Source of the DNA: Eubacteriales bacterium
GTDB taxonomy: Bacteria > Bacillota > Clostridia > Oscillospirales > CAG-382
Direction of reading: 5' to 3'
Assembly (NCBI GenBank): GCA_050953105.1
Contig: JBMNMA010000007.1
Coordinates: 198,923 to 262,922 of the forward strand
DNA: 64,000 nucleotides
This document shows, piece by piece, positions 1 to 64,000 of this stretch. The position numbers and the translations under genes are program-made. Under the pieces are notes generated by a model. The model saw only the letters and a list, made by a program, of their open reading frames with translations. It was not told the origin of the DNA and made no database searches. Numbering within the stretch: position 1 is the first letter of the stretch; every line of letters begins with the position of its first letter.

Positions 1-1
1 C

Positions 2-361
2 CAGAAGATTTCGGATTTACACCGGCTTTTTATAAAAAAAGCCACCGACATACTCGGCGACGACATTGAAATGAAGGTGCCCGAAAACCATATAGACGCT
101 TTAATAAATATAAGTCTAAAAGGGGTTAAAAGCGAGGTTGTAATGAATTATCTTTCCTCAAAGGGAATTTGTATTTCCTCCTCCTCGGCCTGCTCAACAA
201 AGGCAAAGGAAAACCTTGCTTTGGCCGCTTTCGGCTACGGTAAGGAATACAACGATACGGCAATACGGATAGGATTTTCCCCCTTCAACACCGAGCAAGA
301 GGTGGAAACGCTGGTAGACGAGCTTAAAAACGCTCTTGCTTTCAGAATAAAAAGGAAGTAG
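2..361 (+). CDS. cysteine desulfurase (NifS/IscS family), C-terminal fragment; the 5' end lies off the left edge
   Basis: The frame is open from nt 2. The tail 'GICISSSSACS...AIRIGFSPFNTEQEV' resembles the active-site Cys loop and C-terminus of desulfurases. It lies directly upstream of thiI, as in the B. subtilis nifZ-thiI pair. Confidence 0.7.
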   Translation, partial: QKISDLHRLFIKKATDILGDDIEMKVPENHIDALINISLKGVKSEVVMNYLSSKGICISSSSACSTKAKENLALAAFGYGKEYNDTAIRIGFSPFNTEQEVETLVDELKNALAFRIKRK

Positions 362-365
362 TTAA

Positions 366-1541
366 ATGAGACATATTGTGGTTTTAAAATACGGTGAAAT
401 AGTCTTAAAAGGCTTAAACCGCTCCCGCTTTGAGTCGCTGCTTATGCGGCGGGTTAAAAACATGCTTAAAAACGTAAACGGTGGGTTTGAACTGTATAAC
501 TCCCAGTCCACCCTTATAATCCGCGGGAACGACAGTGCGGATATGAGGGAAGTGGCCGAAAAAATGAAAAAGGTTTTCGGCGTGGTGTCTGTGTGTTTAG
601 GCTACGAGTGCGAAAAGGACATGGAGGCAATAAAGGCCGCCGTCCGGGAAAAGGCAAAGGAGCTTATCGGACAAGCCAAAACCTTCAAATGCGCTGCCAA
701 GCGGTCGGACAAGAATTTCCCCTATATTTCCCCCCAAATCTGCGACATCTGCGGTGGAGAGGTGCTTGAAAACGTCAGAAACATAAAGGTTGACGTAAAT
801 AACCCCGAAGTGGTGTTAACCATTGAAATACGGGACAAGTTTGCTTTTATCCACGCCGGCGGCGAAAAGGGCGCCGGGGGAATGCCCATCGGCTCTAATG
901 GCAGGGGAATGCTGCTTATTTCCGGCGGCATTGACTCCCCCGTGGCAGGCTACATGGTGGCCAAGCGGGGCGTGGCCATAGATGCGGTGTATTTTGAAAC
1001 GCCGCCCTATACCGGGGACGCAGCAAGGGAAAAGGTGGAATCACTGGTTAAAGTCCTTGCCTCCTATGCCGGTAACATTTATTTTTCCGCCATTCCCATA
1101 ACCGAAATTCAGCAGGAAATAGCCGAAAACTGCTCAGAAAGGCTGTGGACAATTTTACTGCGGCGCTTTATGATGCGGATAGCCGAAAAACACGCCCAAA
1201 AGGTAGGATGTACGGCACTTATAACAGGCGAAAGCATAGGTCAGGTGGCAAGCCAGACAATGGAGGCCATAAACTGCACCAACAACGCCGTAACCATGCC
1301 TGTTTTCCGTCCCTGCATTGGCCTTGACAAAGAAGAAATTGTGGTTTTGTCAAGAAAAATCGGCACCTTTGAGCTTTCCACCCTCCCCTTTGACGACTGC
1401 TGCGTGCTGTTTACCCCAAGACATCCCAAGCTTACCCCCACCATAGAGGAAGTGCTTGAGGAGGAAAAAAAGCTTGACGTGGACGGCCTTGTGGAAAAAG
1501 CCCTTGCCATGAGGGTGGTCAAACGGATAGAAGGGAATTGA
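366..1541 (+). CDS. thiI: tRNA 4-thiouridine synthase ThiI
   Basis: 391 aa with a THUMP-like N-terminus and the PP-loop motif 'LLISGGIDSPVAGYMVAKRG'. Confidence 0.9.
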   Translation: MRHIVVLKYGEIVLKGLNRSRFESLLMRRVKNMLKNVNGGFELYNSQSTLIIRGNDSADMREVAEKMKKVFGVVSVCLGYECEKDMEAIKAAVREKAKELIGQAKTFKCAAKRSDKNFPYISPQICDICGGEVLENVRNIKVDVNNPEVVLTIEIRDKFAFIHAGGEKGAGGMPIGSNGRGMLLISGGIDSPVAGYMVAKRGVAIDAVYFETPPYTGDAAREKVESLVKVLASYAGNIYFSAIPITEIQQEIAENCSERLWTILLRRFMMRIAEKHAQKVGCTALITGESIGQVASQTMEAINCTNNAVTMPVFRPCIGLDKEEIVVLSRKIGTFELSTLPFDDCCVLFTPRHPKLTPTIEEVLEEEKKLDVDGLVEKALAMRVVKRIEGN

Positions 1542-2047
1542 AAATGGACGAAGGTCTGTATAAAGCCGCCGAAAGGCTTGTGGGTATTTTGCAAAAACAC
1601 GGCAAAACCATATCCACCGCCGAAAGCTGCACCGGAGGTTTAATATCGGCGGCAATTACCGCCATACCCGGCGCAAGCAATATTTTTAGCCTTGGCGTCT
1701 GCACCTACTCGGCCGAACAGAAAATAAATATATTAGGCGTATCCCCAGAGGTTATTAAAAAATACACCGTGGTAAGCAGCGAAACGGTTTTACAGATGGC
1801 CGGCGGGATTAAAAAGCTTGCTTTGTCCGACTATGCCATATCGGTAAGCGGTATTGCCGGCCCAGGCGGGGGAACGGCGGGAAATCCCGTGGGAACGGTG
1901 TGGTTCGGGTTTGCGGCCGGTGAAAAAATATTAAGTGAAAAACGCCATTTTAAAGGAAACCGGGACGAGGTAAGAAAACAAGCCGTCCTGTTTGCGATAG
2001 AAAAAATAATTGAAATTATAAACGGAGAAAAATATGACACGCCATGA
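1538..2047 (+). CDS. CinA C-terminal domain / nicotinamide-nucleotide amidohydrolase (PncC-like)
   Basis: 169 aa with the conserved 'TAESCTGGLISAAITAIPGAS' motif. Its start overlaps the thiI stop. Confidence 0.8.
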   Translation: MKMDEGLYKAAERLVGILQKHGKTISTAESCTGGLISAAITAIPGASNIFSLGVCTYSAEQKINILGVSPEVIKKYTVVSSETVLQMAGGIKKLALSDYAISVSGIAGPGGGTAGNPVGTVWFGFAAGEKILSEKRHFKGNRDEVRKQAVLFAIEKIIEIINGEKYDTP

Positions 2048-2432
2048 AAGTCGGGTGGCAGCCTTTTGCCTGCTGTTTGAATACTCCTTCGGGGGACAAC
2101 CTGAGGAGATTATATCAAACGCCATAGAATACCGGGAACTTCAGCTATCAGCCTTTGCCCGTGAACTGTTTACCGGGGCGGTTAGGGAGCTGGAGCAAAT
2201 CGACACGCTTATTTCTAAGTTTGCCGAAAACCGCACCTTTTCAAGAATAGGCAAGGTTCCCCTCGCCTGCCTTCGTCTGGGAGCATACGAAATTTTGTTT
2301 ACCGAAACTCCCGCCGAAATCGTAATAAACGAAATTCTGGAAATCTGCAGGGAATTCAACTGCCACGACAGCGTTTCCTACGTCAACGGAGTTTTGGGAA
2401 AAATTAATTTAACAAAGGGACAAAATGGATAA
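2034..2432 (+). CDS. nusB: transcription antitermination factor NusB
   Basis: 132 aa, NusB-like length and C-terminal 'SYVNGVLGKI'. It occupies the canonical position upstream of xseA. Confidence 0.85.
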   Translation: MTRHESRVAAFCLLFEYSFGGQPEEIISNAIEYRELQLSAFARELFTGAVRELEQIDTLISKFAENRTFSRIGKVPLACLRLGAYEILFTETPAEIVINEILEICREFNCHDSVSYVNGVLGKINLTKGQNG

Positions 2433-3651
2433 GACATCTGCTCCGGTTATAACCGTAACGCAGCTTAACAATTTCATAAAGGACTGCCTTGATAACGTTC
2501 CCGTCCTTGAAAAAATATCGGTGAAGGGTGAAATTTCAAACATAACCCTTCACAAAACGGGACACATCTATATGACCTTAAAGGACGAAGGCGGGGTTAT
2601 AAAGGCGGTAATGTTCCGTTCCGATGCGGTTAAGCTTAATTTTGTCCCCAAAAACGGGGATAAAGTGGTAGCCACCGGCCGGGTGTCGGTGTTTGTCCGG
2701 GACGGGATATACCAGCTTTACGCTACGTCGCTGGAGCTTGACGGCATCGGCTCTTTGTATATCGCCTTTGAAAAGTTAAAGGCAAAGCTTGCCGCCCAGG
2801 GACTTTTTGACACGGCAAGAAAGCGTAAGCTGCCATCGGTCCCCTTTTCCATAGGTATTGTTACCGCCCCCACAGGTGCGGCTATCAGGGATATGATAAA
2901 CATATCCGGCCGGCGCTTTCCGGCGTGTGAAATTATCCTTTACCCGTCCTTGGTTCAGGGAAGCGGAGCGGCGCAGAACATTATAAAGGGAATAGAATAC
3001 TTCAACCAGACAAACCGGGTTGAAATTATCGTTATCGGCCGGGGCGGCGGAAGCATAGAGGACCTTTGGGCATTTAACGACGAAAATCTGGCTTATGCCA
3101 TTTATAACTCAAAAATACCCATCATATCCGCCGTAGGCCATGAAACCGACTTTACCATTTCCGACTTCGTGGCCGACTTAAGAGCGCCTACCCCTTCGGC
3201 GGCAATGGAAATCGCCCTGCCTGACATAAAGGAGCTTTTGCATAAGTTCGAAAACGTCCGCTCCCGCATAGCCTTGCTCCTAACCAAGCGGCTTGACGGT
3301 GAAAAGCGGCTTATGAAAATGCTGTCGGCTGCGGCGGTGCTAAATTCCCCCGAAAGGCTGTATCAGGATAAAATGCTTGAACTGTCAAGGCTTTCCGACA
3401 GACTGGACGACGCCGGAACATACGGAATTACGGAAAGAAAACAAGCCATATCCGCTTTATCCTCCCTGCTTAATTCCTACAACCCTCTCGGGGTGCTGCA
3501 GCGGGGATATTCGGTGGCATATGATATAAACGGAAAAATTGTTACCAAAAAGAATCAGATAAATATCGGCGACGGCTTTTCCCTATTATTGGCCGACGGC
3601 AAAATTCAGGCCGTCAGAACAGGAGACGACAATGGAAAAGAAAAGTTATGA
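2425..3651 (+). CDS. xseA: exodeoxyribonuclease VII large subunit
   Basis: 408 aa with an N-terminal OB-fold region and the conserved 'GRGGGSIEDLWAFNDE'. Confidence 0.9.
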   Translation: MDKTSAPVITVTQLNNFIKDCLDNVPVLEKISVKGEISNITLHKTGHIYMTLKDEGGVIKAVMFRSDAVKLNFVPKNGDKVVATGRVSVFVRDGIYQLYATSLELDGIGSLYIAFEKLKAKLAAQGLFDTARKRKLPSVPFSIGIVTAPTGAAIRDMINISGRRFPACEIILYPSLVQGSGAAQNIIKGIEYFNQTNRVEIIVIGRGGGSIEDLWAFNDENLAYAIYNSKIPIISAVGHETDFTISDFVADLRAPTPSAAMEIALPDIKELLHKFENVRSRIALLLTKRLDGEKRLMKMLSAAAVLNSPERLYQDKMLELSRLSDRLDDAGTYGITERKQAISALSSLLNSYNPLGVLQRGYSVAYDINGKIVTKKNQINIGDGFSLLLADGKIQAVRTGDDNGKEKL

Positions 3652-3847
3652 AGAGGCAATAAAACGCCTTGAGGAAATAGTCAAAAAACTTGAAGAAGGC
3701 TCGGCCCCCCTGGAAGAGTCGATTGCCTTGTTTGAAGAAGGGGCAAAGCTGGTTAAAATGTGCGAAAAAATGCTTTCCGAAGCCGAACAGAAGGTTAAAA
3801 TCCTTATTTCGGGCAGGGAAGAAAATTTCGGTGGCGAAAATGCCTGA
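3632..3847 (+). CDS. xseB: exodeoxyribonuclease VII small subunit
   Basis: 71 aa with 'SYEEAIKRLEEIVKKLEEG...LEESIALFEEG', typical of XseB. It overlaps the xseA end. Confidence 0.85.
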   Translation: MEKKSYEEAIKRLEEIVKKLEEGSAPLEESIALFEEGAKLVKMCEKMLSEAEQKVKILISGREENFGGENA

Positions 3848-4730
3848 AACAGTCAATGCCGAAAAAACGGCAGTCCTTGAAAGCCGGCTTGAACAGCTGC
3901 TGACACCAAAGGAAAAAGCGGGAAAAGCCCTTTATGAAGCCATGGCCTATTCCACCTTGAACGGGGGAAAGCGGGTCAGGGCAATGCTTGCATTTTTGTT
4001 TTGTCAGGCGGTTCCGGGCGACGGCGACTGGCTGAAAGTCCTTGATTATGCTGCGGCGGTGGAGATGATTCACGCCGCATCCCTTATCCACGACGATCTT
4101 CCCGCCATGGACAATGACGATTTCCGCCGGGGCAAACCCTCCAACCATAAGGTTTACGGCGAGGCGGGGGCAATTCTTGCCGGGGATGGACTTATAATCA
4201 AAGCCTTTGAGGTTGCTGCGTCAAACCCTTTTTGCACACCTGCCCAAAATATGAAAGCGGTGGGAATTTTAGCTTCCAGAACCGGTGCCGACGGTATGAC
4301 GGCAGGCCAGATGCTTGATATCTACGGCGATGAAAGCAAAATTGACGGAGAAACCCTCAAAACACTCCATACCTTAAAAACCTCCTGCCTTATATCGGCA
4401 GCCTGCATGTTAGGATGTGTTGCCGCAGGCGGCAGCGAAATACAACAAAAAGCCGCAGAGGAATTCGGCATCTGTCTTGGCCTTGCTTTTCAGATAAAAG
4501 ACGATATTCTTGACATTGAAGGGGATTTTGAAAAAATGGGCAAAACCCCCGGCAAGGATGCAAAGGAAAACAAAGCCACTTATCCCGCATTGTTCGGGCT
4601 TGAAAAATCCCGTAAAATGTGCGGTGAACTGACCGAAAGGGCGGTAGCGGCCCTGTCGGAATTTGGCGATAGTGCGGCGGCAGAAGAATTAAAAAATCTT
4701 GCCTTCCGTCTGCTTGACAGAAAATTTTAA
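3840..4730 (+). CDS. ispA: (2E,6E)-farnesyl diphosphate synthase / polyprenyl synthetase
   Basis: Two Asp-rich motifs, 'LIHDDLPAMDNDDFRRGKP' and 'FQIKDDILD'. I placed the start at ATG 3840, overlapping the xseB stop, rather than at the ORF-track ATG 3690, which would overlap all of xseB. Confidence 0.85.
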   Translation: MPETVNAEKTAVLESRLEQLLTPKEKAGKALYEAMAYSTLNGGKRVRAMLAFLFCQAVPGDGDWLKVLDYAAAVEMIHAASLIHDDLPAMDNDDFRRGKPSNHKVYGEAGAILAGDGLIIKAFEVAASNPFCTPAQNMKAVGILASRTGADGMTAGQMLDIYGDESKIDGETLKTLHTLKTSCLISAACMLGCVAAGGSEIQQKAAEEFGICLGLAFQIKDDILDIEGDFEKMGKTPGKDAKENKATYPALFGLEKSRKMCGELTERAVAALSEFGDSAAAEELKNLAFRLLDRKF

Positions 4731-4745
4731 TTTCAGGAGCCAACA

Positions 4746-6563
4746 TTGATACTCGATAACATTAAATCCCCCGCAGACCTTAAGGGGTTGAACGTAAAAG
4801 AGCTGAAGCAGCTTTGCGGGGAGATAAGGGAAAGAATTTTACATTCGGTTTCGAAAAACGGCGGACACCTTGCTTCCAACCTGGGAGCGGTGGAGTTAAC
4901 CGTCGCTTTTCATAAGGTGTTTTCCTCACCCGATGACAAAATTGTCTTCGACGTGGGACACCAAAGCTATGCCCACAAGCTGCTAACCGGCCGGCAGGAG
5001 GGGTTTGAAAAGCTGCGTTCCGACGGCGGTGTATCGGGTTTTACCAAGCGGAGCGAAAGTGTCCATGACCCATTCGGTTCGGGTCATTCGGGCAACGCCG
5101 TATCCGCCGCCACGGGTCTTGCCGCCGCAGATAAAATAAACGGCAAAAGCAGCCATACCGTTGCCCTTGTGGGGGACGGCGGGTTTACCAACGGCATGAC
5201 CTATGAGGCGTTAAACAACTGCACCGACAAGCAGCTGAATATGATAATCGTCCTAAACGACAACGAAATGGCTATTTCCCGCAATGTGGGGACTATCGAC
5301 AACGTGTTTTCCCGCATGAGGACTTCTAAACGCTATTTCAACTTTAAAAACCGCTTTGTGAGGGTGCTTTCCGCCATTCCCCTTATGGGAAAAACCCTTT
5401 TGAAATTATTTAAGAAAATAAAGGACTACCTTAAACATATAGTTTTAAAAGAAAACTTTTTCGAAAACATGGGCTTTGTCTATTACGGTCCGGTGGACGG
5501 GAACGATATTGACAGGCTTATTTCGGTTTTCGAACAGGCCAAAAAATCCGACCGTGTTTGCGTAATCCACGCCTACACCAAAAAGGGCAAGGGATACAAA
5601 CACGCCGAGGCAAGGCCCGACGAATATCATTCGGTGTCGAAATTTGACATTGAAAACGGCCTTGTGTCCAACGGAAAGGAAAAGACCTTTTCATATAATG
5701 CCGGCAAAATATTAGCCGAAAAAGCCAAAACCAACACCAATATCTGCGCCGTAACCGCCGCCATGACAACCGGCACCGGTCTTGAGGAGTTTGCAAAAAA
5801 CTACCCCGACAGATTTTTCGACGTGGGCATTGCCGAGGAGCATGCCGCCACCTTCTGCGGAGGCCTTTCGGCAGGAGGGCTAAAGCCGGTCTTTGCGGTG
5901 TATTCCACCTTTATGCAGCGCTGCTTTGACCAGCTTGCCGAGGATATCGCCATGCAGAACCTGGGCCTTACCCTGCTTATTGACCGGGCGGGCCTGGTGG
6001 GGGACGACGGAATAACCCATCACGGCATATTTGACGTATCGCTGCTTAATAAAATCCCCGGAACACTTATTTATTCACCGGATTCGCTTGAAGAACTGTC
6101 ATGTTGCATTGACAAAGCCATAGATTATCCCGGACTTTCCGCCGTCCGCTATCCTAAAGGCAAAGAGCCGGAATACGACAGGGATAGGTTTATAAACAAA
6201 GGCAGCCTGTCATATACCGACTTCGGTAACCCCCAAAGGGTTATTGTCACCTACGGCAGACTTACCGCAGAGGCGGTAAAGGCTGCGGAAAAGCTTGGCG
6301 ACACCAGGGTTATAAAGCTTGTTATGATTAAACCCGTTGACTTTGACACCCTTATTCCCCTTATTGGTAATATGCCAACCCTGTTTGCCGAGGAGGGAAT
6401 GTTTGAAGGGGGAATAGGTGAAACAGTTAAAGCCAAAACCGGCAAAGTCTTAAAAATCGCCGCCATTGACGGTGTTCTCCCGGAACACGGCTCGAATGAT
6501 AAATTGTTCAAACAGCTCGGCCTTGATGCCGAAAGTTTGTATAAAGAGCTGATTTCGTTATGA
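4746..6563 (+). CDS. dxs: 1-deoxy-D-xylulose-5-phosphate synthase
   Basis: 605 aa with 'GGHLASNLGAVELTVA' and the ThDP motif 'GDGGFTNGMTYEALN'. The start codon is TTG. Confidence 0.9.
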   Translation: MILDNIKSPADLKGLNVKELKQLCGEIRERILHSVSKNGGHLASNLGAVELTVAFHKVFSSPDDKIVFDVGHQSYAHKLLTGRQEGFEKLRSDGGVSGFTKRSESVHDPFGSGHSGNAVSAATGLAAADKINGKSSHTVALVGDGGFTNGMTYEALNNCTDKQLNMIIVLNDNEMAISRNVGTIDNVFSRMRTSKRYFNFKNRFVRVLSAIPLMGKTLLKLFKKIKDYLKHIVLKENFFENMGFVYYGPVDGNDIDRLISVFEQAKKSDRVCVIHAYTKKGKGYKHAEARPDEYHSVSKFDIENGLVSNGKEKTFSYNAGKILAEKAKTNTNICAVTAAMTTGTGLEEFAKNYPDRFFDVGIAEEHAATFCGGLSAGGLKPVFAVYSTFMQRCFDQLAEDIAMQNLGLTLLIDRAGLVGDDGITHHGIFDVSLLNKIPGTLIYSPDSLEELSCCIDKAIDYPGLSAVRYPKGKEPEYDRDRFINKGSLSYTDFGNPQRVIVTYGRLTAEAVKAAEKLGDTRVIKLVMIKPVDFDTLIPLIGNMPTLFAEEGMFEGGIGETVKAKTGKVLKIAAIDGVLPEHGSNDKLFKQLGLDAESLYKELISL

Positions 6564-7330
6564 TCCGCCTTGATATACTGTTAGTTCAAAAGGGATATGC
6601 CAAAAGCCGCAGCGCCGCCGCCGGTCTTATAAAGGAAGGCAGGGTAACGGTAAACGGAAAAACGGCTGTCAAACCCTCTGAAATCTATGACGAAAGCTGT
6701 AATATTCAAATAAACTACCCTTTAGAGCAATATGTCTCCCGGGGCGGCTACAAGCTTGCCGCAGCCATTGAAGGGTTTGCGATTGATGTAAAGGACAAAA
6801 TCTGCCTTGATATTGGGGCTTCCACCGGAGGGTTCACCGACTGCCTGTTGCAAAACGGGGCAAAAAAGGTGTATGCCGTCGACTGCGGTCATTCCCAGCT
6901 TGACGATAAAATTAAAAATAATCCTAATGTTGTAAATATAGAGCAAATCAACGCCAGATTTTTAAAAAAGGCCGACTTTTCCGACAAAATCGACCTTATC
7001 GTTATGGACGTTTCCTTTATTTCCCAAACCCTTATTTATCCCGCCTGCGGCGATATCCTTGCCGAAGGCGGAGTAATGGTAACCCTTGTAAAGCCCCAGT
7101 TTGAGCTTGACAAATCCAAAATTTCAAAAAACGGCATTGTCAAAGACGAAAAGGGAATATATTTTAACGAAATTAAAGCCAAAATCACAAAAGCAGCCGA
7201 AAATAATTCTTTCCGGCTGGTTGACATAATATGGTCGCCCATTACCGGCGGCGACGGCAACAAAGAGTATCTGGCATATTTTGTAAGGAGAAATTCACAT
7301 GAGGGTATTGGTGTTTCCCAACCGGAATAA
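6560..7330 (+). CDS. tlyA: TlyA family rRNA 2'-O-methyltransferase (hemolysin A-like)
   Basis: S4-like N-terminus 'RLDILLVQKGYAKSRSAAAGLIKEGRVTVNG' and SAM-binding 'DIGASTGGFTDCLLQNGAKKVYAVD'. Confidence 0.85.
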   Translation: MIRLDILLVQKGYAKSRSAAAGLIKEGRVTVNGKTAVKPSEIYDESCNIQINYPLEQYVSRGGYKLAAAIEGFAIDVKDKICLDIGASTGGFTDCLLQNGAKKVYAVDCGHSQLDDKIKNNPNVVNIEQINARFLKKADFSDKIDLIVMDVSFISQTLIYPACGDILAEGGVMVTLVKPQFELDKSKISKNGIVKDEKGIYFNEIKAKITKAAENNSFRLVDIIWSPITGGDGNKEYLAYFVRRNSHEGIGVSQPE

Positions 7331-8117
7331 ACCAAAAACGCAGTATATTCTTGATAAGCTTTCCCTTCTTCTTGAAAAGCAGGGAATACAAATGAATATA
7401 GCCGAATCGGCAAAGGAGGCTATGCAAACCTTCCCGTCCGGCTGCGACTTAGGGATAGCCATAGGCGGCGACGGCACCATACTGTCGCTGGCCGAATGGG
7501 CATCCGTCACCAACACCCCCATTATCGGCATAAATCAGGGAACGTTAGGCTATATGCACGAGCTTGAGGCCGAGGAAATAAACCGCATAGAGGAATTTTT
7601 CAAAGGCAACTATACCGTTGAAAACCGTATGATGCTCCACGCCGACGTGGTGCGCAACGGCAAAACCGTGTTTGAGTGCGAATCGCTTAACGAAGTTGTG
7701 GTATGCCGGGGGATAATAACCAAGCTAATTGATCTTGAACTTTTCTGCGGCTGCAACAAAGCGGCGTCCTACCGGGCCGACGGTTTAATTGTTTCCACCC
7801 CCACCGGGTCCACCGCCTACTCAATGTCTGCCGGCGGCCCGATAGTAGATCCCTCACTTGAGCTTATAACCGCCTGTGCCGTCTGCCCCCATGGCTTTTC
7901 CGGGGCAAATTCCATGATATTTTCTCCAAATTCCGAACTGACAATAAAGGTTTCATCCAAATACAACGGGGATATTTATCTTACCTCCGACGGCAGGAAC
8001 CGAATAGAAATTTTTTACAACGACAGCGTTATAATAAGGCGTTCCCAAAGGGTAACCCGCCTTGTTAAATTAAAGGAATGCACCTTTTGCGAAACCTTGT
8101 CGAGGAAGTTTTCCTAA
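7299..8117 (+). CDS. nadK: NAD(+) kinase
   Basis: 272 aa with the 'IGGDGTILS' GGDGT motif and 'STPTGSTAYSMSAGGPIV'. Confidence 0.9.
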   Translation: MRVLVFPNRNKPKTQYILDKLSLLLEKQGIQMNIAESAKEAMQTFPSGCDLGIAIGGDGTILSLAEWASVTNTPIIGINQGTLGYMHELEAEEINRIEEFFKGNYTVENRMMLHADVVRNGKTVFECESLNEVVVCRGIITKLIDLELFCGCNKAASYRADGLIVSTPTGSTAYSMSAGGPIVDPSLELITACAVCPHGFSGANSMIFSPNSELTIKVSSKYNGDIYLTSDGRNRIEIFYNDSVIIRRSQRVTRLVKLKECTFCETLSRKFS

Positions 8118-8163
8118 AAGTAAAAGCATAGAATAATTTATGCTTGAAAGGAAAGGGCAGGAT

Positions 8164-8616
8164 ATGAAAAACAAACGGCAAAACGAAATTTTAAGGCTTA
8201 TTTCCACCTACGACATCGACACACAGGAGGAACTGCGCAACCGCCTTATTCAAAGCGGTTTCAACGCCACCCAGGCCACCGTTTCCCGGGATATGCGTGA
8301 GCTTAAAATCGTCAAGGTTTCGGCGGGTAACGGCAATTACAAGTATGTTCACCAGCCGGACGACGCCAACCTCCTTCTGCAGAACCGGTTTTCAAAAATT
8401 CTGAAAGAGGCGGTAAAAGAGGTGGACACCGCAATGAACATTGTGGTGGTAAACGTCTATACCGGCATGGGGTCGGCGGCAGGTGCCGCAATAGACTCGC
8501 TGCGTATTACAGGTGTGGTGGGTTCGGTGGCAGGGGACGACACGCTGATTGTTATAACCAAAACCCCCGAATCGGCCGAGGCAGTTAAAGATTACATTTT
8601 AAGCATTATAAAATAA
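8164..8616 (+). CDS. argR: arginine repressor
   Basis: 'TQATVSRDMRELKIVKV' winged helix and C-terminal 'GSVAGDDTLIVI'. I chose ATG 8164 (150 aa, AhrC-like N-terminus 'MKNKRQNEILRLI') over ATG 8140. Confidence 0.85.
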   Translation: MKNKRQNEILRLISTYDIDTQEELRNRLIQSGFNATQATVSRDMRELKIVKVSAGNGNYKYVHQPDDANLLLQNRFSKILKEAVKEVDTAMNIVVVNVYTGMGSAAGAAIDSLRITGVVGSVAGDDTLIVITKTPESAEAVKDYILSIIK

Positions 8617-8649
8617 AACGGGTTTTACCCGTAAAAGGGCGGGAGTGGC

Positions 8650-10311
8650 ATGCTTTTATCCCTTTACATAGAAAATATTGCCTTAATTAAAAAACTGAAT
8701 ATTGACATAAATAAAGGCTTTACCGTCCTTACCGGCGAAACGGGGGGCGGCAAAAGCATTATCATAGACTCCCTTGCCCTCCTTTGCGGCGCAAGAGGGG
8801 ACAAGTCCCTTATCCGCACCGGGGAGGACTATGCCTTTGTGGAGGGGGTTTTTGACGTTTCGGACTCCACACTCGGGGAGGACGCCGAATTTGCCGAAGG
8901 GGGAACTCTTGCCGTTTCCCGCAGAATTACTTCCGACGGGCGGAGTGTCTGCAAAGCCGGAGGGCGGACTATACCCGTTTCACGGCTTAAGGGCATTGTT
9001 TCAAAGCTCCTTAACATCCACGGCCAGCAGGACACCCAGTCCCTTTCCGATCCGGCCACCCATTTAACCCTTCTTGACGCCTATGGGGGATTGCAAAACA
9101 TACTTGACGAATATAATGCGGCTTACGGTGAATATACATTAATCGGGGAGGAAGTAAACCGGCTTTCCAAAATAAACGAGGACAAGCTTATCCGCCTTGA
9201 TGTTATTAATTTTCAAATTCAGGAGCTTGAGGGAGCCGACATTTCCGCCGGTGAGGAGGAAAGGCTGGAATCCGAAAGGACAATCCTTATAAACTTTGAA
9301 AAAATCCTTGACAACGTAAAAACCGCCTTAAATGCCTTAAACGGCACCGGCGGAGTGCTTGACGGCATGTATAAGGCGTCCGACAGCCTAAACCGACTTG
9401 AGGGTACATTGGCGGGGGCGTCAGATTATGTAAACCGCATCGAGTCGGCCGCCTACGATATAAAGGATATTGTGGATTCATTGAAATCCGACATATCCCT
9501 TGATATTGAATCACCCGAAAAGCGGATAGACGAAATAGAGGAACGGCTGTCCACCATATCCCGCCTTAAGCGGAAATACCGGACAAGCGAGGAAGGTTTG
9601 GTTGAAAAACTGAATGAACTTAAGAAAGAAAAACTGCTCCTTGATTCCAGCGACGAGGCTTTGCAAGACAAGATAAACGAGCTTAAGGCTACCGAGGAAA
9701 AGCTTAAGGTGATAGCGGATAATCTGTCCGAAATGCGCAAAAAGGCCGCAAAAAGGCTTGAAAAGGAAATCGAAGGACACCTTGCCGAGCTGGATATGCC
9801 ATCGGTAACCTTTGTAACCGAGTTTGCAAACATTCCTTTTTCTCCCTCCGGAACCGACTATGCGGAATTTTTCATATCCGCCAATGCCGGGGAGGAACCC
9901 AAGCCTATATCCAAAATCGCCTCCGGCGGCGAGCTTTCAAGAATAATGCTTTCCATAAAGTCGGCCTTTGCCTTTATAGACAACGTTAAAACGGTGGTGT
10001 TTGACGAAATCGACACGGGCATTTCGGGCAAAACCAGCGAAAAGCTGGGCATTAAGCTTAAAAAGCTTACGGAAAAGGGGATACAGATTCTCTGCGTAAC
10101 CCATTCGCCCCAAATCGCCTGCCTTGCCGACACACATCTGGGTGTTTCAAAATTCCAGGACGGGGGAAGGACCTATACAGCAGTCAAAACCCTTGATTTT
10201 GAAGAAAGGATTGATGAAATTGCAAGGATAATGGGTGGAATAAATATAACCGATTCGGTCCGGGCGGCATCCCGGGAAGCCCTTGAAAAGGCTAAGCAAA
10301 TTAAAAATTAA
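8650..10311 (+). CDS. recN: DNA repair protein RecN
   Basis: 553 aa with Walker A 'GETGGGKS', a long coiled-coil middle and the SMC signature 'SGGELSRIMLSIK'. Confidence 0.9.
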   Translation: MLLSLYIENIALIKKLNIDINKGFTVLTGETGGGKSIIIDSLALLCGARGDKSLIRTGEDYAFVEGVFDVSDSTLGEDAEFAEGGTLAVSRRITSDGRSVCKAGGRTIPVSRLKGIVSKLLNIHGQQDTQSLSDPATHLTLLDAYGGLQNILDEYNAAYGEYTLIGEEVNRLSKINEDKLIRLDVINFQIQELEGADISAGEEERLESERTILINFEKILDNVKTALNALNGTGGVLDGMYKASDSLNRLEGTLAGASDYVNRIESAAYDIKDIVDSLKSDISLDIESPEKRIDEIEERLSTISRLKRKYRTSEEGLVEKLNELKKEKLLLDSSDEALQDKINELKATEEKLKVIADNLSEMRKKAAKRLEKEIEGHLAELDMPSVTFVTEFANIPFSPSGTDYAEFFISANAGEEPKPISKIASGGELSRIMLSIKSAFAFIDNVKTVVFDEIDTGISGKTSEKLGIKLKKLTEKGIQILCVTHSPQIACLADTHLGVSKFQDGGRTYTAVKTLDFEERIDEIARIMGGINITDSVRAASREALEKAKQIKN

Positions 10312-10402
10312 CCAGAAATTATTGAAAAAACTTGACATAATGCAATGTTTCGTATAAAATATAAAAAATCGTGTTAACATAATTTGTTGGGAGTATTCAG
10401 GA

Positions 10403-12370
10403 ATGCGATACATAAGGATAATTTCGATATTACTGGGGATATTTTTGGTATTCCCTCTGTTTATCGTTCTTGCGCCCGCCGCAGGGACCGATTACAGGGA
10501 GCAGTTCATAAATACCATTGCCCCCTTGGCCGTTGAGGACATGAAAAACAATAACATACTTGCTTCCTTTACTATAGCCCAGGCAATACATGAAACCGGT
10601 TTTGGCACCTCCAACATAAGCAAAAAAACCAACAACCTTTTCGGCATGAAAGCCTATGAATCCACCTGGAAGGGAAAGATTTACTTAACTCAAAACGGCA
10701 CAATATACAACTCATTTGATGAAGCCAGGCAGATATTAGGCGCAGCAGCCGTTACAGCTTATAAAGAAAAATTTTTCAGGGTGTATAACTCATGGAAAGA
10801 AAGCGTTGACGACCATGGCTATTTGTTAGGCAACAGCAGCCGTTACAGTAAGCTGGTGGGCGTCCGTGACTACCGGCGATGCGCCGAGCTTGTGGTTGAG
10901 GCCGGCTACTGCAATGACGATGGCTATGCCGATATGATTGTTCACTACGTTGAAACCTACGAGCTTTATAAATACGACAATGTCGAACCCGACGACGGAA
11001 AAATATCCTCGGTTGATATAGGCGCAGACCGGATAAGCCTTGAAATAGGCAAGACCGCCACCCTTTACCCCACGATAAAAACCAACGGGACTGCCGAATA
11101 TACGTTAAAATTCGATACATCCAATTCAAGCGTCGCCACGGTCAGCCCGTCGGGGGTTATAACCGCACTTACTACCGGAAGGGCAGCCATAACAGTTTCC
11201 GCCGGTTCAAAAAGCGACACCGTTGTGGTATATGTCCATCAACCCGGCGTTAAACTGTATGAGGGAACAACCACCGGCAACGTCAACTGCCGCAAAGAAC
11301 CCTCCTCCGACGGCGGTGCGTCCACGGTATTAGACGCCTTTGACAAAAATCTTCCTATTATAATTTTCGGCTCGGCCACTCCGAGCGGCTGGTATCTTGT
11401 AAACGGACGGGGACAAAAGGGTCCTTACATAACGGGCTATACCCACAGCTCCTACATTTTGGTATCCGGTCCCTTTATTTCCGACACCCTGCCCGACAAA
11501 CCGGACCCCAACCCGTCGCAGCCTGAAGACTCCTCACAGCCAAACGAATCATCACAGGAATCTTCCGTTCCCCCCGTAAGCTCGGAAGAGCCTTCAGCTC
11601 CTCCCGTAAGCTCGGAAGAACCCGTTTCCTCCGAACCTGAGGAATCCTCCCAACCCGAGGAATCCTCCCAACCCGAGGAATCCTCCCAACCCGAGGAATC
11701 CTCAGAACCTGAGCCACCCCCCATACCCGACGACAAACAGCTAATCCCCACCTCCTATCAGATAGGATTAGTGTTGGACAGGCTTAATCAAAGAAAAGGC
11801 CCCGGCTCGTCCTACGCCCTTACGGGGACCTTTGCCAAGGGAACAAAGGTGCTGCTTATCGGCGCTCCCGAAAACGGCTGGTATAAGTGCATTGGTTATT
11901 CCGAAAGCGGTAAAATTATAGAAGGATACAGCGGCTCGGCATATATAAACGTTCTCGGCGGATTTTTAACCACCCGTGGCCTCCCCCTTTCAGAAAAGGA
12001 CGGGTATATTACGGGAATAACCTTGGGCAAAACCGTTTCTGACCTTAAAACCGCCCTTAAATATGCCTCGGTGGAGGTTTACTCCATGACCGGGCAAAAG
12101 CTTGGCGACGAAGCCAAGATTCCCAACGGCGCCACGTTGAAATTCGGCTGGTGCGGTAACGTGTATGCCACCAAAACCGTGTTTATATCCGGTGACATTA
12201 ACGGCGATGGCGTCTTGACCGCCTCCGACTATATATCCCTGAGGCTTCATCTGATTGGCGTTTCGCTGTTATCCGGCGCTTCCCTTAAAGCCGCCTGCGT
12301 TACCGGCTCGTCAAATCCCAGCGTGCTTGATTATATTACGCTGAGAATGCAGATATTAGGCGTCAAATAG
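10403..12370 (+). CDS. secreted multidomain peptidoglycan hydrolase: N-acetylglucosaminidase + Big_2 + SH3b + P/S/E-rich linker + SH3b + dockerin-like C-terminus
   Basis: It has a signal peptide. 'AQAIHETGFGTS...NNLFGMKA' is the glucosaminidase (LytD-like) signature. 'VATVSPSGVITALTTGRAAITV' looks like Big_2. There are two SH3b-like segments, and the C-terminus carries 'GDINGDGVLTASDYISLRLHLIG'. Confidence 0.8.
   Translation: MRYIRIISILLGIFLVFPLFIVLAPAAGTDYREQFINTIAPLAVEDMKNNNILASFTIAQAIHETGFGTSNISKKTNNLFGMKAYESTWKGKIYLTQNGTIYNSFDEARQILGAAAVTAYKEKFFRVYNSWKESVDDHGYLLGNSSRYSKLVGVRDYRRCAELVVEAGYCNDDGYADMIVHYVETYELYKYDNVEPDDGKISSVDIGADRISLEIGKTATLYPTIKTNGTAEYTLKFDTSNSSVATVSPSGVITALTTGRAAITVSAGSKSDTVVVYVHQPGVKLYEGTTTGNVNCRKEPSSDGGASTVLDAFDKNLPIIIFGSATPSGWYLVNGRGQKGPYITGYTHSSYILVSGPFISDTLPDKPDPNPSQPEDSSQPNESSQESSVPPVSSEEPSAPPVSSEEPVSSEPEESSQPEESSQPEESSQPEESSEPEPPPIPDDKQLIPTSYQIGLVLDRLNQRKGPGSSYALTGTFAKGTKVLLIGAPENGWYKCIGYSESGKIIEGYSGSAYINVLGGFLTTRGLPLSEKDGYITGITLGKTVSDLKTALKYASVEVYSMTGQKLGDEAKIPNGATLKFGWCGNVYATKTVFISGDINGDGVLTASDYISLRLHLIGVSLLSGASLKAACVTGSSNPSVLDYITLRMQILGVK
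11570..11713 (+). repeat. in-frame tandem DNA repeats inside the hydrolase linker: two copies of a ~30-bp unit, then 4.5 copies of an 18-bp unit
   Basis: 'cccgtaagctcggaaga' occurs at 11573 and 11603. The unit '(g/c)aacc(t/c)gaggaatcctc(c/a)' repeats from 11633 to 11713 and encodes PPVSSEEP x2 and (P)EESSQ(P) x4. Confidence 0.9.
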
Positions 12371-12387
12371 CTAAAGCATATAAAACA

Positions 12388-12419
12388 ACGGACAGGTAAA
12401 ACCTGTCCGTTTTATTTTA
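12388..12419. terminator. bidirectional rho-independent terminator between convergent genes
   Basis: Hairpin 'ACGGACAGG-taaaa-CCTGTCCGT' flanked by an A-run upstream and 'TTTTATTTT' downstream. Confidence 0.8.
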
Positions 12420-12998
12420 TAGTTCCTTGCGGTAAATTACACACCCGTAAAGCTTTTTATGTATAACAAACCCCAGCTTTTCATACATTGCCACCGGGCC
12501 GTGGTAGCCCTTGTTTTCGTCATGTTCAAATGGGTAGCCTTCCACCATGTCATATCCCTGGGCCTTGGCATCGATACACACCTGCTTGAGAAGGGAAGTG
12601 GCCACTCCCTTTCCCCTGCATTCGGGGGATATGCAAAAGCACACCACGCATTTTACCTTTTTGCCGTTTTCGGTTTCGTCCCTTGGCAGACGGAAGTTTA
12701 CGTTGTCATAGGCGTCCTTGTCGTTGGCGTTGCACCAGCCTGCAACCTTTCCGTCGGCAAAGGCAAGATATCCCTGCATTTTGCCCTTTTTAATAAAATC
12801 AATGGCACATTCCCGGTTAAAGGGCTTGTCGGCATAAGAACAGTTCCAGCTTTTTTTGTCTGCCAGCTCCTTTGTCCAGTGGTAGCACATGCAGTAGCAC
12901 CCCGACCATTCGTCGTCATTGCAAAATGCCACGTTATCGAAAAAATACAACCAGTCGTCAAGCAGATCAGGGGAAATTCTTTTAATTTCAATATTCAT
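12417..12998 (-). CDS. GNAT family N-acetyltransferase
   Basis: Acetyl-CoA binding motif 'CRGKGVATSLLKQV'. I placed the start at the second ATG (12998), which follows a GAGG ribosome-binding site (RBS). Confidence 0.7.
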   Translation of the reverse strand: MNIEIKRISPDLLDDWLYFFDNVAFCNDDEWSGCYCMCYHWTKELADKKSWNCSYADKPFNRECAIDFIKKGKMQGYLAFADGKVAGWCNANDKDAYDNVNFRLPRDETENGKKVKCVVCFCISPECRGKGVATSLLKQVCIDAKAQGYDMVEGYPFEHDENKGYHGPVAMYEKLGFVIHKKLYGCVIYRKEL

Positions 12999-13118
12999 AA
13001 GACTACCTCTGTAATGATATGTTGACATATTTTAACATAGGCGAATAATAATTTCAATAACGGAAAAGATTTTATTTATACAGAAGGCGCATTTATCCAA
13101 ACCGCTATAATGACGAAA

Positions 13119-13153
13119 CCCCCGGAAACGCTTTTATAAAAGCTTTTCGGGGG
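13119..13153 (-). terminator. long hairpin downstream of the tRNA pair (probable terminator with a weak U-tract)
   Basis: 'CCCCCGGAAA...TTTTCGGGGG' forms an extended stem. It lies 8 nt beyond the 3' end of tRNA-Gln on the minus strand. Confidence 0.5.
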
Positions 13154-13160
13154 TTTTCGC

Positions 13161-13234
13161 TGGCTGCGGAAGAAGGATTTGAACCCTCACAAACAGAGTC
13201 AGAGTCTGCCGTGCTGCCGTTACACAATTCCGCA
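13161..13234 (-). tRNA. tRNA-Gln (anticodon CUG)
   Basis: The reverse complement is 'TGCGGAATTGTGTAACGGCAGCACGGCAGACTCTGACTCTGTTTGTGAGGGTTCAAATCCTTCTTCCGCAGCCA'. I folded it by hand into a cloverleaf with a U1-A72 pair, anticodon loop CTCTGAC, T-loop TTCAAAT and an encoded CCA. Confidence 0.85.
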
Positions 13235-13289
13235 ACGAATTATTCCTTTAACTGTTTACATAAAATAGAACAGGGTAAAATATTAATGT

Positions 13290-13364
13290 TGGTGACCCGT
13301 AGGAGAATCGAACTCCTGCCTTCGCCGTGAGAGGGCGACGTCTTAACCTCTTGACTAACAGGCC
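13290..13364 (-). tRNA. tRNA-Glu (anticodon CUC)
   Basis: The reverse complement is 'GGCCTGTTAGTCAAGAGGTTAAGACGTCGCCCTCTCACGGCGAAGGCAGGAGTTCGATTCTCCTACGGGTCACCA'. It has a Glu-type D-arm, anticodon loop CTCTCAC, T-loop TTCGATT and an encoded CCA. Confidence 0.85.
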
Positions 13365-13380
13365 ATAAATCAGCCTGAAC

Positions 13381-13409
13381 ATATTAGCATATTGTTTTGA
13401 ATTTGTCAA
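13381..13409 (-). promoter_or_regulatory. sigma-A type promoter for the tRNA-Glu/tRNA-Gln unit
   Basis: On the minus strand it reads TTGACA, 17 nt, TAATAT, ending about 16 nt upstream of the tRNA-Glu 5' end. Confidence 0.65.
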
Positions 13410-13447
13410 GACCAATTTTCAATTTTCTATATTTTAACGGGGGAAAA

Positions 13448-14536
13448 ATGCTGCCAAAAGAACCGCACAAAAAAATACCCCTTATTATTTTATATACCGT
13501 CCTTGCCGTCGGCGGAGGGTATGTGTTTTTAAAATACCTTTTTCCGGTTTTCCTCCCTTTTATGATAGCCTGGGTTATCGCCCTGCTGCTTCAAGGGGTG
13601 ATAAACCGGCTTTACGAGAAGGCAAAAATCCCTAAAAAGCTGTCCGCCCTTGTGCTGGTGCTTATGGTGGCGGCTGTTTTGGGTTTTGTCTGCTTTCTTA
13701 TAATCAAACGCCTTACCGGGGAACTGACCGAATTTGCCAAAAACGCCGGTGAGTTTCTTGAAAAAGCCAAAAACGATGACAAGTTTGCGTCAAAGTGGAT
13801 TAAAAAAATATCGGACCTATTTCCGTTTAACATTGAAAACTGGCTGACAAACCTATGGAACAGCCTGAATCTTCGCCTTGAAAACGCCACTTCGTCATTT
13901 TTAAGCCTGACATCCCGCATTCTCCCCATCCTTCAGGACTTTATCTTCTTTGTTCCTGAGGCGTTTATGTATGTTTTTATAATGGTTCTCTCATCCTACT
14001 ATTTTGCGGTGGATTTTGATAAAATAAACCGCTTTATAGTTAAAATTCTGCCTGAAGGAGGGCGGAAATATGCATCCTATGCCAAAGGGGAAATGAAAGG
14101 CACCATAGGCAAGCTTTTAAGGGCGTATGCCCTGATTATTACCGTAACCTTTACCGAGCTTTTTATATTCCTTACCCTAATCGGGGTGAAATACTCCCTT
14201 GTTATTGCCTTTTTCATTGCTTTTATCGACATTCTGCCCGTTCTGGGAACCGGGACGGTGCTTGTCCCCTGGGGGCTTATACTTTTGCTTTTGGGGCAAA
14301 CGGGAAAAGGAATGGCCATTCTTGGCGCTTATGCCTTTATAACCATAGTGAGGGAGATTATCGAGCCAAAAATCATAGGTAAAAGCATGGGGATACACCC
14401 CCTTGCCGCACTGGCGGCCATGTACGGGGGATTAAAGCTGTTCGGCATAACCGGCATGTTCTTTTTGCCTTTTATAATTATGCTTGTTAAGAATATCTGG
14501 GTTAAATCAAGGGACATCGGCAAAGAAGGCAAGTAA
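13448..14536 (+). CDS. ytvI: AI-2E family transporter / sporulation integral membrane protein YtvI-like
   Basis: Polytopic membrane protein of about 360 aa with PerM/YtvI-like architecture. I placed the start at ATG 13448 ('MLPKEPHKK'). Confidence 0.7.
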   Translation: MLPKEPHKKIPLIILYTVLAVGGGYVFLKYLFPVFLPFMIAWVIALLLQGVINRLYEKAKIPKKLSALVLVLMVAAVLGFVCFLIIKRLTGELTEFAKNAGEFLEKAKNDDKFASKWIKKISDLFPFNIENWLTNLWNSLNLRLENATSSFLSLTSRILPILQDFIFFVPEAFMYVFIMVLSSYYFAVDFDKINRFIVKILPEGGRKYASYAKGEMKGTIGKLLRAYALIITVTFTELFIFLTLIGVKYSLVIAFFIAFIDILPVLGTGTVLVPWGLILLLLGQTGKGMAILGAYAFITIVREIIEPKIIGKSMGIHPLAALAAMYGGLKLFGITGMFFLPFIIMLVKNIWVKSRDIGKEGK

Positions 14537-14553
14537 AATATTTACAAAAAGCG

Positions 14554-14582
14554 TTGCATTTCAATTTTCCTTGTTGTATAAT
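14554..14582 (+). promoter_or_regulatory. sigma-A type promoter upstream of gpmI
   Basis: TTGCAT (14554-14559), 17 nt, TATAAT (14577-14582). Confidence 0.6.
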
Positions 14583-14672
14583 AATAACTTGTATAGTTAT
14601 GCTTATATTAAGTCGTTTCAGGGATTTTATTGAATAATATTTACCCGAACGCAGAAAGGAATTATAAAAATC

Positions 14673-16301
14673 ATGTGCAAACCGGTATTCGGAAATGAAA
14701 AAAGACCGATAGTGCTTATTATAATGGACGGAGTGGGGTATTCTGATACCATCGAAGGAAATGCTGTCAGACAGGCAGACACCCCCACCTTAAATATGCT
14801 TGAACAAAACTACCCCCGCTTTTTACTTAAAGCCCACGGTCAGGCGGTAGGCCTCCCCTCCGACGATGACATGGGTAACAGCGAAGTAGGGCATAACGCC
14901 CTCGGTGCCGGCCAGGTTTTCGCCCAGGGGGCAAAGCTGGTAAACCATGCAATAGAAAGCGGCAAAATGTTCGCATCTAAAACCTGGAACGACCTTGTGG
15001 AAAACTGCAAAGCCAACAATTCCACCCTTCATTTTTTAGGACTTTTCTCGGACGGCAACGTTCATTCCCATATAAATCACCTTAAGGCCATGATAACCGA
15101 GGCCAAAAACCGTAACGTAGGCAAAGTCAGAATCCATATCCTCCTTGACGGGCGTGACGTGGGGGAAACCTCGGCGTTGGAATATGTTTTACCCTTCGAG
15201 GACTTTTTGGCGTCCCTTAATGACGATAGCTTTGACGCAAAAATCGCCTCCGGCGGCGGACGCATGACAATCACCATGGACAGATACGAAGCAAACTGGT
15301 CTATGGTTGAAAAGGGCTGGAACACCCACGTTTTAGGCGAAGGCAGGCAGTTTGAATCTGCCCAAGAGGCTATTGAAACTTACCGCAACGAAACCGGAAA
15401 AATCGACCAGGACATCCCCCCCTTCGTAATTGCCAAGGACGGAAAACCGGTGGGAACCATAAACGACGGGGATTCGGTAATCTTCTTCAATTTCCGGGGA
15501 GACCGGGCTATTGAAATTTCCAAGGCCTTTGAAAACCGGGGCCATAAGTTTACAAAGAAAAAAGACGTTAACGTCATGTTCGCCGGAATGCTGGAATACG
15601 ACGGTGACGAGCACGTTCCCTATAAATATCTGGTTTCACCCCCCGAAATCACCAACACCATGGGTGAATTCCTTGCCAAAAAGGGATACCGTCAGCTTGC
15701 CATATCCGAAACCCAGAAATACGGCCATGTAACCTACTTCTGGAACGGCAACCGGACGGGCAAGTTTTCTGAAGAGCTGGAGGAATACATTGAAATTCCC
15801 TCCGACGTAGTTCCCTTTGAGCAGCGCCCCTGGATGAAGTGCGCAGAAATCACCGACGTGCTTATTGAAAAAATTAAATCGGGAAAATTCGACTTTTTAC
15901 GCTGCAATTTCCCCAACGGGGACATGGTGGGTCATACCGGCTCGTTTATCGCCACCAAGGTGAGTATGGAAGGCCTGGATTTATGCCTTGCCCGTATTTT
16001 AAAGGCTGTTGACGAAGTCAAGGGCATAGCCATAATCACCGCCGACCACGGCAACGCTGATGAAATGTATGAGCTGGACAAGAAAACCGGCAAGGTTAAA
16101 CACAACGCCGACGGCTCCATAGCTGCCAAAACCAGCCATACCTTAAATAAAGTTCCCTGCTATTTCTACGATAATTTCTACAAAGACAACTATACCCTTA
16201 TCCCCGGTGACTACGGTCTTGCCAATGTCGCCGCCACGGTGGTAACCCTTATGGGTGAAAAGCCTCTGGAGGCATGGGAAGAAAGTATGGTGAAACTATG
16301 A
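14673..16301 (+). CDS. gpmI: 2,3-bisphosphoglycerate-independent phosphoglycerate mutase
   Basis: 542 aa with 'IIMDGVGYS' and the catalytic-Ser motif 'MGNSEVGHNALGAG', plus 'ADHGNADEM' near the C-terminus. Confidence 0.9.
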   Translation: MCKPVFGNEKRPIVLIIMDGVGYSDTIEGNAVRQADTPTLNMLEQNYPRFLLKAHGQAVGLPSDDDMGNSEVGHNALGAGQVFAQGAKLVNHAIESGKMFASKTWNDLVENCKANNSTLHFLGLFSDGNVHSHINHLKAMITEAKNRNVGKVRIHILLDGRDVGETSALEYVLPFEDFLASLNDDSFDAKIASGGGRMTITMDRYEANWSMVEKGWNTHVLGEGRQFESAQEAIETYRNETGKIDQDIPPFVIAKDGKPVGTINDGDSVIFFNFRGDRAIEISKAFENRGHKFTKKKDVNVMFAGMLEYDGDEHVPYKYLVSPPEITNTMGEFLAKKGYRQLAISETQKYGHVTYFWNGNRTGKFSEELEEYIEIPSDVVPFEQRPWMKCAEITDVLIEKIKSGKFDFLRCNFPNGDMVGHTGSFIATKVSMEGLDLCLARILKAVDEVKGIAIITADHGNADEMYELDKKTGKVKHNADGSIAAKTSHTLNKVPCYFYDNFYKDNYTLIPGDYGLANVAATVVTLMGEKPLEAWEESMVKL

Positions 16302-16993
16302 TAATAAACGCCTTGCGGCAGGGCGAAATAGCTACCGCATTGTATATTCTCGTATCAGTGCTTCTTGCCCTTACCGTCCACGAATTTGCACACGGCTATG
16401 TGGCCTATAAGTGCGGCGACAACACCGCCCGCTACTTCGGCAGGCTTACCTTCAATCCGGTAAAGCATATTGACCTTTTCGGCTTTTTGGCATTGCTGAT
16501 AGCCGGGTTCGGGTGGGCAAAGCCCGTTCCCGTAATAACACGCAATTTAAAAAAGCCAAGAAGAGATATAGCCCTGGTTTCCCTTGCAGGTCCCGGATCA
16601 AATTTTATTCTTGCTTTTATAGGCACGTTTTTATACAGCGTCATGTTCACATTGCTGGGTTACCAGACAGTAGGCAGCTTTTTATTCAATGTGTTTTATA
16701 ACTTAGGATTATTTTTCTTCTATTTTGCAGTAATAAATGTAGGTCTTTGTCTTTTCAATCTTATTCCCATCCCTCCTCTTGACGGATCAAAGATACTGGC
16801 TTCAATATTACCGCAAAAATTAGGTATGCGCTATCTTCAGCTTGAAAGGTATGCCGGGATATTCATTCTCGCCATCTTTGTCCTTTCAAGCTTCAGCGAA
16901 TTTGACTTTTTGTTTTATCCCCTTGCATTTTTAAGGGATAGTATTTTAAACGGTTTTGAAAAGCTGTTTGGTTTGCTTCCGTTTATAAATTGA
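16298..16993 (+). CDS. site-2 protease family (M50) membrane metalloprotease
   Basis: HExxH motif 'HEFAHGYVA' in a transmembrane (TM) segment and several further TM segments. Start ATG 16298 overlaps the gpmI stop (ATGA). Confidence 0.8.
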   Translation: MIINALRQGEIATALYILVSVLLALTVHEFAHGYVAYKCGDNTARYFGRLTFNPVKHIDLFGFLALLIAGFGWAKPVPVITRNLKKPRRDIALVSLAGPGSNFILAFIGTFLYSVMFTLLGYQTVGSFLFNVFYNLGLFFFYFAVINVGLCLFNLIPIPPLDGSKILASILPQKLGMRYLQLERYAGIFILAIFVLSSFSEFDFLFYPLAFLRDSILNGFEKLFGLLPFIN

Positions 16994-17005
16994 TGACGGG
17001 TAAAT

Positions 17006-17722
17006 ATGGAAGGGTTGAATTTAAAGCTTGAGCAATACGAAGGCCCTCTTGACCTTCTGCTGTCATTAATTCATAAGCATAAAATCGATATTTTCGATAT
17101 TCCCATTTCAGTCCTTGCCGACCAGTATCTTGCCTATATTGCCGAAATGGAATCCTACAACATGGAGCTTTCTGCGGATTTTATCCTTATGGCAAGCGAA
17201 CTGGCGTATATAAAGTCGAAAATGCTTCTGCCCGCTCCGCCGGAGGAGGAAGACCCCAGAAAACCTCTTGTGGACGCACTCCTTGAATATCAGCGGGCAA
17301 AGCTTGCGGCATCCTTTTTAAAGGAGCAGTCGGAGGAATACTTTGACCGCTTTACCAAGGACCCGGATGAAATTGAGTTTACATACGAAAAGTATCATCC
17401 GGTGGAGCTTTTGGTGGAGGCTTTCCGCAACATGACACGGCGGATTGCCGAAACTCCCGAAAAAAAGGTGGAGCTGTTTGAAAGGCTTAGAACTCAAAGG
17501 AATTTCACCGTAGAGGAAAAAATATTTTATATAATAAGGTTTTTGTTTGACGAAAACAAACATACCTTTTCCTCCCTGTTTGAAAAATGCAGTTCAACCG
17601 GGGAAATCGTGGCGGTGTTTCTGGCATTGTTGCAGCTTGTCCATGCCGGAAGGATTAACGTCCTGCGGGAGGACGAGGATATATATCTTATTCTTATTAA
17701 AAACAAGGAGGCTGTCCGTTGA
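17006..17722 (+). CDS. scpA: segregation and condensation protein A
   Basis: 'YEGPLDLLLSLIHKHKIDIFDIPIS' is the kleisin N-terminus. It pairs with scpB downstream. Confidence 0.9.
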   Translation: MEGLNLKLEQYEGPLDLLLSLIHKHKIDIFDIPISVLADQYLAYIAEMESYNMELSADFILMASELAYIKSKMLLPAPPEEEDPRKPLVDALLEYQRAKLAASFLKEQSEEYFDRFTKDPDEIEFTYEKYHPVELLVEAFRNMTRRIAETPEKKVELFERLRTQRNFTVEEKIFYIIRFLFDENKHTFSSLFEKCSSTGEIVAVFLALLQLVHAGRINVLREDEDIYLILIKNKEAVR

Positions 17723-18276
17723 ATTTATCAAATCTTGACGGAGCCATAGAGGCGGTTTTGTTTGCGTCGGGTTCCCCCGTGTCCGCCGAAAAGCTTTGCG
17801 AAATATTCTACACGGATATGGCCGAAATTGAGGATAGTATAAAACGCATATCCGAAAGATTAAAAGATAGCGACCGAGGCATAGAATTAATATTCGTAGA
17901 CGGGGCATACCAGCTTTGCACCAAGGCGGCTTTTGCCGAATACGTCAAAAAGGCCCTTGAGCTTAGGAAAACTCCCCCCCTGTCAAAGGCATCCCTGGAG
18001 GTGCTGGCAATAGTCAGCTACAACCAGCCGGTAACCAAATCCTTTATCGAAACGGTAAGAGGCGTTGACTCCGACGCCGTGGTAAACTCCCTTTGCGACA
18101 AGGGACTTATAAGGGAATGCGGCGTTCTTGACGCTCCCGGCCGGCCCACCCTTTTTTGCACCACCGAAAACTTTTTACGCTGCTTCGGCCTTGAATCCTT
18201 AAGCCAGCTTCCCAAATTAGACCTTGAAAACATGACAGATGAGGCTAAAGAGGAGCAGCTTGCGTTGCAGGATTAA
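17719..18276 (+). CDS. scpB: segregation and condensation protein B
   Basis: 'IEAVLFASGSPVSAEKL' and 'LEVLAIVSYNQPVTKSFIETVRGV'. Confidence 0.9.
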   Translation: MNLSNLDGAIEAVLFASGSPVSAEKLCEIFYTDMAEIEDSIKRISERLKDSDRGIELIFVDGAYQLCTKAAFAEYVKKALELRKTPPLSKASLEVLAIVSYNQPVTKSFIETVRGVDSDAVVNSLCDKGLIRECGVLDAPGRPTLFCTTENFLRCFGLESLSQLPKLDLENMTDEAKEEQLALQD

Positions 18277-18294
18277 AATTTAACGGGGGAAAAT

Positions 18295-18894
18295 ATGACG
18301 GCTTTGTATATAATTTTAGGTATTCTGCTTTTATTTGCAGCATTACTGCTTGTCAAAATATCCTTTCGTATATGCTACTGCGGACAGCTTTTAATTTCGT
18401 TTAAAGTAGGCTTTATAAAAAAGGACTTCAGCCTGCTTGAAAAAAAGGAAGTTAAAATTAAAGAAGAACCCGAAATCCCCCAAAGGGTAAAAAAGGCAAA
18501 AAAAGAAGAAGAAAAGGTTCCCCTTAAACAAATTATCCCCATAATAAAAGAAACGCTGACATTACTTTTCGAAAAAACCAAACGGCATATTTTCCTTGAA
18601 AAATATATCCTTAAAATCACCGTCGCCACCGAGGACCCGGCCCAGACCGGAATAATCTACGGCATTGTTGCCGGCGGAGCGGCGTCACTGCTTAGGATGG
18701 TGGAGGGGATAAGGAATAAAAGTAAAAAACAAGGCCAAATATATACCGAGGTAAAGCCTGACTTTATTGCCGAAAAACCCGACATTTACATCGACATAAT
18801 ATTATCAACCCGCGTGTGGCGGGGCCTTTCCATGGCTTTAACCCTGTCGGAAGGCTATACAAAATATAAAAAGCTCAAAACGAAAGGAGCCTGA
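18295..18894 (+). CDS. YtfI-like (DUF2953-type) sporulation membrane protein
   Basis: N-terminal TM segment and a Lys/Glu-rich linker. It lies directly upstream of the ytfJ homologue, as in B. subtilis ytfI-ytfJ. The family assignment is from memory. Confidence 0.5.
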   Translation: MTALYIILGILLLFAALLLVKISFRICYCGQLLISFKVGFIKKDFSLLEKKEVKIKEEPEIPQRVKKAKKEEEKVPLKQIIPIIKETLTLLFEKTKRHIFLEKYILKITVATEDPAQTGIIYGIVAGGAASLLRMVEGIRNKSKKQGQIYTEVKPDFIAEKPDIYIDIILSTRVWRGLSMALTLSEGYTKYKKLKTKGA

Positions 18895-18896
18895 GT

Positions 18897-19349
18897 ATGA
18901 ACGACATACCCCTTAAACAAATTATAGACGCATCTTTGTCCCAGATTGGCAGCGTGGCTGACGTTAATACGGTGATAGGCGACCCCGTAACCACCCCTGA
19001 CGGCGTAACCATTATTCCTTTTTCTAAGGTTTCGGTTGGCTATGCCTCCGGCGGAGCCGATTTTGACTCAAAAAAACCCGACAATCCCCCCCATTTTGCC
19101 GGCGGTAACGGAGCGGGCATTTCGGTAACTCCGCTTGGATTTATAGTTATTGACAAGGACGGCGTCCGTATGCTTGACCTTAAGCACGACGCATCCTTTG
19201 CCCCTGCTCCTGCAGATCCGGTTAACAAAGCCATTGATGCGGTCAACGGCATTGTCGACAAGGCCCCCGGACTTATTCTTAAAATTAAAGAGATCCTTAC
19301 CAAAAAGGACAAAAAGGAAAACACCACCGACGGGGAAAATAACGCTTAA
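18897..19349 (+). CDS. ytfJ: GerW/YtfJ family sporulation protein
   Basis: 150 aa; 'GDPVTTPDGVTIIPFSKVSVGYASGGADF...GAGISVTPLGFIVI' is typical of YtfJ. Confidence 0.75.
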   Translation: MNDIPLKQIIDASLSQIGSVADVNTVIGDPVTTPDGVTIIPFSKVSVGYASGGADFDSKKPDNPPHFAGGNGAGISVTPLGFIVIDKDGVRMLDLKHDASFAPAPADPVNKAIDAVNGIVDKAPGLILKIKEILTKKDKKENTTDGENNA

Positions 19350-19395
19350 ATTTATATAGAATAAATCATTTTTAACCCCAATATTATATATTGGG

Positions 19396-20556
19396 GTGAG
19401 ATTGTTGAAATATAAAGCGTTATTGTTTCTAATCGCCTTGGCGGTTTTGTTCCTGTTTGCACCTATATATGCTAATCCCGTTTACGACACCGAATATTGC
19501 TTTACCGAAAGAATAGATATTTACGCCTTTGAGGTTAAAAATGCGGTAAAAACCTCGGCGTTGTCGGCCATTCTGGTGGATGCCGACAGCGGCAGGGTGC
19601 TTTATTCCAAAAATCCCCACGTCATACTCCCTATGGCCTCCACCACAAAGATTATGACGGCGATTATAATTCTCGAAACCCTTGACCTTGACACTAAAAT
19701 AAAAATAAGCAAGGAATCGGTGGGGGTGGAGGGCTCTTCCATTTACCTTATGGAGGGGGAAACCCTGACGGTTAGGGAATTGTTATACGGACTAATGCTG
19801 TCCTCCGGCAACGACGCCGCCAACGCCCTTGCCATTGCCTGCGCCGGATCGGTGGAAAATTTCGCAAAGATGATGAACCGCAAGGCCGCCGAACTGGGTC
19901 TTGCCAAAACATCCTTTGCCAACCCATCGGGACTTCCCGCCAAAAACCACCACACCACCGCCTACGACCTGGCGGTATTGGCAAGCTATGCAATAAAGAA
20001 CGAGGAATTTGTTAAAATCACCTCAACTTTAAAGGCCACCATATCCGACGGAAAGCGTTATCTGGTAAACCGCAACAACCTGCTTCGCTATTACGACGGG
20101 ATTATAGGGGTTAAAACCGGCTATACACCCGCCGCAGGCAGATGTCTGGTTTCGGCCGCAAAACGGGACGGTGTAACGCTGGTGGCGGTAACACTTAATT
20201 CCTCCAACATCTGGAACGACCACACAGCAATGCTGGATTTCGGCTTTGATTATCTTGAAAGCGTCACCGCACTTGAAGCAGGGCAAATTTTAACCTATCT
20301 TCCCGTTACCGGGGGTAGGGTTAAAACAGTCAAAGCAACAAATGTCATACCCTTTACCTGCTCGGTTCCTAAGGGAATGGAGATAGATATTAAGGTTTCA
20401 ACCAAAAACATTTTATATGCCCCGGTAAACGTTGGGGACGTGGCCGGCGAGGCTGATATTTATGCCGGCGGCATTCTGGTGGGGAAAATACCCATTGTGG
20501 CGGCGGAAAACGTAAAATACCGTAAGCTTAACTTTTTTGAAAGGTTTTTTAACTGA
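19396..20556 (+). CDS. dacB: D-alanyl-D-alanine carboxypeptidase (S11 penicillin-binding protein)
   Basis: SxxK 'ASTTKIMTA', SxN 'SSGNDAA' and KTG 'KTGYT' motifs plus a signal peptide. Synteny with scpAB matches B. subtilis dacB. The GTG start is uncertain. Confidence 0.8.
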   Translation: MRLLKYKALLFLIALAVLFLFAPIYANPVYDTEYCFTERIDIYAFEVKNAVKTSALSAILVDADSGRVLYSKNPHVILPMASTTKIMTAIIILETLDLDTKIKISKESVGVEGSSIYLMEGETLTVRELLYGLMLSSGNDAANALAIACAGSVENFAKMMNRKAAELGLAKTSFANPSGLPAKNHHTTAYDLAVLASYAIKNEEFVKITSTLKATISDGKRYLVNRNNLLRYYDGIIGVKTGYTPAAGRCLVSAAKRDGVTLVAVTLNSSNIWNDHTAMLDFGFDYLESVTALEAGQILTYLPVTGGRVKTVKATNVIPFTCSVPKGMEIDIKVSTKNILYAPVNVGDVAGEADIYAGGILVGKIPIVAAENVKYRKLNFFERFFN

Positions 20557-21276
20557 ATGGAGTCTGAAAGCATTAAACTTCAGAAATATGTTTCCGACTG
20601 CGGTCTTATGTCAAGGCGGCAGGCGGAAAACGAAATACAACATGGCTTTTTTACCATAAACGGCCTTACGGCAACTCTGGGCGACAGGGTAAACCCCGAA
20701 AAAGATATTATTAAATATAAAGGCAATATCGTCAAAAAGCAGAACAAAAAATATTATATAATGCTAAACAAGCCTTCGGGATATGTTACCACCCTTTCCG
20801 ACGAGTTCGGCAGGGAAACCGTCTGCTCCCTTGTGGATCTTCCCGTCCGGCTGTATCCGGTGGGCAGGCTTGACAAAAACAGCGAAGGGCTTATAATACT
20901 TACCAACGACGGGGAGTTTGCCAACACCCTGACACATCCCAGATACAATAAGAAAAAACGCTACCTTGTCATAACCGACGGCTATGTTGATAACAACGCC
21001 ATAGACAAGCTTCAGCATATGAAAAGCATTGACGGCGAACCCATACGCCCGGTGGATGTAAAAATCCTCGAACGGCATGAAAACGCCACAATGCTTATCT
21101 TCACCCTTTCAGAGGGTAAAAACCGCCAGATCCGCCGTATGTGCGAGGAGGCGGAGTTGACCGTAATGCAGCTAAAGCGCATAGCTATAGGCGGCCTTCA
21201 GCTTGGAAATCTAAAAACCGGGGCATGGCGCCATCTCACCCCGGAGGAAATTAAGGAGTTAAAAAAATTAAAATGA
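20557..21276 (+). CDS. rluB: 23S rRNA pseudouridine synthase, RluB/RsuA family
   Basis: S4 domain N-terminus and catalytic 'GRLDKNSEGLIILTNDGE'. Confidence 0.85.
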   Translation: MESESIKLQKYVSDCGLMSRRQAENEIQHGFFTINGLTATLGDRVNPEKDIIKYKGNIVKKQNKKYYIMLNKPSGYVTTLSDEFGRETVCSLVDLPVRLYPVGRLDKNSEGLIILTNDGEFANTLTHPRYNKKKRYLVITDGYVDNNAIDKLQHMKSIDGEPIRPVDVKILERHENATMLIFTLSEGKNRQIRRMCEEAELTVMQLKRIAIGGLQLGNLKTGAWRHLTPEEIKELKKLK

Positions 21277-21566
21277 TAACCACAAAACAAAGGGCTTATT
21301 TAAGAACATTGTCCAACGGCTTAGACGCCTTGTATCAGACCGGAAAAAACGGAATAACCGAAACGGTTATAAAAACCCTTGACGACGCGCTTGAAGCAAG
21401 GGAAATTATAAAAATATCCGTGCTTGAAACTTCTCCCTTATCGCCAAGGGAGGTTATAACCCTTTTGTGTGAAAAGTTAGGCTGCGACCCGGTGCAGGTA
21501 ATCGGCCGCAAGGTGGTTGTCTACCGCCCCAGCAGGGAAGAACCCAAAATAGTGCTGCCAAAATGA
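21273..21566 (+). CDS. yhbY: ribosome assembly RNA-binding protein YhbY (CRM domain)
   Basis: 97 aa with 'KQRAYLRTLSN...GKNGITETVIKTLDDALEAREIIKISV'. Confidence 0.8.
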   Translation: MITTKQRAYLRTLSNGLDALYQTGKNGITETVIKTLDDALEAREIIKISVLETSPLSPREVITLLCEKLGCDPVQVIGRKVVVYRPSREEPKIVLPK

Positions 21567-22144
21567 AAATCGGAATCTACGGCGGCGGCTTTGACCCCCC
21601 ACATGCGGGACATATAAATGCGGCAAAATCCTCCCTTGACTTTCTGGGGCTTGATTTGCTTTACATAGTCCCTGCCTTTATTTCACCGCTCAAATCCTCC
21701 ACCCCCGCCGCAACACCCGGTCAGCGGCTTGAAATGTGCCGCATTGCATTTTCCTTTGACAAAAGGATAAAAATATGCGACTTTGAAATAAAACGGGAGG
21801 AAATCAGCTACACCGCAGACACCATAAAGCATTTTCTTGATATATATCCCAAGGACACAAACACCCTTTACCTTATCTTCGGCACCGACCAGCTACGTCA
21901 GCTTGACAGGTGGAGGAATTATAATTATATTATCGAAAACGCCGTTATTGCGGTGGTTTCAAGGTTCAAAGAGGGAATAGACACAGCGGAAGTCGAAAAA
22001 TACAAAGCCTTGGGGGCAAATATTGTTTTGGTCGACATGGAGGAGATAGAGGTTTCCTCCACCGATATAAGAAACGGCAAAAATATCAGTCTGCTTGACA
22101 GCAAAGTGAAGGAATATGTTGACAAAAATGGACTATACAAGTAA
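21563..22144 (+). CDS. nadD: nicotinate-nucleotide adenylyltransferase
   Basis: 'GIYGGGFDPPHAGH' nucleotidyltransferase motif and C-terminal 'ISSTDIR'. Confidence 0.9.
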   Translation: MKIGIYGGGFDPPHAGHINAAKSSLDFLGLDLLYIVPAFISPLKSSTPAATPGQRLEMCRIAFSFDKRIKICDFEIKREEISYTADTIKHFLDIYPKDTNTLYLIFGTDQLRQLDRWRNYNYIIENAVIAVVSRFKEGIDTAEVEKYKALGANIVLVDMEEIEVSSTDIRNGKNISLLDSKVKEYVDKNGLYK

Positions 22145-22730
22145 ACTGGAAGAAATAAAGAAACTTTTATATTCACAAAACCCAAGGCGGATAAACCATA
22201 TCGAAGGGGTGGCCGAGTCGGCGCTGGAGCTGAAAAACCGCCATTTTCCCCAAATACCCGACGAAAAGGTGCTCCTTGTCGCCTACATGCATGACTTTAC
22301 CAAGGAATATCCAGTTGACAGGCAGCTTGAAATACTAAAAAGATACAATATCCAGCTAAACGAATACGAAGGAGCCACACCCAAGCTGTTTCATTCAAAA
22401 TCCGCCTACGCCCTGGCAAAGCATGAATTCGGTCTTGATGATGATATATGCAACGCCATCCTGTATCACACCACCGGCAGGGCAAACATGACGGATCTTG
22501 ATAAAATAATATATATTGCCGATTATATCGAAAAAAACCGCACCCACCTATCCTGCGTCGATTTACGGGACACCTATTATATGCTGGTAGCAAAAAAACA
22601 CCCCAATCCCCTGGATACATCAATACTATACGCCCTGGACCTGACAATAAACGAGCTTTTGGAAAACAAAAGCATTATTCATATAGATACCATCGAAGCA
22701 AGAAATTATCTGATTTTAGCCGGAATATAA
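22116..22730 (+). CDS. yqeK: HD-domain protein YqeK (bis(5'-nucleosyl)-tetraphosphatase)
   Basis: 'RINHIEGVAESA' and 'AYMHDFTKE' form the HD motif. It is in the canonical position after nadD. Confidence 0.8.
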   Translation: MLTKMDYTSKLEEIKKLLYSQNPRRINHIEGVAESALELKNRHFPQIPDEKVLLVAYMHDFTKEYPVDRQLEILKRYNIQLNEYEGATPKLFHSKSAYALAKHEFGLDDDICNAILYHTTGRANMTDLDKIIYIADYIEKNRTHLSCVDLRDTYYMLVAKKHPNPLDTSILYALDLTINELLENKSIIHIDTIEARNYLILAGI

Positions 22731-22750
22731 AAGAAGGAACGGATTAAACA

Positions 22751-23110
22751 ATGGAAAGAAACTCCCATGAATTCGCAAAAATCTTAGCCGAGGATATTAA
22801 AAAGGCATTAGACGACAAAAAGGGATATGACATTTCGATTATTCCCGTCGGCAAACATACCGTTCTGGCCGACTATTTTGTGCTGGCCAACGGCACCTCA
22901 TCAACACATATAAAGGCTTTAACCGACGAGGTTGAAAAGCAGCTGAACGAAAAGCATTCCATACTACCTTCCCGCATAGAGGGCATCGGCGGTCGCAACT
23001 GGGTGCTTATGGACTATTCCAGCGTGATAGTTCATATTTTCACCAAAGAGGCCCGGGAATTTTATAAGCTAGATAAGCTATGGGCAGAATCGGGTATCGA
23101 GCTTAACTAA
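22751..23110 (+). CDS. rsfS: ribosome silencing factor RsfS
   Basis: 119 aa with 'LADYFVLANGTSSTHIKAL' and 'NWVLMDYSSVIVHIF'. Confidence 0.85.
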   Translation: MERNSHEFAKILAEDIKKALDDKKGYDISIIPVGKHTVLADYFVLANGTSSTHIKALTDEVEKQLNEKHSILPSRIEGIGGRNWVLMDYSSVIVHIFTKEAREFYKLDKLWAESGIELN

Positions 23111-23134
23111 AACTTATGAATATGAGGTAGTATA

Positions 23135-25534
23135 ATGAAATATAATTTCAGACAGACAGAAGAGAAATGGCAGCAAAAATGGCAGGACGCAAAGGTTTTT
23201 GAAGCGTCCGACGATTTTTCCAAACCCAAATTTTACGCTCTGGTGGAATTCCCCTATCCTTCGGGAATGGGAATGCACGTAGGACATATAAAGGCATATT
23301 CGGGGCTTGAGGCAATAAGCCGCAAGCGGAGGATGGAAGGCTACAACGTTCTGTTCCCCATTGGCTTTGACGCCTTCGGCCTTCCCACAGAAAATTCTGC
23401 AATTAAATTCGGCATCCACCCCAGAACGCTTACCAACCAGAACATAGAGAAGTTTACCAACCAGCTTAAGCGCGTAGGCTTTTCCTTCGACTGGTCAAGG
23501 GTAGTCGATACCACCGACCCTGACTATTACAAATGGACACAGTGGATTTTCCTTAAAATGTTTGAAAACGGTCTTGCCTTCAGGGACAAGACTTTGGTTA
23601 ACTACTGCCCCAACTGCAAGGTGGTGCTGTCCAACGAGGACTCCCAGGGGGGAAAATGCGACATCTGCCACAATGACGTTGTTCAAAAGGCTAAGGACGT
23701 GTGGTATCTTCGCATAACCGCCTACGCCGACAAGCTGTTAAACGGCCTTAACGGTGTGGATTATCCCGCCAACATAAAGCAGATGCAGGAAAACTGGATA
23801 GGCCGTTCCTCGGGTGCTTTTGTCAACTTCACCCTCAACACCGGTGAAAAGCTGCGTATCTATACCACCCGTCCCGACACCTTGTTCGGTGTAACCTTTA
23901 TGGTTATGGCCCCCGAACATCCTCTTCTTGACAAGTATGCGGACAAAATCAAAAACATGGACGAAGTAAACTCCTACCGGGAATACTGCGCCAAAAAGAC
24001 GGAATTTGAACGCACCCAGCTTGTCAAGGAAAAAACCGGGGTTAAGATTGACGGCATAACCGCAATAAATCCCTTGAATAACAAAGAAATCCCCGTTTAT
24101 ATTGCCGACTATGTTATGATGGGCTACGGCACCGGCGCCATTATGGCCGTTCCCGCCCATGATGAACGGGACTACGACTTTGCCAAAAAGTTCGGCATTG
24201 ACATAATCGAGGTTATTAAAGGCGGAGACATTTCCAAGTCCGCATACACCGGCGACGGGGAAATGGTAAATTCCGACTTCTTAAACGGCATAAGCAATAA
24301 AAAAGATGCCATCGCCAAGGTTGTATCCGTCCTTGAGGAAATGGGTATAGGCGAGGAAGGCGTTCAGTATAAGATGAAGGACTGGGCCTTCAACCGTCAG
24401 CGCTACTGGGGTGAACCCATACCCATCATCTACTGCGATAAATGCGGCATGGTTCCCGTTCCCTTTGAGGAACTCCCCCTCAAGCTGCCTCCACTTGAAA
24501 ACTTTGAGCCAGGCACCGACGGGGAATCACCCCTTGCCCGCATTGACTCCTTTGTCAACTGCAAATGCCCCAAGTGCGGCGGCGACGCAAAGCGGGAAAC
24601 CGACATAATGCCCCAGTGGGCAGGCTCGTCCTGGTATTTCCTCCGCTATATCGACCCCAAAAACGACAACTGTCTGTGCGACATGGATAAAATGAAATAC
24701 TGGATGCCGGTTGACTGGTATAACGGCGGTATGGAGCATGTAACCAGACATATGATATACTCAAGGTTCTGGCACAGGTTCCTTTATGATATCGGCTGCG
24801 TCAACACCCCCGAACCCTATTCCAAGCGGACAGCCCAAGGCCTGATTTTGGGCAGCGACGGTGAAAAAATGTCCAAATCCCGGGGCAACGTGGTTGACCC
24901 TCTGGACGTGGCAGACATTTACGGCGCAGATGTGCTCCGCACCTATGTGCTTTTCATGGGTGACTACGGCCAGTCCGCCCCCTGGTCGGATTCCAGTGTA
25001 AAGGGCTGCAAACGCTTCCTTGACCGGGTAGCCGACCTTGCCGAAATGGCATCCGGCGAAGGGGTAACCCCCAGCCTTGAGTCAACCTTCCATAAAACCA
25101 TAAAGAAGGTTACCGAGGACATCGAGTCCATGAAGTTCAACACGGCCATAGCCGCTCTTATGTCCCTTTCCAACGATATTTACGCCGAAGGAAAGCTTAC
25201 AAAAGACGAGCTTACCACATATATCAAGCTCCTTTCCCCTTTTGCCCCCCATCTGTGCGAGGAGATAAACGAAAAGTTAGGCAATTCCACAATGCTGGCC
25301 CAGTCCGACTGGCCGGTTTATGACGGGGAAAAGATAAAGGATAACACCGTTGAAATACCCCTTACCGTAAACGGTAAGTTAAGGGGGACAATAACCCTCC
25401 CGGCTGGCTGCCCCAAGGACGAGGCTGTAAGACTTATAACCGAATCGGGCAAAATTTCGGCTTTTGTTGACGGAAAAACCGTTGTCAAAGAGGTTTACGT
25501 TACGGACAAAATATATAATATTGTAGTAAAGTAG
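23135..25534 (+). CDS. leuS: leucine--tRNA ligase
   Basis: 799 aa with HIGH-type 'MHVGHIKAY', KMSKS 'EKMSKSRGN' and a CP1 editing region. Confidence 0.95.
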   Translation: MKYNFRQTEEKWQQKWQDAKVFEASDDFSKPKFYALVEFPYPSGMGMHVGHIKAYSGLEAISRKRRMEGYNVLFPIGFDAFGLPTENSAIKFGIHPRTLTNQNIEKFTNQLKRVGFSFDWSRVVDTTDPDYYKWTQWIFLKMFENGLAFRDKTLVNYCPNCKVVLSNEDSQGGKCDICHNDVVQKAKDVWYLRITAYADKLLNGLNGVDYPANIKQMQENWIGRSSGAFVNFTLNTGEKLRIYTTRPDTLFGVTFMVMAPEHPLLDKYADKIKNMDEVNSYREYCAKKTEFERTQLVKEKTGVKIDGITAINPLNNKEIPVYIADYVMMGYGTGAIMAVPAHDERDYDFAKKFGIDIIEVIKGGDISKSAYTGDGEMVNSDFLNGISNKKDAIAKVVSVLEEMGIGEEGVQYKMKDWAFNRQRYWGEPIPIIYCDKCGMVPVPFEELPLKLPPLENFEPGTDGESPLARIDSFVNCKCPKCGGDAKRETDIMPQWAGSSWYFLRYIDPKNDNCLCDMDKMKYWMPVDWYNGGMEHVTRHMIYSRFWHRFLYDIGCVNTPEPYSKRTAQGLILGSDGEKMSKSRGNVVDPLDVADIYGADVLRTYVLFMGDYGQSAPWSDSSVKGCKRFLDRVADLAEMASGEGVTPSLESTFHKTIKKVTEDIESMKFNTAIAALMSLSNDIYAEGKLTKDELTTYIKLLSPFAPHLCEEINEKLGNSTMLAQSDWPVYDGEKIKDNTVEIPLTVNGKLRGTITLPAGCPKDEAVRLITESGKISAFVDGKTVVKEVYVTDKIYNIVVK

Positions 25535-25547
25535 AGGATGGTAAATC

Positions 25548-25964
25548 ATGAAAGTTAAAAAAACCAAGTTTTTCTCGGACTTCAAGGCCTTTATCGCCAA
25601 GGGTAACGTGGTTGACCTGGCTATCGCCGTGGTTATAGGCGGTGCATTTAACAAAATCGTTACCTCCCTTGTAAACGACATTATTATGCCCATTATCGGC
25701 CTTATAGCCGGCCGGGTGAACATCACCGATCTTAAGTGGATTATCGCCCCGGCGGTGTATGACGAGGCCGGCAATATAACCAAGGCCGAAGCATCCCTAA
25801 ATTACGGTAATTTTATTCAGAACATCATCGACTTCCTTATTGTGGCCTTTACCATTTTCATTGTCCTTCGCTCCTTCACCAAGCTTGTGTCTATAAAAGA
25901 AAAGATTATTAAAAACGGCAAGGACGAGGAAAAGGAAGAGGAAAAAGCCGAAGGCAATGAGTAA
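25548..25964 (+). CDS. mscL: large-conductance mechanosensitive channel
   Basis: 'FIAKGNVVDLAIAVVIGGAFNKIVTSLVNDIIMPIIG'. Confidence 0.9.
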   Translation: MKVKKTKFFSDFKAFIAKGNVVDLAIAVVIGGAFNKIVTSLVNDIIMPIIGLIAGRVNITDLKWIIAPAVYDEAGNITKAEASLNYGNFIQNIIDFLIVAFTIFIVLRSFTKLVSIKEKIIKNGKDEEKEEEKAEGNE

Positions 25965-26853
25965 TACCGGCATATACATAGGCGCAGACGGTGGCGGCAC
26001 CAAAATTACCTACTGTCTTAAAGCAGGGGATAAGGCCTTTTACCTTCGCCTTGACCAAAGCGTCAACCCCAACGACGTGGGGTTTGATAAATCGGCTGAC
26101 CTTGTAACAGCCGGTATGGTTGAAATATGCAGCGCCAACGGTATTTCTACTGACAAAGTTTCGGGCGTTTTTGCCGGCATTGCCGGAGGCTCCACCGCTG
26201 ATTACAAAGATGTGTTAAAGTCCCGGCTTGACAGGGTGTTTGTCAATTCGGCAAACGGTGTCAGCCATGACGGTGAAAATATTCTTTACGCCGCCTTCCC
26301 TGACACCGACGGAGTTATTGTGATATGCGGCACCGGCTCGTCCTGCTTTTATAAAAAGGGGAGCAAAATCGTCCGCATAGGCGGATATTCGCTGTTTGAC
26401 CTTGACGGCAACGGCTATGAAATAGGCAGGCGGGCAATCGCCCACGGCCTAAGGTGTGTCGACGGCAGGGATAAACGGGGAATTCTTTGCGAACTGGTGG
26501 AAGAAAAGTGCAACGGCACCTGCCTTGACGACCTTAAAAGGCTGCTTGCGCTGCCGGTAAAGGAGGTTGCTTCCTTTGCTCCCGTTGTGTTCGAAGCCGC
26601 AAGGCGGGGCGATGAATATGCTGTGTCTATTATAGACTCAACGGCAGGGTATCTCGCCGAGTGCATAAACCACGCAGCAAAATCCTTTGACGGCGTATGC
26701 CCCGTATGTATCGCCGGCAGTATTGGCACTGATGCTTTAACTTTAAATCTTCTAAAACCCAAACTTTCGCCAAAAGTAACCCTTTCAATCCTTAACGCCA
26801 ACCCTGTAGAGGGTGCGGTGTATAAGGCAATGTTATTGGCAAGTGAGAAATAA
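25957..26853 (+). CDS. BadF/BadG/BcrA/BcrD-type ATPase (N-acetylglucosamine kinase-like)
   Basis: Phosphate-1 motif 'IGADGGGTKI' and 'ICGTGSSC'. Confidence 0.7.
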   Translation: MSNTGIYIGADGGGTKITYCLKAGDKAFYLRLDQSVNPNDVGFDKSADLVTAGMVEICSANGISTDKVSGVFAGIAGGSTADYKDVLKSRLDRVFVNSANGVSHDGENILYAAFPDTDGVIVICGTGSSCFYKKGSKIVRIGGYSLFDLDGNGYEIGRRAIAHGLRCVDGRDKRGILCELVEEKCNGTCLDDLKRLLALPVKEVASFAPVVFEAARRGDEYAVSIIDSTAGYLAECINHAAKSFDGVCPVCIAGSIGTDALTLNLLKPKLSPKVTLSILNANPVEGAVYKAMLLASEK

Positions 26854-26866
26854 TCAATAAAACACA

Positions 26867-26898
26867 AACGGGCAGGTTTTTCCTGCCCGTTGTTTTTG
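26867..26898. terminator. bidirectional rho-independent terminator
   Basis: 'AACGGGCAGG-ttttt-CCTGCCCGTT' followed by GTTTTTG, between convergent genes. Confidence 0.8.
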
Positions 26899-26903
26899 CT
26901 CTG

Positions 26904-27752
26904 CTATTTCTTCTTTATTGGCAACCACACTTCGCTGTAATAGTTTTCGTCCTGATTGCCTTTGGGATAGTTGCGGATATCGGTATATAACTCGATATTT
27001 AAATTACCCACCATTTCGTATTCGCCGTTGTTGGGAAGCCATTCGGAAAATATTTTACGGGTAACCTCCTGTATAGAACCCGGCATGGGGCCTTTGCAGG
27101 GGAATATCGCCCAGGTGAAGGCAGGTATTTCAAGCACCTTGCACCCTTCGGGAACTTCTTTGCCGTTGTAATCGTCGGCAATAAGGTATTCAAACTCGGT
27201 GCTGTCTGCGTCCATGCAGATACCATACATACCGCAGATGATTTTTCCCTTGCCAGAGTTAAAGTGATTTGTCCAGAAAACGGGTATCTCAGCCCCTGCG
27301 CTGTCGCAGGAAAACCTTTTAGAAACGCCTATAACCTTAAAGGATGGTTTTTCGCTTATTTTGTAGTCCATAATATAACCGCCTTCCAATGTAAATTTCA
27401 GCTTTAGAGGGGCAAAGGTCTTGATAAGTGCACCGTCCCGCCGGACGGCTGTGGGGGATACGCCGTGAAAACGGGTAAACGCCTTGGTAAAGCTGTCAGG
27501 GGAATCATACCCGTATTTCAGAGCAATATCGATAATTCTTGCGTCTGTGGTGGCAAGCTCGCTGCCGGCAAGGGCAAGCCTGCGGAACCTTATATATTCT
27601 CCGACGGTATAGCCGCAAAGCATTGCAAAGGCCTTTTGAAAATAAAAGCTGGAAACATAAGCCCTTGATGCAATATCGTCGGCGGATATATCTTTGGTGA
27701 TATTTTTCTCAATATAGCTGATGGCGTTTCGCATTCCGTCAATCCAGTCCAT
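26904..27752 (-). CDS. AraC family transcriptional regulator with GyrI-like effector-binding domain
   Basis: N-terminal double HTH ('FTKAFTRFHGVSPTAVRR') and a C-terminal ~150-aa GyrI-like/SOUL-type domain. Confidence 0.8.
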   Translation of the reverse strand: MDWIDGMRNAISYIEKNITKDISADDIASRAYVSSFYFQKAFAMLCGYTVGEYIRFRRLALAGSELATTDARIIDIALKYGYDSPDSFTKAFTRFHGVSPTAVRRDGALIKTFAPLKLKFTLEGGYIMDYKISEKPSFKVIGVSKRFSCDSAGAEIPVFWTNHFNSGKGKIICGMYGICMDADSTEFEYLIADDYNGKEVPEGCKVLEIPAFTWAIFPCKGPMPGSIQEVTRKIFSEWLPNNGEYEMVGNLNIELYTDIRNYPKGNQDENYYSEVWLPIKKK

Positions 27753-27878
27753 TGCCGCTCCTCCTGCCGTAAGGTGATTTTAGCATAAATTTTTACCGTT
27801 ATCCCGATAAATTCAGCCATCTTTTGTCCGTTTTTCAGTATAGCAAAAACATCCTACTCTTTCAAGCAGTTAAGTTAC

Positions 27879-27901
27879 TTAATTAATTTATTATTAATTA
27901 A
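27879..27901. promoter_or_regulatory. AT-only inverted repeat in the divergent AraC/acyltransferase intergenic region (candidate operator)
   Basis: 'TTAATTAAT-ttatt-ATTAATTAA', perfect 9-bp arms. It is low complexity, so it could arise by chance. Confidence 0.25.
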
Positions 27902-28024
27902 CCATCATTTATCATAACAAATATTGAAATTTATGCTTATGTTGTGATATTATACTATCGTAATATGTCGAATTTTCAAAAGCAGAATATATTATATTAA
28001 GTCTTAATGCAGGGAATGCTGTTT

Positions 28025-29566
28025 ATGTCAAAAGAAAAAAAGCCAAAAAAGCAAATCAAACAAATTAAGCAGCCCAAGGTTGAAAACGATAAATACAAGC
28101 AGTTTACACTATCCCTTACCGATAGTGAAAGGGAGGTGCTGACCGACTTTTTCGGCCGGCTCAATCTTCACATCAGCCTTAACCGCAAGTTCCGTCAAGC
28201 CATGGTCGATGACTTTGAAAAAGCTTTTATGTATTATCACTCAGCCGGTGTTCCGGTGGCTAAAGCAGCCGAACTCATGGCTCCCGAAAAAATGGGGGGA
28301 TTTTACGCCCGTCCTGCTGCTTTGTGGTTTAAGCTTGATGTGGCGGCAAAGATTTTCCCCCTGTCCATGCATAACAACCGCATGTCGGTTTTCCGCCTTT
28401 CGGTTTATTTAAAGGAAAACGTTATACCCGAGCTTTTGCAGATTGCCCTTACCTTTACCATAAAGCGCTTTCCCCTCTTTGCCACCACCGTTAAAAAGGG
28501 GTTTTTCTGGCATTATCTCGATTCGGCTAAGCGCCGCTTTTCAATAGACGAAGAAACCAACGTCCCCTGCCGTCCGCTGGATATATCACTTACCGACTCC
28601 CAGTCTTTCAGGGTGCTCTACTATCAAAACCGCATCAGTCTGGAATTTTTCCACATTCTCACCGACGCCACCGGAGGCATGGTGTTTTTAAAAACCCTTA
28701 CCGCCGAATATTTACGCCTTACCGGGGTTGACATACCCTCATCCGGCGGAATACCCGATATTAACGATGCTCCGGCGGCACACGAGTTGGAAGACGGATT
28801 TTCAAAGGTGGACAAAGCCGAAAAGGCATACGGTCTGCTGGATAAGCAGGCAACCCAGATGTCGGGCAGCCTTTCAAAAATAAAACCCTGCCGGATACTT
28901 CATTTTAAAATAGATGCCGCAAAGCTTAAGGAGGTTTCCAAAGCCAAGGGCGGAACGGTTACAGCTTATATCCTTTCTCTTATGTTTGCAGCCTCCAAGT
29001 CCGCCATAGACGGTGAAGGCGGCAGCATAAACATTCAGGTCCCGGTGAATATGCGAAAGTTCTATAATACCGAAACCCTCCGCAATTTTGCCCTTTACTG
29101 CAATGTAAGGCTGCCGGTGGCGGAGGTAACAAAACCGGAGGACATTTTGCCTGAAATTCAAAATCAGCTTGTGGAAAAGGGATCGAAAACCGCCATGGAT
29201 TCCACCGCCAAAGCATCGGTAAAGCTGGTTAATGCACTGTCCTTTATACCGCTGTTTATAAAAAATCCCGTTGCCAGACTTGTTTACGGCTATCTGGGTG
29301 AAAAAACCTGGACAAACACCCTGTCAAATTTAGGTGTGGTTACCTTGCCGCCTGAAATGGAAAAGCATATTGAATGCTTTGATTTCGTCCTGGGCACCGG
29401 CGTAACCAACAGGGCATACTGCTCAATGGTTACCTTCGGCAATACCGCAATGCTTTCAATATCCAAGCTCACAAAGGATCCCACCTTTGAGGAGGTTATG
29501 TTTAGTCTGCTTGATAAAGACGGACTGACACCGGAGGTAGAGGGGAGCGATTTGTATGAAGGTTAA
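28025..29566 (+). CDS. condensation/CAT-superfamily acyltransferase (HxxxD; alcohol-acetyltransferase-like) with a helical N-terminal extension
   Basis: 'EFFHILTDATGGMVFLKTL' carries the HxxxD catalytic motif at about one third of the catalytic region. There is a Lys-rich N-terminus and a ~90-aa helical segment. The start could be 28007, 28016 or 28025; 28025 has the best RBS spacing. Confidence 0.55.
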   Translation: MSKEKKPKKQIKQIKQPKVENDKYKQFTLSLTDSEREVLTDFFGRLNLHISLNRKFRQAMVDDFEKAFMYYHSAGVPVAKAAELMAPEKMGGFYARPAALWFKLDVAAKIFPLSMHNNRMSVFRLSVYLKENVIPELLQIALTFTIKRFPLFATTVKKGFFWHYLDSAKRRFSIDEETNVPCRPLDISLTDSQSFRVLYYQNRISLEFFHILTDATGGMVFLKTLTAEYLRLTGVDIPSSGGIPDINDAPAAHELEDGFSKVDKAEKAYGLLDKQATQMSGSLSKIKPCRILHFKIDAAKLKEVSKAKGGTVTAYILSLMFAASKSAIDGEGGSINIQVPVNMRKFYNTETLRNFALYCNVRLPVAEVTKPEDILPEIQNQLVEKGSKTAMDSTAKASVKLVNALSFIPLFIKNPVARLVYGYLGEKTWTNTLSNLGVVTLPPEMEKHIECFDFVLGTGVTNRAYCSMVTFGNTAMLSISKLTKDPTFEEVMFSLLDKDGLTPEVEGSDLYEG

Positions 29567-36956: not shown

Positions 36957-39458
36957 ATGACGGTAAAGGTAAAAATACTCGCAGCATTTCTTAGTGTTTT
37001 GGTTTTACTGCCTTTGTTTGTTTTTAACGTGTCGCCGGAGGGGGAAAGCAATTATTCCTATCCGGTAGGCGGTGTAAACGTCAACCCCAAATCCGGCACT
37101 ATAATCGTATACACCCCCGAATACGGTAAAACCACCGGTGTTGGTGATAGCTACAACGCTATTGAAATTGCCGTTTCGAATTATAAAATAAAATCCATAG
37201 GTAAAACAAACAGCGAAATACCGTCCGACGGCTTTGTGGCGGTGGTAAGGGGAAACACCCTTAAAAGCCAGATAGAAAGCCTTAATTTAAAAGAGGGGGA
37301 CACGGCTATTTTTGATAACTATAACATGGAAATGTTTTTTATAAACGAAAACTATTCCCCTTTTTATTCGAATACAATAAACTTCGACCGCTACAACTCC
37401 ACCCGTACCGAAAACACCATTATAATCTATAATAAAGGCGAAACCACCAATACCAACATCTGGGGCAGCGAGGTGGTGGTTGACGGTGAGGGGTTTGTTG
37501 CCTCTATCGGCGGTAACAACAACATCATTCCCGAAGGGGGATTTGTCATATCCGCCGTCGGCAGGGAAAGGATTGCCGAGCTGACGGAGGCCGCCGCCCT
37601 GGGACTTAAGGTAACCGTTGATGACAAGGCAAAGACGATAACCTTTTCGTTTTCCAAAGAAAGCATCACCGGCAAGATGACGGTGGAATATAATAATTTT
37701 ATCGCTTCGGTGGAAAACTCCAAAAAGTCATACGCCGTCCTTGACTATGCCGAATGCGAAGCAATGCAAAACCTGATGAATCAAACCATTGCCAAGGCTA
37801 AAGCCGCCATGGAAAACAACGATATTGCCGGGGCAATGATTAAAAAATATGAGTTTGAAGGCTTAAAGCGGCAGGCCGAGGTTTTGGCAACCGAATTTCC
37901 TGCGGTGGAGGAACGGGCAGCATGGCTTAGGCCAAGTAATTCAGAAACACGGGAAAAAGTAAACGAAACCGTTAAAGCTATATATGAAGCAGGATTTAAC
38001 GCCGTCTGCATAGAGATGCTGTTTAATTCGGTAACCATATTCCCGGTGGACAGCGAAAAATATTTGTTTTCCCAGGACCCGGCATTAAAAGGCTTTGACG
38101 TGCTTAAAGCCTATATTGACGAATGCCACAAATACGGTATTGAAATTCACGGTTGGATGCCCTGTTTCAGGGTGTCCCACGGCTCCACAACCAATTCCAA
38201 ACTTGCCGTGTCCACCCTCAAGCCCGAATGGCTCCAGAAAGCAAAGTCCGGCACCGTGGAGGTGGGGGATACAAAGGGGTTGTTTTTCAATCCCGCCCTG
38301 CCGGAGGTGTGCGATTTCCTCCTAGAATTTTACCGGTATATACTTGAAACCTATGCCCTTGACGGCTTTCAGCTTGACTATATCCGCTATCCCTTTGCCA
38401 CAGGCGAGGATTTCGGCTACGACGACTATACCAGAAACGCATTTAAAGAAAAACACGGCACCGATCCGATGGAATTAACCACCTCATCACCGTTATGGAA
38501 CGAATGGTGCAAGTTTAGGGCGGCCTATGTTACCGACTTTGTCAGACGATTTTCCCAGATGGCAAGGGAAATCCGCCCCGACATTTATGTTTCCGCCGCC
38601 GTCGCCCCCGATTTCAGGGACATGTATGTTAAATATATGCAGGAGTCCGAAATTTGGCTTACAACCGGCCTTATCGATATGGCCTTCCCCATGGCCTACG
38701 GCACCAATGTTATTCCTTTGTATTCCTCCTTTACCGTCAACGCCGCAGGGGATAAGGCTTATTCCTATATCGGCGTAGGGGATTACGGTGTTGACATTTT
38801 CAAGCGGCAGATTGTAGAAACCAGACAAGCTGGTGCCGACGGCTTTGCCTTTTTCGCCTGGAACCAGTATGTTACCGGAGGATATCAGCAGGAGATTGCC
38901 AAAACCATTCTGTCAAAACCCGCCTTATCCCCGTCCTATAAAAGCGCAGATGCCCTTACTGCCCAGATGGATTACATAATGAAACGGCTTGACGCAATAA
39001 AGTATATAAACCCCTCCGCCGTTACGGAGGAGTTAGGAATTTTAATCAAGTCAACGTCTGCTAATATACAAAGTGCTTTTAGATCATTTTACGCCGAAGA
39101 TTGTGCGGAAATTATAAAGGAAGCAATGGAACGATTAACCGCAATGAATCTTGAAGATGGCGTAAAGGAAGTTTTACTTGCGGATTTTTCCAAGGCATAT
39201 AAAATTTCATCCCTTTCAAAGAGCAAAGCCAAAAAGGAATATGCCCAAAACCATCCCCAAACCGAAGAATCGGGGGAGGAATCTTCCGAGGACATCAGTT
39301 CAAGTCAAAGTGAAAGCAGCATACCGGCCGAAAGCGGCGGAAATAAAAAATCCGGCGGCAGTTCAAAGGCCGGCCTTATCGCCGGACTGGCTGGAGCAGG
39401 AGTAATACTGGCCGTGTTAGCAACAATTATTATGGTAAAACGGAGGAAGAAAAAATGA
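36957..39458 (+). CDS. membrane-anchored glycoside hydrolase-like family 10 (GHL10/YngK-type) protein
   Basis: Signal peptide and a central TIM-barrel-like region ('FNAVCIEMLFNS', 'DGFQLDYIRYP'). A Ser/Glu-rich stalk leads to the C-terminal TM anchor 'GLIAGLAGAGVILAVLATIIMVKRRKKK'. Confidence 0.7.
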   Translation: MTVKVKILAAFLSVLVLLPLFVFNVSPEGESNYSYPVGGVNVNPKSGTIIVYTPEYGKTTGVGDSYNAIEIAVSNYKIKSIGKTNSEIPSDGFVAVVRGNTLKSQIESLNLKEGDTAIFDNYNMEMFFINENYSPFYSNTINFDRYNSTRTENTIIIYNKGETTNTNIWGSEVVVDGEGFVASIGGNNNIIPEGGFVISAVGRERIAELTEAAALGLKVTVDDKAKTITFSFSKESITGKMTVEYNNFIASVENSKKSYAVLDYAECEAMQNLMNQTIAKAKAAMENNDIAGAMIKKYEFEGLKRQAEVLATEFPAVEERAAWLRPSNSETREKVNETVKAIYEAGFNAVCIEMLFNSVTIFPVDSEKYLFSQDPALKGFDVLKAYIDECHKYGIEIHGWMPCFRVSHGSTTNSKLAVSTLKPEWLQKAKSGTVEVGDTKGLFFNPALPEVCDFLLEFYRYILETYALDGFQLDYIRYPFATGEDFGYDDYTRNAFKEKHGTDPMELTTSSPLWNEWCKFRAAYVTDFVRRFSQMAREIRPDIYVSAAVAPDFRDMYVKYMQESEIWLTTGLIDMAFPMAYGTNVIPLYSSFTVNAAGDKAYSYIGVGDYGVDIFKRQIVETRQAGADGFAFFAWNQYVTGGYQQEIAKTILSKPALSPSYKSADALTAQMDYIMKRLDAIKYINPSAVTEELGILIKSTSANIQSAFRSFYAEDCAEIIKEAMERLTAMNLEDGVKEVLLADFSKAYKISSLSKSKAKKEYAQNHPQTEESGEESSEDISSSQSESSIPAESGGNKKSGGSSKAGLIAGLAGAGVILAVLATIIMVKRRKKK

Positions 39459-40624
39459 TTATAAGACCTCTAAGGGAGGACGAGGGCTACAAGGCCAGAA
39501 TGCTTATGGGCTGCGCCTTCAGTTATTCGGTGGACTGGGAGGCCGACAAGCCAAACAAGCTTACCGAGGAAAGCATCGGCGCATTTTGCGACGACGGCGA
39601 AACCCTTATGGCGCAGGTGGTTATTAAAAATTATAAATCCTGTTTCTGCGGCAGCGTTGTTAATGCTGTGGGTATCGCCGGTGTTTCCACCTATCCCGAA
39701 TACCGCCGCAACGGCTGTATAAAGGCAATATTTAATGAGATTTTCAAAATGGCCCCCGAACGGGGATGGCTGGTATCATACCTTTACCCCTTTTCCTACA
39801 GATATTACCGCAAATACGGCTATGAGGTGTTTTTCAAGCACAAAACCCTCACCATACCCTTTGATATGATAACCCATATCAACCGCAACTCCTCGGCTGT
39901 CCTTTACACCGGACAGCAGGATGTGGCTGCCGGAATTTTAGACGTTTACAACACCTATGCCGCCGGCCGCAACGTCTGCTTTAAGCGGGAAGAAATGTCC
40001 GCATACAGCGACAACCCGGTTAAAAGCCTTAGGTATACATATTTGTGGTATGACGGCAAAACCCCCAAGGCCTACGCTACTGTAAAGCCCGCCCAGGATT
40101 CCACCCTTGAGGTTGTCGAGCTGGTTTACACCGATAAAGCTTCTTTATACGGCATTCTCGGCTTTTTGCGCCTGTATGACGGGCAGTTTAAAAAGCTGTA
40201 TATACCTTTTTTGGAATACGATTCCCCGGTGGAATATCTCCTTGATTCCGACAGAGGTATGAGCGCCGGCAGCTTTGACGGGGTTCAGGGAAGGCTTATT
40301 GATATAAAAAAGGTGCTTGAATTAAACAAATACCCCGACACAGCCGGCAGTGTCAGGGTTAAAATATACGGCGATTTTATAACCGAAAACAACGGCATTT
40401 ATGATATTTCCTTTGAAAAGGGCAAGGGAACCGTCCGCAAGGAGTTAGACGGGGAATATGACATAGCCATAACAATTCAGTCATTCAGCCGTTTGGTGTT
40501 CGGGGACGTTCATGAATACGCCATTCCTTTCCTTGACGGCATAGAAATTAAAAATAACGATAAAATAGCCGTTTTATCCCGGTGCTTTGCCAAAAAGCCC
40601 CTTAATTTGTTTGAAAGATTTTAG
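39455..40624 (+). CDS. Eis-like GNAT acetyltransferase (GNAT + SCP2-like C-terminal domain)
   Basis: 389 aa with 'GIAGVSTYPEYRRNGCIKAIFNEI'. Its start overlaps the upstream stop (ATGA). Confidence 0.7.
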   Translation: MIIRPLREDEGYKARMLMGCAFSYSVDWEADKPNKLTEESIGAFCDDGETLMAQVVIKNYKSCFCGSVVNAVGIAGVSTYPEYRRNGCIKAIFNEIFKMAPERGWLVSYLYPFSYRYYRKYGYEVFFKHKTLTIPFDMITHINRNSSAVLYTGQQDVAAGILDVYNTYAAGRNVCFKREEMSAYSDNPVKSLRYTYLWYDGKTPKAYATVKPAQDSTLEVVELVYTDKASLYGILGFLRLYDGQFKKLYIPFLEYDSPVEYLLDSDRGMSAGSFDGVQGRLIDIKKVLELNKYPDTAGSVRVKIYGDFITENNGIYDISFEKGKGTVRKELDGEYDIAITIQSFSRLVFGDVHEYAIPFLDGIEIKNNDKIAVLSRCFAKKPLNLFERF

Positions 40625-40724
40625 TCCGCAACCACAGGTTGACATGGATTTTATAAAATGCAAACGAAAGTTTATTGTTTTACATTGCCTTATCTGATAT
40701 AAAATTAGGCGGAGGTGGCTTTAA

Positions 40725-41198
40725 GTGAAAAAGAAAATAACCGAAACCATCAGAGACGTGCTTGAAAGTTTAAAGAACGGTGAAGTAGGCCTTGACGAGG
40801 CCCAAAACCTTATCGAGGTGCTTGTCGCCGATAAGGTTATAGAAAAGTCAATAAAATGGCAGGACGACGGCGGTATAAGAATTGCGGTGTTCAAAGGAAG
40901 AAGTCTTATCCGCAACAGCGACCGGGACAACCTCCAGTGTGACATTACCTTTACCGGCGAACCCCTTAATGTTTACTGCGACCATTCCCTTACGGTAAAG
41001 GGGAACGTTATCGGCTCGGCCGTTGCGGGCCATTCCCTTAAATGCGAAGGCTTTGTCGGCGGCGATGCCAAGGCGGGCCATTCCATAAACTGCGGTGACG
41101 TTAAAAATAACGTCAAAGCCGGCCATAAAGTAAGCTGTGGCAGCGTAGGCGGCAATATAACCGCCGGTCACGGTGTCAGCTTTTCGGGAAAAGGCTGA
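40725..41198 (+). CDS. SHOCT-like N-terminal helix + beta-helix-type repeat protein with a His/Cys ladder
   Basis: GTG start follows a GGAGGTG RBS. 'ETIRDVLESLKNGEVGLDEAQNLIEVL' is SHOCT-like. Five repeats of 15-16 residues carry '(A/C)(G/D)H' and three carry HxxxC. Confidence 0.55.
   Translation: MKKKITETIRDVLESLKNGEVGLDEAQNLIEVLVADKVIEKSIKWQDDGGIRIAVFKGRSLIRNSDRDNLQCDITFTGEPLNVYCDHSLTVKGNVIGSAVAGHSLKCEGFVGGDAKAGHSINCGDVKNNVKAGHKVSCGSVGGNITAGHGVSFSGKG
40974..41195 (+). repeat. five tandem ~45-48-bp coding repeats (xAGHxxxCGxVxxx units)
   Basis: His at residues 87, 103, 119, 134 and 149. Cys at residues 85, 107, 123 and 138. Confidence 0.85.
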
Positions 41199-41243
41199 AA
41201 CCCGCCTGCCGAAGTATAAAACACATATTAAATATTCACCTGA

Positions 41244-41276
41244 AACGTCCGGTTTTTTCGGGCGTTTTTATTTTTT
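41244..41276 (+). terminator. rho-independent terminator
   Basis: 'AACGTCCG-gtttttt-CGGGCGTT' followed by TTTATTTTTT. Confidence 0.75.
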
Positions 41277-41318
41277 CCACCGGGACATAATAGGGAAGGG
41301 AAAGAAAATACAATATAA

Positions 41319-41381
41319 CGAACAAATGTTCTTGACAAGTAAATCGATTCATGCTACAATAGAGTAGCAAACAAATGTTCT
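41319..41381 (+). promoter_or_regulatory. SOS-regulated promoter of dinB: two LexA (Cheo) boxes bracketing a consensus sigma-A promoter
   Basis: Box 1 is CGAACAAATGTTCT (41319-41332). The -35 is TTGACA (41332-41337) and, 17 nt on, the -10 is TGcTACAAT (41352-41360). Box 2 is CAAACAAATGTTCT (41368-41381). Confidence 0.8.
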
Positions 41382-41404
41382 TTAAATGTGGTTGAGGCAA
41401 AGAC

Positions 41405-42601
41405 ATGGATAGAATTATAATTCATTGTGATTGCAACAGCTTTTTCGCCTCGGTTGAGACGGTGGCCCATCCCGAATACAAAAATGTCCCCATGGCGGTG
41501 TGCGGCAGCAAGGAGGAACGGCACGGCGTTGTCCTTGCCAAAAACGAACTTGCCAAAAAAAGCGGTGTGGCCACCGGGGAGGTTATCTGGCAGGCAAAGC
41601 AGAAATGTCCCGCTCTGGTGGTGGTTCCCCCCCATCATCAGCTTTATGAGGAATATTCCCGGGAAGTAAACCGCATCTACGGCGACTACACCGATATGAT
41701 AGAGCCTTTCGGCATAGACGAATCCTGGCTTGATGTTACCGGTTCCACCAACCTTTTCGGCAGCGGCAAGAAAATCGCCGACGAAATAAGACACCGGATA
41801 AAAACCGAGCTGGGGATAACCGTATCCGCCGGGGTGTCTTTTAACAAAACCTTTGCAAAGCTGGGGAGCGACTATAAAAAGCCGGATGCCACCACGGTAA
41901 TAACACGGGAAACCTACAAGCGGATACTTTATCCTCTCCCGGTGGGGGATATGATGTATATCGGCCGCCATACGGTGCCAAAGCTTAAAATGCTGGGGAT
42001 AAACACCATAGGCGACCTTGCCAATACCGACGTGGAGGTGCTTATATCCATGTTCGGCAAGGCGGGCAAGGCATTACACGATGCCTGCCACGGCAGGGAT
42101 GAAAGTATCGTCCATACCGAGCCGGCGGCACCAAAGTCCTTCGGCAACGGCATGACCTTTTTGCGGGATCTAAAGGGGGAGGAGGATTTCAGAAAGGCAA
42201 TAACCTTCCTTGCCGATAAAGCCACTACCCGTATGCGTGAGGCAAAGGCAAAATGCCGGGTGGTAAGCGTTATGATACGGGACACCTCCCTTAAAATGAT
42301 AACCCGGCAGAAAAAGTTGCCTTTTCCCACCTCGTCGGTCAAAACGGTGGAGGAAGCGGCAATAAGTCTTGTGCTGGCAAACTGGAACATGTCCGTCCCC
42401 GTCAGATCCTTACAGGTGGCCTGCTGCGACCTGGTGGAGGAGGATAAAATCGCCACCCAGCTTTGCCTTTTCTATACTCCGGAGGAGATTAGGGAGGAAA
42501 AGCGGTCAAACCTTGATCGTGAAACCGACCGTATCCGTTCCCTCTACGGCAGGCATATAATAACCAGAGCCTCCCTTCTTGTTAACGACCTGGGAATATA
42601 A
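41405..42601 (+). CDS. dinB: DNA polymerase IV (Y-family)
   Basis: 'IIHCDCNSFFASVE', 'GIDESWLDVTG' and 'SAGVSFNKTFAKLGSD'. Confidence 0.9.
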   Translation: MDRIIIHCDCNSFFASVETVAHPEYKNVPMAVCGSKEERHGVVLAKNELAKKSGVATGEVIWQAKQKCPALVVVPPHHQLYEEYSREVNRIYGDYTDMIEPFGIDESWLDVTGSTNLFGSGKKIADEIRHRIKTELGITVSAGVSFNKTFAKLGSDYKKPDATTVITRETYKRILYPLPVGDMMYIGRHTVPKLKMLGINTIGDLANTDVEVLISMFGKAGKALHDACHGRDESIVHTEPAAPKSFGNGMTFLRDLKGEEDFRKAITFLADKATTRMREAKAKCRVVSVMIRDTSLKMITRQKKLPFPTSSVKTVEEAAISLVLANWNMSVPVRSLQVACCDLVEEDKIATQLCLFYTPEEIREEKRSNLDRETDRIRSLYGRHIITRASLLVNDLGI

Positions 42602-42645
42602 TATGAAATGCTTTGGAAATATAATGAATAACCCCCAATTTCCGC

Positions 42646-42674
42646 TTGACCGTAATAATAATAAATGATATAAT
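42646..42674 (+). promoter_or_regulatory. strong sigma-A type promoter upstream of the DUF559 cassette
   Basis: TTGACC (42646-42651), 17 nt, TGaTATAAT (42666-42674). Confidence 0.7.
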
Positions 42675-42744
42675 TTGATTTAATCCAACATAACGGTTAG
42701 CAATACGCTGCTGCAGAGGCACTAACATGGAATAAATGCAAAAA

Positions 42745-42794
42745 GCCTTCCGACTTTCGGGGAAGGGGGACCGCGTCAGCGGTGGATGAGGGGT
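42745..42794 (+). repeat. left arm of the inverted repeat flanking the DUF559 gene
   Basis: 'GCCTTCCGACTTTCGGGGAAGG GGGACCGCGTCAGCGGT GGATGAGGGGT'. Hairpin A is the first 22 nt and hairpin B is ACCGC-gtca-GCGGT. Confidence 0.9.
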
Positions 42795-42955
42795 TATATA
42801 CGACCATACGGGAAAGAATAGAGTACGAATGAAATACAGCCTTCCGGGTGGATTAAATCCGCCTACGGCAAAATTCAGAATACAATAATCTACTTTCTTG
42901 CGTTACACATCAGCACCTATAACATAAAAATTAAGCTTTAATTTATGAGGTGCCT

Positions 42956-43339
42956 ATGCGTTATCTTCCAAGAAATATAAAAATCAAAGAAGTCAGTCAA
43001 ACACTCCGTAAAAACATGACCAAAGAGGAAAAACATCTTTGGTATGACTTCCTTCGCACCTATCCCGTCCAGTTTTACCGCCAAAAAATTATAGGAAACT
43101 ACATAATTGATTTTTATTGCCCTTCGGCAAAGCTTGCTGTTGAAATCGACGGTTATCACCATTTGGACGAGAGCAAAGTAAATAAAGATATAAAAAGAAC
43201 AGAATATCTAAGCGAATTTGAAATCACCGTAATTCGTTTTTGGAATTTTGAAATACATAAATCCTTTGACTATGTTTGTAATACAATAGATGCCATGGTT
43301 AAGAAGCTGACCGGGCAAGCAGAGCCGGAATTTTTATAA
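42956..43339 (+). CDS. DUF559 domain endonuclease (Vsr/restriction-endonuclease-like fold)
   Basis: 'YPVQFYRQKIIGNYIIDFYCPSAKLAVEIDGYHH...RTEYLSEFEITVIRFWNFEI' is the typical DUF559 core. I placed the start at ATG 42956 after a GAGGTG RBS. Confidence 0.8.
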   Translation: MRYLPRNIKIKEVSQTLRKNMTKEEKHLWYDFLRTYPVQFYRQKIIGNYIIDFYCPSAKLAVEIDGYHHLDESKVNKDIKRTEYLSEFEITVIRFWNFEIHKSFDYVCNTIDAMVKKLTGQAEPEFL

Positions 43340-43409
43340 GCTGCTATTGCGGTATCATACGAATGCAACTGTAATTTCGGGGTAATTTTGTCGCTGCAAA
43401 GCGGATGCT

Positions 43410-43460
43410 ACCCCTCATCCGTCAGCCTTCGGCTGCCACCTTCCCCGAAAGTCGGAAGGC
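43410..43460 (-). repeat. right arm of the inverted repeat flanking the DUF559 gene
   Basis: The reverse complement reads 'GCCTTCCGACTTTCGGGGAAGG TGGCAGCCGAAGGCTGAC GGATGAGGGGT'. The 22 and 11 terminal nt are identical to the left arm. The centre differs in sequence but still forms a hairpin (CAGCC-gaa-GGCTG). Confidence 0.9.
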
Positions 43461-43562
43461 TAAATTTAAAATTCACCTTCCAGCGTCTGCATAAAATAGC
43501 ATCTTACTCAATTTGCGATATTTTACTTTTACATAAATTAATATCACACACGGAGAAATACA

Positions 43563-45206
43563 ATGGACTATAACAGACTTGCCGAAATGCTTTTTCCCGA
43601 CATAACCGAAACACCCGAATATTACGAGGAAAAATATCCCCCCCGCAACCTTCCCGAAGGGGCGATAGTAACACGCCTTGCCCCCTCCCCTACGGGTTTT
43701 GTCCATCTGGGGAACATCCTTCAAGGGCTTACCTCCGAGCGGATGGCTCACCAGTCCGGCGGGGTGCTTTTCTTGCGCATAGAGGACACCGACGCCAAGC
43801 GGGAGGTTAAGGGTGCGGTTAAGGCCTTAATCGACGGGCTTAAATACTGCGGTATAACCTTTGACGAAGGCGCCACCGCCGACGGGGATTTCGGCAGCTA
43901 CGGTCCCTACCGCCAGCGACAACGGGTTAAAATCTACCATTGCTATGCCAAGGTTCTTGTCCAAAAGGGAATGGCCTACCCCTGCTTTGCCACCGCCGAA
44001 GAGCTTGACGAAATAAGAAATAAACAGCAGGAACTGAAATGCGATCTCGGTTACTACGGCCAATGGGCCAAATGGCGGGACAGAAGCATTGAGGACATTC
44101 AGGCCCAGCTTGACAAGGGAACACCCTGGGTTTTGCGCTTCCGCACCGACGGCAACCGGTTAAACAAGCACCCCTTTGACGACCTTATAAAGGGAAGGGT
44201 TGAAATAACCGAAAACGACATCGACCATGTGCTGTTAAAATCCGACGGCATTCCCACCTATCACTTCGCCCACGCCGTGGACGACCACCTTATGCAGACC
44301 ACACACGTGGTGAGGGGGGACGAATGGCTGCCTTCCCTGCCTTTCCATATACAGCTTTTCAAAGCCCTTGATTTTAAACTGCCCAAATACCTCCACATCG
44401 GCCCCCTTATGAAGATGGACGGCACCTCCAAGCGCAAGCTTTCAAAGCGCAAGGACCCGGAAATCGCCCTTTCCTTCTACAAAAAGATGGGTTATCCCGT
44501 GGAGGCAATAAACGAATACATGCTTACCATCCTCAATTCCAATTTTGAGGACTGGCGGCGTCAAAACCCCGACAAACCCATTGATGAATTTAAATTTTCA
44601 TATAAAAAGATGAATCCCGCAGGCTCGTTGTTTGACGAAGCCAAGTTCAGGGACGTTTCTAAAAACGTCATTTCAAAATTCACCGCCGAAAGAGTGTTTG
44701 AATCTACCCTTAATTGGGCGGAAGAGTTTGACAAACCCTTTGCCGATGTCCTTTCAAACAATAAAGAAAGGGCAATAAACGCCTTGAATATCGGCCGGGG
44801 AGGCAACAAGCCCCGCAAGGATATAGCCGCCTGGAGCGAGGTTAAGGATTATATAGGCTTTATCTTTGACGAATGTTTTGAAATTGTCGACAACCTTGAC
44901 AGCTATGACAAGGCGGACGTTAAAGCCATACTGACAGAGTTTGTAAAAACCTATTCGGCCGGTGACGACCAGAACACATGGTTTGCCAAAATCAAGGAAA
45001 ATGGAGCAAAATACGGCTACTGCCCCGACATGAAGGAGTATAAAGCCAATCCCGAAAACTATAAGGGAAGCGTAGCAGACGTTTCGTCGTTTATCCGCAT
45101 TGCGGTAACCGGCCGGCTTAACTCCCCCGACCTGTATGCCATAATGCAAATTATCGGAGAAGGCGAAACGGCAAAACGAATTGATAAATTTAAGGAGACA
45201 TTATAA
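43563..45206 (+). CDS. gltX: glutamate--tRNA ligase
   Basis: 547 aa with HIGH-type 'PSPTGFVHLGN', 'LRIEDTD' and KMSKS-type 'KLSKRK'. Confidence 0.9.
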   Translation: MDYNRLAEMLFPDITETPEYYEEKYPPRNLPEGAIVTRLAPSPTGFVHLGNILQGLTSERMAHQSGGVLFLRIEDTDAKREVKGAVKALIDGLKYCGITFDEGATADGDFGSYGPYRQRQRVKIYHCYAKVLVQKGMAYPCFATAEELDEIRNKQQELKCDLGYYGQWAKWRDRSIEDIQAQLDKGTPWVLRFRTDGNRLNKHPFDDLIKGRVEITENDIDHVLLKSDGIPTYHFAHAVDDHLMQTTHVVRGDEWLPSLPFHIQLFKALDFKLPKYLHIGPLMKMDGTSKRKLSKRKDPEIALSFYKKMGYPVEAINEYMLTILNSNFEDWRRQNPDKPIDEFKFSYKKMNPAGSLFDEAKFRDVSKNVISKFTAERVFESTLNWAEEFDKPFADVLSNNKERAINALNIGRGGNKPRKDIAAWSEVKDYIGFIFDECFEIVDNLDSYDKADVKAILTEFVKTYSAGDDQNTWFAKIKENGAKYGYCPDMKEYKANPENYKGSVADVSSFIRIAVTGRLNSPDLYAIMQIIGEGETAKRIDKFKETL

Positions 45207-46858
45207 TGGAAGAAAAGGAAAACACCAATTTTCTGTTTGAAATTATAGAAAAAGACCTTGCCGAGGGGAAGGTTAAAAAGGTTCACACCCGGTTTCCCCC
45301 GGAACCAAACGGCTATCTCCATATCGGGCATATAAAGGCAATATACATCAACTCCACCGCCGCAAGGAAGTATGGCGGAGAATTTAATCTTAGGTATGAC
45401 GACACCAACCCCGAAAAAGAGGACACCGAATATGTAAAATCCATTTATGAGGACTTGGTGTGGCTTATAGGTAAAGAGCCGGACAATATCTGCTACGGTT
45501 CAGACTATTTTGACAAATGCTATGAGTTTGCCGTAAAGCTTATAAAGGACGGCAAGGCCTATGTATGCAATCTGTCCCCCGATGAGGTGGAAAAATACCG
45601 CGGCACCCTTACAGAGCCAGGTAAAGAATCCCCCTACCGCAACCGGACTGTGGAGGAAAACCTTGAGCTGTTTGAAAAAATGAAAAACGGGGAATTTCCC
45701 GAAGGCTATTGCACCTTAAGGGCAAAAATTGATATGACATCCCCCAACATAAACCTGAGGGACCCCATAATTTACCGCATACTCAAAAAAGAGCATCACC
45801 GGCAGGGGAACAAGTGGTGCATTTACCCGTTGTATGACTATGCCCACCCCATTCAGGACGCATTGGAGGGGATAACCCATTCCATGTGTTCGATAGAATT
45901 TGAAAACCACCGTCCCCTGTATGACTGGGTGGTGGAAAGCATCGGTTTTGAAAATCCCCCTCATCAGTATGAATTTGCCAAGCTTAACATTACCAACACG
46001 GTTATGTCCAAGCGTAATTTAAAGCGGCTGGTGTTAGAAGGTATCGTTGACGGCTGGGACGACCCCCGTATGCCCACCATCTGCGGCCTGCGGAGAAGGG
46101 GATACACCCCCTCGGCCCTCTTTGACTTTATAGAACGGGCCGGCATTGCCAAAACCTATTCCATAGTCGACCTTGCCTTGCTTGAGCATTGCATAAGGGA
46201 GGAGCTTAACAAAACCGCCCTCCGCCGGGTGGCGGTCCTTGAACCGGTCAAGCTGACGGTGGAAAACTACCCCGAAGGGAAAAAAGAATATTTTGCCCTT
46301 ACCAACAACCCCAACGACGAAAACGCCGGCACCAGGGAAGTGGCCTTTACCCGCAATCTTTACATTGAAAAAAGCGATATTTCCCTCAACCCGCCCCCCA
46401 AGTATTTCAGGCTTAAGCCCGAGGGCGAGGTAAGGCTTATGGGAGCGTATATAGTAAAATTCAAGGAAGCTATTCTTGACGAAAACGGGGAGATAAAGGA
46501 AATTATCGTTACCGCCGACCTTGAAAGCGGCAGCGGCAGCCCCGCCGACGGCAGAAAAATCAAGGGCACCATTCATTGGGTGTCTGCCGAGGACAGCGAA
46601 AAGGTTACAACAAGGGTATATCAACCGCTGTTTAACATTGAAAACACCAGGGCTGTTCCTGAGGGCAAAACCATTGACGATTTTTATAACCCCGATTCGG
46701 TTAAGGTTTACCCCGAATGCAGGGTGGAAAAGGCTCTTGCAGACGCTGCCCCCGGTGAGAGGTTCCAGTTCGTCCGCACCGGCTATTTCTGCAAAGACAC
46801 AAAAGACGAAAACGCCTTTAACCAGATTGTTGAGCTTAAAGACAGCAAACCCTTTTAA
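45206..46858 (+). CDS. glnS: glutamine--tRNA ligase
   Basis: 550 aa with 'RFPPEPNGYLHIGH', 'LRYDDTNP' and 'VMSKRNL'. Its ATG overlaps the gltX TAA (TAATG). Confidence 0.92.
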   Translation: MEEKENTNFLFEIIEKDLAEGKVKKVHTRFPPEPNGYLHIGHIKAIYINSTAARKYGGEFNLRYDDTNPEKEDTEYVKSIYEDLVWLIGKEPDNICYGSDYFDKCYEFAVKLIKDGKAYVCNLSPDEVEKYRGTLTEPGKESPYRNRTVEENLELFEKMKNGEFPEGYCTLRAKIDMTSPNINLRDPIIYRILKKEHHRQGNKWCIYPLYDYAHPIQDALEGITHSMCSIEFENHRPLYDWVVESIGFENPPHQYEFAKLNITNTVMSKRNLKRLVLEGIVDGWDDPRMPTICGLRRRGYTPSALFDFIERAGIAKTYSIVDLALLEHCIREELNKTALRRVAVLEPVKLTVENYPEGKKEYFALTNNPNDENAGTREVAFTRNLYIEKSDISLNPPPKYFRLKPEGEVRLMGAYIVKFKEAILDENGEIKEIIVTADLESGSGSPADGRKIKGTIHWVSAEDSEKVTTRVYQPLFNIENTRAVPEGKTIDDFYNPDSVKVYPECRVEKALADAAPGERFQFVRTGYFCKDTKDENAFNQIVELKDSKPF

Positions 46859-46865
46859 TAAAACG

Positions 46866-46892
46866 AAAACCCCGGTTTTTACCGGGGTTTTT
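46866..46892. terminator. bidirectional rho-independent terminator
   Basis: 'AAAACCCCGGT-tttt-ACCGGGGTTTT', between convergent glnS and the zinc-ribbon gene. Confidence 0.85.
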
Positions 46893-46895
46893 AAC

Positions 46896-47267
46896 TTAAA
46901 ATCTGACACCGCATTTTGGGCAATAGGCAAAATCATCATCAGTCCGGTAGCCGCAGTTGCGGCAGGTTTTAGCGCCTCCGCCGTGCGATTTTTCAAACCG
47001 TAGTGATGAAACATCAATCTCGGCTCTTTCGCCCTTTTCAATCTTCCTGCCTGTTTCTTTATCAAGCTCGCATACCATACCGCAGCATGCAGTTTTAACA
47101 AAATACCGCCTGTTCCACCTGAAGGTGGGAATGAAAAACAGGGTCAAAACTGTATAGGTTACAAACACCTCTATTGCCGAATATCTGCTGCAGCAGGGGC
47201 AGACTGTATTTTGCCTGAAATCAAGGGACTTTTGACCTTGATTTATACCCATTATGAAAAAGAACAT
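46896..47267 (-). CDS. zinc-ribbon domain-containing membrane protein
   Basis: CxxC pairs 'CPCC' and 'CRNCGYRTDDDFAYCPKCG' with one central hydrophobic segment. Its start overlaps the rph stop (TAATG). Confidence 0.6.
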   Translation of the reverse strand: MFFFIMGINQGQKSLDFRQNTVCPCCSRYSAIEVFVTYTVLTLFFIPTFRWNRRYFVKTACCGMVCELDKETGRKIEKGERAEIDVSSLRFEKSHGGGAKTCRNCGYRTDDDFAYCPKCGVRF

Positions 47268-47989
47268 TACTCTGCCGCCGCCTTCTTAAGGGCATCGTTT
47301 TGAATTTTCATAATCTGCTTTATGCCTTTCTGGGCGACGGTAATAAGCTTTTTAAGCTCCTCGGCGGTAAATGACCGCCCCTCGCCCGTCCCCTGCACCT
47401 CTATAAAGGAGCCGGTTTCGTCGGCCACAATGTTTATATCCACCTGCGCCGATGAATCTTCCTCATAGCAAAGGTCAAGCACCACCTCGTCATCTACTAT
47501 GCCGGCCGAAACGGCTGCAATCTGGTGGACAAGGGGATTATAATGAATAAGTCCGGCTTTAAGCCATTTCCTAACCCCCAGCACCAGCGCCACATAAGCA
47601 CCGGTAACAGAAGCGGTGCGGGTGCCGCCGTCGGCCTGAAGCACGTCGCAGTCTATCCAGATAGTCTTTTCACCGAGCTTTGCGTAATCCACCGCATCCC
47701 TGAGAGAACGGCCAATAATCCGCTTTATTTCCGTTGATCTGCCGTCGGGCTTGGATGTTTCCCGTTTTTTTCTCGTTAACGTCGAGGAGGGGAGCATGGC
47801 ATATTCGGCGGTAAGCCACCCCTTGCCTGTGCCGGCAAGAAAGGGCATTGTGCCGTCCTCCAGCATGGCGGTGCAAAGCACCCGGGTTTTGCCCCAGTTT
47901 ATAAGCACCGAACCGCCGCTGGTTTCGGTAAAGTTGGTTATTATCTCAATTTTCCTTAAATCTCCGCTTTTTCTTCCGTCGGTTCTCAT
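47267..47989 (-). CDS. rph: ribonuclease PH
   Basis: 240 aa with 'DCDVLQADGGTRTASVTGAYVAL'. Confidence 0.92.
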   Translation of the reverse strand: MRTDGRKSGDLRKIEIITNFTETSGGSVLINWGKTRVLCTAMLEDGTMPFLAGTGKGWLTAEYAMLPSSTLTRKKRETSKPDGRSTEIKRIIGRSLRDAVDYAKLGEKTIWIDCDVLQADGGTRTASVTGAYVALVLGVRKWLKAGLIHYNPLVHQIAAVSAGIVDDEVVLDLCYEEDSSAQVDINIVADETGSFIEVQGTGEGRSFTAEELKKLITVAQKGIKQIMKIQNDALKKAAAE

Positions 47990-48177
47990 ATTTTTCCACC
48001 TTTATCTTATTTTAATTTAATTATATCAAGCCTATAATAAAAGTCAACAATATATAATTTTTATTATTTTTCCCCAAGGGTTGATTTAATTTTTTTGTTG
48101 TGATAAAATTATATTCAGGGAATTTGAAAACCAGAAAGGCGGTGCCTTTGCAGAAAAAGCATATCTGCGTTTGTTTT

Positions 48178-49293
48178 ATGCGGCAAATTATAATATTTAT
48201 TTTAGCTTTATCCTGTATTATATCCCCTCTGTTCATCCTTTCCGCCTTTGCCGACGATGGCCTTAAGGCAGGGGATGTGGTATATTTCGGAGCCTATGAG
48301 CAGGACAACAATCAGTCCAACGGAGCCGAAAGGCTTAAATGGCGGGTGCTGGATGTCAATGACGGCAAAGCCCTCCTTATAACAAGCCATATAATTGATA
48401 TCGGACAGTTTAACGACAAATCCGGCAATATCACCTGGGAAGACAGCAATCTTCGCAGTTGGCTTAACACCGTGTTTTACAATACCGCCTTTACGGTTGA
48501 CGAAATGGAAAAAATAGCCGAAACCAATGTCGTTGCCCATACCAACCCCAAATACGACACCGACTGCGGCCGCAATACAACCGATTTTGTTTTCCTTTTA
48601 TCATATAACGAGGCAAAGGAATACTTTGATAACTCCGCAAGCGGTGCGGAATATTATAAAGCCGTGGACGAGGTGGTTCACCCCGACCTTATGGCCTTCT
48701 ACACCCCTTACGCCCTTGCCAAAGGGGGATATTTAAAGGACAAATACAATACCGGCACCTGGTGGCTTCGCACTATGGGTATATCGGGCAACGATGTGTG
48801 CAACGTGTCATGGGCAGGGTATGTCTCCTCCTACGGCCATTACTCCACCATGTCAACCTACGGCATACGTCCCGCAATATGGGTGTATATAGACGCCCTT
48901 GAAAAAACAACACCCGATCCCAGGCAGTCCTACGCCGCCGTTGACAACCCCGGCGACAATTCAGAAACCGAAAGTCAGCCTGCCGATAGTTCAGATGAAA
49001 GTATGCCGGCCGACAGCTCGGAGGAAATATCTGACGAAAGCTTGCCGGATATATCCTACGAAGAATCTGACGAAAGCTTTGAAGAAAGCGAAATTTACAT
49101 AGATATATCGGACATAGAGGACAGCTCGGAGGAGGAATATAATGTAAGCCTTCCCGAGGAATCAAACCCCCTTGAAGACTCCACAAAGGTTGACAACAAG
49201 TTTAAGATATTGGGCATTGTTCTGCTTGTATTAACCGGGATTGTTGCGGTCAAGGCGGTTTACGGCTATGCTACTAAGCGGAAACGCTATTAA
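48178..49293 (+). CDS. secreted, C-terminally membrane-anchored protein (DUF6273-like N-domain, acidic S/E/D-rich stalk)
   Basis: Signal peptide from ATG 48178. 'LKWRVLDVNDGKALLITSHIID...NLRSWLN' is a DUF6273-type segment (from memory). The C-terminal TM anchor is 'ILGIVLLVLTGIVAV'. Confidence 0.6.
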   Translation: MRQIIIFILALSCIISPLFILSAFADDGLKAGDVVYFGAYEQDNNQSNGAERLKWRVLDVNDGKALLITSHIIDIGQFNDKSGNITWEDSNLRSWLNTVFYNTAFTVDEMEKIAETNVVAHTNPKYDTDCGRNTTDFVFLLSYNEAKEYFDNSASGAEYYKAVDEVVHPDLMAFYTPYALAKGGYLKDKYNTGTWWLRTMGISGNDVCNVSWAGYVSSYGHYSTMSTYGIRPAIWVYIDALEKTTPDPRQSYAAVDNPGDNSETESQPADSSDESMPADSSEEISDESLPDISYEESDESFEESEIYIDISDIEDSSEEEYNVSLPEESNPLEDSTKVDNKFKILGIVLLVLTGIVAVKAVYGYATKRKRY

Positions 49294-49320
49294 AATACAC
49301 ATATCAATTGGAGGAATAAA

Positions 49321-50043
49321 ATGAAAGTTATTGTTTGCGAAAATTACGGGGAAATGTCAAAGGAAGGGGCGAAAATTATAGCCGAGCTTCTTAAAGAAAA
49401 ACCCGACTGCATTCTCGGCCTTGCCACCGGCTCCACCCCCGTGGGTATGTACGAGGAGCTTGTAAAGCTTAATAAAGCAGGGGAGATAACATTTAAGAAC
49501 GTATCCAGCTTCAACCTTGACGAATATTACCCCCTGTCCCCCGAACACGACCAGTCCTACCGCTATTTTATGAACAAGAACCTGTTTGACCATATCGACA
49601 TAGATAAGGCCAAAACCCGTGTTCCCAACGGTCTGGCCAAAGACCCGGCGGCAGAGGGCGAATCCTATGACAAGGCTATCGACGAAGCCGGCGGCATTGA
49701 CCTTCAGGTTTTAGGCGTAGGTCAGAACGGGCATATAGGCTTTAACGAACCCGAGGAGGAACTGTATGTGGGAACCCACCTTACCTCCCTTACCGAGTCC
49801 ACTATTGAAGCCAACTCCCGTTTCTTCGCTTCAAAAAGCGACGTTCCCACCAAGGCCATAACCATGGGTATGGGCTCTATAATGAAGGCGAAAAGAATTA
49901 TCGTCCTTGCCAGCGGCAAAAACAAGCATTATGTGGTAAGCAAAATGCTGGACGACAGAATTACCACCTCTGTTCCTGCAACGCTGCTTAAGCTCCACGG
50001 CGACGTAATTCTTATCTGCGACAAAGCCGCATACGAAGGCTGA
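49321..50043 (+). CDS. nagB: glucosamine-6-phosphate deaminase
   Basis: 'LGLATGSTPVGMYEEL' and 'GVGQNGHIGFNEP'. Confidence 0.9.
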   Translation: MKVIVCENYGEMSKEGAKIIAELLKEKPDCILGLATGSTPVGMYEELVKLNKAGEITFKNVSSFNLDEYYPLSPEHDQSYRYFMNKNLFDHIDIDKAKTRVPNGLAKDPAAEGESYDKAIDEAGGIDLQVLGVGQNGHIGFNEPEEELYVGTHLTSLTESTIEANSRFFASKSDVPTKAITMGMGSIMKAKRIIVLASGKNKHYVVSKMLDDRITTSVPATLLKLHGDVILICDKAAYEG

Positions 50044-50059
50044 TAAATTTAAAATAAGC

Positions 50060-50088
50060 AAACGGCAGGCAGCAAACCTGCCGTTTTT
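50060..50088 (+). terminator. rho-independent terminator
   Basis: 'AAACGGCAGG-cagcaaa-CCTGCCGTTT' followed by TT. Confidence 0.8.
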
Positions 50089-50198
50089 AACTAATATTTT
50101 AACAATATATACGAAAACTCTTGCAAAAACCCATTTTTTGTGCAATAATATAAAGGTAACCGTTTGCTAAAGGCAACGGTTAAGTTAAATTTTAAGGA

Positions 50199-51245
50199 GT
50201 GAAACTTTTTACTGTGGACGACAGTATACCGCGAAGTATTGTTCTTTTAATAATACTTCTTCTATCGGCCGGTTTTTTTGCCGGTTCGGAAACCGCATTT
50301 TCCTACTGCAATGCCGTCAGAATTAAACTTCTTGCCGAAGACGGCAACAAAAACGCCAAAAGGGTTATTTGGATTTTAGACCGTTTTGAACGTTTGGTGG
50401 TTACTCTGCTGATAGCCATTAACGTTATTCACGTTATCGCAGCCTCGATTGCCACCGTTATGGCAGTCGATCTGCTTGGCAGCATAGGTTCGGTGGTGGC
50501 CACGGTGGTATTGACGCTGCTGGTTTTCCTGTTTAGCGAAAACATACCCAAAAACATTGCCAGAACCAACGCAGACGCCTTTACAATGGCAGTGTCCCTG
50601 CCCATTATGTGGTTTATGTATCTGCTTTGGCCCTTTGCCCAGTTTTTTATATGGCTGGGACACGGCGCAAAAAAACTGATGCGGATAAAAAACGACACCC
50701 CATCTCTTACAGAAGACGAATTTGCCGAAATAGTGGAATCCGCCGGGGACGACGGACTTATGGAACCCGAGGAAACCGAAATAATCAAGTCGGCAATAGA
50801 ATTCGGTGACCGGACGGTGGCGGACATTATGACCAAGCGGGAGGATATTTCGGCTATCCCCATAAACATAACCATGTCGGGGCTTAAAAACATACTCCTT
50901 GAGGAAAAATATTCAAGGTTCCCCGTTTATGACGGAAACATCGACCACGTTGTGGGGGTGTTACAGTCGGCCAGCTGTCTGTGGCGGTTGGTTAAGGGAA
51001 TTTCCTTTAGAATGAGGGATGTTTTAGGCAAGCCCTATTTTGTTTCCCCCGTAACACGCCTTGACGACGTGTTTAAGGAAATGGGTAAAAAACGCACCCA
51101 TTTTGCCATTGTCAGATCCGACGAGGGGCGCACCATAGGTATTCTTACCATGGAGGACATCCTTGAGGAAATCGTGGGGGAAATATACGACGAGGACGAC
51201 GATACCCTTCCCGAAGAAAGCTGTGAGGGGGGTGAAGCGTCATGA
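50199..51245 (+). CDS. CNNM (DUF21) + CBS-pair membrane protein lacking the CorC_HlyC C-terminal domain
   Basis: Four N-terminal TM helices and a CBS pair; it ends in an acidic tail. The start is uncertain: GTG 50199 abuts the AAGGAG RBS, and GTG 50214 is an alternative. Confidence 0.75.
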   Translation: MKLFTVDDSIPRSIVLLIILLLSAGFFAGSETAFSYCNAVRIKLLAEDGNKNAKRVIWILDRFERLVVTLLIAINVIHVIAASIATVMAVDLLGSIGSVVATVVLTLLVFLFSENIPKNIARTNADAFTMAVSLPIMWFMYLLWPFAQFFIWLGHGAKKLMRIKNDTPSLTEDEFAEIVESAGDDGLMEPEETEIIKSAIEFGDRTVADIMTKREDISAIPINITMSGLKNILLEEKYSRFPVYDGNIDHVVGVLQSASCLWRLVKGISFRMRDVLGKPYFVSPVTRLDDVFKEMGKKRTHFAIVRSDEGRTIGILTMEDILEEIVGEIYDEDDDTLPEESCEGGEAS

Positions 51246-52495
51246 CCGATATTCTGACGATTATTCTTATTTTTATATTTATTGTCCTTTCGGCATTTTA
51301 TTCTTCGGCAGAGATTGCCTTTGCCAAGGCTAACGCCATAAGGATAAAAAAGCAGGCAGAAAGCGGCGACAAAGCCGCAATGCATGAAAAATATATAAAC
51401 GACAATTACACCCGTTCGCTGTCAACCCTGCTTGTGGGCAACAACATGGTGAATATAGCCGCTTCCTCTGCGGCAACGGTGATTTTTGTCCATTACTTGG
51501 GCGAATCCAAGGGACCGACGGTGGCTTCGGCTGTTTTAACCATAGTTTTGCTTATATTCGGCGAAACCCTGCCCAAAATCCTTGCATCCACCATCCCAGA
51601 CCAACTTGCAAGGCTGTATGCCCGGCCCCTCAGGTTTTTCATGGTTGTTTTCTTCCCCATAGTCTGGGCGGTGGAAAAGCTGGTTAACCTTGTGTCCCCC
51701 CTGTGGACACCCAAGGAAAAGGCTCCCCTGGTCACCGCAGAGGAGCTGTATGAAATCGTGGACAATATCGAAGGTGAAGGGGTTTTCACCGAGGACGAAG
51801 GCGAGCTTATAAAGTCGGCCATTGAATTTACCGACACCACCGCAATGGATATCCTTGTCCCCAGGGTGGACGTTTTCGCCATAGACATTGATGAAGAAAT
51901 TACAATAACCGATGAATTTTACCGTTATTCCCGAATTCCCGTTTACAGAGATAGCATAGACAACATTGTGGGCATTCTGCCTACGAAAAAGCTGCTAAGA
52001 GAAATCGCCGCAGGCAACGAGTATAATATTGAAGAATTGCTGTATCCCCCTATTTTCGTTCACATGACCAAAACCGTTTCGTCAATTATCGACGAATTCC
52101 GCAAAAAGCATCAGCAGCTTGCGGTGGTGGTGGACGAATACGGCGGCACGGCGGGAATCCTCACCATGGAGGACATTACCGAAGAGATTGTAGGGGACAT
52201 TTTTGACGAGCGGGACCTTGTGGAGGACGATATCCGCCAAATAGGGGAGAACGTCTACGAGGTAGACGGTTCCACAAACATTTACGACCTGTTCGACACT
52301 CTTGACTGGGAACCCAACGACTTTGAAACCGAATACACCACGGTGGGCGGCTGGGTTACCGAAATGCTCGACAAATTTCCAGAAACCGGAGACACCTTCA
52401 CCTATCTGCGGATAACCGTAACGGTGGAGGAGGCAAAGTCCATGCGGGTTGAAAAGGTAAGGGTTGAATACACCCCTCCCGCAGAAGAAGAATAA
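51242..52495 (+). CDS. hemolysin-family CNNM (DUF21) + CBS pair + CorC_HlyC domain protein
   Basis: 417 aa with the same architecture plus the C-terminal transporter-associated domain. It overlaps the upstream stop (ATGA). Confidence 0.85.
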   Translation: MTDILTIILIFIFIVLSAFYSSAEIAFAKANAIRIKKQAESGDKAAMHEKYINDNYTRSLSTLLVGNNMVNIAASSAATVIFVHYLGESKGPTVASAVLTIVLLIFGETLPKILASTIPDQLARLYARPLRFFMVVFFPIVWAVEKLVNLVSPLWTPKEKAPLVTAEELYEIVDNIEGEGVFTEDEGELIKSAIEFTDTTAMDILVPRVDVFAIDIDEEITITDEFYRYSRIPVYRDSIDNIVGILPTKKLLREIAAGNEYNIEELLYPPIFVHMTKTVSSIIDEFRKKHQQLAVVVDEYGGTAGILTMEDITEEIVGDIFDERDLVEDDIRQIGENVYEVDGSTNIYDLFDTLDWEPNDFETEYTTVGGWVTEMLDKFPETGDTFTYLRITVTVEEAKSMRVEKVRVEYTPPAEEE

Positions 52496-52505
52496 AAATC
52501 ATAAA

Positions 52506-52539
52506 TCAGGCAGTATAAAACGCTGCCTGATATTTTTTT
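52506..52539 (+). terminator. rho-independent terminator
   Basis: 'TCAGGCAG-(9 nt)-CTGCCTGA' followed by TATTTTTTT. Confidence 0.8.
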
Positions 52540-52583
52540 GTCCGTTGGTTGACATAATCCCACTATAACAATTTAACCGCAAA

Positions 52584-52611
52584 CAAAAAAACGCCGCTTC
52601 TGGCGTTTTTT
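52584..52611. terminator. bidirectional rho-independent terminator
   Basis: 'AAAAAAACGCC-gcttct-GGCGTTTTTT'. It serves the minus-strand operon ending at 52632. Confidence 0.8.
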
Positions 52612-52631
52612 ATGAGTTTAACTAAGTATTT

Positions 52632-53321
52632 TTAAGCGGTTGTAAGCTTTTCCCTGCGGTGTTTTATCTTTTCGATTATACCGTCGGCCAGGGAGTCGTT
52701 GTGGGTGGGGATTGAGATTGTGCCGTTAGGCGTCTTAATCTCTATGAAAAAGGTGTTTACGACATATTCCTTTTTGCCCGATGTAAGGTTAAGGTCCTTT
52801 TGAACCATTGAAATATCTTCAATGGCGTCATAGGTCAAACCAACAAAGTCTTCGGTTTCCTTTTCCTCGGTAAGGCAGAAAAGGAGTGTGTTTACATACA
52901 CCTTGCCGGCAGTCATCATAACCGATGCAGCCGAGTAGTAGTTGGACCTGAAGGTGCCGTCCCGGCCGCGCTTAAGTTCGTTGGAGGGCTCGGTTAAAAC
53001 ATAGTTTTCGGCCACATAGCTGTCGATTATTTTGGCATGCTTGTCGGAAGCCATAACCTTGTCGGTGGATTTATCGGCAAAATTCTTAAGCTTGGTTTTA
53101 ACGGTTTCGTCATACTGGGAGTCTCTAACCAGCGAAACCAGAAAGAATACCACCATTATAACCCCCATAACCATAACTACAACGGTAAGGTTGTAGGTAA
53201 ACCAGGAGTCAATGAGAAATCCGTAGTAAAAGTTGATAAAACCGAGAATTGCTAGGACTATGCCCACTATAAGGGGATAAAGCCTTGTGTGGAAATAACG
53301 GTTGTTTGTCTTGTAATCCAT
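52632..53321 (-). CDS. two-TM membrane protein with a PH-like C-terminal domain (hypothetical), last gene of the MoxR operon
   Basis: 229 aa with two N-terminal hydrophobic helices. It lies 21 nt downstream of the transglutaminase gene on the same strand. The fold guess is inference. Confidence 0.5.
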   Translation of the reverse strand: MDYKTNNRYFHTRLYPLIVGIVLAILGFINFYYGFLIDSWFTYNLTVVVMVMGVIMVVFFLVSLVRDSQYDETVKTKLKNFADKSTDKVMASDKHAKIIDSYVAENYVLTEPSNELKRGRDGTFRSNYYSAASVMMTAGKVYVNTLLFCLTEEKETEDFVGLTYDAIEDISMVQKDLNLTSGKKEYVVNTFFIEIKTPNGTISIPTHNDSLADGIIEKIKHRREKLTTA

Positions 53322-53342
53322 TTTGTCCTTCTTTCCTTTTCT

Positions 53343-55691
53343 TTAGTAAATCGCATAAATATATTTCATTGCAATTTTACCCAAAATGTTTTTCTTTAAA
53401 TAAATGCTCTTGGCAAGGGATAAAGCAAACTCTTTCATTTTTTGCTTTTCGGCATCGTTGACCACGTGCTGAGAAAACCTTGCCTTTTGCGCTATGGCGT
53501 AGATGTCTTTGTCGGGGATGCACCCACGGGTAAGGACGGTTATATACTTCCATATATTTATAACCGACTTGTTGTTGGAATTTTCCGCAAAACGCCTGTC
53601 CCGGACAGCCATCATAACATACCGTCTACCCACCACAGCCGCTAATGCCAGCACCACGCCGAGTATAATATAAAACGGGGTGGAGTTGTTATTATCAATG
53701 GGTATAACGATTATCGGTTCTTCCTCGGATGATTCGGGATTTGTGGTGTTGTCGGAAAATTCTTCTTCCGAAGATTCGCCGTGGGAAAATTCGGGTTTAG
53801 AATTATCGGGTTGTGATATATCGGGGTTTTCCGGGTTGTCGGCGTAGGTGACAAAGCCGGGGGTGACGTTGACGGGAATCCAACCCACACCGTCACAGTA
53901 AACCTCAACCCAGGCGTGGGCCTGACGGTCGGTTATAATTATGTAGCTGTTACGGTCCATTTTGTTACGGTCGGCATAAAAGCCCGAAACATAACGGGCG
54001 GGTATGCCCATACGGCGGTATATAAGGGTTGCCGCCGAAGCAAAGTGCATACAAAAGCCCTGGCGGGTGTTGTCGAGGAAGTTGGTCACAAAGTCGACAC
54101 CTTTGGGAAGCGGGGAAATGTCAAGGGTGTATTCGGCGTAGCTTTCAATAAACTTTTCAACCGCCTTAACCTTTTCGTCAAAGGTCATGGTTTCGTCAAT
54201 GCCTATTATGGCTATTTTTTCGTCGAGGGTGCCGGTTACCATGTATGGAACGTCAAGGAAATACTTATACACCAGTTCCCGGTATTCCTTTTCGTAGTCG
54301 GCCAGATTGTCGGGTAGAGTAAGGTCCGCATACTTGCCGGTATAAACGTAATAATCGATTATATATCCGTAGCTTTGGGATATTTTTTCCTTGGGGAACA
54401 GGTAATAGCCGTCATAGCGGATAAAATCGTCGTCCCCTAAAAGGTTAGGAGGTGTAAACACCAGCGGGTTTGTAAGGTCGTAGCAGTTTATGCTCGCCCA
54501 GAAGGCATCATAAGGCATATTAGAGTTTTTTATGGCCATGGCGGGGAACTCAAGTGCCGACATGTATTTCGGCAGTGAGTAACGCTCCATAAGCCGGTAG
54601 GCTGCTTCGGCAAATCCTTCGTCGGTGGGCAGCCAGTTTTGCCCCGTATAATTACCCGACGAAAAACCCCTTAGCAAAAAGTTTTTATTAAAGGTGGTGC
54701 GCACCTTTATAAGGGTTTTGTCGTTGAATTTTATATTGTGAAGGTTGGATAAGCTAATAGGGTTAAGATGGGCATCTGCGCCTATACGGGGGTCACCGGA
54801 GTTCTCGCTGACCTCGCTTCCTTCGCTGCTGCCGGGGATATAGCCCGAACCTTCGTCCTGACTGCCTTCGGATGTTCCGTTTTCCCCCTTTGAGGGAGTT
54901 TTGCTAATATCGTCATCACCGGGGTATTTGACTGTGGGGTCAAATTCCAGTATTTTCAAAAGATCCTTATGCAGGCTGTTTATGAAACCGTAGCGGGTGT
55001 AGCTTTTGCTGGGGTAAAACAGTATAACAAGGGTTAACAGCGCTGCCACCACCGGCGTCATTATAAGGATTACCTTTGCCGACTGAGTCTTGTTGGCTTT
55101 ACGCAAAAAGTCCACAAACAGCAAAATCGCCCAGAAGGTGGTTATCATTACAAAGGGTATCATGTCCGGCGTGGTGTTTACTATAAACATGCAGGACGCA
55201 AAAAAGGGAACTGATATAATAAACACCGGCAGCACCGATTTTGTCCTTGACAAAACCAGCGAAAATGCAAAAGCCAATAACACCGCAAGCATTATGACAA
55301 AAAGCATGGTTTGTCTTTCGTTAATACCTGAGCGCAACTGGGATAATGGGTAAAACGGGGTTAAGCCGTAGATAAACCGGGCATATCGGCCCAGGATCCA
55401 GCTTAAAAAGGTTTTTGCGCCGGTTATTAGCTCTTTGCGCTCTATAATGCCTATAACGGCAAAGGCACCGAACGCCGCAACTCCCACGCCAAGACGAATA
55501 AAAAAGCGGGAAATGGAAAACAGCAGCGTCCATGCCAGGGAGGCAAGCACACACACTAAAATAAGTATTAGATTGTTGACTTTTATGTCAAAAGCGGTGA
55601 TAACACAAAACAAAACCCCAACCACGGCAAAAATGGTAAGGCATAAGTCGGCAAAGAAACATAACAGGGTGCTTTTTTGTCTGCTTTGCAT
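53343..55691 (-). CDS. transglutaminase-like membrane protein (TgpA-type)
   Basis: Polytopic N-terminus. The catalytic core is 'QGFCMHFASAATLIYRRMGIPARYVSGF...QAHAWVEVY' (Cys-His). It also has acidic low-complexity stretches and a C-terminal TM segment. Confidence 0.8.
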   Translation of the reverse strand: MQSRQKSTLLCFFADLCLTIFAVVGVLFCVITAFDIKVNNLILILVCVLASLAWTLLFSISRFFIRLGVGVAAFGAFAVIGIIERKELITGAKTFLSWILGRYARFIYGLTPFYPLSQLRSGINERQTMLFVIMLAVLLAFAFSLVLSRTKSVLPVFIISVPFFASCMFIVNTTPDMIPFVMITTFWAILLFVDFLRKANKTQSAKVILIMTPVVAALLTLVILFYPSKSYTRYGFINSLHKDLLKILEFDPTVKYPGDDDISKTPSKGENGTSEGSQDEGSGYIPGSSEGSEVSENSGDPRIGADAHLNPISLSNLHNIKFNDKTLIKVRTTFNKNFLLRGFSSGNYTGQNWLPTDEGFAEAAYRLMERYSLPKYMSALEFPAMAIKNSNMPYDAFWASINCYDLTNPLVFTPPNLLGDDDFIRYDGYYLFPKEKISQSYGYIIDYYVYTGKYADLTLPDNLADYEKEYRELVYKYFLDVPYMVTGTLDEKIAIIGIDETMTFDEKVKAVEKFIESYAEYTLDISPLPKGVDFVTNFLDNTRQGFCMHFASAATLIYRRMGIPARYVSGFYADRNKMDRNSYIIITDRQAHAWVEVYCDGVGWIPVNVTPGFVTYADNPENPDISQPDNSKPEFSHGESSEEEFSDNTTNPESSEEEPIIVIPIDNNNSTPFYIILGVVLALAAVVGRRYVMMAVRDRRFAENSNNKSVINIWKYITVLTRGCIPDKDIYAIAQKARFSQHVVNDAEKQKMKEFALSLAKSIYLKKNILGKIAMKYIYAIY

Positions 55692-55709
55692 TATGTTCCT
55701 TCCTTTCGT

Positions 55710-56726
55710 TTACCTTTGGTTTTGGCCCTTTTCGTCCGGGTGGGTTTCCTCATAGGCGGGCAGGCTTATGTGATAACGCCACACAAACCCTTCGTAGGTG
55801 TTGCCCGACACCGATTGTCCGTTAAGCTGCACCCTTTGGGAAAAGAGGTTAATAAGCAGCGACACCAGCTCGATATGGCTGGTTATCTGGACAGTGCGCT
55901 CCCGTTTTTCGTTATTGTCATACCACTTAATATGGGGGTGAACTTGATATCCCAGCAGCCACAGCACACACCAGGACAATATGCTGAAGGTGCGGGCAAG
56001 TTCGGCAGGGGTGCCGAAAAGGTTAAAGGTGATAAGGGCTTTACCCCTTTCGGTAATAAGCGGTTCCCGTATCATTGTTTCGTCCCGTTTGGTTGTCAAC
56101 TTCCAATGGATAAGATTAATCGGGTCGCCGGGACGGTAGTTCCTAACGTCATAATCCTCGGCAAAGCCGCCGCCGGGCTTGGGCTTGGCGGTTATACCCA
56201 TTAGGTTGCCTATGGGAAGCTCGGGAACGGGGGAGGGAGCTTTGGGAATAGGGAATACGTTTATAAACAAAACGTTGTTGTTATTATATGAATGGTTGAA
56301 TAACCCAAAATAGTCATGGACTTTAAGCTTTGTCAGCTCGCATTTTATCCTGCCGCATTCGTCGGTTTTAATGGGGAAGGTAACCACCGAGGTCTGACAG
56401 CCGTAGATTTTAAGCTTCTTCTTTGCATTTTCCCTTCCAGTCATCTGGTTTATAAACTGAAAGGAAAAGGAAATGCAGCCGATAGGCAGCAGGGATTTTC
56501 CCTTGACGTGTATTTCCGCATGGGCTTCGTCCCCTATGTTTAACGACTCGGGCACCTCAAAGGTTATTGATATTGTGTCTTTTTTGGGCAGGGTGAGTAA
56601 CAGGGAAACAAGCGGCATGAGTATTGTTATGATAAACAAATACCATGCGATTGCTCCCTGATAAAATATATGGAAAACTATCATCCCCGCAAGGAGGACG
56701 CCATAGAAAATCCGTCTTACAAGCAT
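55710..56726 (-). CDS. DUF58 domain-containing protein
   Basis: 'EDYDVRNYRPGDPINLIHWKLTTK' is the DUF58 signature. There are two N-terminal TM helices. Confidence 0.8.
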   Translation of the reverse strand: MLVRRIFYGVLLAGMIVFHIFYQGAIAWYLFIITILMPLVSLLLTLPKKDTISITFEVPESLNIGDEAHAEIHVKGKSLLPIGCISFSFQFINQMTGRENAKKKLKIYGCQTSVVTFPIKTDECGRIKCELTKLKVHDYFGLFNHSYNNNNVLFINVFPIPKAPSPVPELPIGNLMGITAKPKPGGGFAEDYDVRNYRPGDPINLIHWKLTTKRDETMIREPLITERGKALITFNLFGTPAELARTFSILSWCVLWLLGYQVHPHIKWYDNNEKRERTVQITSHIELVSLLINLFSQRVQLNGQSVSGNTYEGFVWRYHISLPAYEETHPDEKGQNQR

Positions 56727-56738
56727 AACAGGCCACCG

Positions 56739-57668
56739 TCAGGCGATTTTGGGAACTGAAACGTTTTTAAGAATGGTGTTAAGCACCGGCTGTTTGTTAA
56801 CAATTCCTTTCTGAGCCTCCGGTGTGTAGACAAGGCGGTGTTCTATGGTGGAGTGGAAGACATATTGAACGTCCTCCGGCACCACATAGTCTCGTCCCGC
56901 ATACCATGCGGCGGCCTTTGCCATAGCGGTGAGGGCGATGGTTGCCCTGGGGGATGCACCCTGAATTATATAGTGGTTGTTCCGGGTGGCGTTTATAAGG
57001 TTGATTATGTAGCAGTATATATCATTGTCCACGTAGGTTTCATGGGCCTTTTTGCGCATTTCGATAAGCTGGTTTTTGTTTATAACCCCTTTTATGTCAG
57101 AAAGCAGATTGCCGCTTTGCTTGCGCTTTAAAAGCTCAAATTCCTGTATAGGGTCGGGGTAGCCAATGGAAAGGCGAACCATGAACCGGTCTATCTGGGA
57201 ATCGGGCAATAGCTGGGTACCCGACGCACCGAAGGGGTTCTGGGTGGCTATGACTATAAAAGGCTGGGGTGTGGGGTGGGTAATGCCGTCAACGGTTACC
57301 TGATTTTCCTCCATGGCCTCAAGCAGCGCCGACTGGGTGCGGCTGGTGGCCCGGTTAAGCTCGTCGGCAAGGAAAAGGTTGCAAAGCACCGCCCCTTTCT
57401 GATATTCCATCTGCCCGGTGTTTTTGTTGTAAATGGAATACCCCACAATGTCGGAAGGCAAAACGTCGGGTGTAAACTGAATTCTGCCGTAATCAAGGCT
57501 CATGGCCTTTGAAAAGGCAAGGGCAAGGGTGGTTTTTCCCACACCGGGTATATCCTCAATCAGGATATGCCCTCCGGCAAGAATGGCCAGCATTACCTTG
57601 TTGATAAGTTCATCTTTTCCGACAAAGGCCTTCTTTACTTCTTCAATAACGTCCTGCGCTTTGCTCAT
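56739..57668 (-). CDS. MoxR family AAA+ ATPase
   Basis: Walker A 'IPGVGKTTLA', Walker B 'LFLADELNRA' and 'VIATQNP'. Confidence 0.9.
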   Translation of the reverse strand: MSKAQDVIEEVKKAFVGKDELINKVMLAILAGGHILIEDIPGVGKTTLALAFSKAMSLDYGRIQFTPDVLPSDIVGYSIYNKNTGQMEYQKGAVLCNLFLADELNRATSRTQSALLEAMEENQVTVDGITHPTPQPFIVIATQNPFGASGTQLLPDSQIDRFMVRLSIGYPDPIQEFELLKRKQSGNLLSDIKGVINKNQLIEMRKKAHETYVDNDIYCYIINLINATRNNHYIIQGASPRATIALTAMAKAAAWYAGRDYVVPEDVQYVFHSTIEHRLVYTPEAQKGIVNKQPVLNTILKNVSVPKIA

Positions 57669-57743
57669 GAAGCAGTCTCCTTATGTAATTTTTTGATTTG
57701 AGGCGATAAATAATCGCGCCGTGGCAATTAAAATCGAATAAGG

Positions 57744-58166
57744 TTATATTTCTTTTTTCATGCGGAATTTGTCGTCTGTCAGGTCGCAGACATAAACAAA
57801 CCCCTGCCGTTCATACAGCCGCTTTGCTGAAGGGTTGTTATTATGAACATTAAGGGTTATGGTGTGAATGTCTTTACCATTTAAAAAATTATAGGCATAC
57901 TCAAGCATTCTTTTTCCTATGCCGTTATTTCGTAAATCAGATCTAACATTAAAATAGGAAAAATGCCCGTGTCTGCCATTTTCCCCTTCTCTTATGGAAA
58001 CGGTAAAACCCCCTACATATTCACCGTCCTGGCAATATACAAAGGCCTGCCGTTCACCCGTTTGAATAAGCCGGGCAAGCTTTGAATCAGGGGAGGTATC
58101 ATCCCAAAAGGACGAGCATTTATTAAGTTCGTCAAGGGTTATCGGGTGAATTTTGAATTTTTCCAT
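57744..58166 (-). CDS. GNAT family N-acetyltransferase
   Basis: 'VRSDLRNNGIGKRMLEYA' acetyl-CoA motif. I placed the start at ATG 58166 ('MEKFKIHPI'). Confidence 0.75.
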   Translation of the reverse strand: MEKFKIHPITLDELNKCSSFWDDTSPDSKLARLIQTGERQAFVYCQDGEYVGGFTVSIREGENGRHGHFSYFNVRSDLRNNGIGKRMLEYAYNFLNGKDIHTITLNVHNNNPSAKRLYERQGFVYVCDLTDDKFRMKKEI

Positions 58167-58206
58167 AATAAATAATACGCCTTTCGGCGACATAAGGTTT
58201 CAGATT

Positions 58207-58224
58207 ATAAGTATCAATACTTAT
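58207..58224. promoter_or_regulatory. perfect 18-bp palindrome (candidate operator) between the divergent GNAT and nadE genes
   Basis: 'ATAAGTAT-ca-ATACTTAT'. Confidence 0.3.
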
Positions 58225-58339
58225 TCCTTTACATAGCAAAAAGAAGAACAAATGTATATACATTATATCATAATATTTCATATTTTCAATACCGAGTGCC
58301 ATATTTTCAGTTTAAATTGTAATATTTTAAATCCCTTTA

Positions 58340-58367
58340 TTGACAGACTGTAAATTAAGGCTATAAT
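58340..58367 (+). promoter_or_regulatory. sigma-A type promoter of nadE
   Basis: TTGACA (58340-58345), 16 nt, TATAAT (58362-58367). Confidence 0.7.
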
Positions 58368-58403
58368 ATTTAGGTGTAAGTTAAACCGAAAGGACTGGTT
58401 TCT

Positions 58404-60311
58404 ATTAAACACGGTTTCGTCAAAGTTGCCGCAGCGGCAATCAAAACAGTCCCCTGCGACGTCAGTGGAAACACACAAAGAATAATTGACAAATATAAAT
58501 ATCTTGCTTCCATAGGAGTTAAGCTTGCCGCTTTTTCCGAACTGTCGGTTACCGGCTATACCTGCGGGGATTTTTTCCGGCATAATGCCCTATTAACCCA
58601 GGCAGAGGAGGCAGTAGGGGAAATTTGCCGCATTTCGGCGGACTTTGAATGTGTTGCCGTTGTGGGCTGCCTGTTGGCATTAAGGGGAAAGCTTTACAAC
58701 ACCGCCGTGGTAATATACAAAGGCGGAATACTAGGTATAATCCCCAAAACCTTTCTTCCCGAATATAACGAGTTTGACGAAACAAGATGGTTTGCCGTCC
58801 CCCCGGCGGAAAATGTGGAAATAGAATTTGCGGGCAAAACCACCCTTTTCGGCACAAATATAATATTTACCTGCAAAAATCCGCGTGATTTTACCTTTGC
58901 CGTCGAAATTTGCGAGGACGTTACCGTCCCCCTTCCCCCGTCCATAAGCCATTCACTGCATGGAGCCAACATAATAATAAACCCCGCCGCATCCAGCGAG
59001 GTTGCCGCCAAAAGCGAAACCCGGCGGCGTCTGCTGGGCAGCCATTCAAGCCGCACCTACACAGGCTATATCTATGCCTGCACCGGTCAGGGTGAATCCT
59101 CCTCCGCCTGCGTTTTTTCGGGGCATTCCATGATATTCGAGGGTGGGGTAATGCTTGCCGAATCAAAGCCCTTTGAATACAAGGACATTATAACCGAAAT
59201 CGACTGCGAAAGACTGACTTCCCAGAGAAGGTCATATAATACCTATATTAACTCCTTCGGCGGTTATAATATAGTTCCCTTTACAATGACCGCAGCCGAA
59301 ACTAACCTTACCCGCCTTATATCCCCCTATCCCTTTATTCCAACCGTCAACCGGGATGAAAGGTGGAGGGAAATTATAAATCTCCAGTCCTACGGACTTA
59401 AAAAACGCCTTGAGGTTACAAAGTCAAAACCCGTGCTTAACGTGTCCGGCGGCCTTGACTCCACCTTGGCCTTTATCGTCTGCCTTGAAGCCATGAAGCT
59501 TATGGGTAAACAGCCGTCGGACATTATCTGTATTTCCTCCCCGGGGCTTGGCACCACCAGCCGCACCAAAAACAACGCCGAAACTGTGGTAAAGGGTATG
59601 GGTGCGGATTATAGAGTAATAGATATAAAAGATGCTGTTTTAAGACATCTTACCGATATAGGCCATAATCCCGAAAACAAGGACACCACCTTTGAAAACG
59701 CCCAGGCCAGAGAGCGCACCCAGATTGCCATGGACGTGGCAAACATGGAAGGCGGCATCATGGTGGGAACAGGTGATATGTCCGAGCTGGCGCTGGGTTT
59801 TTCCACCTACAACGGCGACCATATGTCAATGTATTCGGTTAACGCCGGGGTTCCCAAGTCGATAATCAAGCATATTATCCGCTATTATGCCGACAATTTC
59901 ACCTCCGGTGATGTTAAAGAGGCGTTATACGACATTTGCGAAACCCCCGTTTCCCCCGAGCTGTTACCGCCTAAAGAAGGGGAAATTCACCAAAAAACCG
60001 AGGATATTATCGGCCCCTACGCCGTTCACGACTTTATACTGTTCTATACTCTCAAATACGGCTTTTCACCCGAAAAGGTGTTCAGGCTGCTCGGCTATGC
60101 CTTTAAAGATATTTATCCCGCCGAGGTTTTGAAAAACACCTTCGCCACCTTTTACAGAAGATTTATCCCCGCCCAGTTCAAGCGTTCCTGCGGTGCCGAT
60201 TCCCCTAAAATCGGCAGCATTTCGGTAACCCCCCAAAACGGCTGGAAGGTACCCTCCGACGTAAGCCTTGCCATTTGGGAACAGCAGGTCAAAGATATTA
60301 TTAACGCATAA
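58404..60311 (+). CDS. nadE: glutamine-dependent NAD(+) synthetase (CN-hydrolase + PP-loop synthetase), apparent ATT start
   Basis: The frame is open from 58380, after TAA 58377-58379. 'IKHGFVKVAAAAIKTVPCDV...FSELSVTGYTCGDFF' is the conserved N-terminus with the catalytic Glu. PP-loop 'NVSGGLDSTLA'. The first ATG/GTG/TTG in frame is GTG 58662. An AAAGGA RBS lies 9 nt before ATT 58404. Confidence 0.8.
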   Translation: MKHGFVKVAAAAIKTVPCDVSGNTQRIIDKYKYLASIGVKLAAFSELSVTGYTCGDFFRHNALLTQAEEAVGEICRISADFECVAVVGCLLALRGKLYNTAVVIYKGGILGIIPKTFLPEYNEFDETRWFAVPPAENVEIEFAGKTTLFGTNIIFTCKNPRDFTFAVEICEDVTVPLPPSISHSLHGANIIINPAASSEVAAKSETRRRLLGSHSSRTYTGYIYACTGQGESSSACVFSGHSMIFEGGVMLAESKPFEYKDIITEIDCERLTSQRRSYNTYINSFGGYNIVPFTMTAAETNLTRLISPYPFIPTVNRDERWREIINLQSYGLKKRLEVTKSKPVLNVSGGLDSTLAFIVCLEAMKLMGKQPSDIICISSPGLGTTSRTKNNAETVVKGMGADYRVIDIKDAVLRHLTDIGHNPENKDTTFENAQARERTQIAMDVANMEGGIMVGTGDMSELALGFSTYNGDHMSMYSVNAGVPKSIIKHIIRYYADNFTSGDVKEALYDICETPVSPELLPPKEGEIHQKTEDIIGPYAVHDFILFYTLKYGFSPEKVFRLLGYAFKDIYPAEVLKNTFATFYRRFIPAQFKRSCGADSPKIGSISVTPQNGWKVPSDVSLAIWEQQVKDIINA

Positions 60312-60347
60312 AAGCCCCCTTATGAACCACCCCCGGAGGTATTGGGA

Positions 60348-62009
60348 ATGAATTTATTTGCAAAATCCAAAAAGCTTGTGGCAATTATCCTTTCACTGTC
60401 TGCGGTGCTTGCCGTGCTGTGTATCCCTCCCGTTAACGCTTATGCCTATGACCAGGCAAAAACCCCCGCACAAGGGGATATAGCGGCTATATATATCTAT
60501 ACCGACAGCCATATCGGCCGGGAAGAATATGTAGGCTGCACCATTGTGGCGGTGGACAAAGCCGGCGGCGAGTATTCCACCATAACCGACGAGCTTGCCA
60601 CCATTAAGGTGAGGGGAAATTCCACCTCCTCCGGACCGAAAAAGCCTTATAACTTCAAGTTTGACAAAAAAACCAACCTTTTCGGCATGGGTAAGGCCAA
60701 AAAGTGGAGCCTTATCGCCAACCTTTACGATAAAACCCTTATGCGAAACAAGCTGGTTTACGACTTTGCCAGAGCCATCGGCATGGAATATGTGGTTGAC
60801 TGCATGTATGTTGACGTTTACCTAAACGGCAATTATGTGGGCAACTACCTGCTTACCGAGGCGGTGGAGATAGGGGAAACAAGGGTTGATATAAACGAGG
60901 AGCAAAACGACGTCCTCCTTGAACTTGAACCCTACGAGGGTTATTCCAACCCTATATGCTTCAGAACTCCCCATTACGGCATACTTCTCGGCTATAACGA
61001 TCCCGACGATCCCACGCCGGAGATGATGAGCTTTGTCGAAAACTTTTTTGACAGTGCCGAATCCGCCCTTTCCACCAAAAACAAAGCCAACATTGAAAAA
61101 TATTTTAATATCCAGTCCTTTATAGATAATTACATAGTCCAGGAATACTTTAAAAACGTAGACTTTAACACCAGCTCCACCCGTTACTATATTAAAAACG
61201 GAGTGCTGTATGCCGGCCCGGTATGGGACTTCGACCTGTCATCCGGCAACTGCTCCTCTACATATTATGTCGCCTACAACAACGTGGGGGGATCGGGTAA
61301 ATCCTATGAGAGTATCTACTGCAACTACCAGTGGTATAAGGTTTTGCTTAACTGCTCCTGGTTTACCCAGATGCTTTACGACAGATACCTTGAACTTCAG
61401 GACAAAATAATAAACCTCTACACCGACAACGTTTTAGGGACAAATCAGATAGATTATTTAATTTCCCAAAACAAAAACTCATTTGAACGCAATTTTTCCG
61501 AAGCCGGCTGGGACATCGGAACGCCCTATTCCATACTCGAACGCCTTCCCGACCCCACCTATAAAGAAAACGTAGAATACCTGAGAAACTGGCTTTACAA
61601 CCGCAATATCTGGCTTATAAACCGTTTTATCATAGCAAGCGGCAGCAATTATAAAATAGACGGAATGTATATTAAAAACGTGGGCGGATATACCTATACC
61701 ACCGAGTTTCTGTCCTACATCAAATCCTCTGTTACCGTTTTAAGGAACAGCGAACCGATGTCAGACGACTTTATATGCACCGGGGACGTGGTCAAGACAA
61801 CCGGCCCCTCCTATGAAGTGGTGGTTACCGGCGACATCAACGGCGACGGCAGAATAGGGGTTGTGGACTATATGGCAATCCGCCTTGACATGCTTGGCAC
61901 CGTTAAGCTTGACGGTGCGTATAAAGCCGCCGCGGATATTGACGGAAACGGTTCTGTTTCGGTAAGCGACTACGTAGCATTAAGAATGAAATTATTGGGT
62001 ATACAATAA
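60348..62009 (+). CDS. secreted CotH-family (atypical kinase fold) protein with a C-terminal type-I-like dockerin
   Basis: Signal peptide. 'IKVRGNSTSSGPKKPYNFKFDKK...KKWSLIANLYDKTLMRNKLVYDFARAIG' is CotH-like. The C-terminus carries 'GDINGDGRIGVVDYMAIRLDMLG' and 'ADIDGNGSVSVSDYVALRMKLLG'. Confidence 0.75.
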   Translation: MNLFAKSKKLVAIILSLSAVLAVLCIPPVNAYAYDQAKTPAQGDIAAIYIYTDSHIGREEYVGCTIVAVDKAGGEYSTITDELATIKVRGNSTSSGPKKPYNFKFDKKTNLFGMGKAKKWSLIANLYDKTLMRNKLVYDFARAIGMEYVVDCMYVDVYLNGNYVGNYLLTEAVEIGETRVDINEEQNDVLLELEPYEGYSNPICFRTPHYGILLGYNDPDDPTPEMMSFVENFFDSAESALSTKNKANIEKYFNIQSFIDNYIVQEYFKNVDFNTSSTRYYIKNGVLYAGPVWDFDLSSGNCSSTYYVAYNNVGGSGKSYESIYCNYQWYKVLLNCSWFTQMLYDRYLELQDKIINLYTDNVLGTNQIDYLISQNKNSFERNFSEAGWDIGTPYSILERLPDPTYKENVEYLRNWLYNRNIWLINRFIIASGSNYKIDGMYIKNVGGYTYTTEFLSYIKSSVTVLRNSEPMSDDFICTGDVVKTTGPSYEVVVTGDINGDGRIGVVDYMAIRLDMLGTVKLDGAYKAAADIDGNGSVSVSDYVALRMKLLGIQ

Positions 62010-62028
62010 ACTGACAGGAGGACGAATT

Positions 62029-63414
62029 TTGTTACAGGATATCATTTCAAAACACAAAAGCCATTTTACTCCGGGCGGACATACCGAACTTCGTGCCCAG
62101 ATTAACAAAAACAAAAGCGTAACCTTTGTTGCCGGCAACCTCACCGCCAATACACAAAGCGAAAACTCCGGGGTTTCCTCCCGGGTGTATAAAAACGGGG
62201 TTTACGGCTTTTCCTCCGGAGCGTCCTGTGATGACGACACCGTAAAGCGGGTGTTGAAGGCCGCCGCCGACAATGCCGACTTTATGGATAAAAACGTGGG
62301 CAAAAACAAGGGAATGTTTGATCCCATACCCTATGGCCACTTTTCCGACGGGGTTGAAATAACCGACACCCCCCAAAAGGTTTACATTGAATTTGCCAGA
62401 CAGCTCGACAGCTATGTGTCTGAAAAATACCCCAACCTGTCAAGCCGTATTATTGCTATCCGTGAAGACAGCGTGGAAAAGGTTCTGGCCACCTCCGACG
62501 GCTATGACGCCCATTTCACCCTCCCCCGCAGCTATGTTTATGTTTTTCTAAGCGCCGCTACCGATTCCGGCATCAATGTAGAGCTGTTTTATCCCATAGG
62601 GGGTTACGGCACTTTTAGCCAAAACTTTGACGACCCCGCAAAACTTTATCCCAAAATAGACGATTTATATAATAAGCTTATGCAAAAGCGTGAGGGCGTT
62701 TATGCCGACGCCGGCGTTAAAACAGTTATTTTAGGCGGCGACCTTTCGGGCATGCTTGCCCATGAGGCGGTGGGCCACACCGTTGAGGCGGATTTAGTGC
62801 TTGGCGGTTCGGTGGCAAAGCATAACTTAAATAAGCAGGTTGCCTCTGAGCTTGTGTCCCTTGTGGACTTTGCCAACACCTTTGACGGCAAAATGGCGCC
62901 TTTGCCCGTTTATGTTGACGACGAAGGCACCCCCGCCACCGATGCGGTGCTTATTGACAAGGGTATTCTGGTTGGCTACATGAACAGCCGTGAAACCGCC
63001 CGACATTTCGGCATGGTTCCCACCGGCAACGCCAGAGCCTTCTCCTTCTCTGACGAACCTTTAATAAGAATGAGAAACACCGCCGTCCTGCCCGGCAAGG
63101 ATAAGCTTGAGGACATGATAGCCTCGGTGGACGACGGCTACTACCTTATAAACACCAACAACGGCCAGGCCGACACCACCGGCGAATTTATGTTCGGCAT
63201 AACCATGGGTTATGAAATCAAAAACGGCAAGCTGGGCAGGGCAATTCTTGACACCACCATATCCGGGGTAGCCTTTGAAATGCTTAAAACCGTGGATATG
63301 GTGTCCGATACCATGACCTGGTCGTCGGCAGGCTACTGTGGCAAAAAGCAGCCTATGCCCGTGGGTATGGGCGGCCCCGCCTTAAGATGCAAAGTAATGA
63401 TAGGAGGCAAATAA
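62029..63414 (+). CDS. tldD: TldD family metalloprotease
   Basis: 461 aa with 'LAHEAVGHTVEAD' (HExxxH). TTG start follows a GGAGGA RBS. Confidence 0.85.
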   Translation: MLQDIISKHKSHFTPGGHTELRAQINKNKSVTFVAGNLTANTQSENSGVSSRVYKNGVYGFSSGASCDDDTVKRVLKAAADNADFMDKNVGKNKGMFDPIPYGHFSDGVEITDTPQKVYIEFARQLDSYVSEKYPNLSSRIIAIREDSVEKVLATSDGYDAHFTLPRSYVYVFLSAATDSGINVELFYPIGGYGTFSQNFDDPAKLYPKIDDLYNKLMQKREGVYADAGVKTVILGGDLSGMLAHEAVGHTVEADLVLGGSVAKHNLNKQVASELVSLVDFANTFDGKMAPLPVYVDDEGTPATDAVLIDKGILVGYMNSRETARHFGMVPTGNARAFSFSDEPLIRMRNTAVLPGKDKLEDMIASVDDGYYLINTNNGQADTTGEFMFGITMGYEIKNGKLGRAILDTTISGVAFEMLKTVDMVSDTMTWSSAGYCGKKQPMPVGMGGPALRCKVMIGGK

Positions 63415-63415
63415 T

Positions 63416-64000
63416 ATGGAAAACTTAAAGCAAAAAGCCTCGAAATGCATGGAATATATAAAGGAAAAGGGAATCGACAAGGCATCCTGCATGGTGTCCT
63501 CCCGGGTGGTCAGCGAATTTAACGTGGACAGCGGCGAATTTTCCCTTTTCAGAACATTGTTCGACAACTCCCTTTCGGTAACCGTCTATAATCAGGGCAA
63601 AAAGGGAAGTGTCGGCGTCAACCGCATAGACGACGATTCCATGCGTCAGGCGGTGGAAAACTGTATTGCTGCATCCGAATCCGCCACACCCGACGACGCC
63701 TGGGATATAGCTCCCCTTGACCAAAACTGCGACTTTGTAACCGGCTGTCCCGAACCTGATACCACAAAGCTCTTTGAACGCACCAAGGAACTGCTTAGCG
63801 ATATAAACAAACGCCACCCCAAAATAATGGTAGAGCAGATGATTATAAAGCATATCAGCGGCAAAGGGGTTTACCAAAACTCCAACGGCGTTGAGTATAC
63901 CACTTTAAGCGGGCAGTATCTTATAGACCTCATGTTTTCCGCCCATGAGGGCAACCTTTCCTCCTCCTTCTACGGCTCCGGGGTAGCCACTGATAATCTT
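63416..64000 (+). CDS. pmbA: PmbA/TldE family protein, N-terminal part; runs off the right edge
   Basis: ATG 63416 lies 1 nt after the tldD stop, preceded by a GGAGG RBS. The frame is open to the window end ('MENLKQKASKCMEYIKEKGIDKASCMVSSRVVSEFNVDSGEF...'). It is missing from the ORF track because no stop falls in the window. Confidence 0.75.
   Translation, partial: MENLKQKASKCMEYIKEKGIDKASCMVSSRVVSEFNVDSGEFSLFRTLFDNSLSVTVYNQGKKGSVGVNRIDDDSMRQAVENCIAASESATPDDAWDIAPLDQNCDFVTGCPEPDTTKLFERTKELLSDINKRHPKIMVEQMIIKHISGKGVYQNSNGVEYTTLSGQYLIDLMFSAHEGNLSSSFYGSGVATDNL

Follow-up and report, generated by a model that had tools for sequence, protein, structure and literature searches.

A DUF559 nuclease gene nested between head-to-head copies of a dispersed REP-like repeat

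The stretch of DNA analysed here (64,000 nucleotides from a Eubacteriales bacterium, referred to as the window) carries between dinB and gltX a small forward-strand gene (42956-43339) for a 127-aa nuclease of the DUF559 family, which has the Vsr-like PD-(D/E)XK fold. To our knowledge, this family is very large, with a solved structure and no known role. The assignment, made earlier from the sequence alone, was borne out by a Pfam match to DUF559 (PF04480; E 2.6e-27, 95.3 bits against a cut-off of 20.6). MTES_1575 was the only other Pfam family matched, and NCBIfam placed the protein in its DUF559 equivalog family; the flanked gene was thus given as DUF559 in both collections, and an HUH/Y1 tyrosine transposase (RAYT) in neither. 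In the PDB the protein matched 3hrl (E 2.8e-22) and 3r3p (I-Bth0305I; E 5.7e-4), and PADLOC returned domain-level nuclease matches only and no defence system. Residues D52, E63, D65 and H69, invariant in 34 relatives, are all present in the window protein. Comparison with the copy at locus L004 yielded a dN/dS of 0.10 for the window gene, and values of 0.04-0.10 were obtained for the gene overall.

As the sequence-only reading had proposed, the gene is bracketed by an inverted pair of modules, each of approximately 55 nt, for which both a covariance model and folding provided support. The left module (42742-42796, + strand; 31.3 bits, E 1.4e-9; subtype C) consists of hairpin 1 (42746-42751 paired with 42761-42766), hairpin 2 (42770-42783, ACCGC-GTCA-GCGGT) and the tail GGATGAGGGGT (42784-42794). 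The right module (43408-43463, - strand; 48.2 bits, E 4.8e-16; subtype A-like) reads on the + strand as the tail complement (43410-43420), CGTC (43420-43423), hairpin 2 (43423-43435), CCA (43436-43438) and hairpin 1 (43439-43459). These were the only two significant sites in the 64-kb window for the covariance model, which had been trained on other loci; the next match (12 bits, 51718-51787) lay inside a reading frame and was taken as chance. The 22-mer GCCTTCCGACTTTCGGGGAAGG and the 11-mer that the arms had been said to share at their outer and inner ends were indeed present. The former occurs at exactly two sites in the window, 42745-42766 (+) and 43439-43460 (-), even with 3 mismatches allowed, and was not matched in shuffled sequence; the latter occurs at 42784-42794 (+) and 43410-43420 (-) and is not significant alone, with 2 matches being reached in 37 of 100 shuffles. 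A repeat search of the window likewise yielded inverted pairs of 26 nt (96%) and 11 nt (100%). Rfam searches (E<=1) of the window and of seven canonical loci returned no match to the arms. The right arm is also an assembly break point in assemblies of a 99% identical strain.

The two arms have different central parts, both of which form a hairpin of 5 bp (ACCGC/GCGGT versus CAGCC/GGCTG), as previously noted. This difference had been attributed to structure-preserving divergence between the two arms of the locus, a part of the claim that did not hold. The two hairpins are instead conserved subtypes of the repeat family, both retained by relatives in the corresponding (orthologous) arm: the left module is conserved in the orthologous arms of L004 and L179, with a compensatory change in hairpin 1, and the right-arm subtype is identical in L003, L004 and L179. 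The supposed third partial copy of the arm (42839-42869) turned out not to be an arm copy and corresponds to a third hairpin (42846-42864; -15 kcal/mol, z -2.6 on folding) within an extension of the left repeat unit (42795-42880, + strand). This extension aligns over approximately 130 nt with the dispersed copies L203 and L200 and with a gene-less doublet of L004, indicating that a repeat unit of approximately 130 nt accompanies the left-arm subtype in dispersed copies elsewhere.

Rather than being unique to this locus, the arms belong to a large family present in many gut-type bacterial genomes, the unit of which comprises hairpin 1, hairpin 2 and a G-rich tail (GGAGGG / GGATGAGGGG). Covariance modelling of the relatives revealed that both stems are conserved and covary strongly. 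Specifically, 93-97% of the module stem cells are paired, 12-13 of the 15 pairs carry changes on both sides, and compensatory cells number approximately 300 versus approximately 92 in shuffles, with the same outcome in two independent sets. Hairpin 2, with stems of 4-8 bp beginning C-G / A-T, varies freely in sequence while its pairing is kept (6-7 of 7 pairs doubly changed). Its feet read TGAC|G or TGAC|T, corresponding to CGTCA or AGTCA on the opposite strand; CGTCA...GCCAC is found in 44/134 and 21/118 distinct copies, and AGTCA...GACAG in a similar or larger share. The stems are almost purely Watson-Crick, with G-U in approximately 0.8% of cells, and subtype A has a conserved G-A mismatch in hairpin 2 (69/134 distinct copies). 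G-T versus A-C counts, used as a strand test, were 18:2 in left arms and 5:1 in right arms, numbers that are small and model-biased. Within an arm, pairing reached 94%, but a comparison of left with right arms showed agreement in only 71% of stem columns (48% for hairpin 2), and the two arms are systematically of different subtypes (C-G versus G-C closing pair, 31/41 loci). Because the covariation lies within the arms and the arms are of different subtypes, the earlier suggestion of a long RNA stem with the ORF in its loop was rejected.

Upstream of the left module lies a predicted sigma-70-type promoter (TTGACC-N17-TATAAT with an extended -10 TG; 42646-42674, + strand; 11/12 consensus matches), and downstream of the right module lies gltX, encoding glutamate-tRNA ligase (43563-45206, + strand; Pfam tRNA-synt_1c). 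The gltX gene is context and not part of the element, the cassette sitting in its leader. The TTGACC...TATAAT sequence 3′ of dinB is kept in relatives with the cassette (L004, L179) as well as in relatives without it (L180, L181), the latter displaying the promoter, a leader of approximately 110 nt and gltX; it is likely the gltX-glnS promoter, now positioned upstream of the cassette. The dinB-gltX site is filled in L003-L007 and L179, and the empty site that the earlier reading had proposed to look for does exist in more distant relatives (L180, L181-L183; GltX 69-76% identical), in which the gene and both arms are missing and no module is present at all. The cassette is therefore an insertion that, in the lineage of the window, came to lie between gltX and its promoter, and it was kept while synonymous sites became saturated. 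The empty sites are too diverged for base-by-base alignment of the leader, so the exact insertion junction could not be placed, and the region 3′ of glnS was discarded as a second empty site since synteny breaks there. A scan of the window region yielded no intrinsic terminators. The right arm of the window lineage lacks a T run, and gltX expression needs read-through of this arm, which in L004 ends only 24 nt from the gltX ATG. The window copy is atypical in that distances of 160 nt and 70 nt separate its arms from the ORF, which uses a ribosome-binding site of its own (GAGG).

The association between module and gene was examined in 75 related DUF559 genes with full flanks, at loci chosen by protein. 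No fewer than 57 of these genes were bracketed (+ module at most 200 nt upstream, - module at most 200 nt downstream) and 72 had at least one arm, a co-occurrence far beyond chance. Only 30 of 257 module matches were located more than 700 nt from a DUF559 gene, and the 82 loci represent 70 flanking contexts. The module is also abundant without the gene. In 730 kb of viral-collection contigs lacking a DUF559 gene, picked by the hairpin-1 19-mer only, we found 233 modules, including 21 head-to-head doublets, and no other gene was bracketed there. A further 30 gene-less head-to-head doublets occur within the DUF559 loci themselves, and contigs picked by the window 22-mer contain approximately 43 modules in 181 kb. 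The 22-mer itself has 20 copies in metagenome contigs, none of which adjoins a DUF559 gene. The possibility raised earlier, that it is a generic repeat unrelated to DUF559, was therefore half right: it is a dispersed REP-like repeat, but not one unrelated to DUF559. Modules lie mostly 3′ of genes, although a gene-orientation test showed this to be a mild preference only, on both sides. The ORF geometry around gene-less modules was uninformative: spurious ORFs arise from the high GC content and from a TTG within the tail, and a random control scored equally high.

In canonical cassettes, gene and modules meet at precise junctions. The Shine-Dalgarno sequence (GGAGGG, 6 nt, ATG) belongs to the left module, at its inner end, and the right module contributes approximately the last 8 codons of the gene together with its TGA stop, as well as a hairpin with a T run behind it. 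This arrangement, together with the position of modules mostly 3′ of genes and their abundance without DUF559, would suit ordinary bidirectional terminators or stabilisers, from which the gene borrows a ribosome-binding site, stop and terminator without any relationship between enzyme and repeat. We nevertheless consider this improbable, since 57/75 DUF559 genes are bracketed versus no other gene among the 233 modules, the gene gains no terminator from the inverted left copy, the right arm of the window lineage must be read through for gltX, and typical RNA elements do not show so few G-U pairs.

The terminal inverted repeats of a clean transposon, also suggested by the sequence-only reading, do not describe the element. 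The homology of cassettes in unrelated contexts does begin 0-2 nt from the outer end of the left arm, but in the best-resolved (canonical) subgroup the conserved unit runs 120-145 nt beyond the right arm. No target-site duplication was seen and no direct repeats flank the doublets, and a transposon or MITE with terminal inverted repeats was rejected on these grounds.

The gene occupies the exact spacer position of gene-less doublets, and more than one copy can reside in a genome (L026 and L045 in one MAG, and two in L019). Both observations would be expected of a free-standing homing endonuclease that parasitises the repeat by cutting the centre of a doublet and being copied in by repair, with the modules as homology arms. 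Relatives indeed include a homing endonuclease, I-Bth0305I (3r3p; PMC3424549), and PHROGs gave a match to 'homing endonuclease' (E 1.9e-8). However, the spacers of gene-less doublets are unconserved and vary in length (6-115 nt), which would leave no fixed target across the insertion point, the dS of 0.5-1 between copies speaks against recent spread, and none of the 21 doublets in the 730 kb contains a DUF559 gene. Homing of this kind therefore seems unlikely to us.

Inverted repeats around a gene could also serve to flip the enclosed segment as an invertible switch. DUF559 is enriched (odds ratio 14.3) among predicted targets of programmed inversion according to an inverted-repeat-based survey (PMC9881135), and a left-arm copy in L003, L005 and L006 bears hairpin 2 of the right arm. 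On the other hand, all seven related contigs at the locus have the segment in a single orientation, no recombinase gene is adjacent, and the arm subtypes are distinct in 31/41 loci, which repeated inversion would have scrambled. We thus regard a switch as extremely improbable, and the 'programmed inversion target' score of DUF559 in inverted-repeat surveys is probably due to the repeat.

The DUF559 gene, then, lies centrally between two head-to-head copies of a dispersed REP-like repeat. REPtrons are RAYT genes (REP-associated tyrosine transposase) flanked by their REPs, and the likeness to REP/RAYT pairs that was remarked upon from the sequence fits well, given the dispersed copies, the head-to-head doublets and the single nuclease gene nested in a doublet. 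The reading we favour, to which we assign about an even chance, is that of a REP/RAYT-like arrangement built on a Vsr-fold nuclease and not on a tyrosine transposase. The element would then be a REPtron counterpart in which a Vsr-fold nicking nuclease stands where the tyrosine transposase would be. This nuclease would be made from transcripts reading in through the left module, which in the direction of the gene would not be a terminator. It may recognise extruded hairpins of its own repeat family, in DNA that is single-stranded or supercoiled, and may nick them at the hairpin foot or at mismatches, by which gene-less doublets would be spread in trans or kept homogeneous. The near-identity of arms between copies with a dS of 0.5-1.9, together with the low dN/dS of the gene, is in favour of this reading. 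Against it, most repeat copies have no DUF559 gene nearby, so the repeat could also spread by another route. The missing target-site duplication, the overrun of the right arm in one subgroup, the atypical window copy, the choice of the loci by protein and the dS of 0.5-1 between cassettes, which speaks against recent jumps, also count against it.

The pattern of variation in the stems might alternatively point towards proofreading of palindromes, in which a Vsr-like nickase cuts mismatched extruded stems and repair copies one half-stem, keeping the palindromes perfect without moving them. The near-purely Watson-Crick stems and the free variation of hairpin 2 under maintained pairing would both follow from such an activity, and Vsr nicks at T/G mismatches (PMC3424549). 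The idea, however, is pure inference, a proofreader might be expected to remove mismatches such as the G-A kept in subtype A, and the place of the gene inside a doublet is left unexplained; we accordingly hold proofreading to be improbable.

We found no description of an association between DUF559 and palindromic repeats in the literature searched (DUF559, ycjD, Vsr-like, REPIN/RAYT in Firmicutes). REP-like repeats for which no enzyme is known have long been a loose end, and the nested association joins this loose end to DUF559. For CGTC-type REPs, in particular, we know of no transposase. The association yields a testable role for DUF559, namely action on its own flanking hairpins. More tentatively, and in our estimate with less likelihood than not, DUF559 proteins could be the missing dedicated nucleases of a class of REP-like repeats across phyla, spreading or proofreading them via extruded hairpins. 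This class would also take in the CGTC-type REPs and the GC-rich repeat over the stop codon of E. coli ycjD, and the REPIN-RAYT lifestyle would, if this were true, have been invented a second time, independently, on a Vsr-fold nickase. The E. coli ycjD repeat, tried as a member of the family described here, reached 7.2 bits with the covariance model, which is not significant, and it is thus no member of that family. In practical terms, the repeat breaks metagenome assemblies and adds spurious C-terminal tails to annotated DUF559 proteins.

Several known systems resemble parts of this arrangement. Like MITEs and their parent insertion sequences, the repeat exists in gene-bearing and gene-less versions with the same inverted ends, but no transposase of a known class is present, target-site duplications were not seen, and the ends are formed by hairpins that in one subgroup are not strictly terminal. 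The protein shares the catalytic fold and the D...ExD...H motif with E. coli Vsr and with I-Bth0305I and other Vsr-fold homing endonucleases, enzymes that nick or cleave DNA in a site- or mismatch-specific manner (PMC3424549). However, it has no intron or intein context, has no partner cytosine methyltransferase, and is a bare domain of approximately 120 aa without the extra DNA-binding domains of homing enzymes.

The repeat also resembles the CGTC-tagged REPs, which Di Nocera et al. (2013; PMC3733652) describe as elements that 'lack a dedicated transposase' and which have an unpaired CGTC (or TGTC/CCTC) tag at one end and a CCA tail at the other. On the opposite strand, subtype A hairpin 2 reads as CGTC, a stem-loop and CCA (in the window, CGTC-AGCC-TTCG-GCTG-CCA at 43420-43438), and in both families head-to-head dimers predominate and copies lie mostly 3′ of genes. 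The stems of those REPs nonetheless have 8-9 bp, start with two A-T pairs and enclose a loop of 4-5 nt, whereas the present stems have 4-8 bp and do not start with A-T pairs; AGTC replaces CGTC in about half of the copies, and a second hairpin and a tail belong to the unit. We therefore treat this resemblance as a lead and not as an established relationship.

The differences from the REPtron lie in the nuclease (Vsr/DUF559 PD-(D/E)XK fold instead of HUH/Y1), in the repeat, which here has two hairpins and a G-rich tail, lacks the GTAG tag at the hairpin foot and overlaps the ribosome-binding site and stop codon of the gene, and in the hosts, which here are Bacillota and Chloroflexota versus mainly Proteobacteria. 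In common with the REPtron, short palindromic repeats occur as many dispersed extragenic copies, often in inverted doublets, one small nuclease-type gene lies between inverted copies of the same repeat, and gene-less copies far outnumber those that bear the gene.

There is good support for the DUF559 nuclease gene of the window lying inside a head-to-head doublet, whose repeat unit has two hairpins, is dispersed and is constrained in structure. Even with up to three mismatches allowed, the 64 kb contain the 22-mer GCCTTCCGACTTTCGGGGAAGG at just two places, 42745-42766 (+) and 43439-43460 (-); shuffles gave 0 matches. The inner 11-mer GGATGAGGGGT at 42784-42794 pairs with 43410-43420, and the centres of the two arms are unlike in sequence, yet folding predicted a 5-bp hairpin in each. 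The ORF at 42956-43339 encodes a DUF559 protein (Pfam PF04480, E 2.6e-27), with dinB (41405-42601) and gltX-glnS (from 43563 onward) as neighbours. These observations bear out the sequence features described in the sequence-only reading. A search of the window arms against Rfam matched no family.

The closest DUF559 relatives (99% and 69% identical) were found at the same dinB-gltX site on seven other contigs, where the arms proved to be conserved, a point on which the sequence-only reading had hinged. In the window, hairpin 1 is bulged (CCTTCC-GACTTTCGG-GGAAGG); in the 69% relatives it is perfect (CCTTCCCC-TGGA-GGGGAAGG), and these retain ACCGC..GCGGT in the left arm, GTCAGCC..GGCTGAC in the right arm and GGATGAGGGG in both. 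Identity between the window and L004, a relative carrying the cassette (the DUF559 gene with its bracketing arms), is 82-88% for DinB, GltX and GlnS and 68.5% for DUF559, whose synonymous sites are saturated (dS 1.9, dN/dS 0.10); the non-coding DNA between arms and gene is unalignable and the arms are nearly unchanged. Close relatives vary in having 1, 2 or 3 copies of the left arm. One left-arm copy in L003 (3665-3719), and likewise in L005 and L006, has the right arm's version of hairpin 2, resulting in a perfect 58-nt inverted repeat, which suggests that sequence may have been exchanged between arms. A further series of short hairpins, spaced by GTTATATTG, lies among the extra left-arm copies of a strain 99% identical to the window (L001, 1660-1790). 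Contig ends or N runs fall inside arms at L184 (1-32), L185, L001 (1596-1605) and L003 (3814-3900); the repeat breaks short-read assemblies. A 157-aa ORF at 40725-41198 of the window, with a repetitive G/H-rich C-terminal half and no Pfam match, has counterparts of 154-161 aa beside dinB in all relatives, again without Pfam match.

The promoter following dinB (TTGACC-N17-TATAAT with extended –10, 42646-42674) is kept in all relatives. L180 (GltX 76% identical) and L181-L183 (69%) present this promoter, a leader of ~110 nt and gltX, and a search of their dinB-gltX sites revealed neither DUF559 nor a module, so that the empty site sought since the sequence-only reading has been found. The cassette is present in an 82% relative (L179) and in L003-L007. 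Insertion of the cassette in the gltX leader is thus well supported, with the gltX leaders of the empty sites being too diverged for a base-by-base junction. Since the right arm of L004 lies only 24 nt from the gltX ATG and has no T run, gltX would have to be transcribed through the cassette.

Scanning species-representative genomes with an alignment of 34 DUF559 relatives yielded 80 loci, mostly from Clostridia MAGs, with some from Megasphaera and Chloroflexota. Upstream flanks matched the reverse-complemented downstream flanks with a score of at least 40 in 62/84 cases, against 21/84 in direct orientation. The canonical module reads AAAG-CCTCCCTT-GTGT-AAGGGAGG-TGG-CACGC-GAA-GCGTG-AC-GGAGGGATTGT, and a covariance model built from 59 modules gave 257 matches in 636 kb of DUF559 loci, only 30 of them more than 700 nt from a DUF559 gene. 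Full flanks were available for 75 DUF559 genes. At least one arm accompanies 72 of them, and 57 are bracketed on both sides within 200 nt, by a + module upstream and a - module downstream; the three genes lacking the canonical bracket still have modules nearby, differently arranged. At L071 (3911-3961 (-) and 4348-4398 (+)) and L189 (1908-1965 (-) and 2428-2482 (+)), the tails face away from the DUF559 gene, opposite to the canonical orientation. At L027, a three-hairpin array (4682-4757 (-)) matching the Gut-1 RNA family at 41 bits (gathering score 50) has a DUF559 right arm on one side and a gene-less doublet on the other; several kinds of hairpin repeat apparently occur in clusters. In the window, the model recovered the two arms only (48.2 and 31.3 bits, next match 12 bits). 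That weak match (51718-51787; 12.1 bits, E 0.03), apparently within an open frame, was taken as chance.

At canonical loci, the left module ends in ...GACGGAGGGATTGTA directly followed by ATG, so that a GGAGGG Shine-Dalgarno precedes the start codon by six bases. The gene finishes with ...GTA GAA CAA TCC CTC AGT CAG CTT CGC TGA, its final eight codons and stop lying inside the right module, which has a T run after the outer hairpin; this overlap accounts for the SLSQLR-type and longer low-complexity C-termini in the protein alignment. The window copy is looser, with the left arm ending 160 nt before the ATG and the right arm starting 70 nt past the stop, and unlike canonical loci its gene has its own GAGG. 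Modules were somewhat commoner downstream of genes, on either side. That the modules serve purely as expression signals, a reading touched by both this layout and this distribution, seems quite improbable.

Three subtypes of the module could be discerned. Subtype A (TGG linker, GGAGGG tail) is mostly left and subtype B (G-C closing pair, TGT linker, CTGAGGG tail providing the TGA stop on the sense strand) mostly right, while subtype C reads GGGGGACC..GGTGGAGGG; the window combines a C-like left arm with an A-like right arm bearing the GGATGAGGGG tail. Base pairs were counted in the 150 best matches from DUF559 loci and, separately, in 150 from contigs chosen only by a hairpin-1 word. Paired cells made up 93.2% and 96.9%, respectively, and 12/15 and 13/15 pairs showed changes on both sides; because the alignments had been fitted to the model, these figures are biased towards the structure, but hairpin 2 played no part in choosing the second set. 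The arm covariation that the sequence-only reading had called for emerged in both sets, with 307 and 295 compensatory cells versus about 92 in shuffles of each, and at most 82 and 57 in slid controls. A conserved long-range stem holding the ORF in its loop, as once envisaged, was rejected because pairing resides within arms (94.1%), because left and right arms agree in only 70.6% of stem columns overall and 48.1% in hairpin 2, and because 31/41 loci close hairpin 1 with C-G in the left arm but with G-C in the right. G-U pairs are scarce (about 0.8% of cells), a rarity more in keeping with a palindrome at the DNA level than with a typical RNA element.

The repeat is a generic one, and most of its copies come without the gene. 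In a viral-contig collection, 90 stretches matched the hairpin-1 19-mer exactly, and those 730 kb of contigs contained 233 modules. Of these, 21 pairs form head-to-head doublets with less than 150 nt between the modules; a tblastn search with 34 DUF559 queries revealed no DUF559 gene in those contigs. As no head-to-head pair 150-2500 nt apart was present in the 730 kb, no other gene is bracketed there. Another 30 doublets without a gene, whose spacers measure 6-115 nt, occur in the DUF559 loci themselves. The exact window 22-mer recurred as 20 copies in 18 metagenome stretches, with a full module each time; the 181 kb around them held roughly 43 modules and two DUF559 genes, the nearest 1.6 kb from any copy. 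The suspicion that the 22-mer is a generic repeat was therefore justified as to dispersal, but not as to its being unrelated to DUF559, given the bracketed majority of genes. The 22-mer copies and the window's left arm region have about 130 nt in common, including the 'third copy' (42839-42869), which is part of this common stretch rather than an arm fragment.

The 82 DUF559 loci fell into 70 groups by flanking proteins, and cassettes 88-91% identical in DNA occupy unrelated contexts. Their homology starts 0-2 nt from the outer end of the left arm and stops 120-145 nt past the right arm; the added stretch contains three hairpins, of which one is terminator-like. This zone of ~130 nt is a conserved three-hairpin block, the last with a T run, in the unrelated contexts of L030, L035, L037, L041, L063 and L069. 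No direct repeats were found flanking doublets or cassettes. Given dS of 0.5-1.1 and dN/dS of 0.04-0.06 among these cassettes, their spread is old and the protein strongly constrained. Among structures, the DUF559 profile matches 3hrl (E 2.8e-22), solved for a DUF559 protein, and 3r3p (E 5.7e-4), the homing endonuclease I-Bth0305I with its Vsr fold, with D52, E63, D65 and H69 invariant family-wide. PADLOC gave domain-level matches only, and a classical Vsr role is unlikely because no methyltransferase gene adjoins the locus. PHROGs assigned a 'homing endonuclease' family (E 1.9e-8); homing of the DUF559 gene into pre-existing doublets, which the gene-less doublets and this assignment bring to mind, is an unlikely origin of the cassette.

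A literature search found no description of a DUF559-repeat association. In E. coli K-12 (L178, NC_000913.3; 5200-5420, 5758-5802), the stop codon of the DUF559 gene ycjD lies inside a GC-rich hairpin (CCCTCTCCC..GAGGGGG) that recurs in inverted orientation 154 nt further on, and a perfect 17-bp hairpin spans the ycjD start. This element, which E. coli genomes carry at a median of 16 places, did not match the arm model (7.2 bits). The sapF-fabI site of E. coli shows a presence/absence polymorphism around this DUF559 gene, ycjD reportedly occupying this site only in strains without the eefRABCD efflux operon (PMC12817139). DUF559 is among the enriched targets in a survey of programmed inversions (PMC9881135), an enrichment that inverted repeats overlapping gene ends would produce; an actual inversion switch is extremely improbable. 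Di Nocera et al. (PMC3733652) describe CGTC-tagged REPs, which occur as head-to-head dimers and are said to 'lack a dedicated transposase'. The opposite strand of subtype A hairpin 2 resembles them (CGTC, stem-loop, CCA), but the stem length and first pairs of the module misfit and half of the copies have AGTC, making a possible relation a lead only. One cheaply testable hypothesis now covers both DUF559 and orphan REP-like repeats: judging by the layout, the fold and the precedent of REP/RAYT, we infer that the nuclease may act on the hairpins, to spread or proofread them. The REP/RAYT likeness noted in the sequence-only reading indeed holds for the layout, as REPtrons (RAYT genes flanked by their REP repeats) likewise have palindromes that are dispersed and paired as inverted doublets, with a single gene sitting between inverted copies. 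Enzyme family and tag differ, however, and the DUF559 cassette is therefore not a REPtron member.
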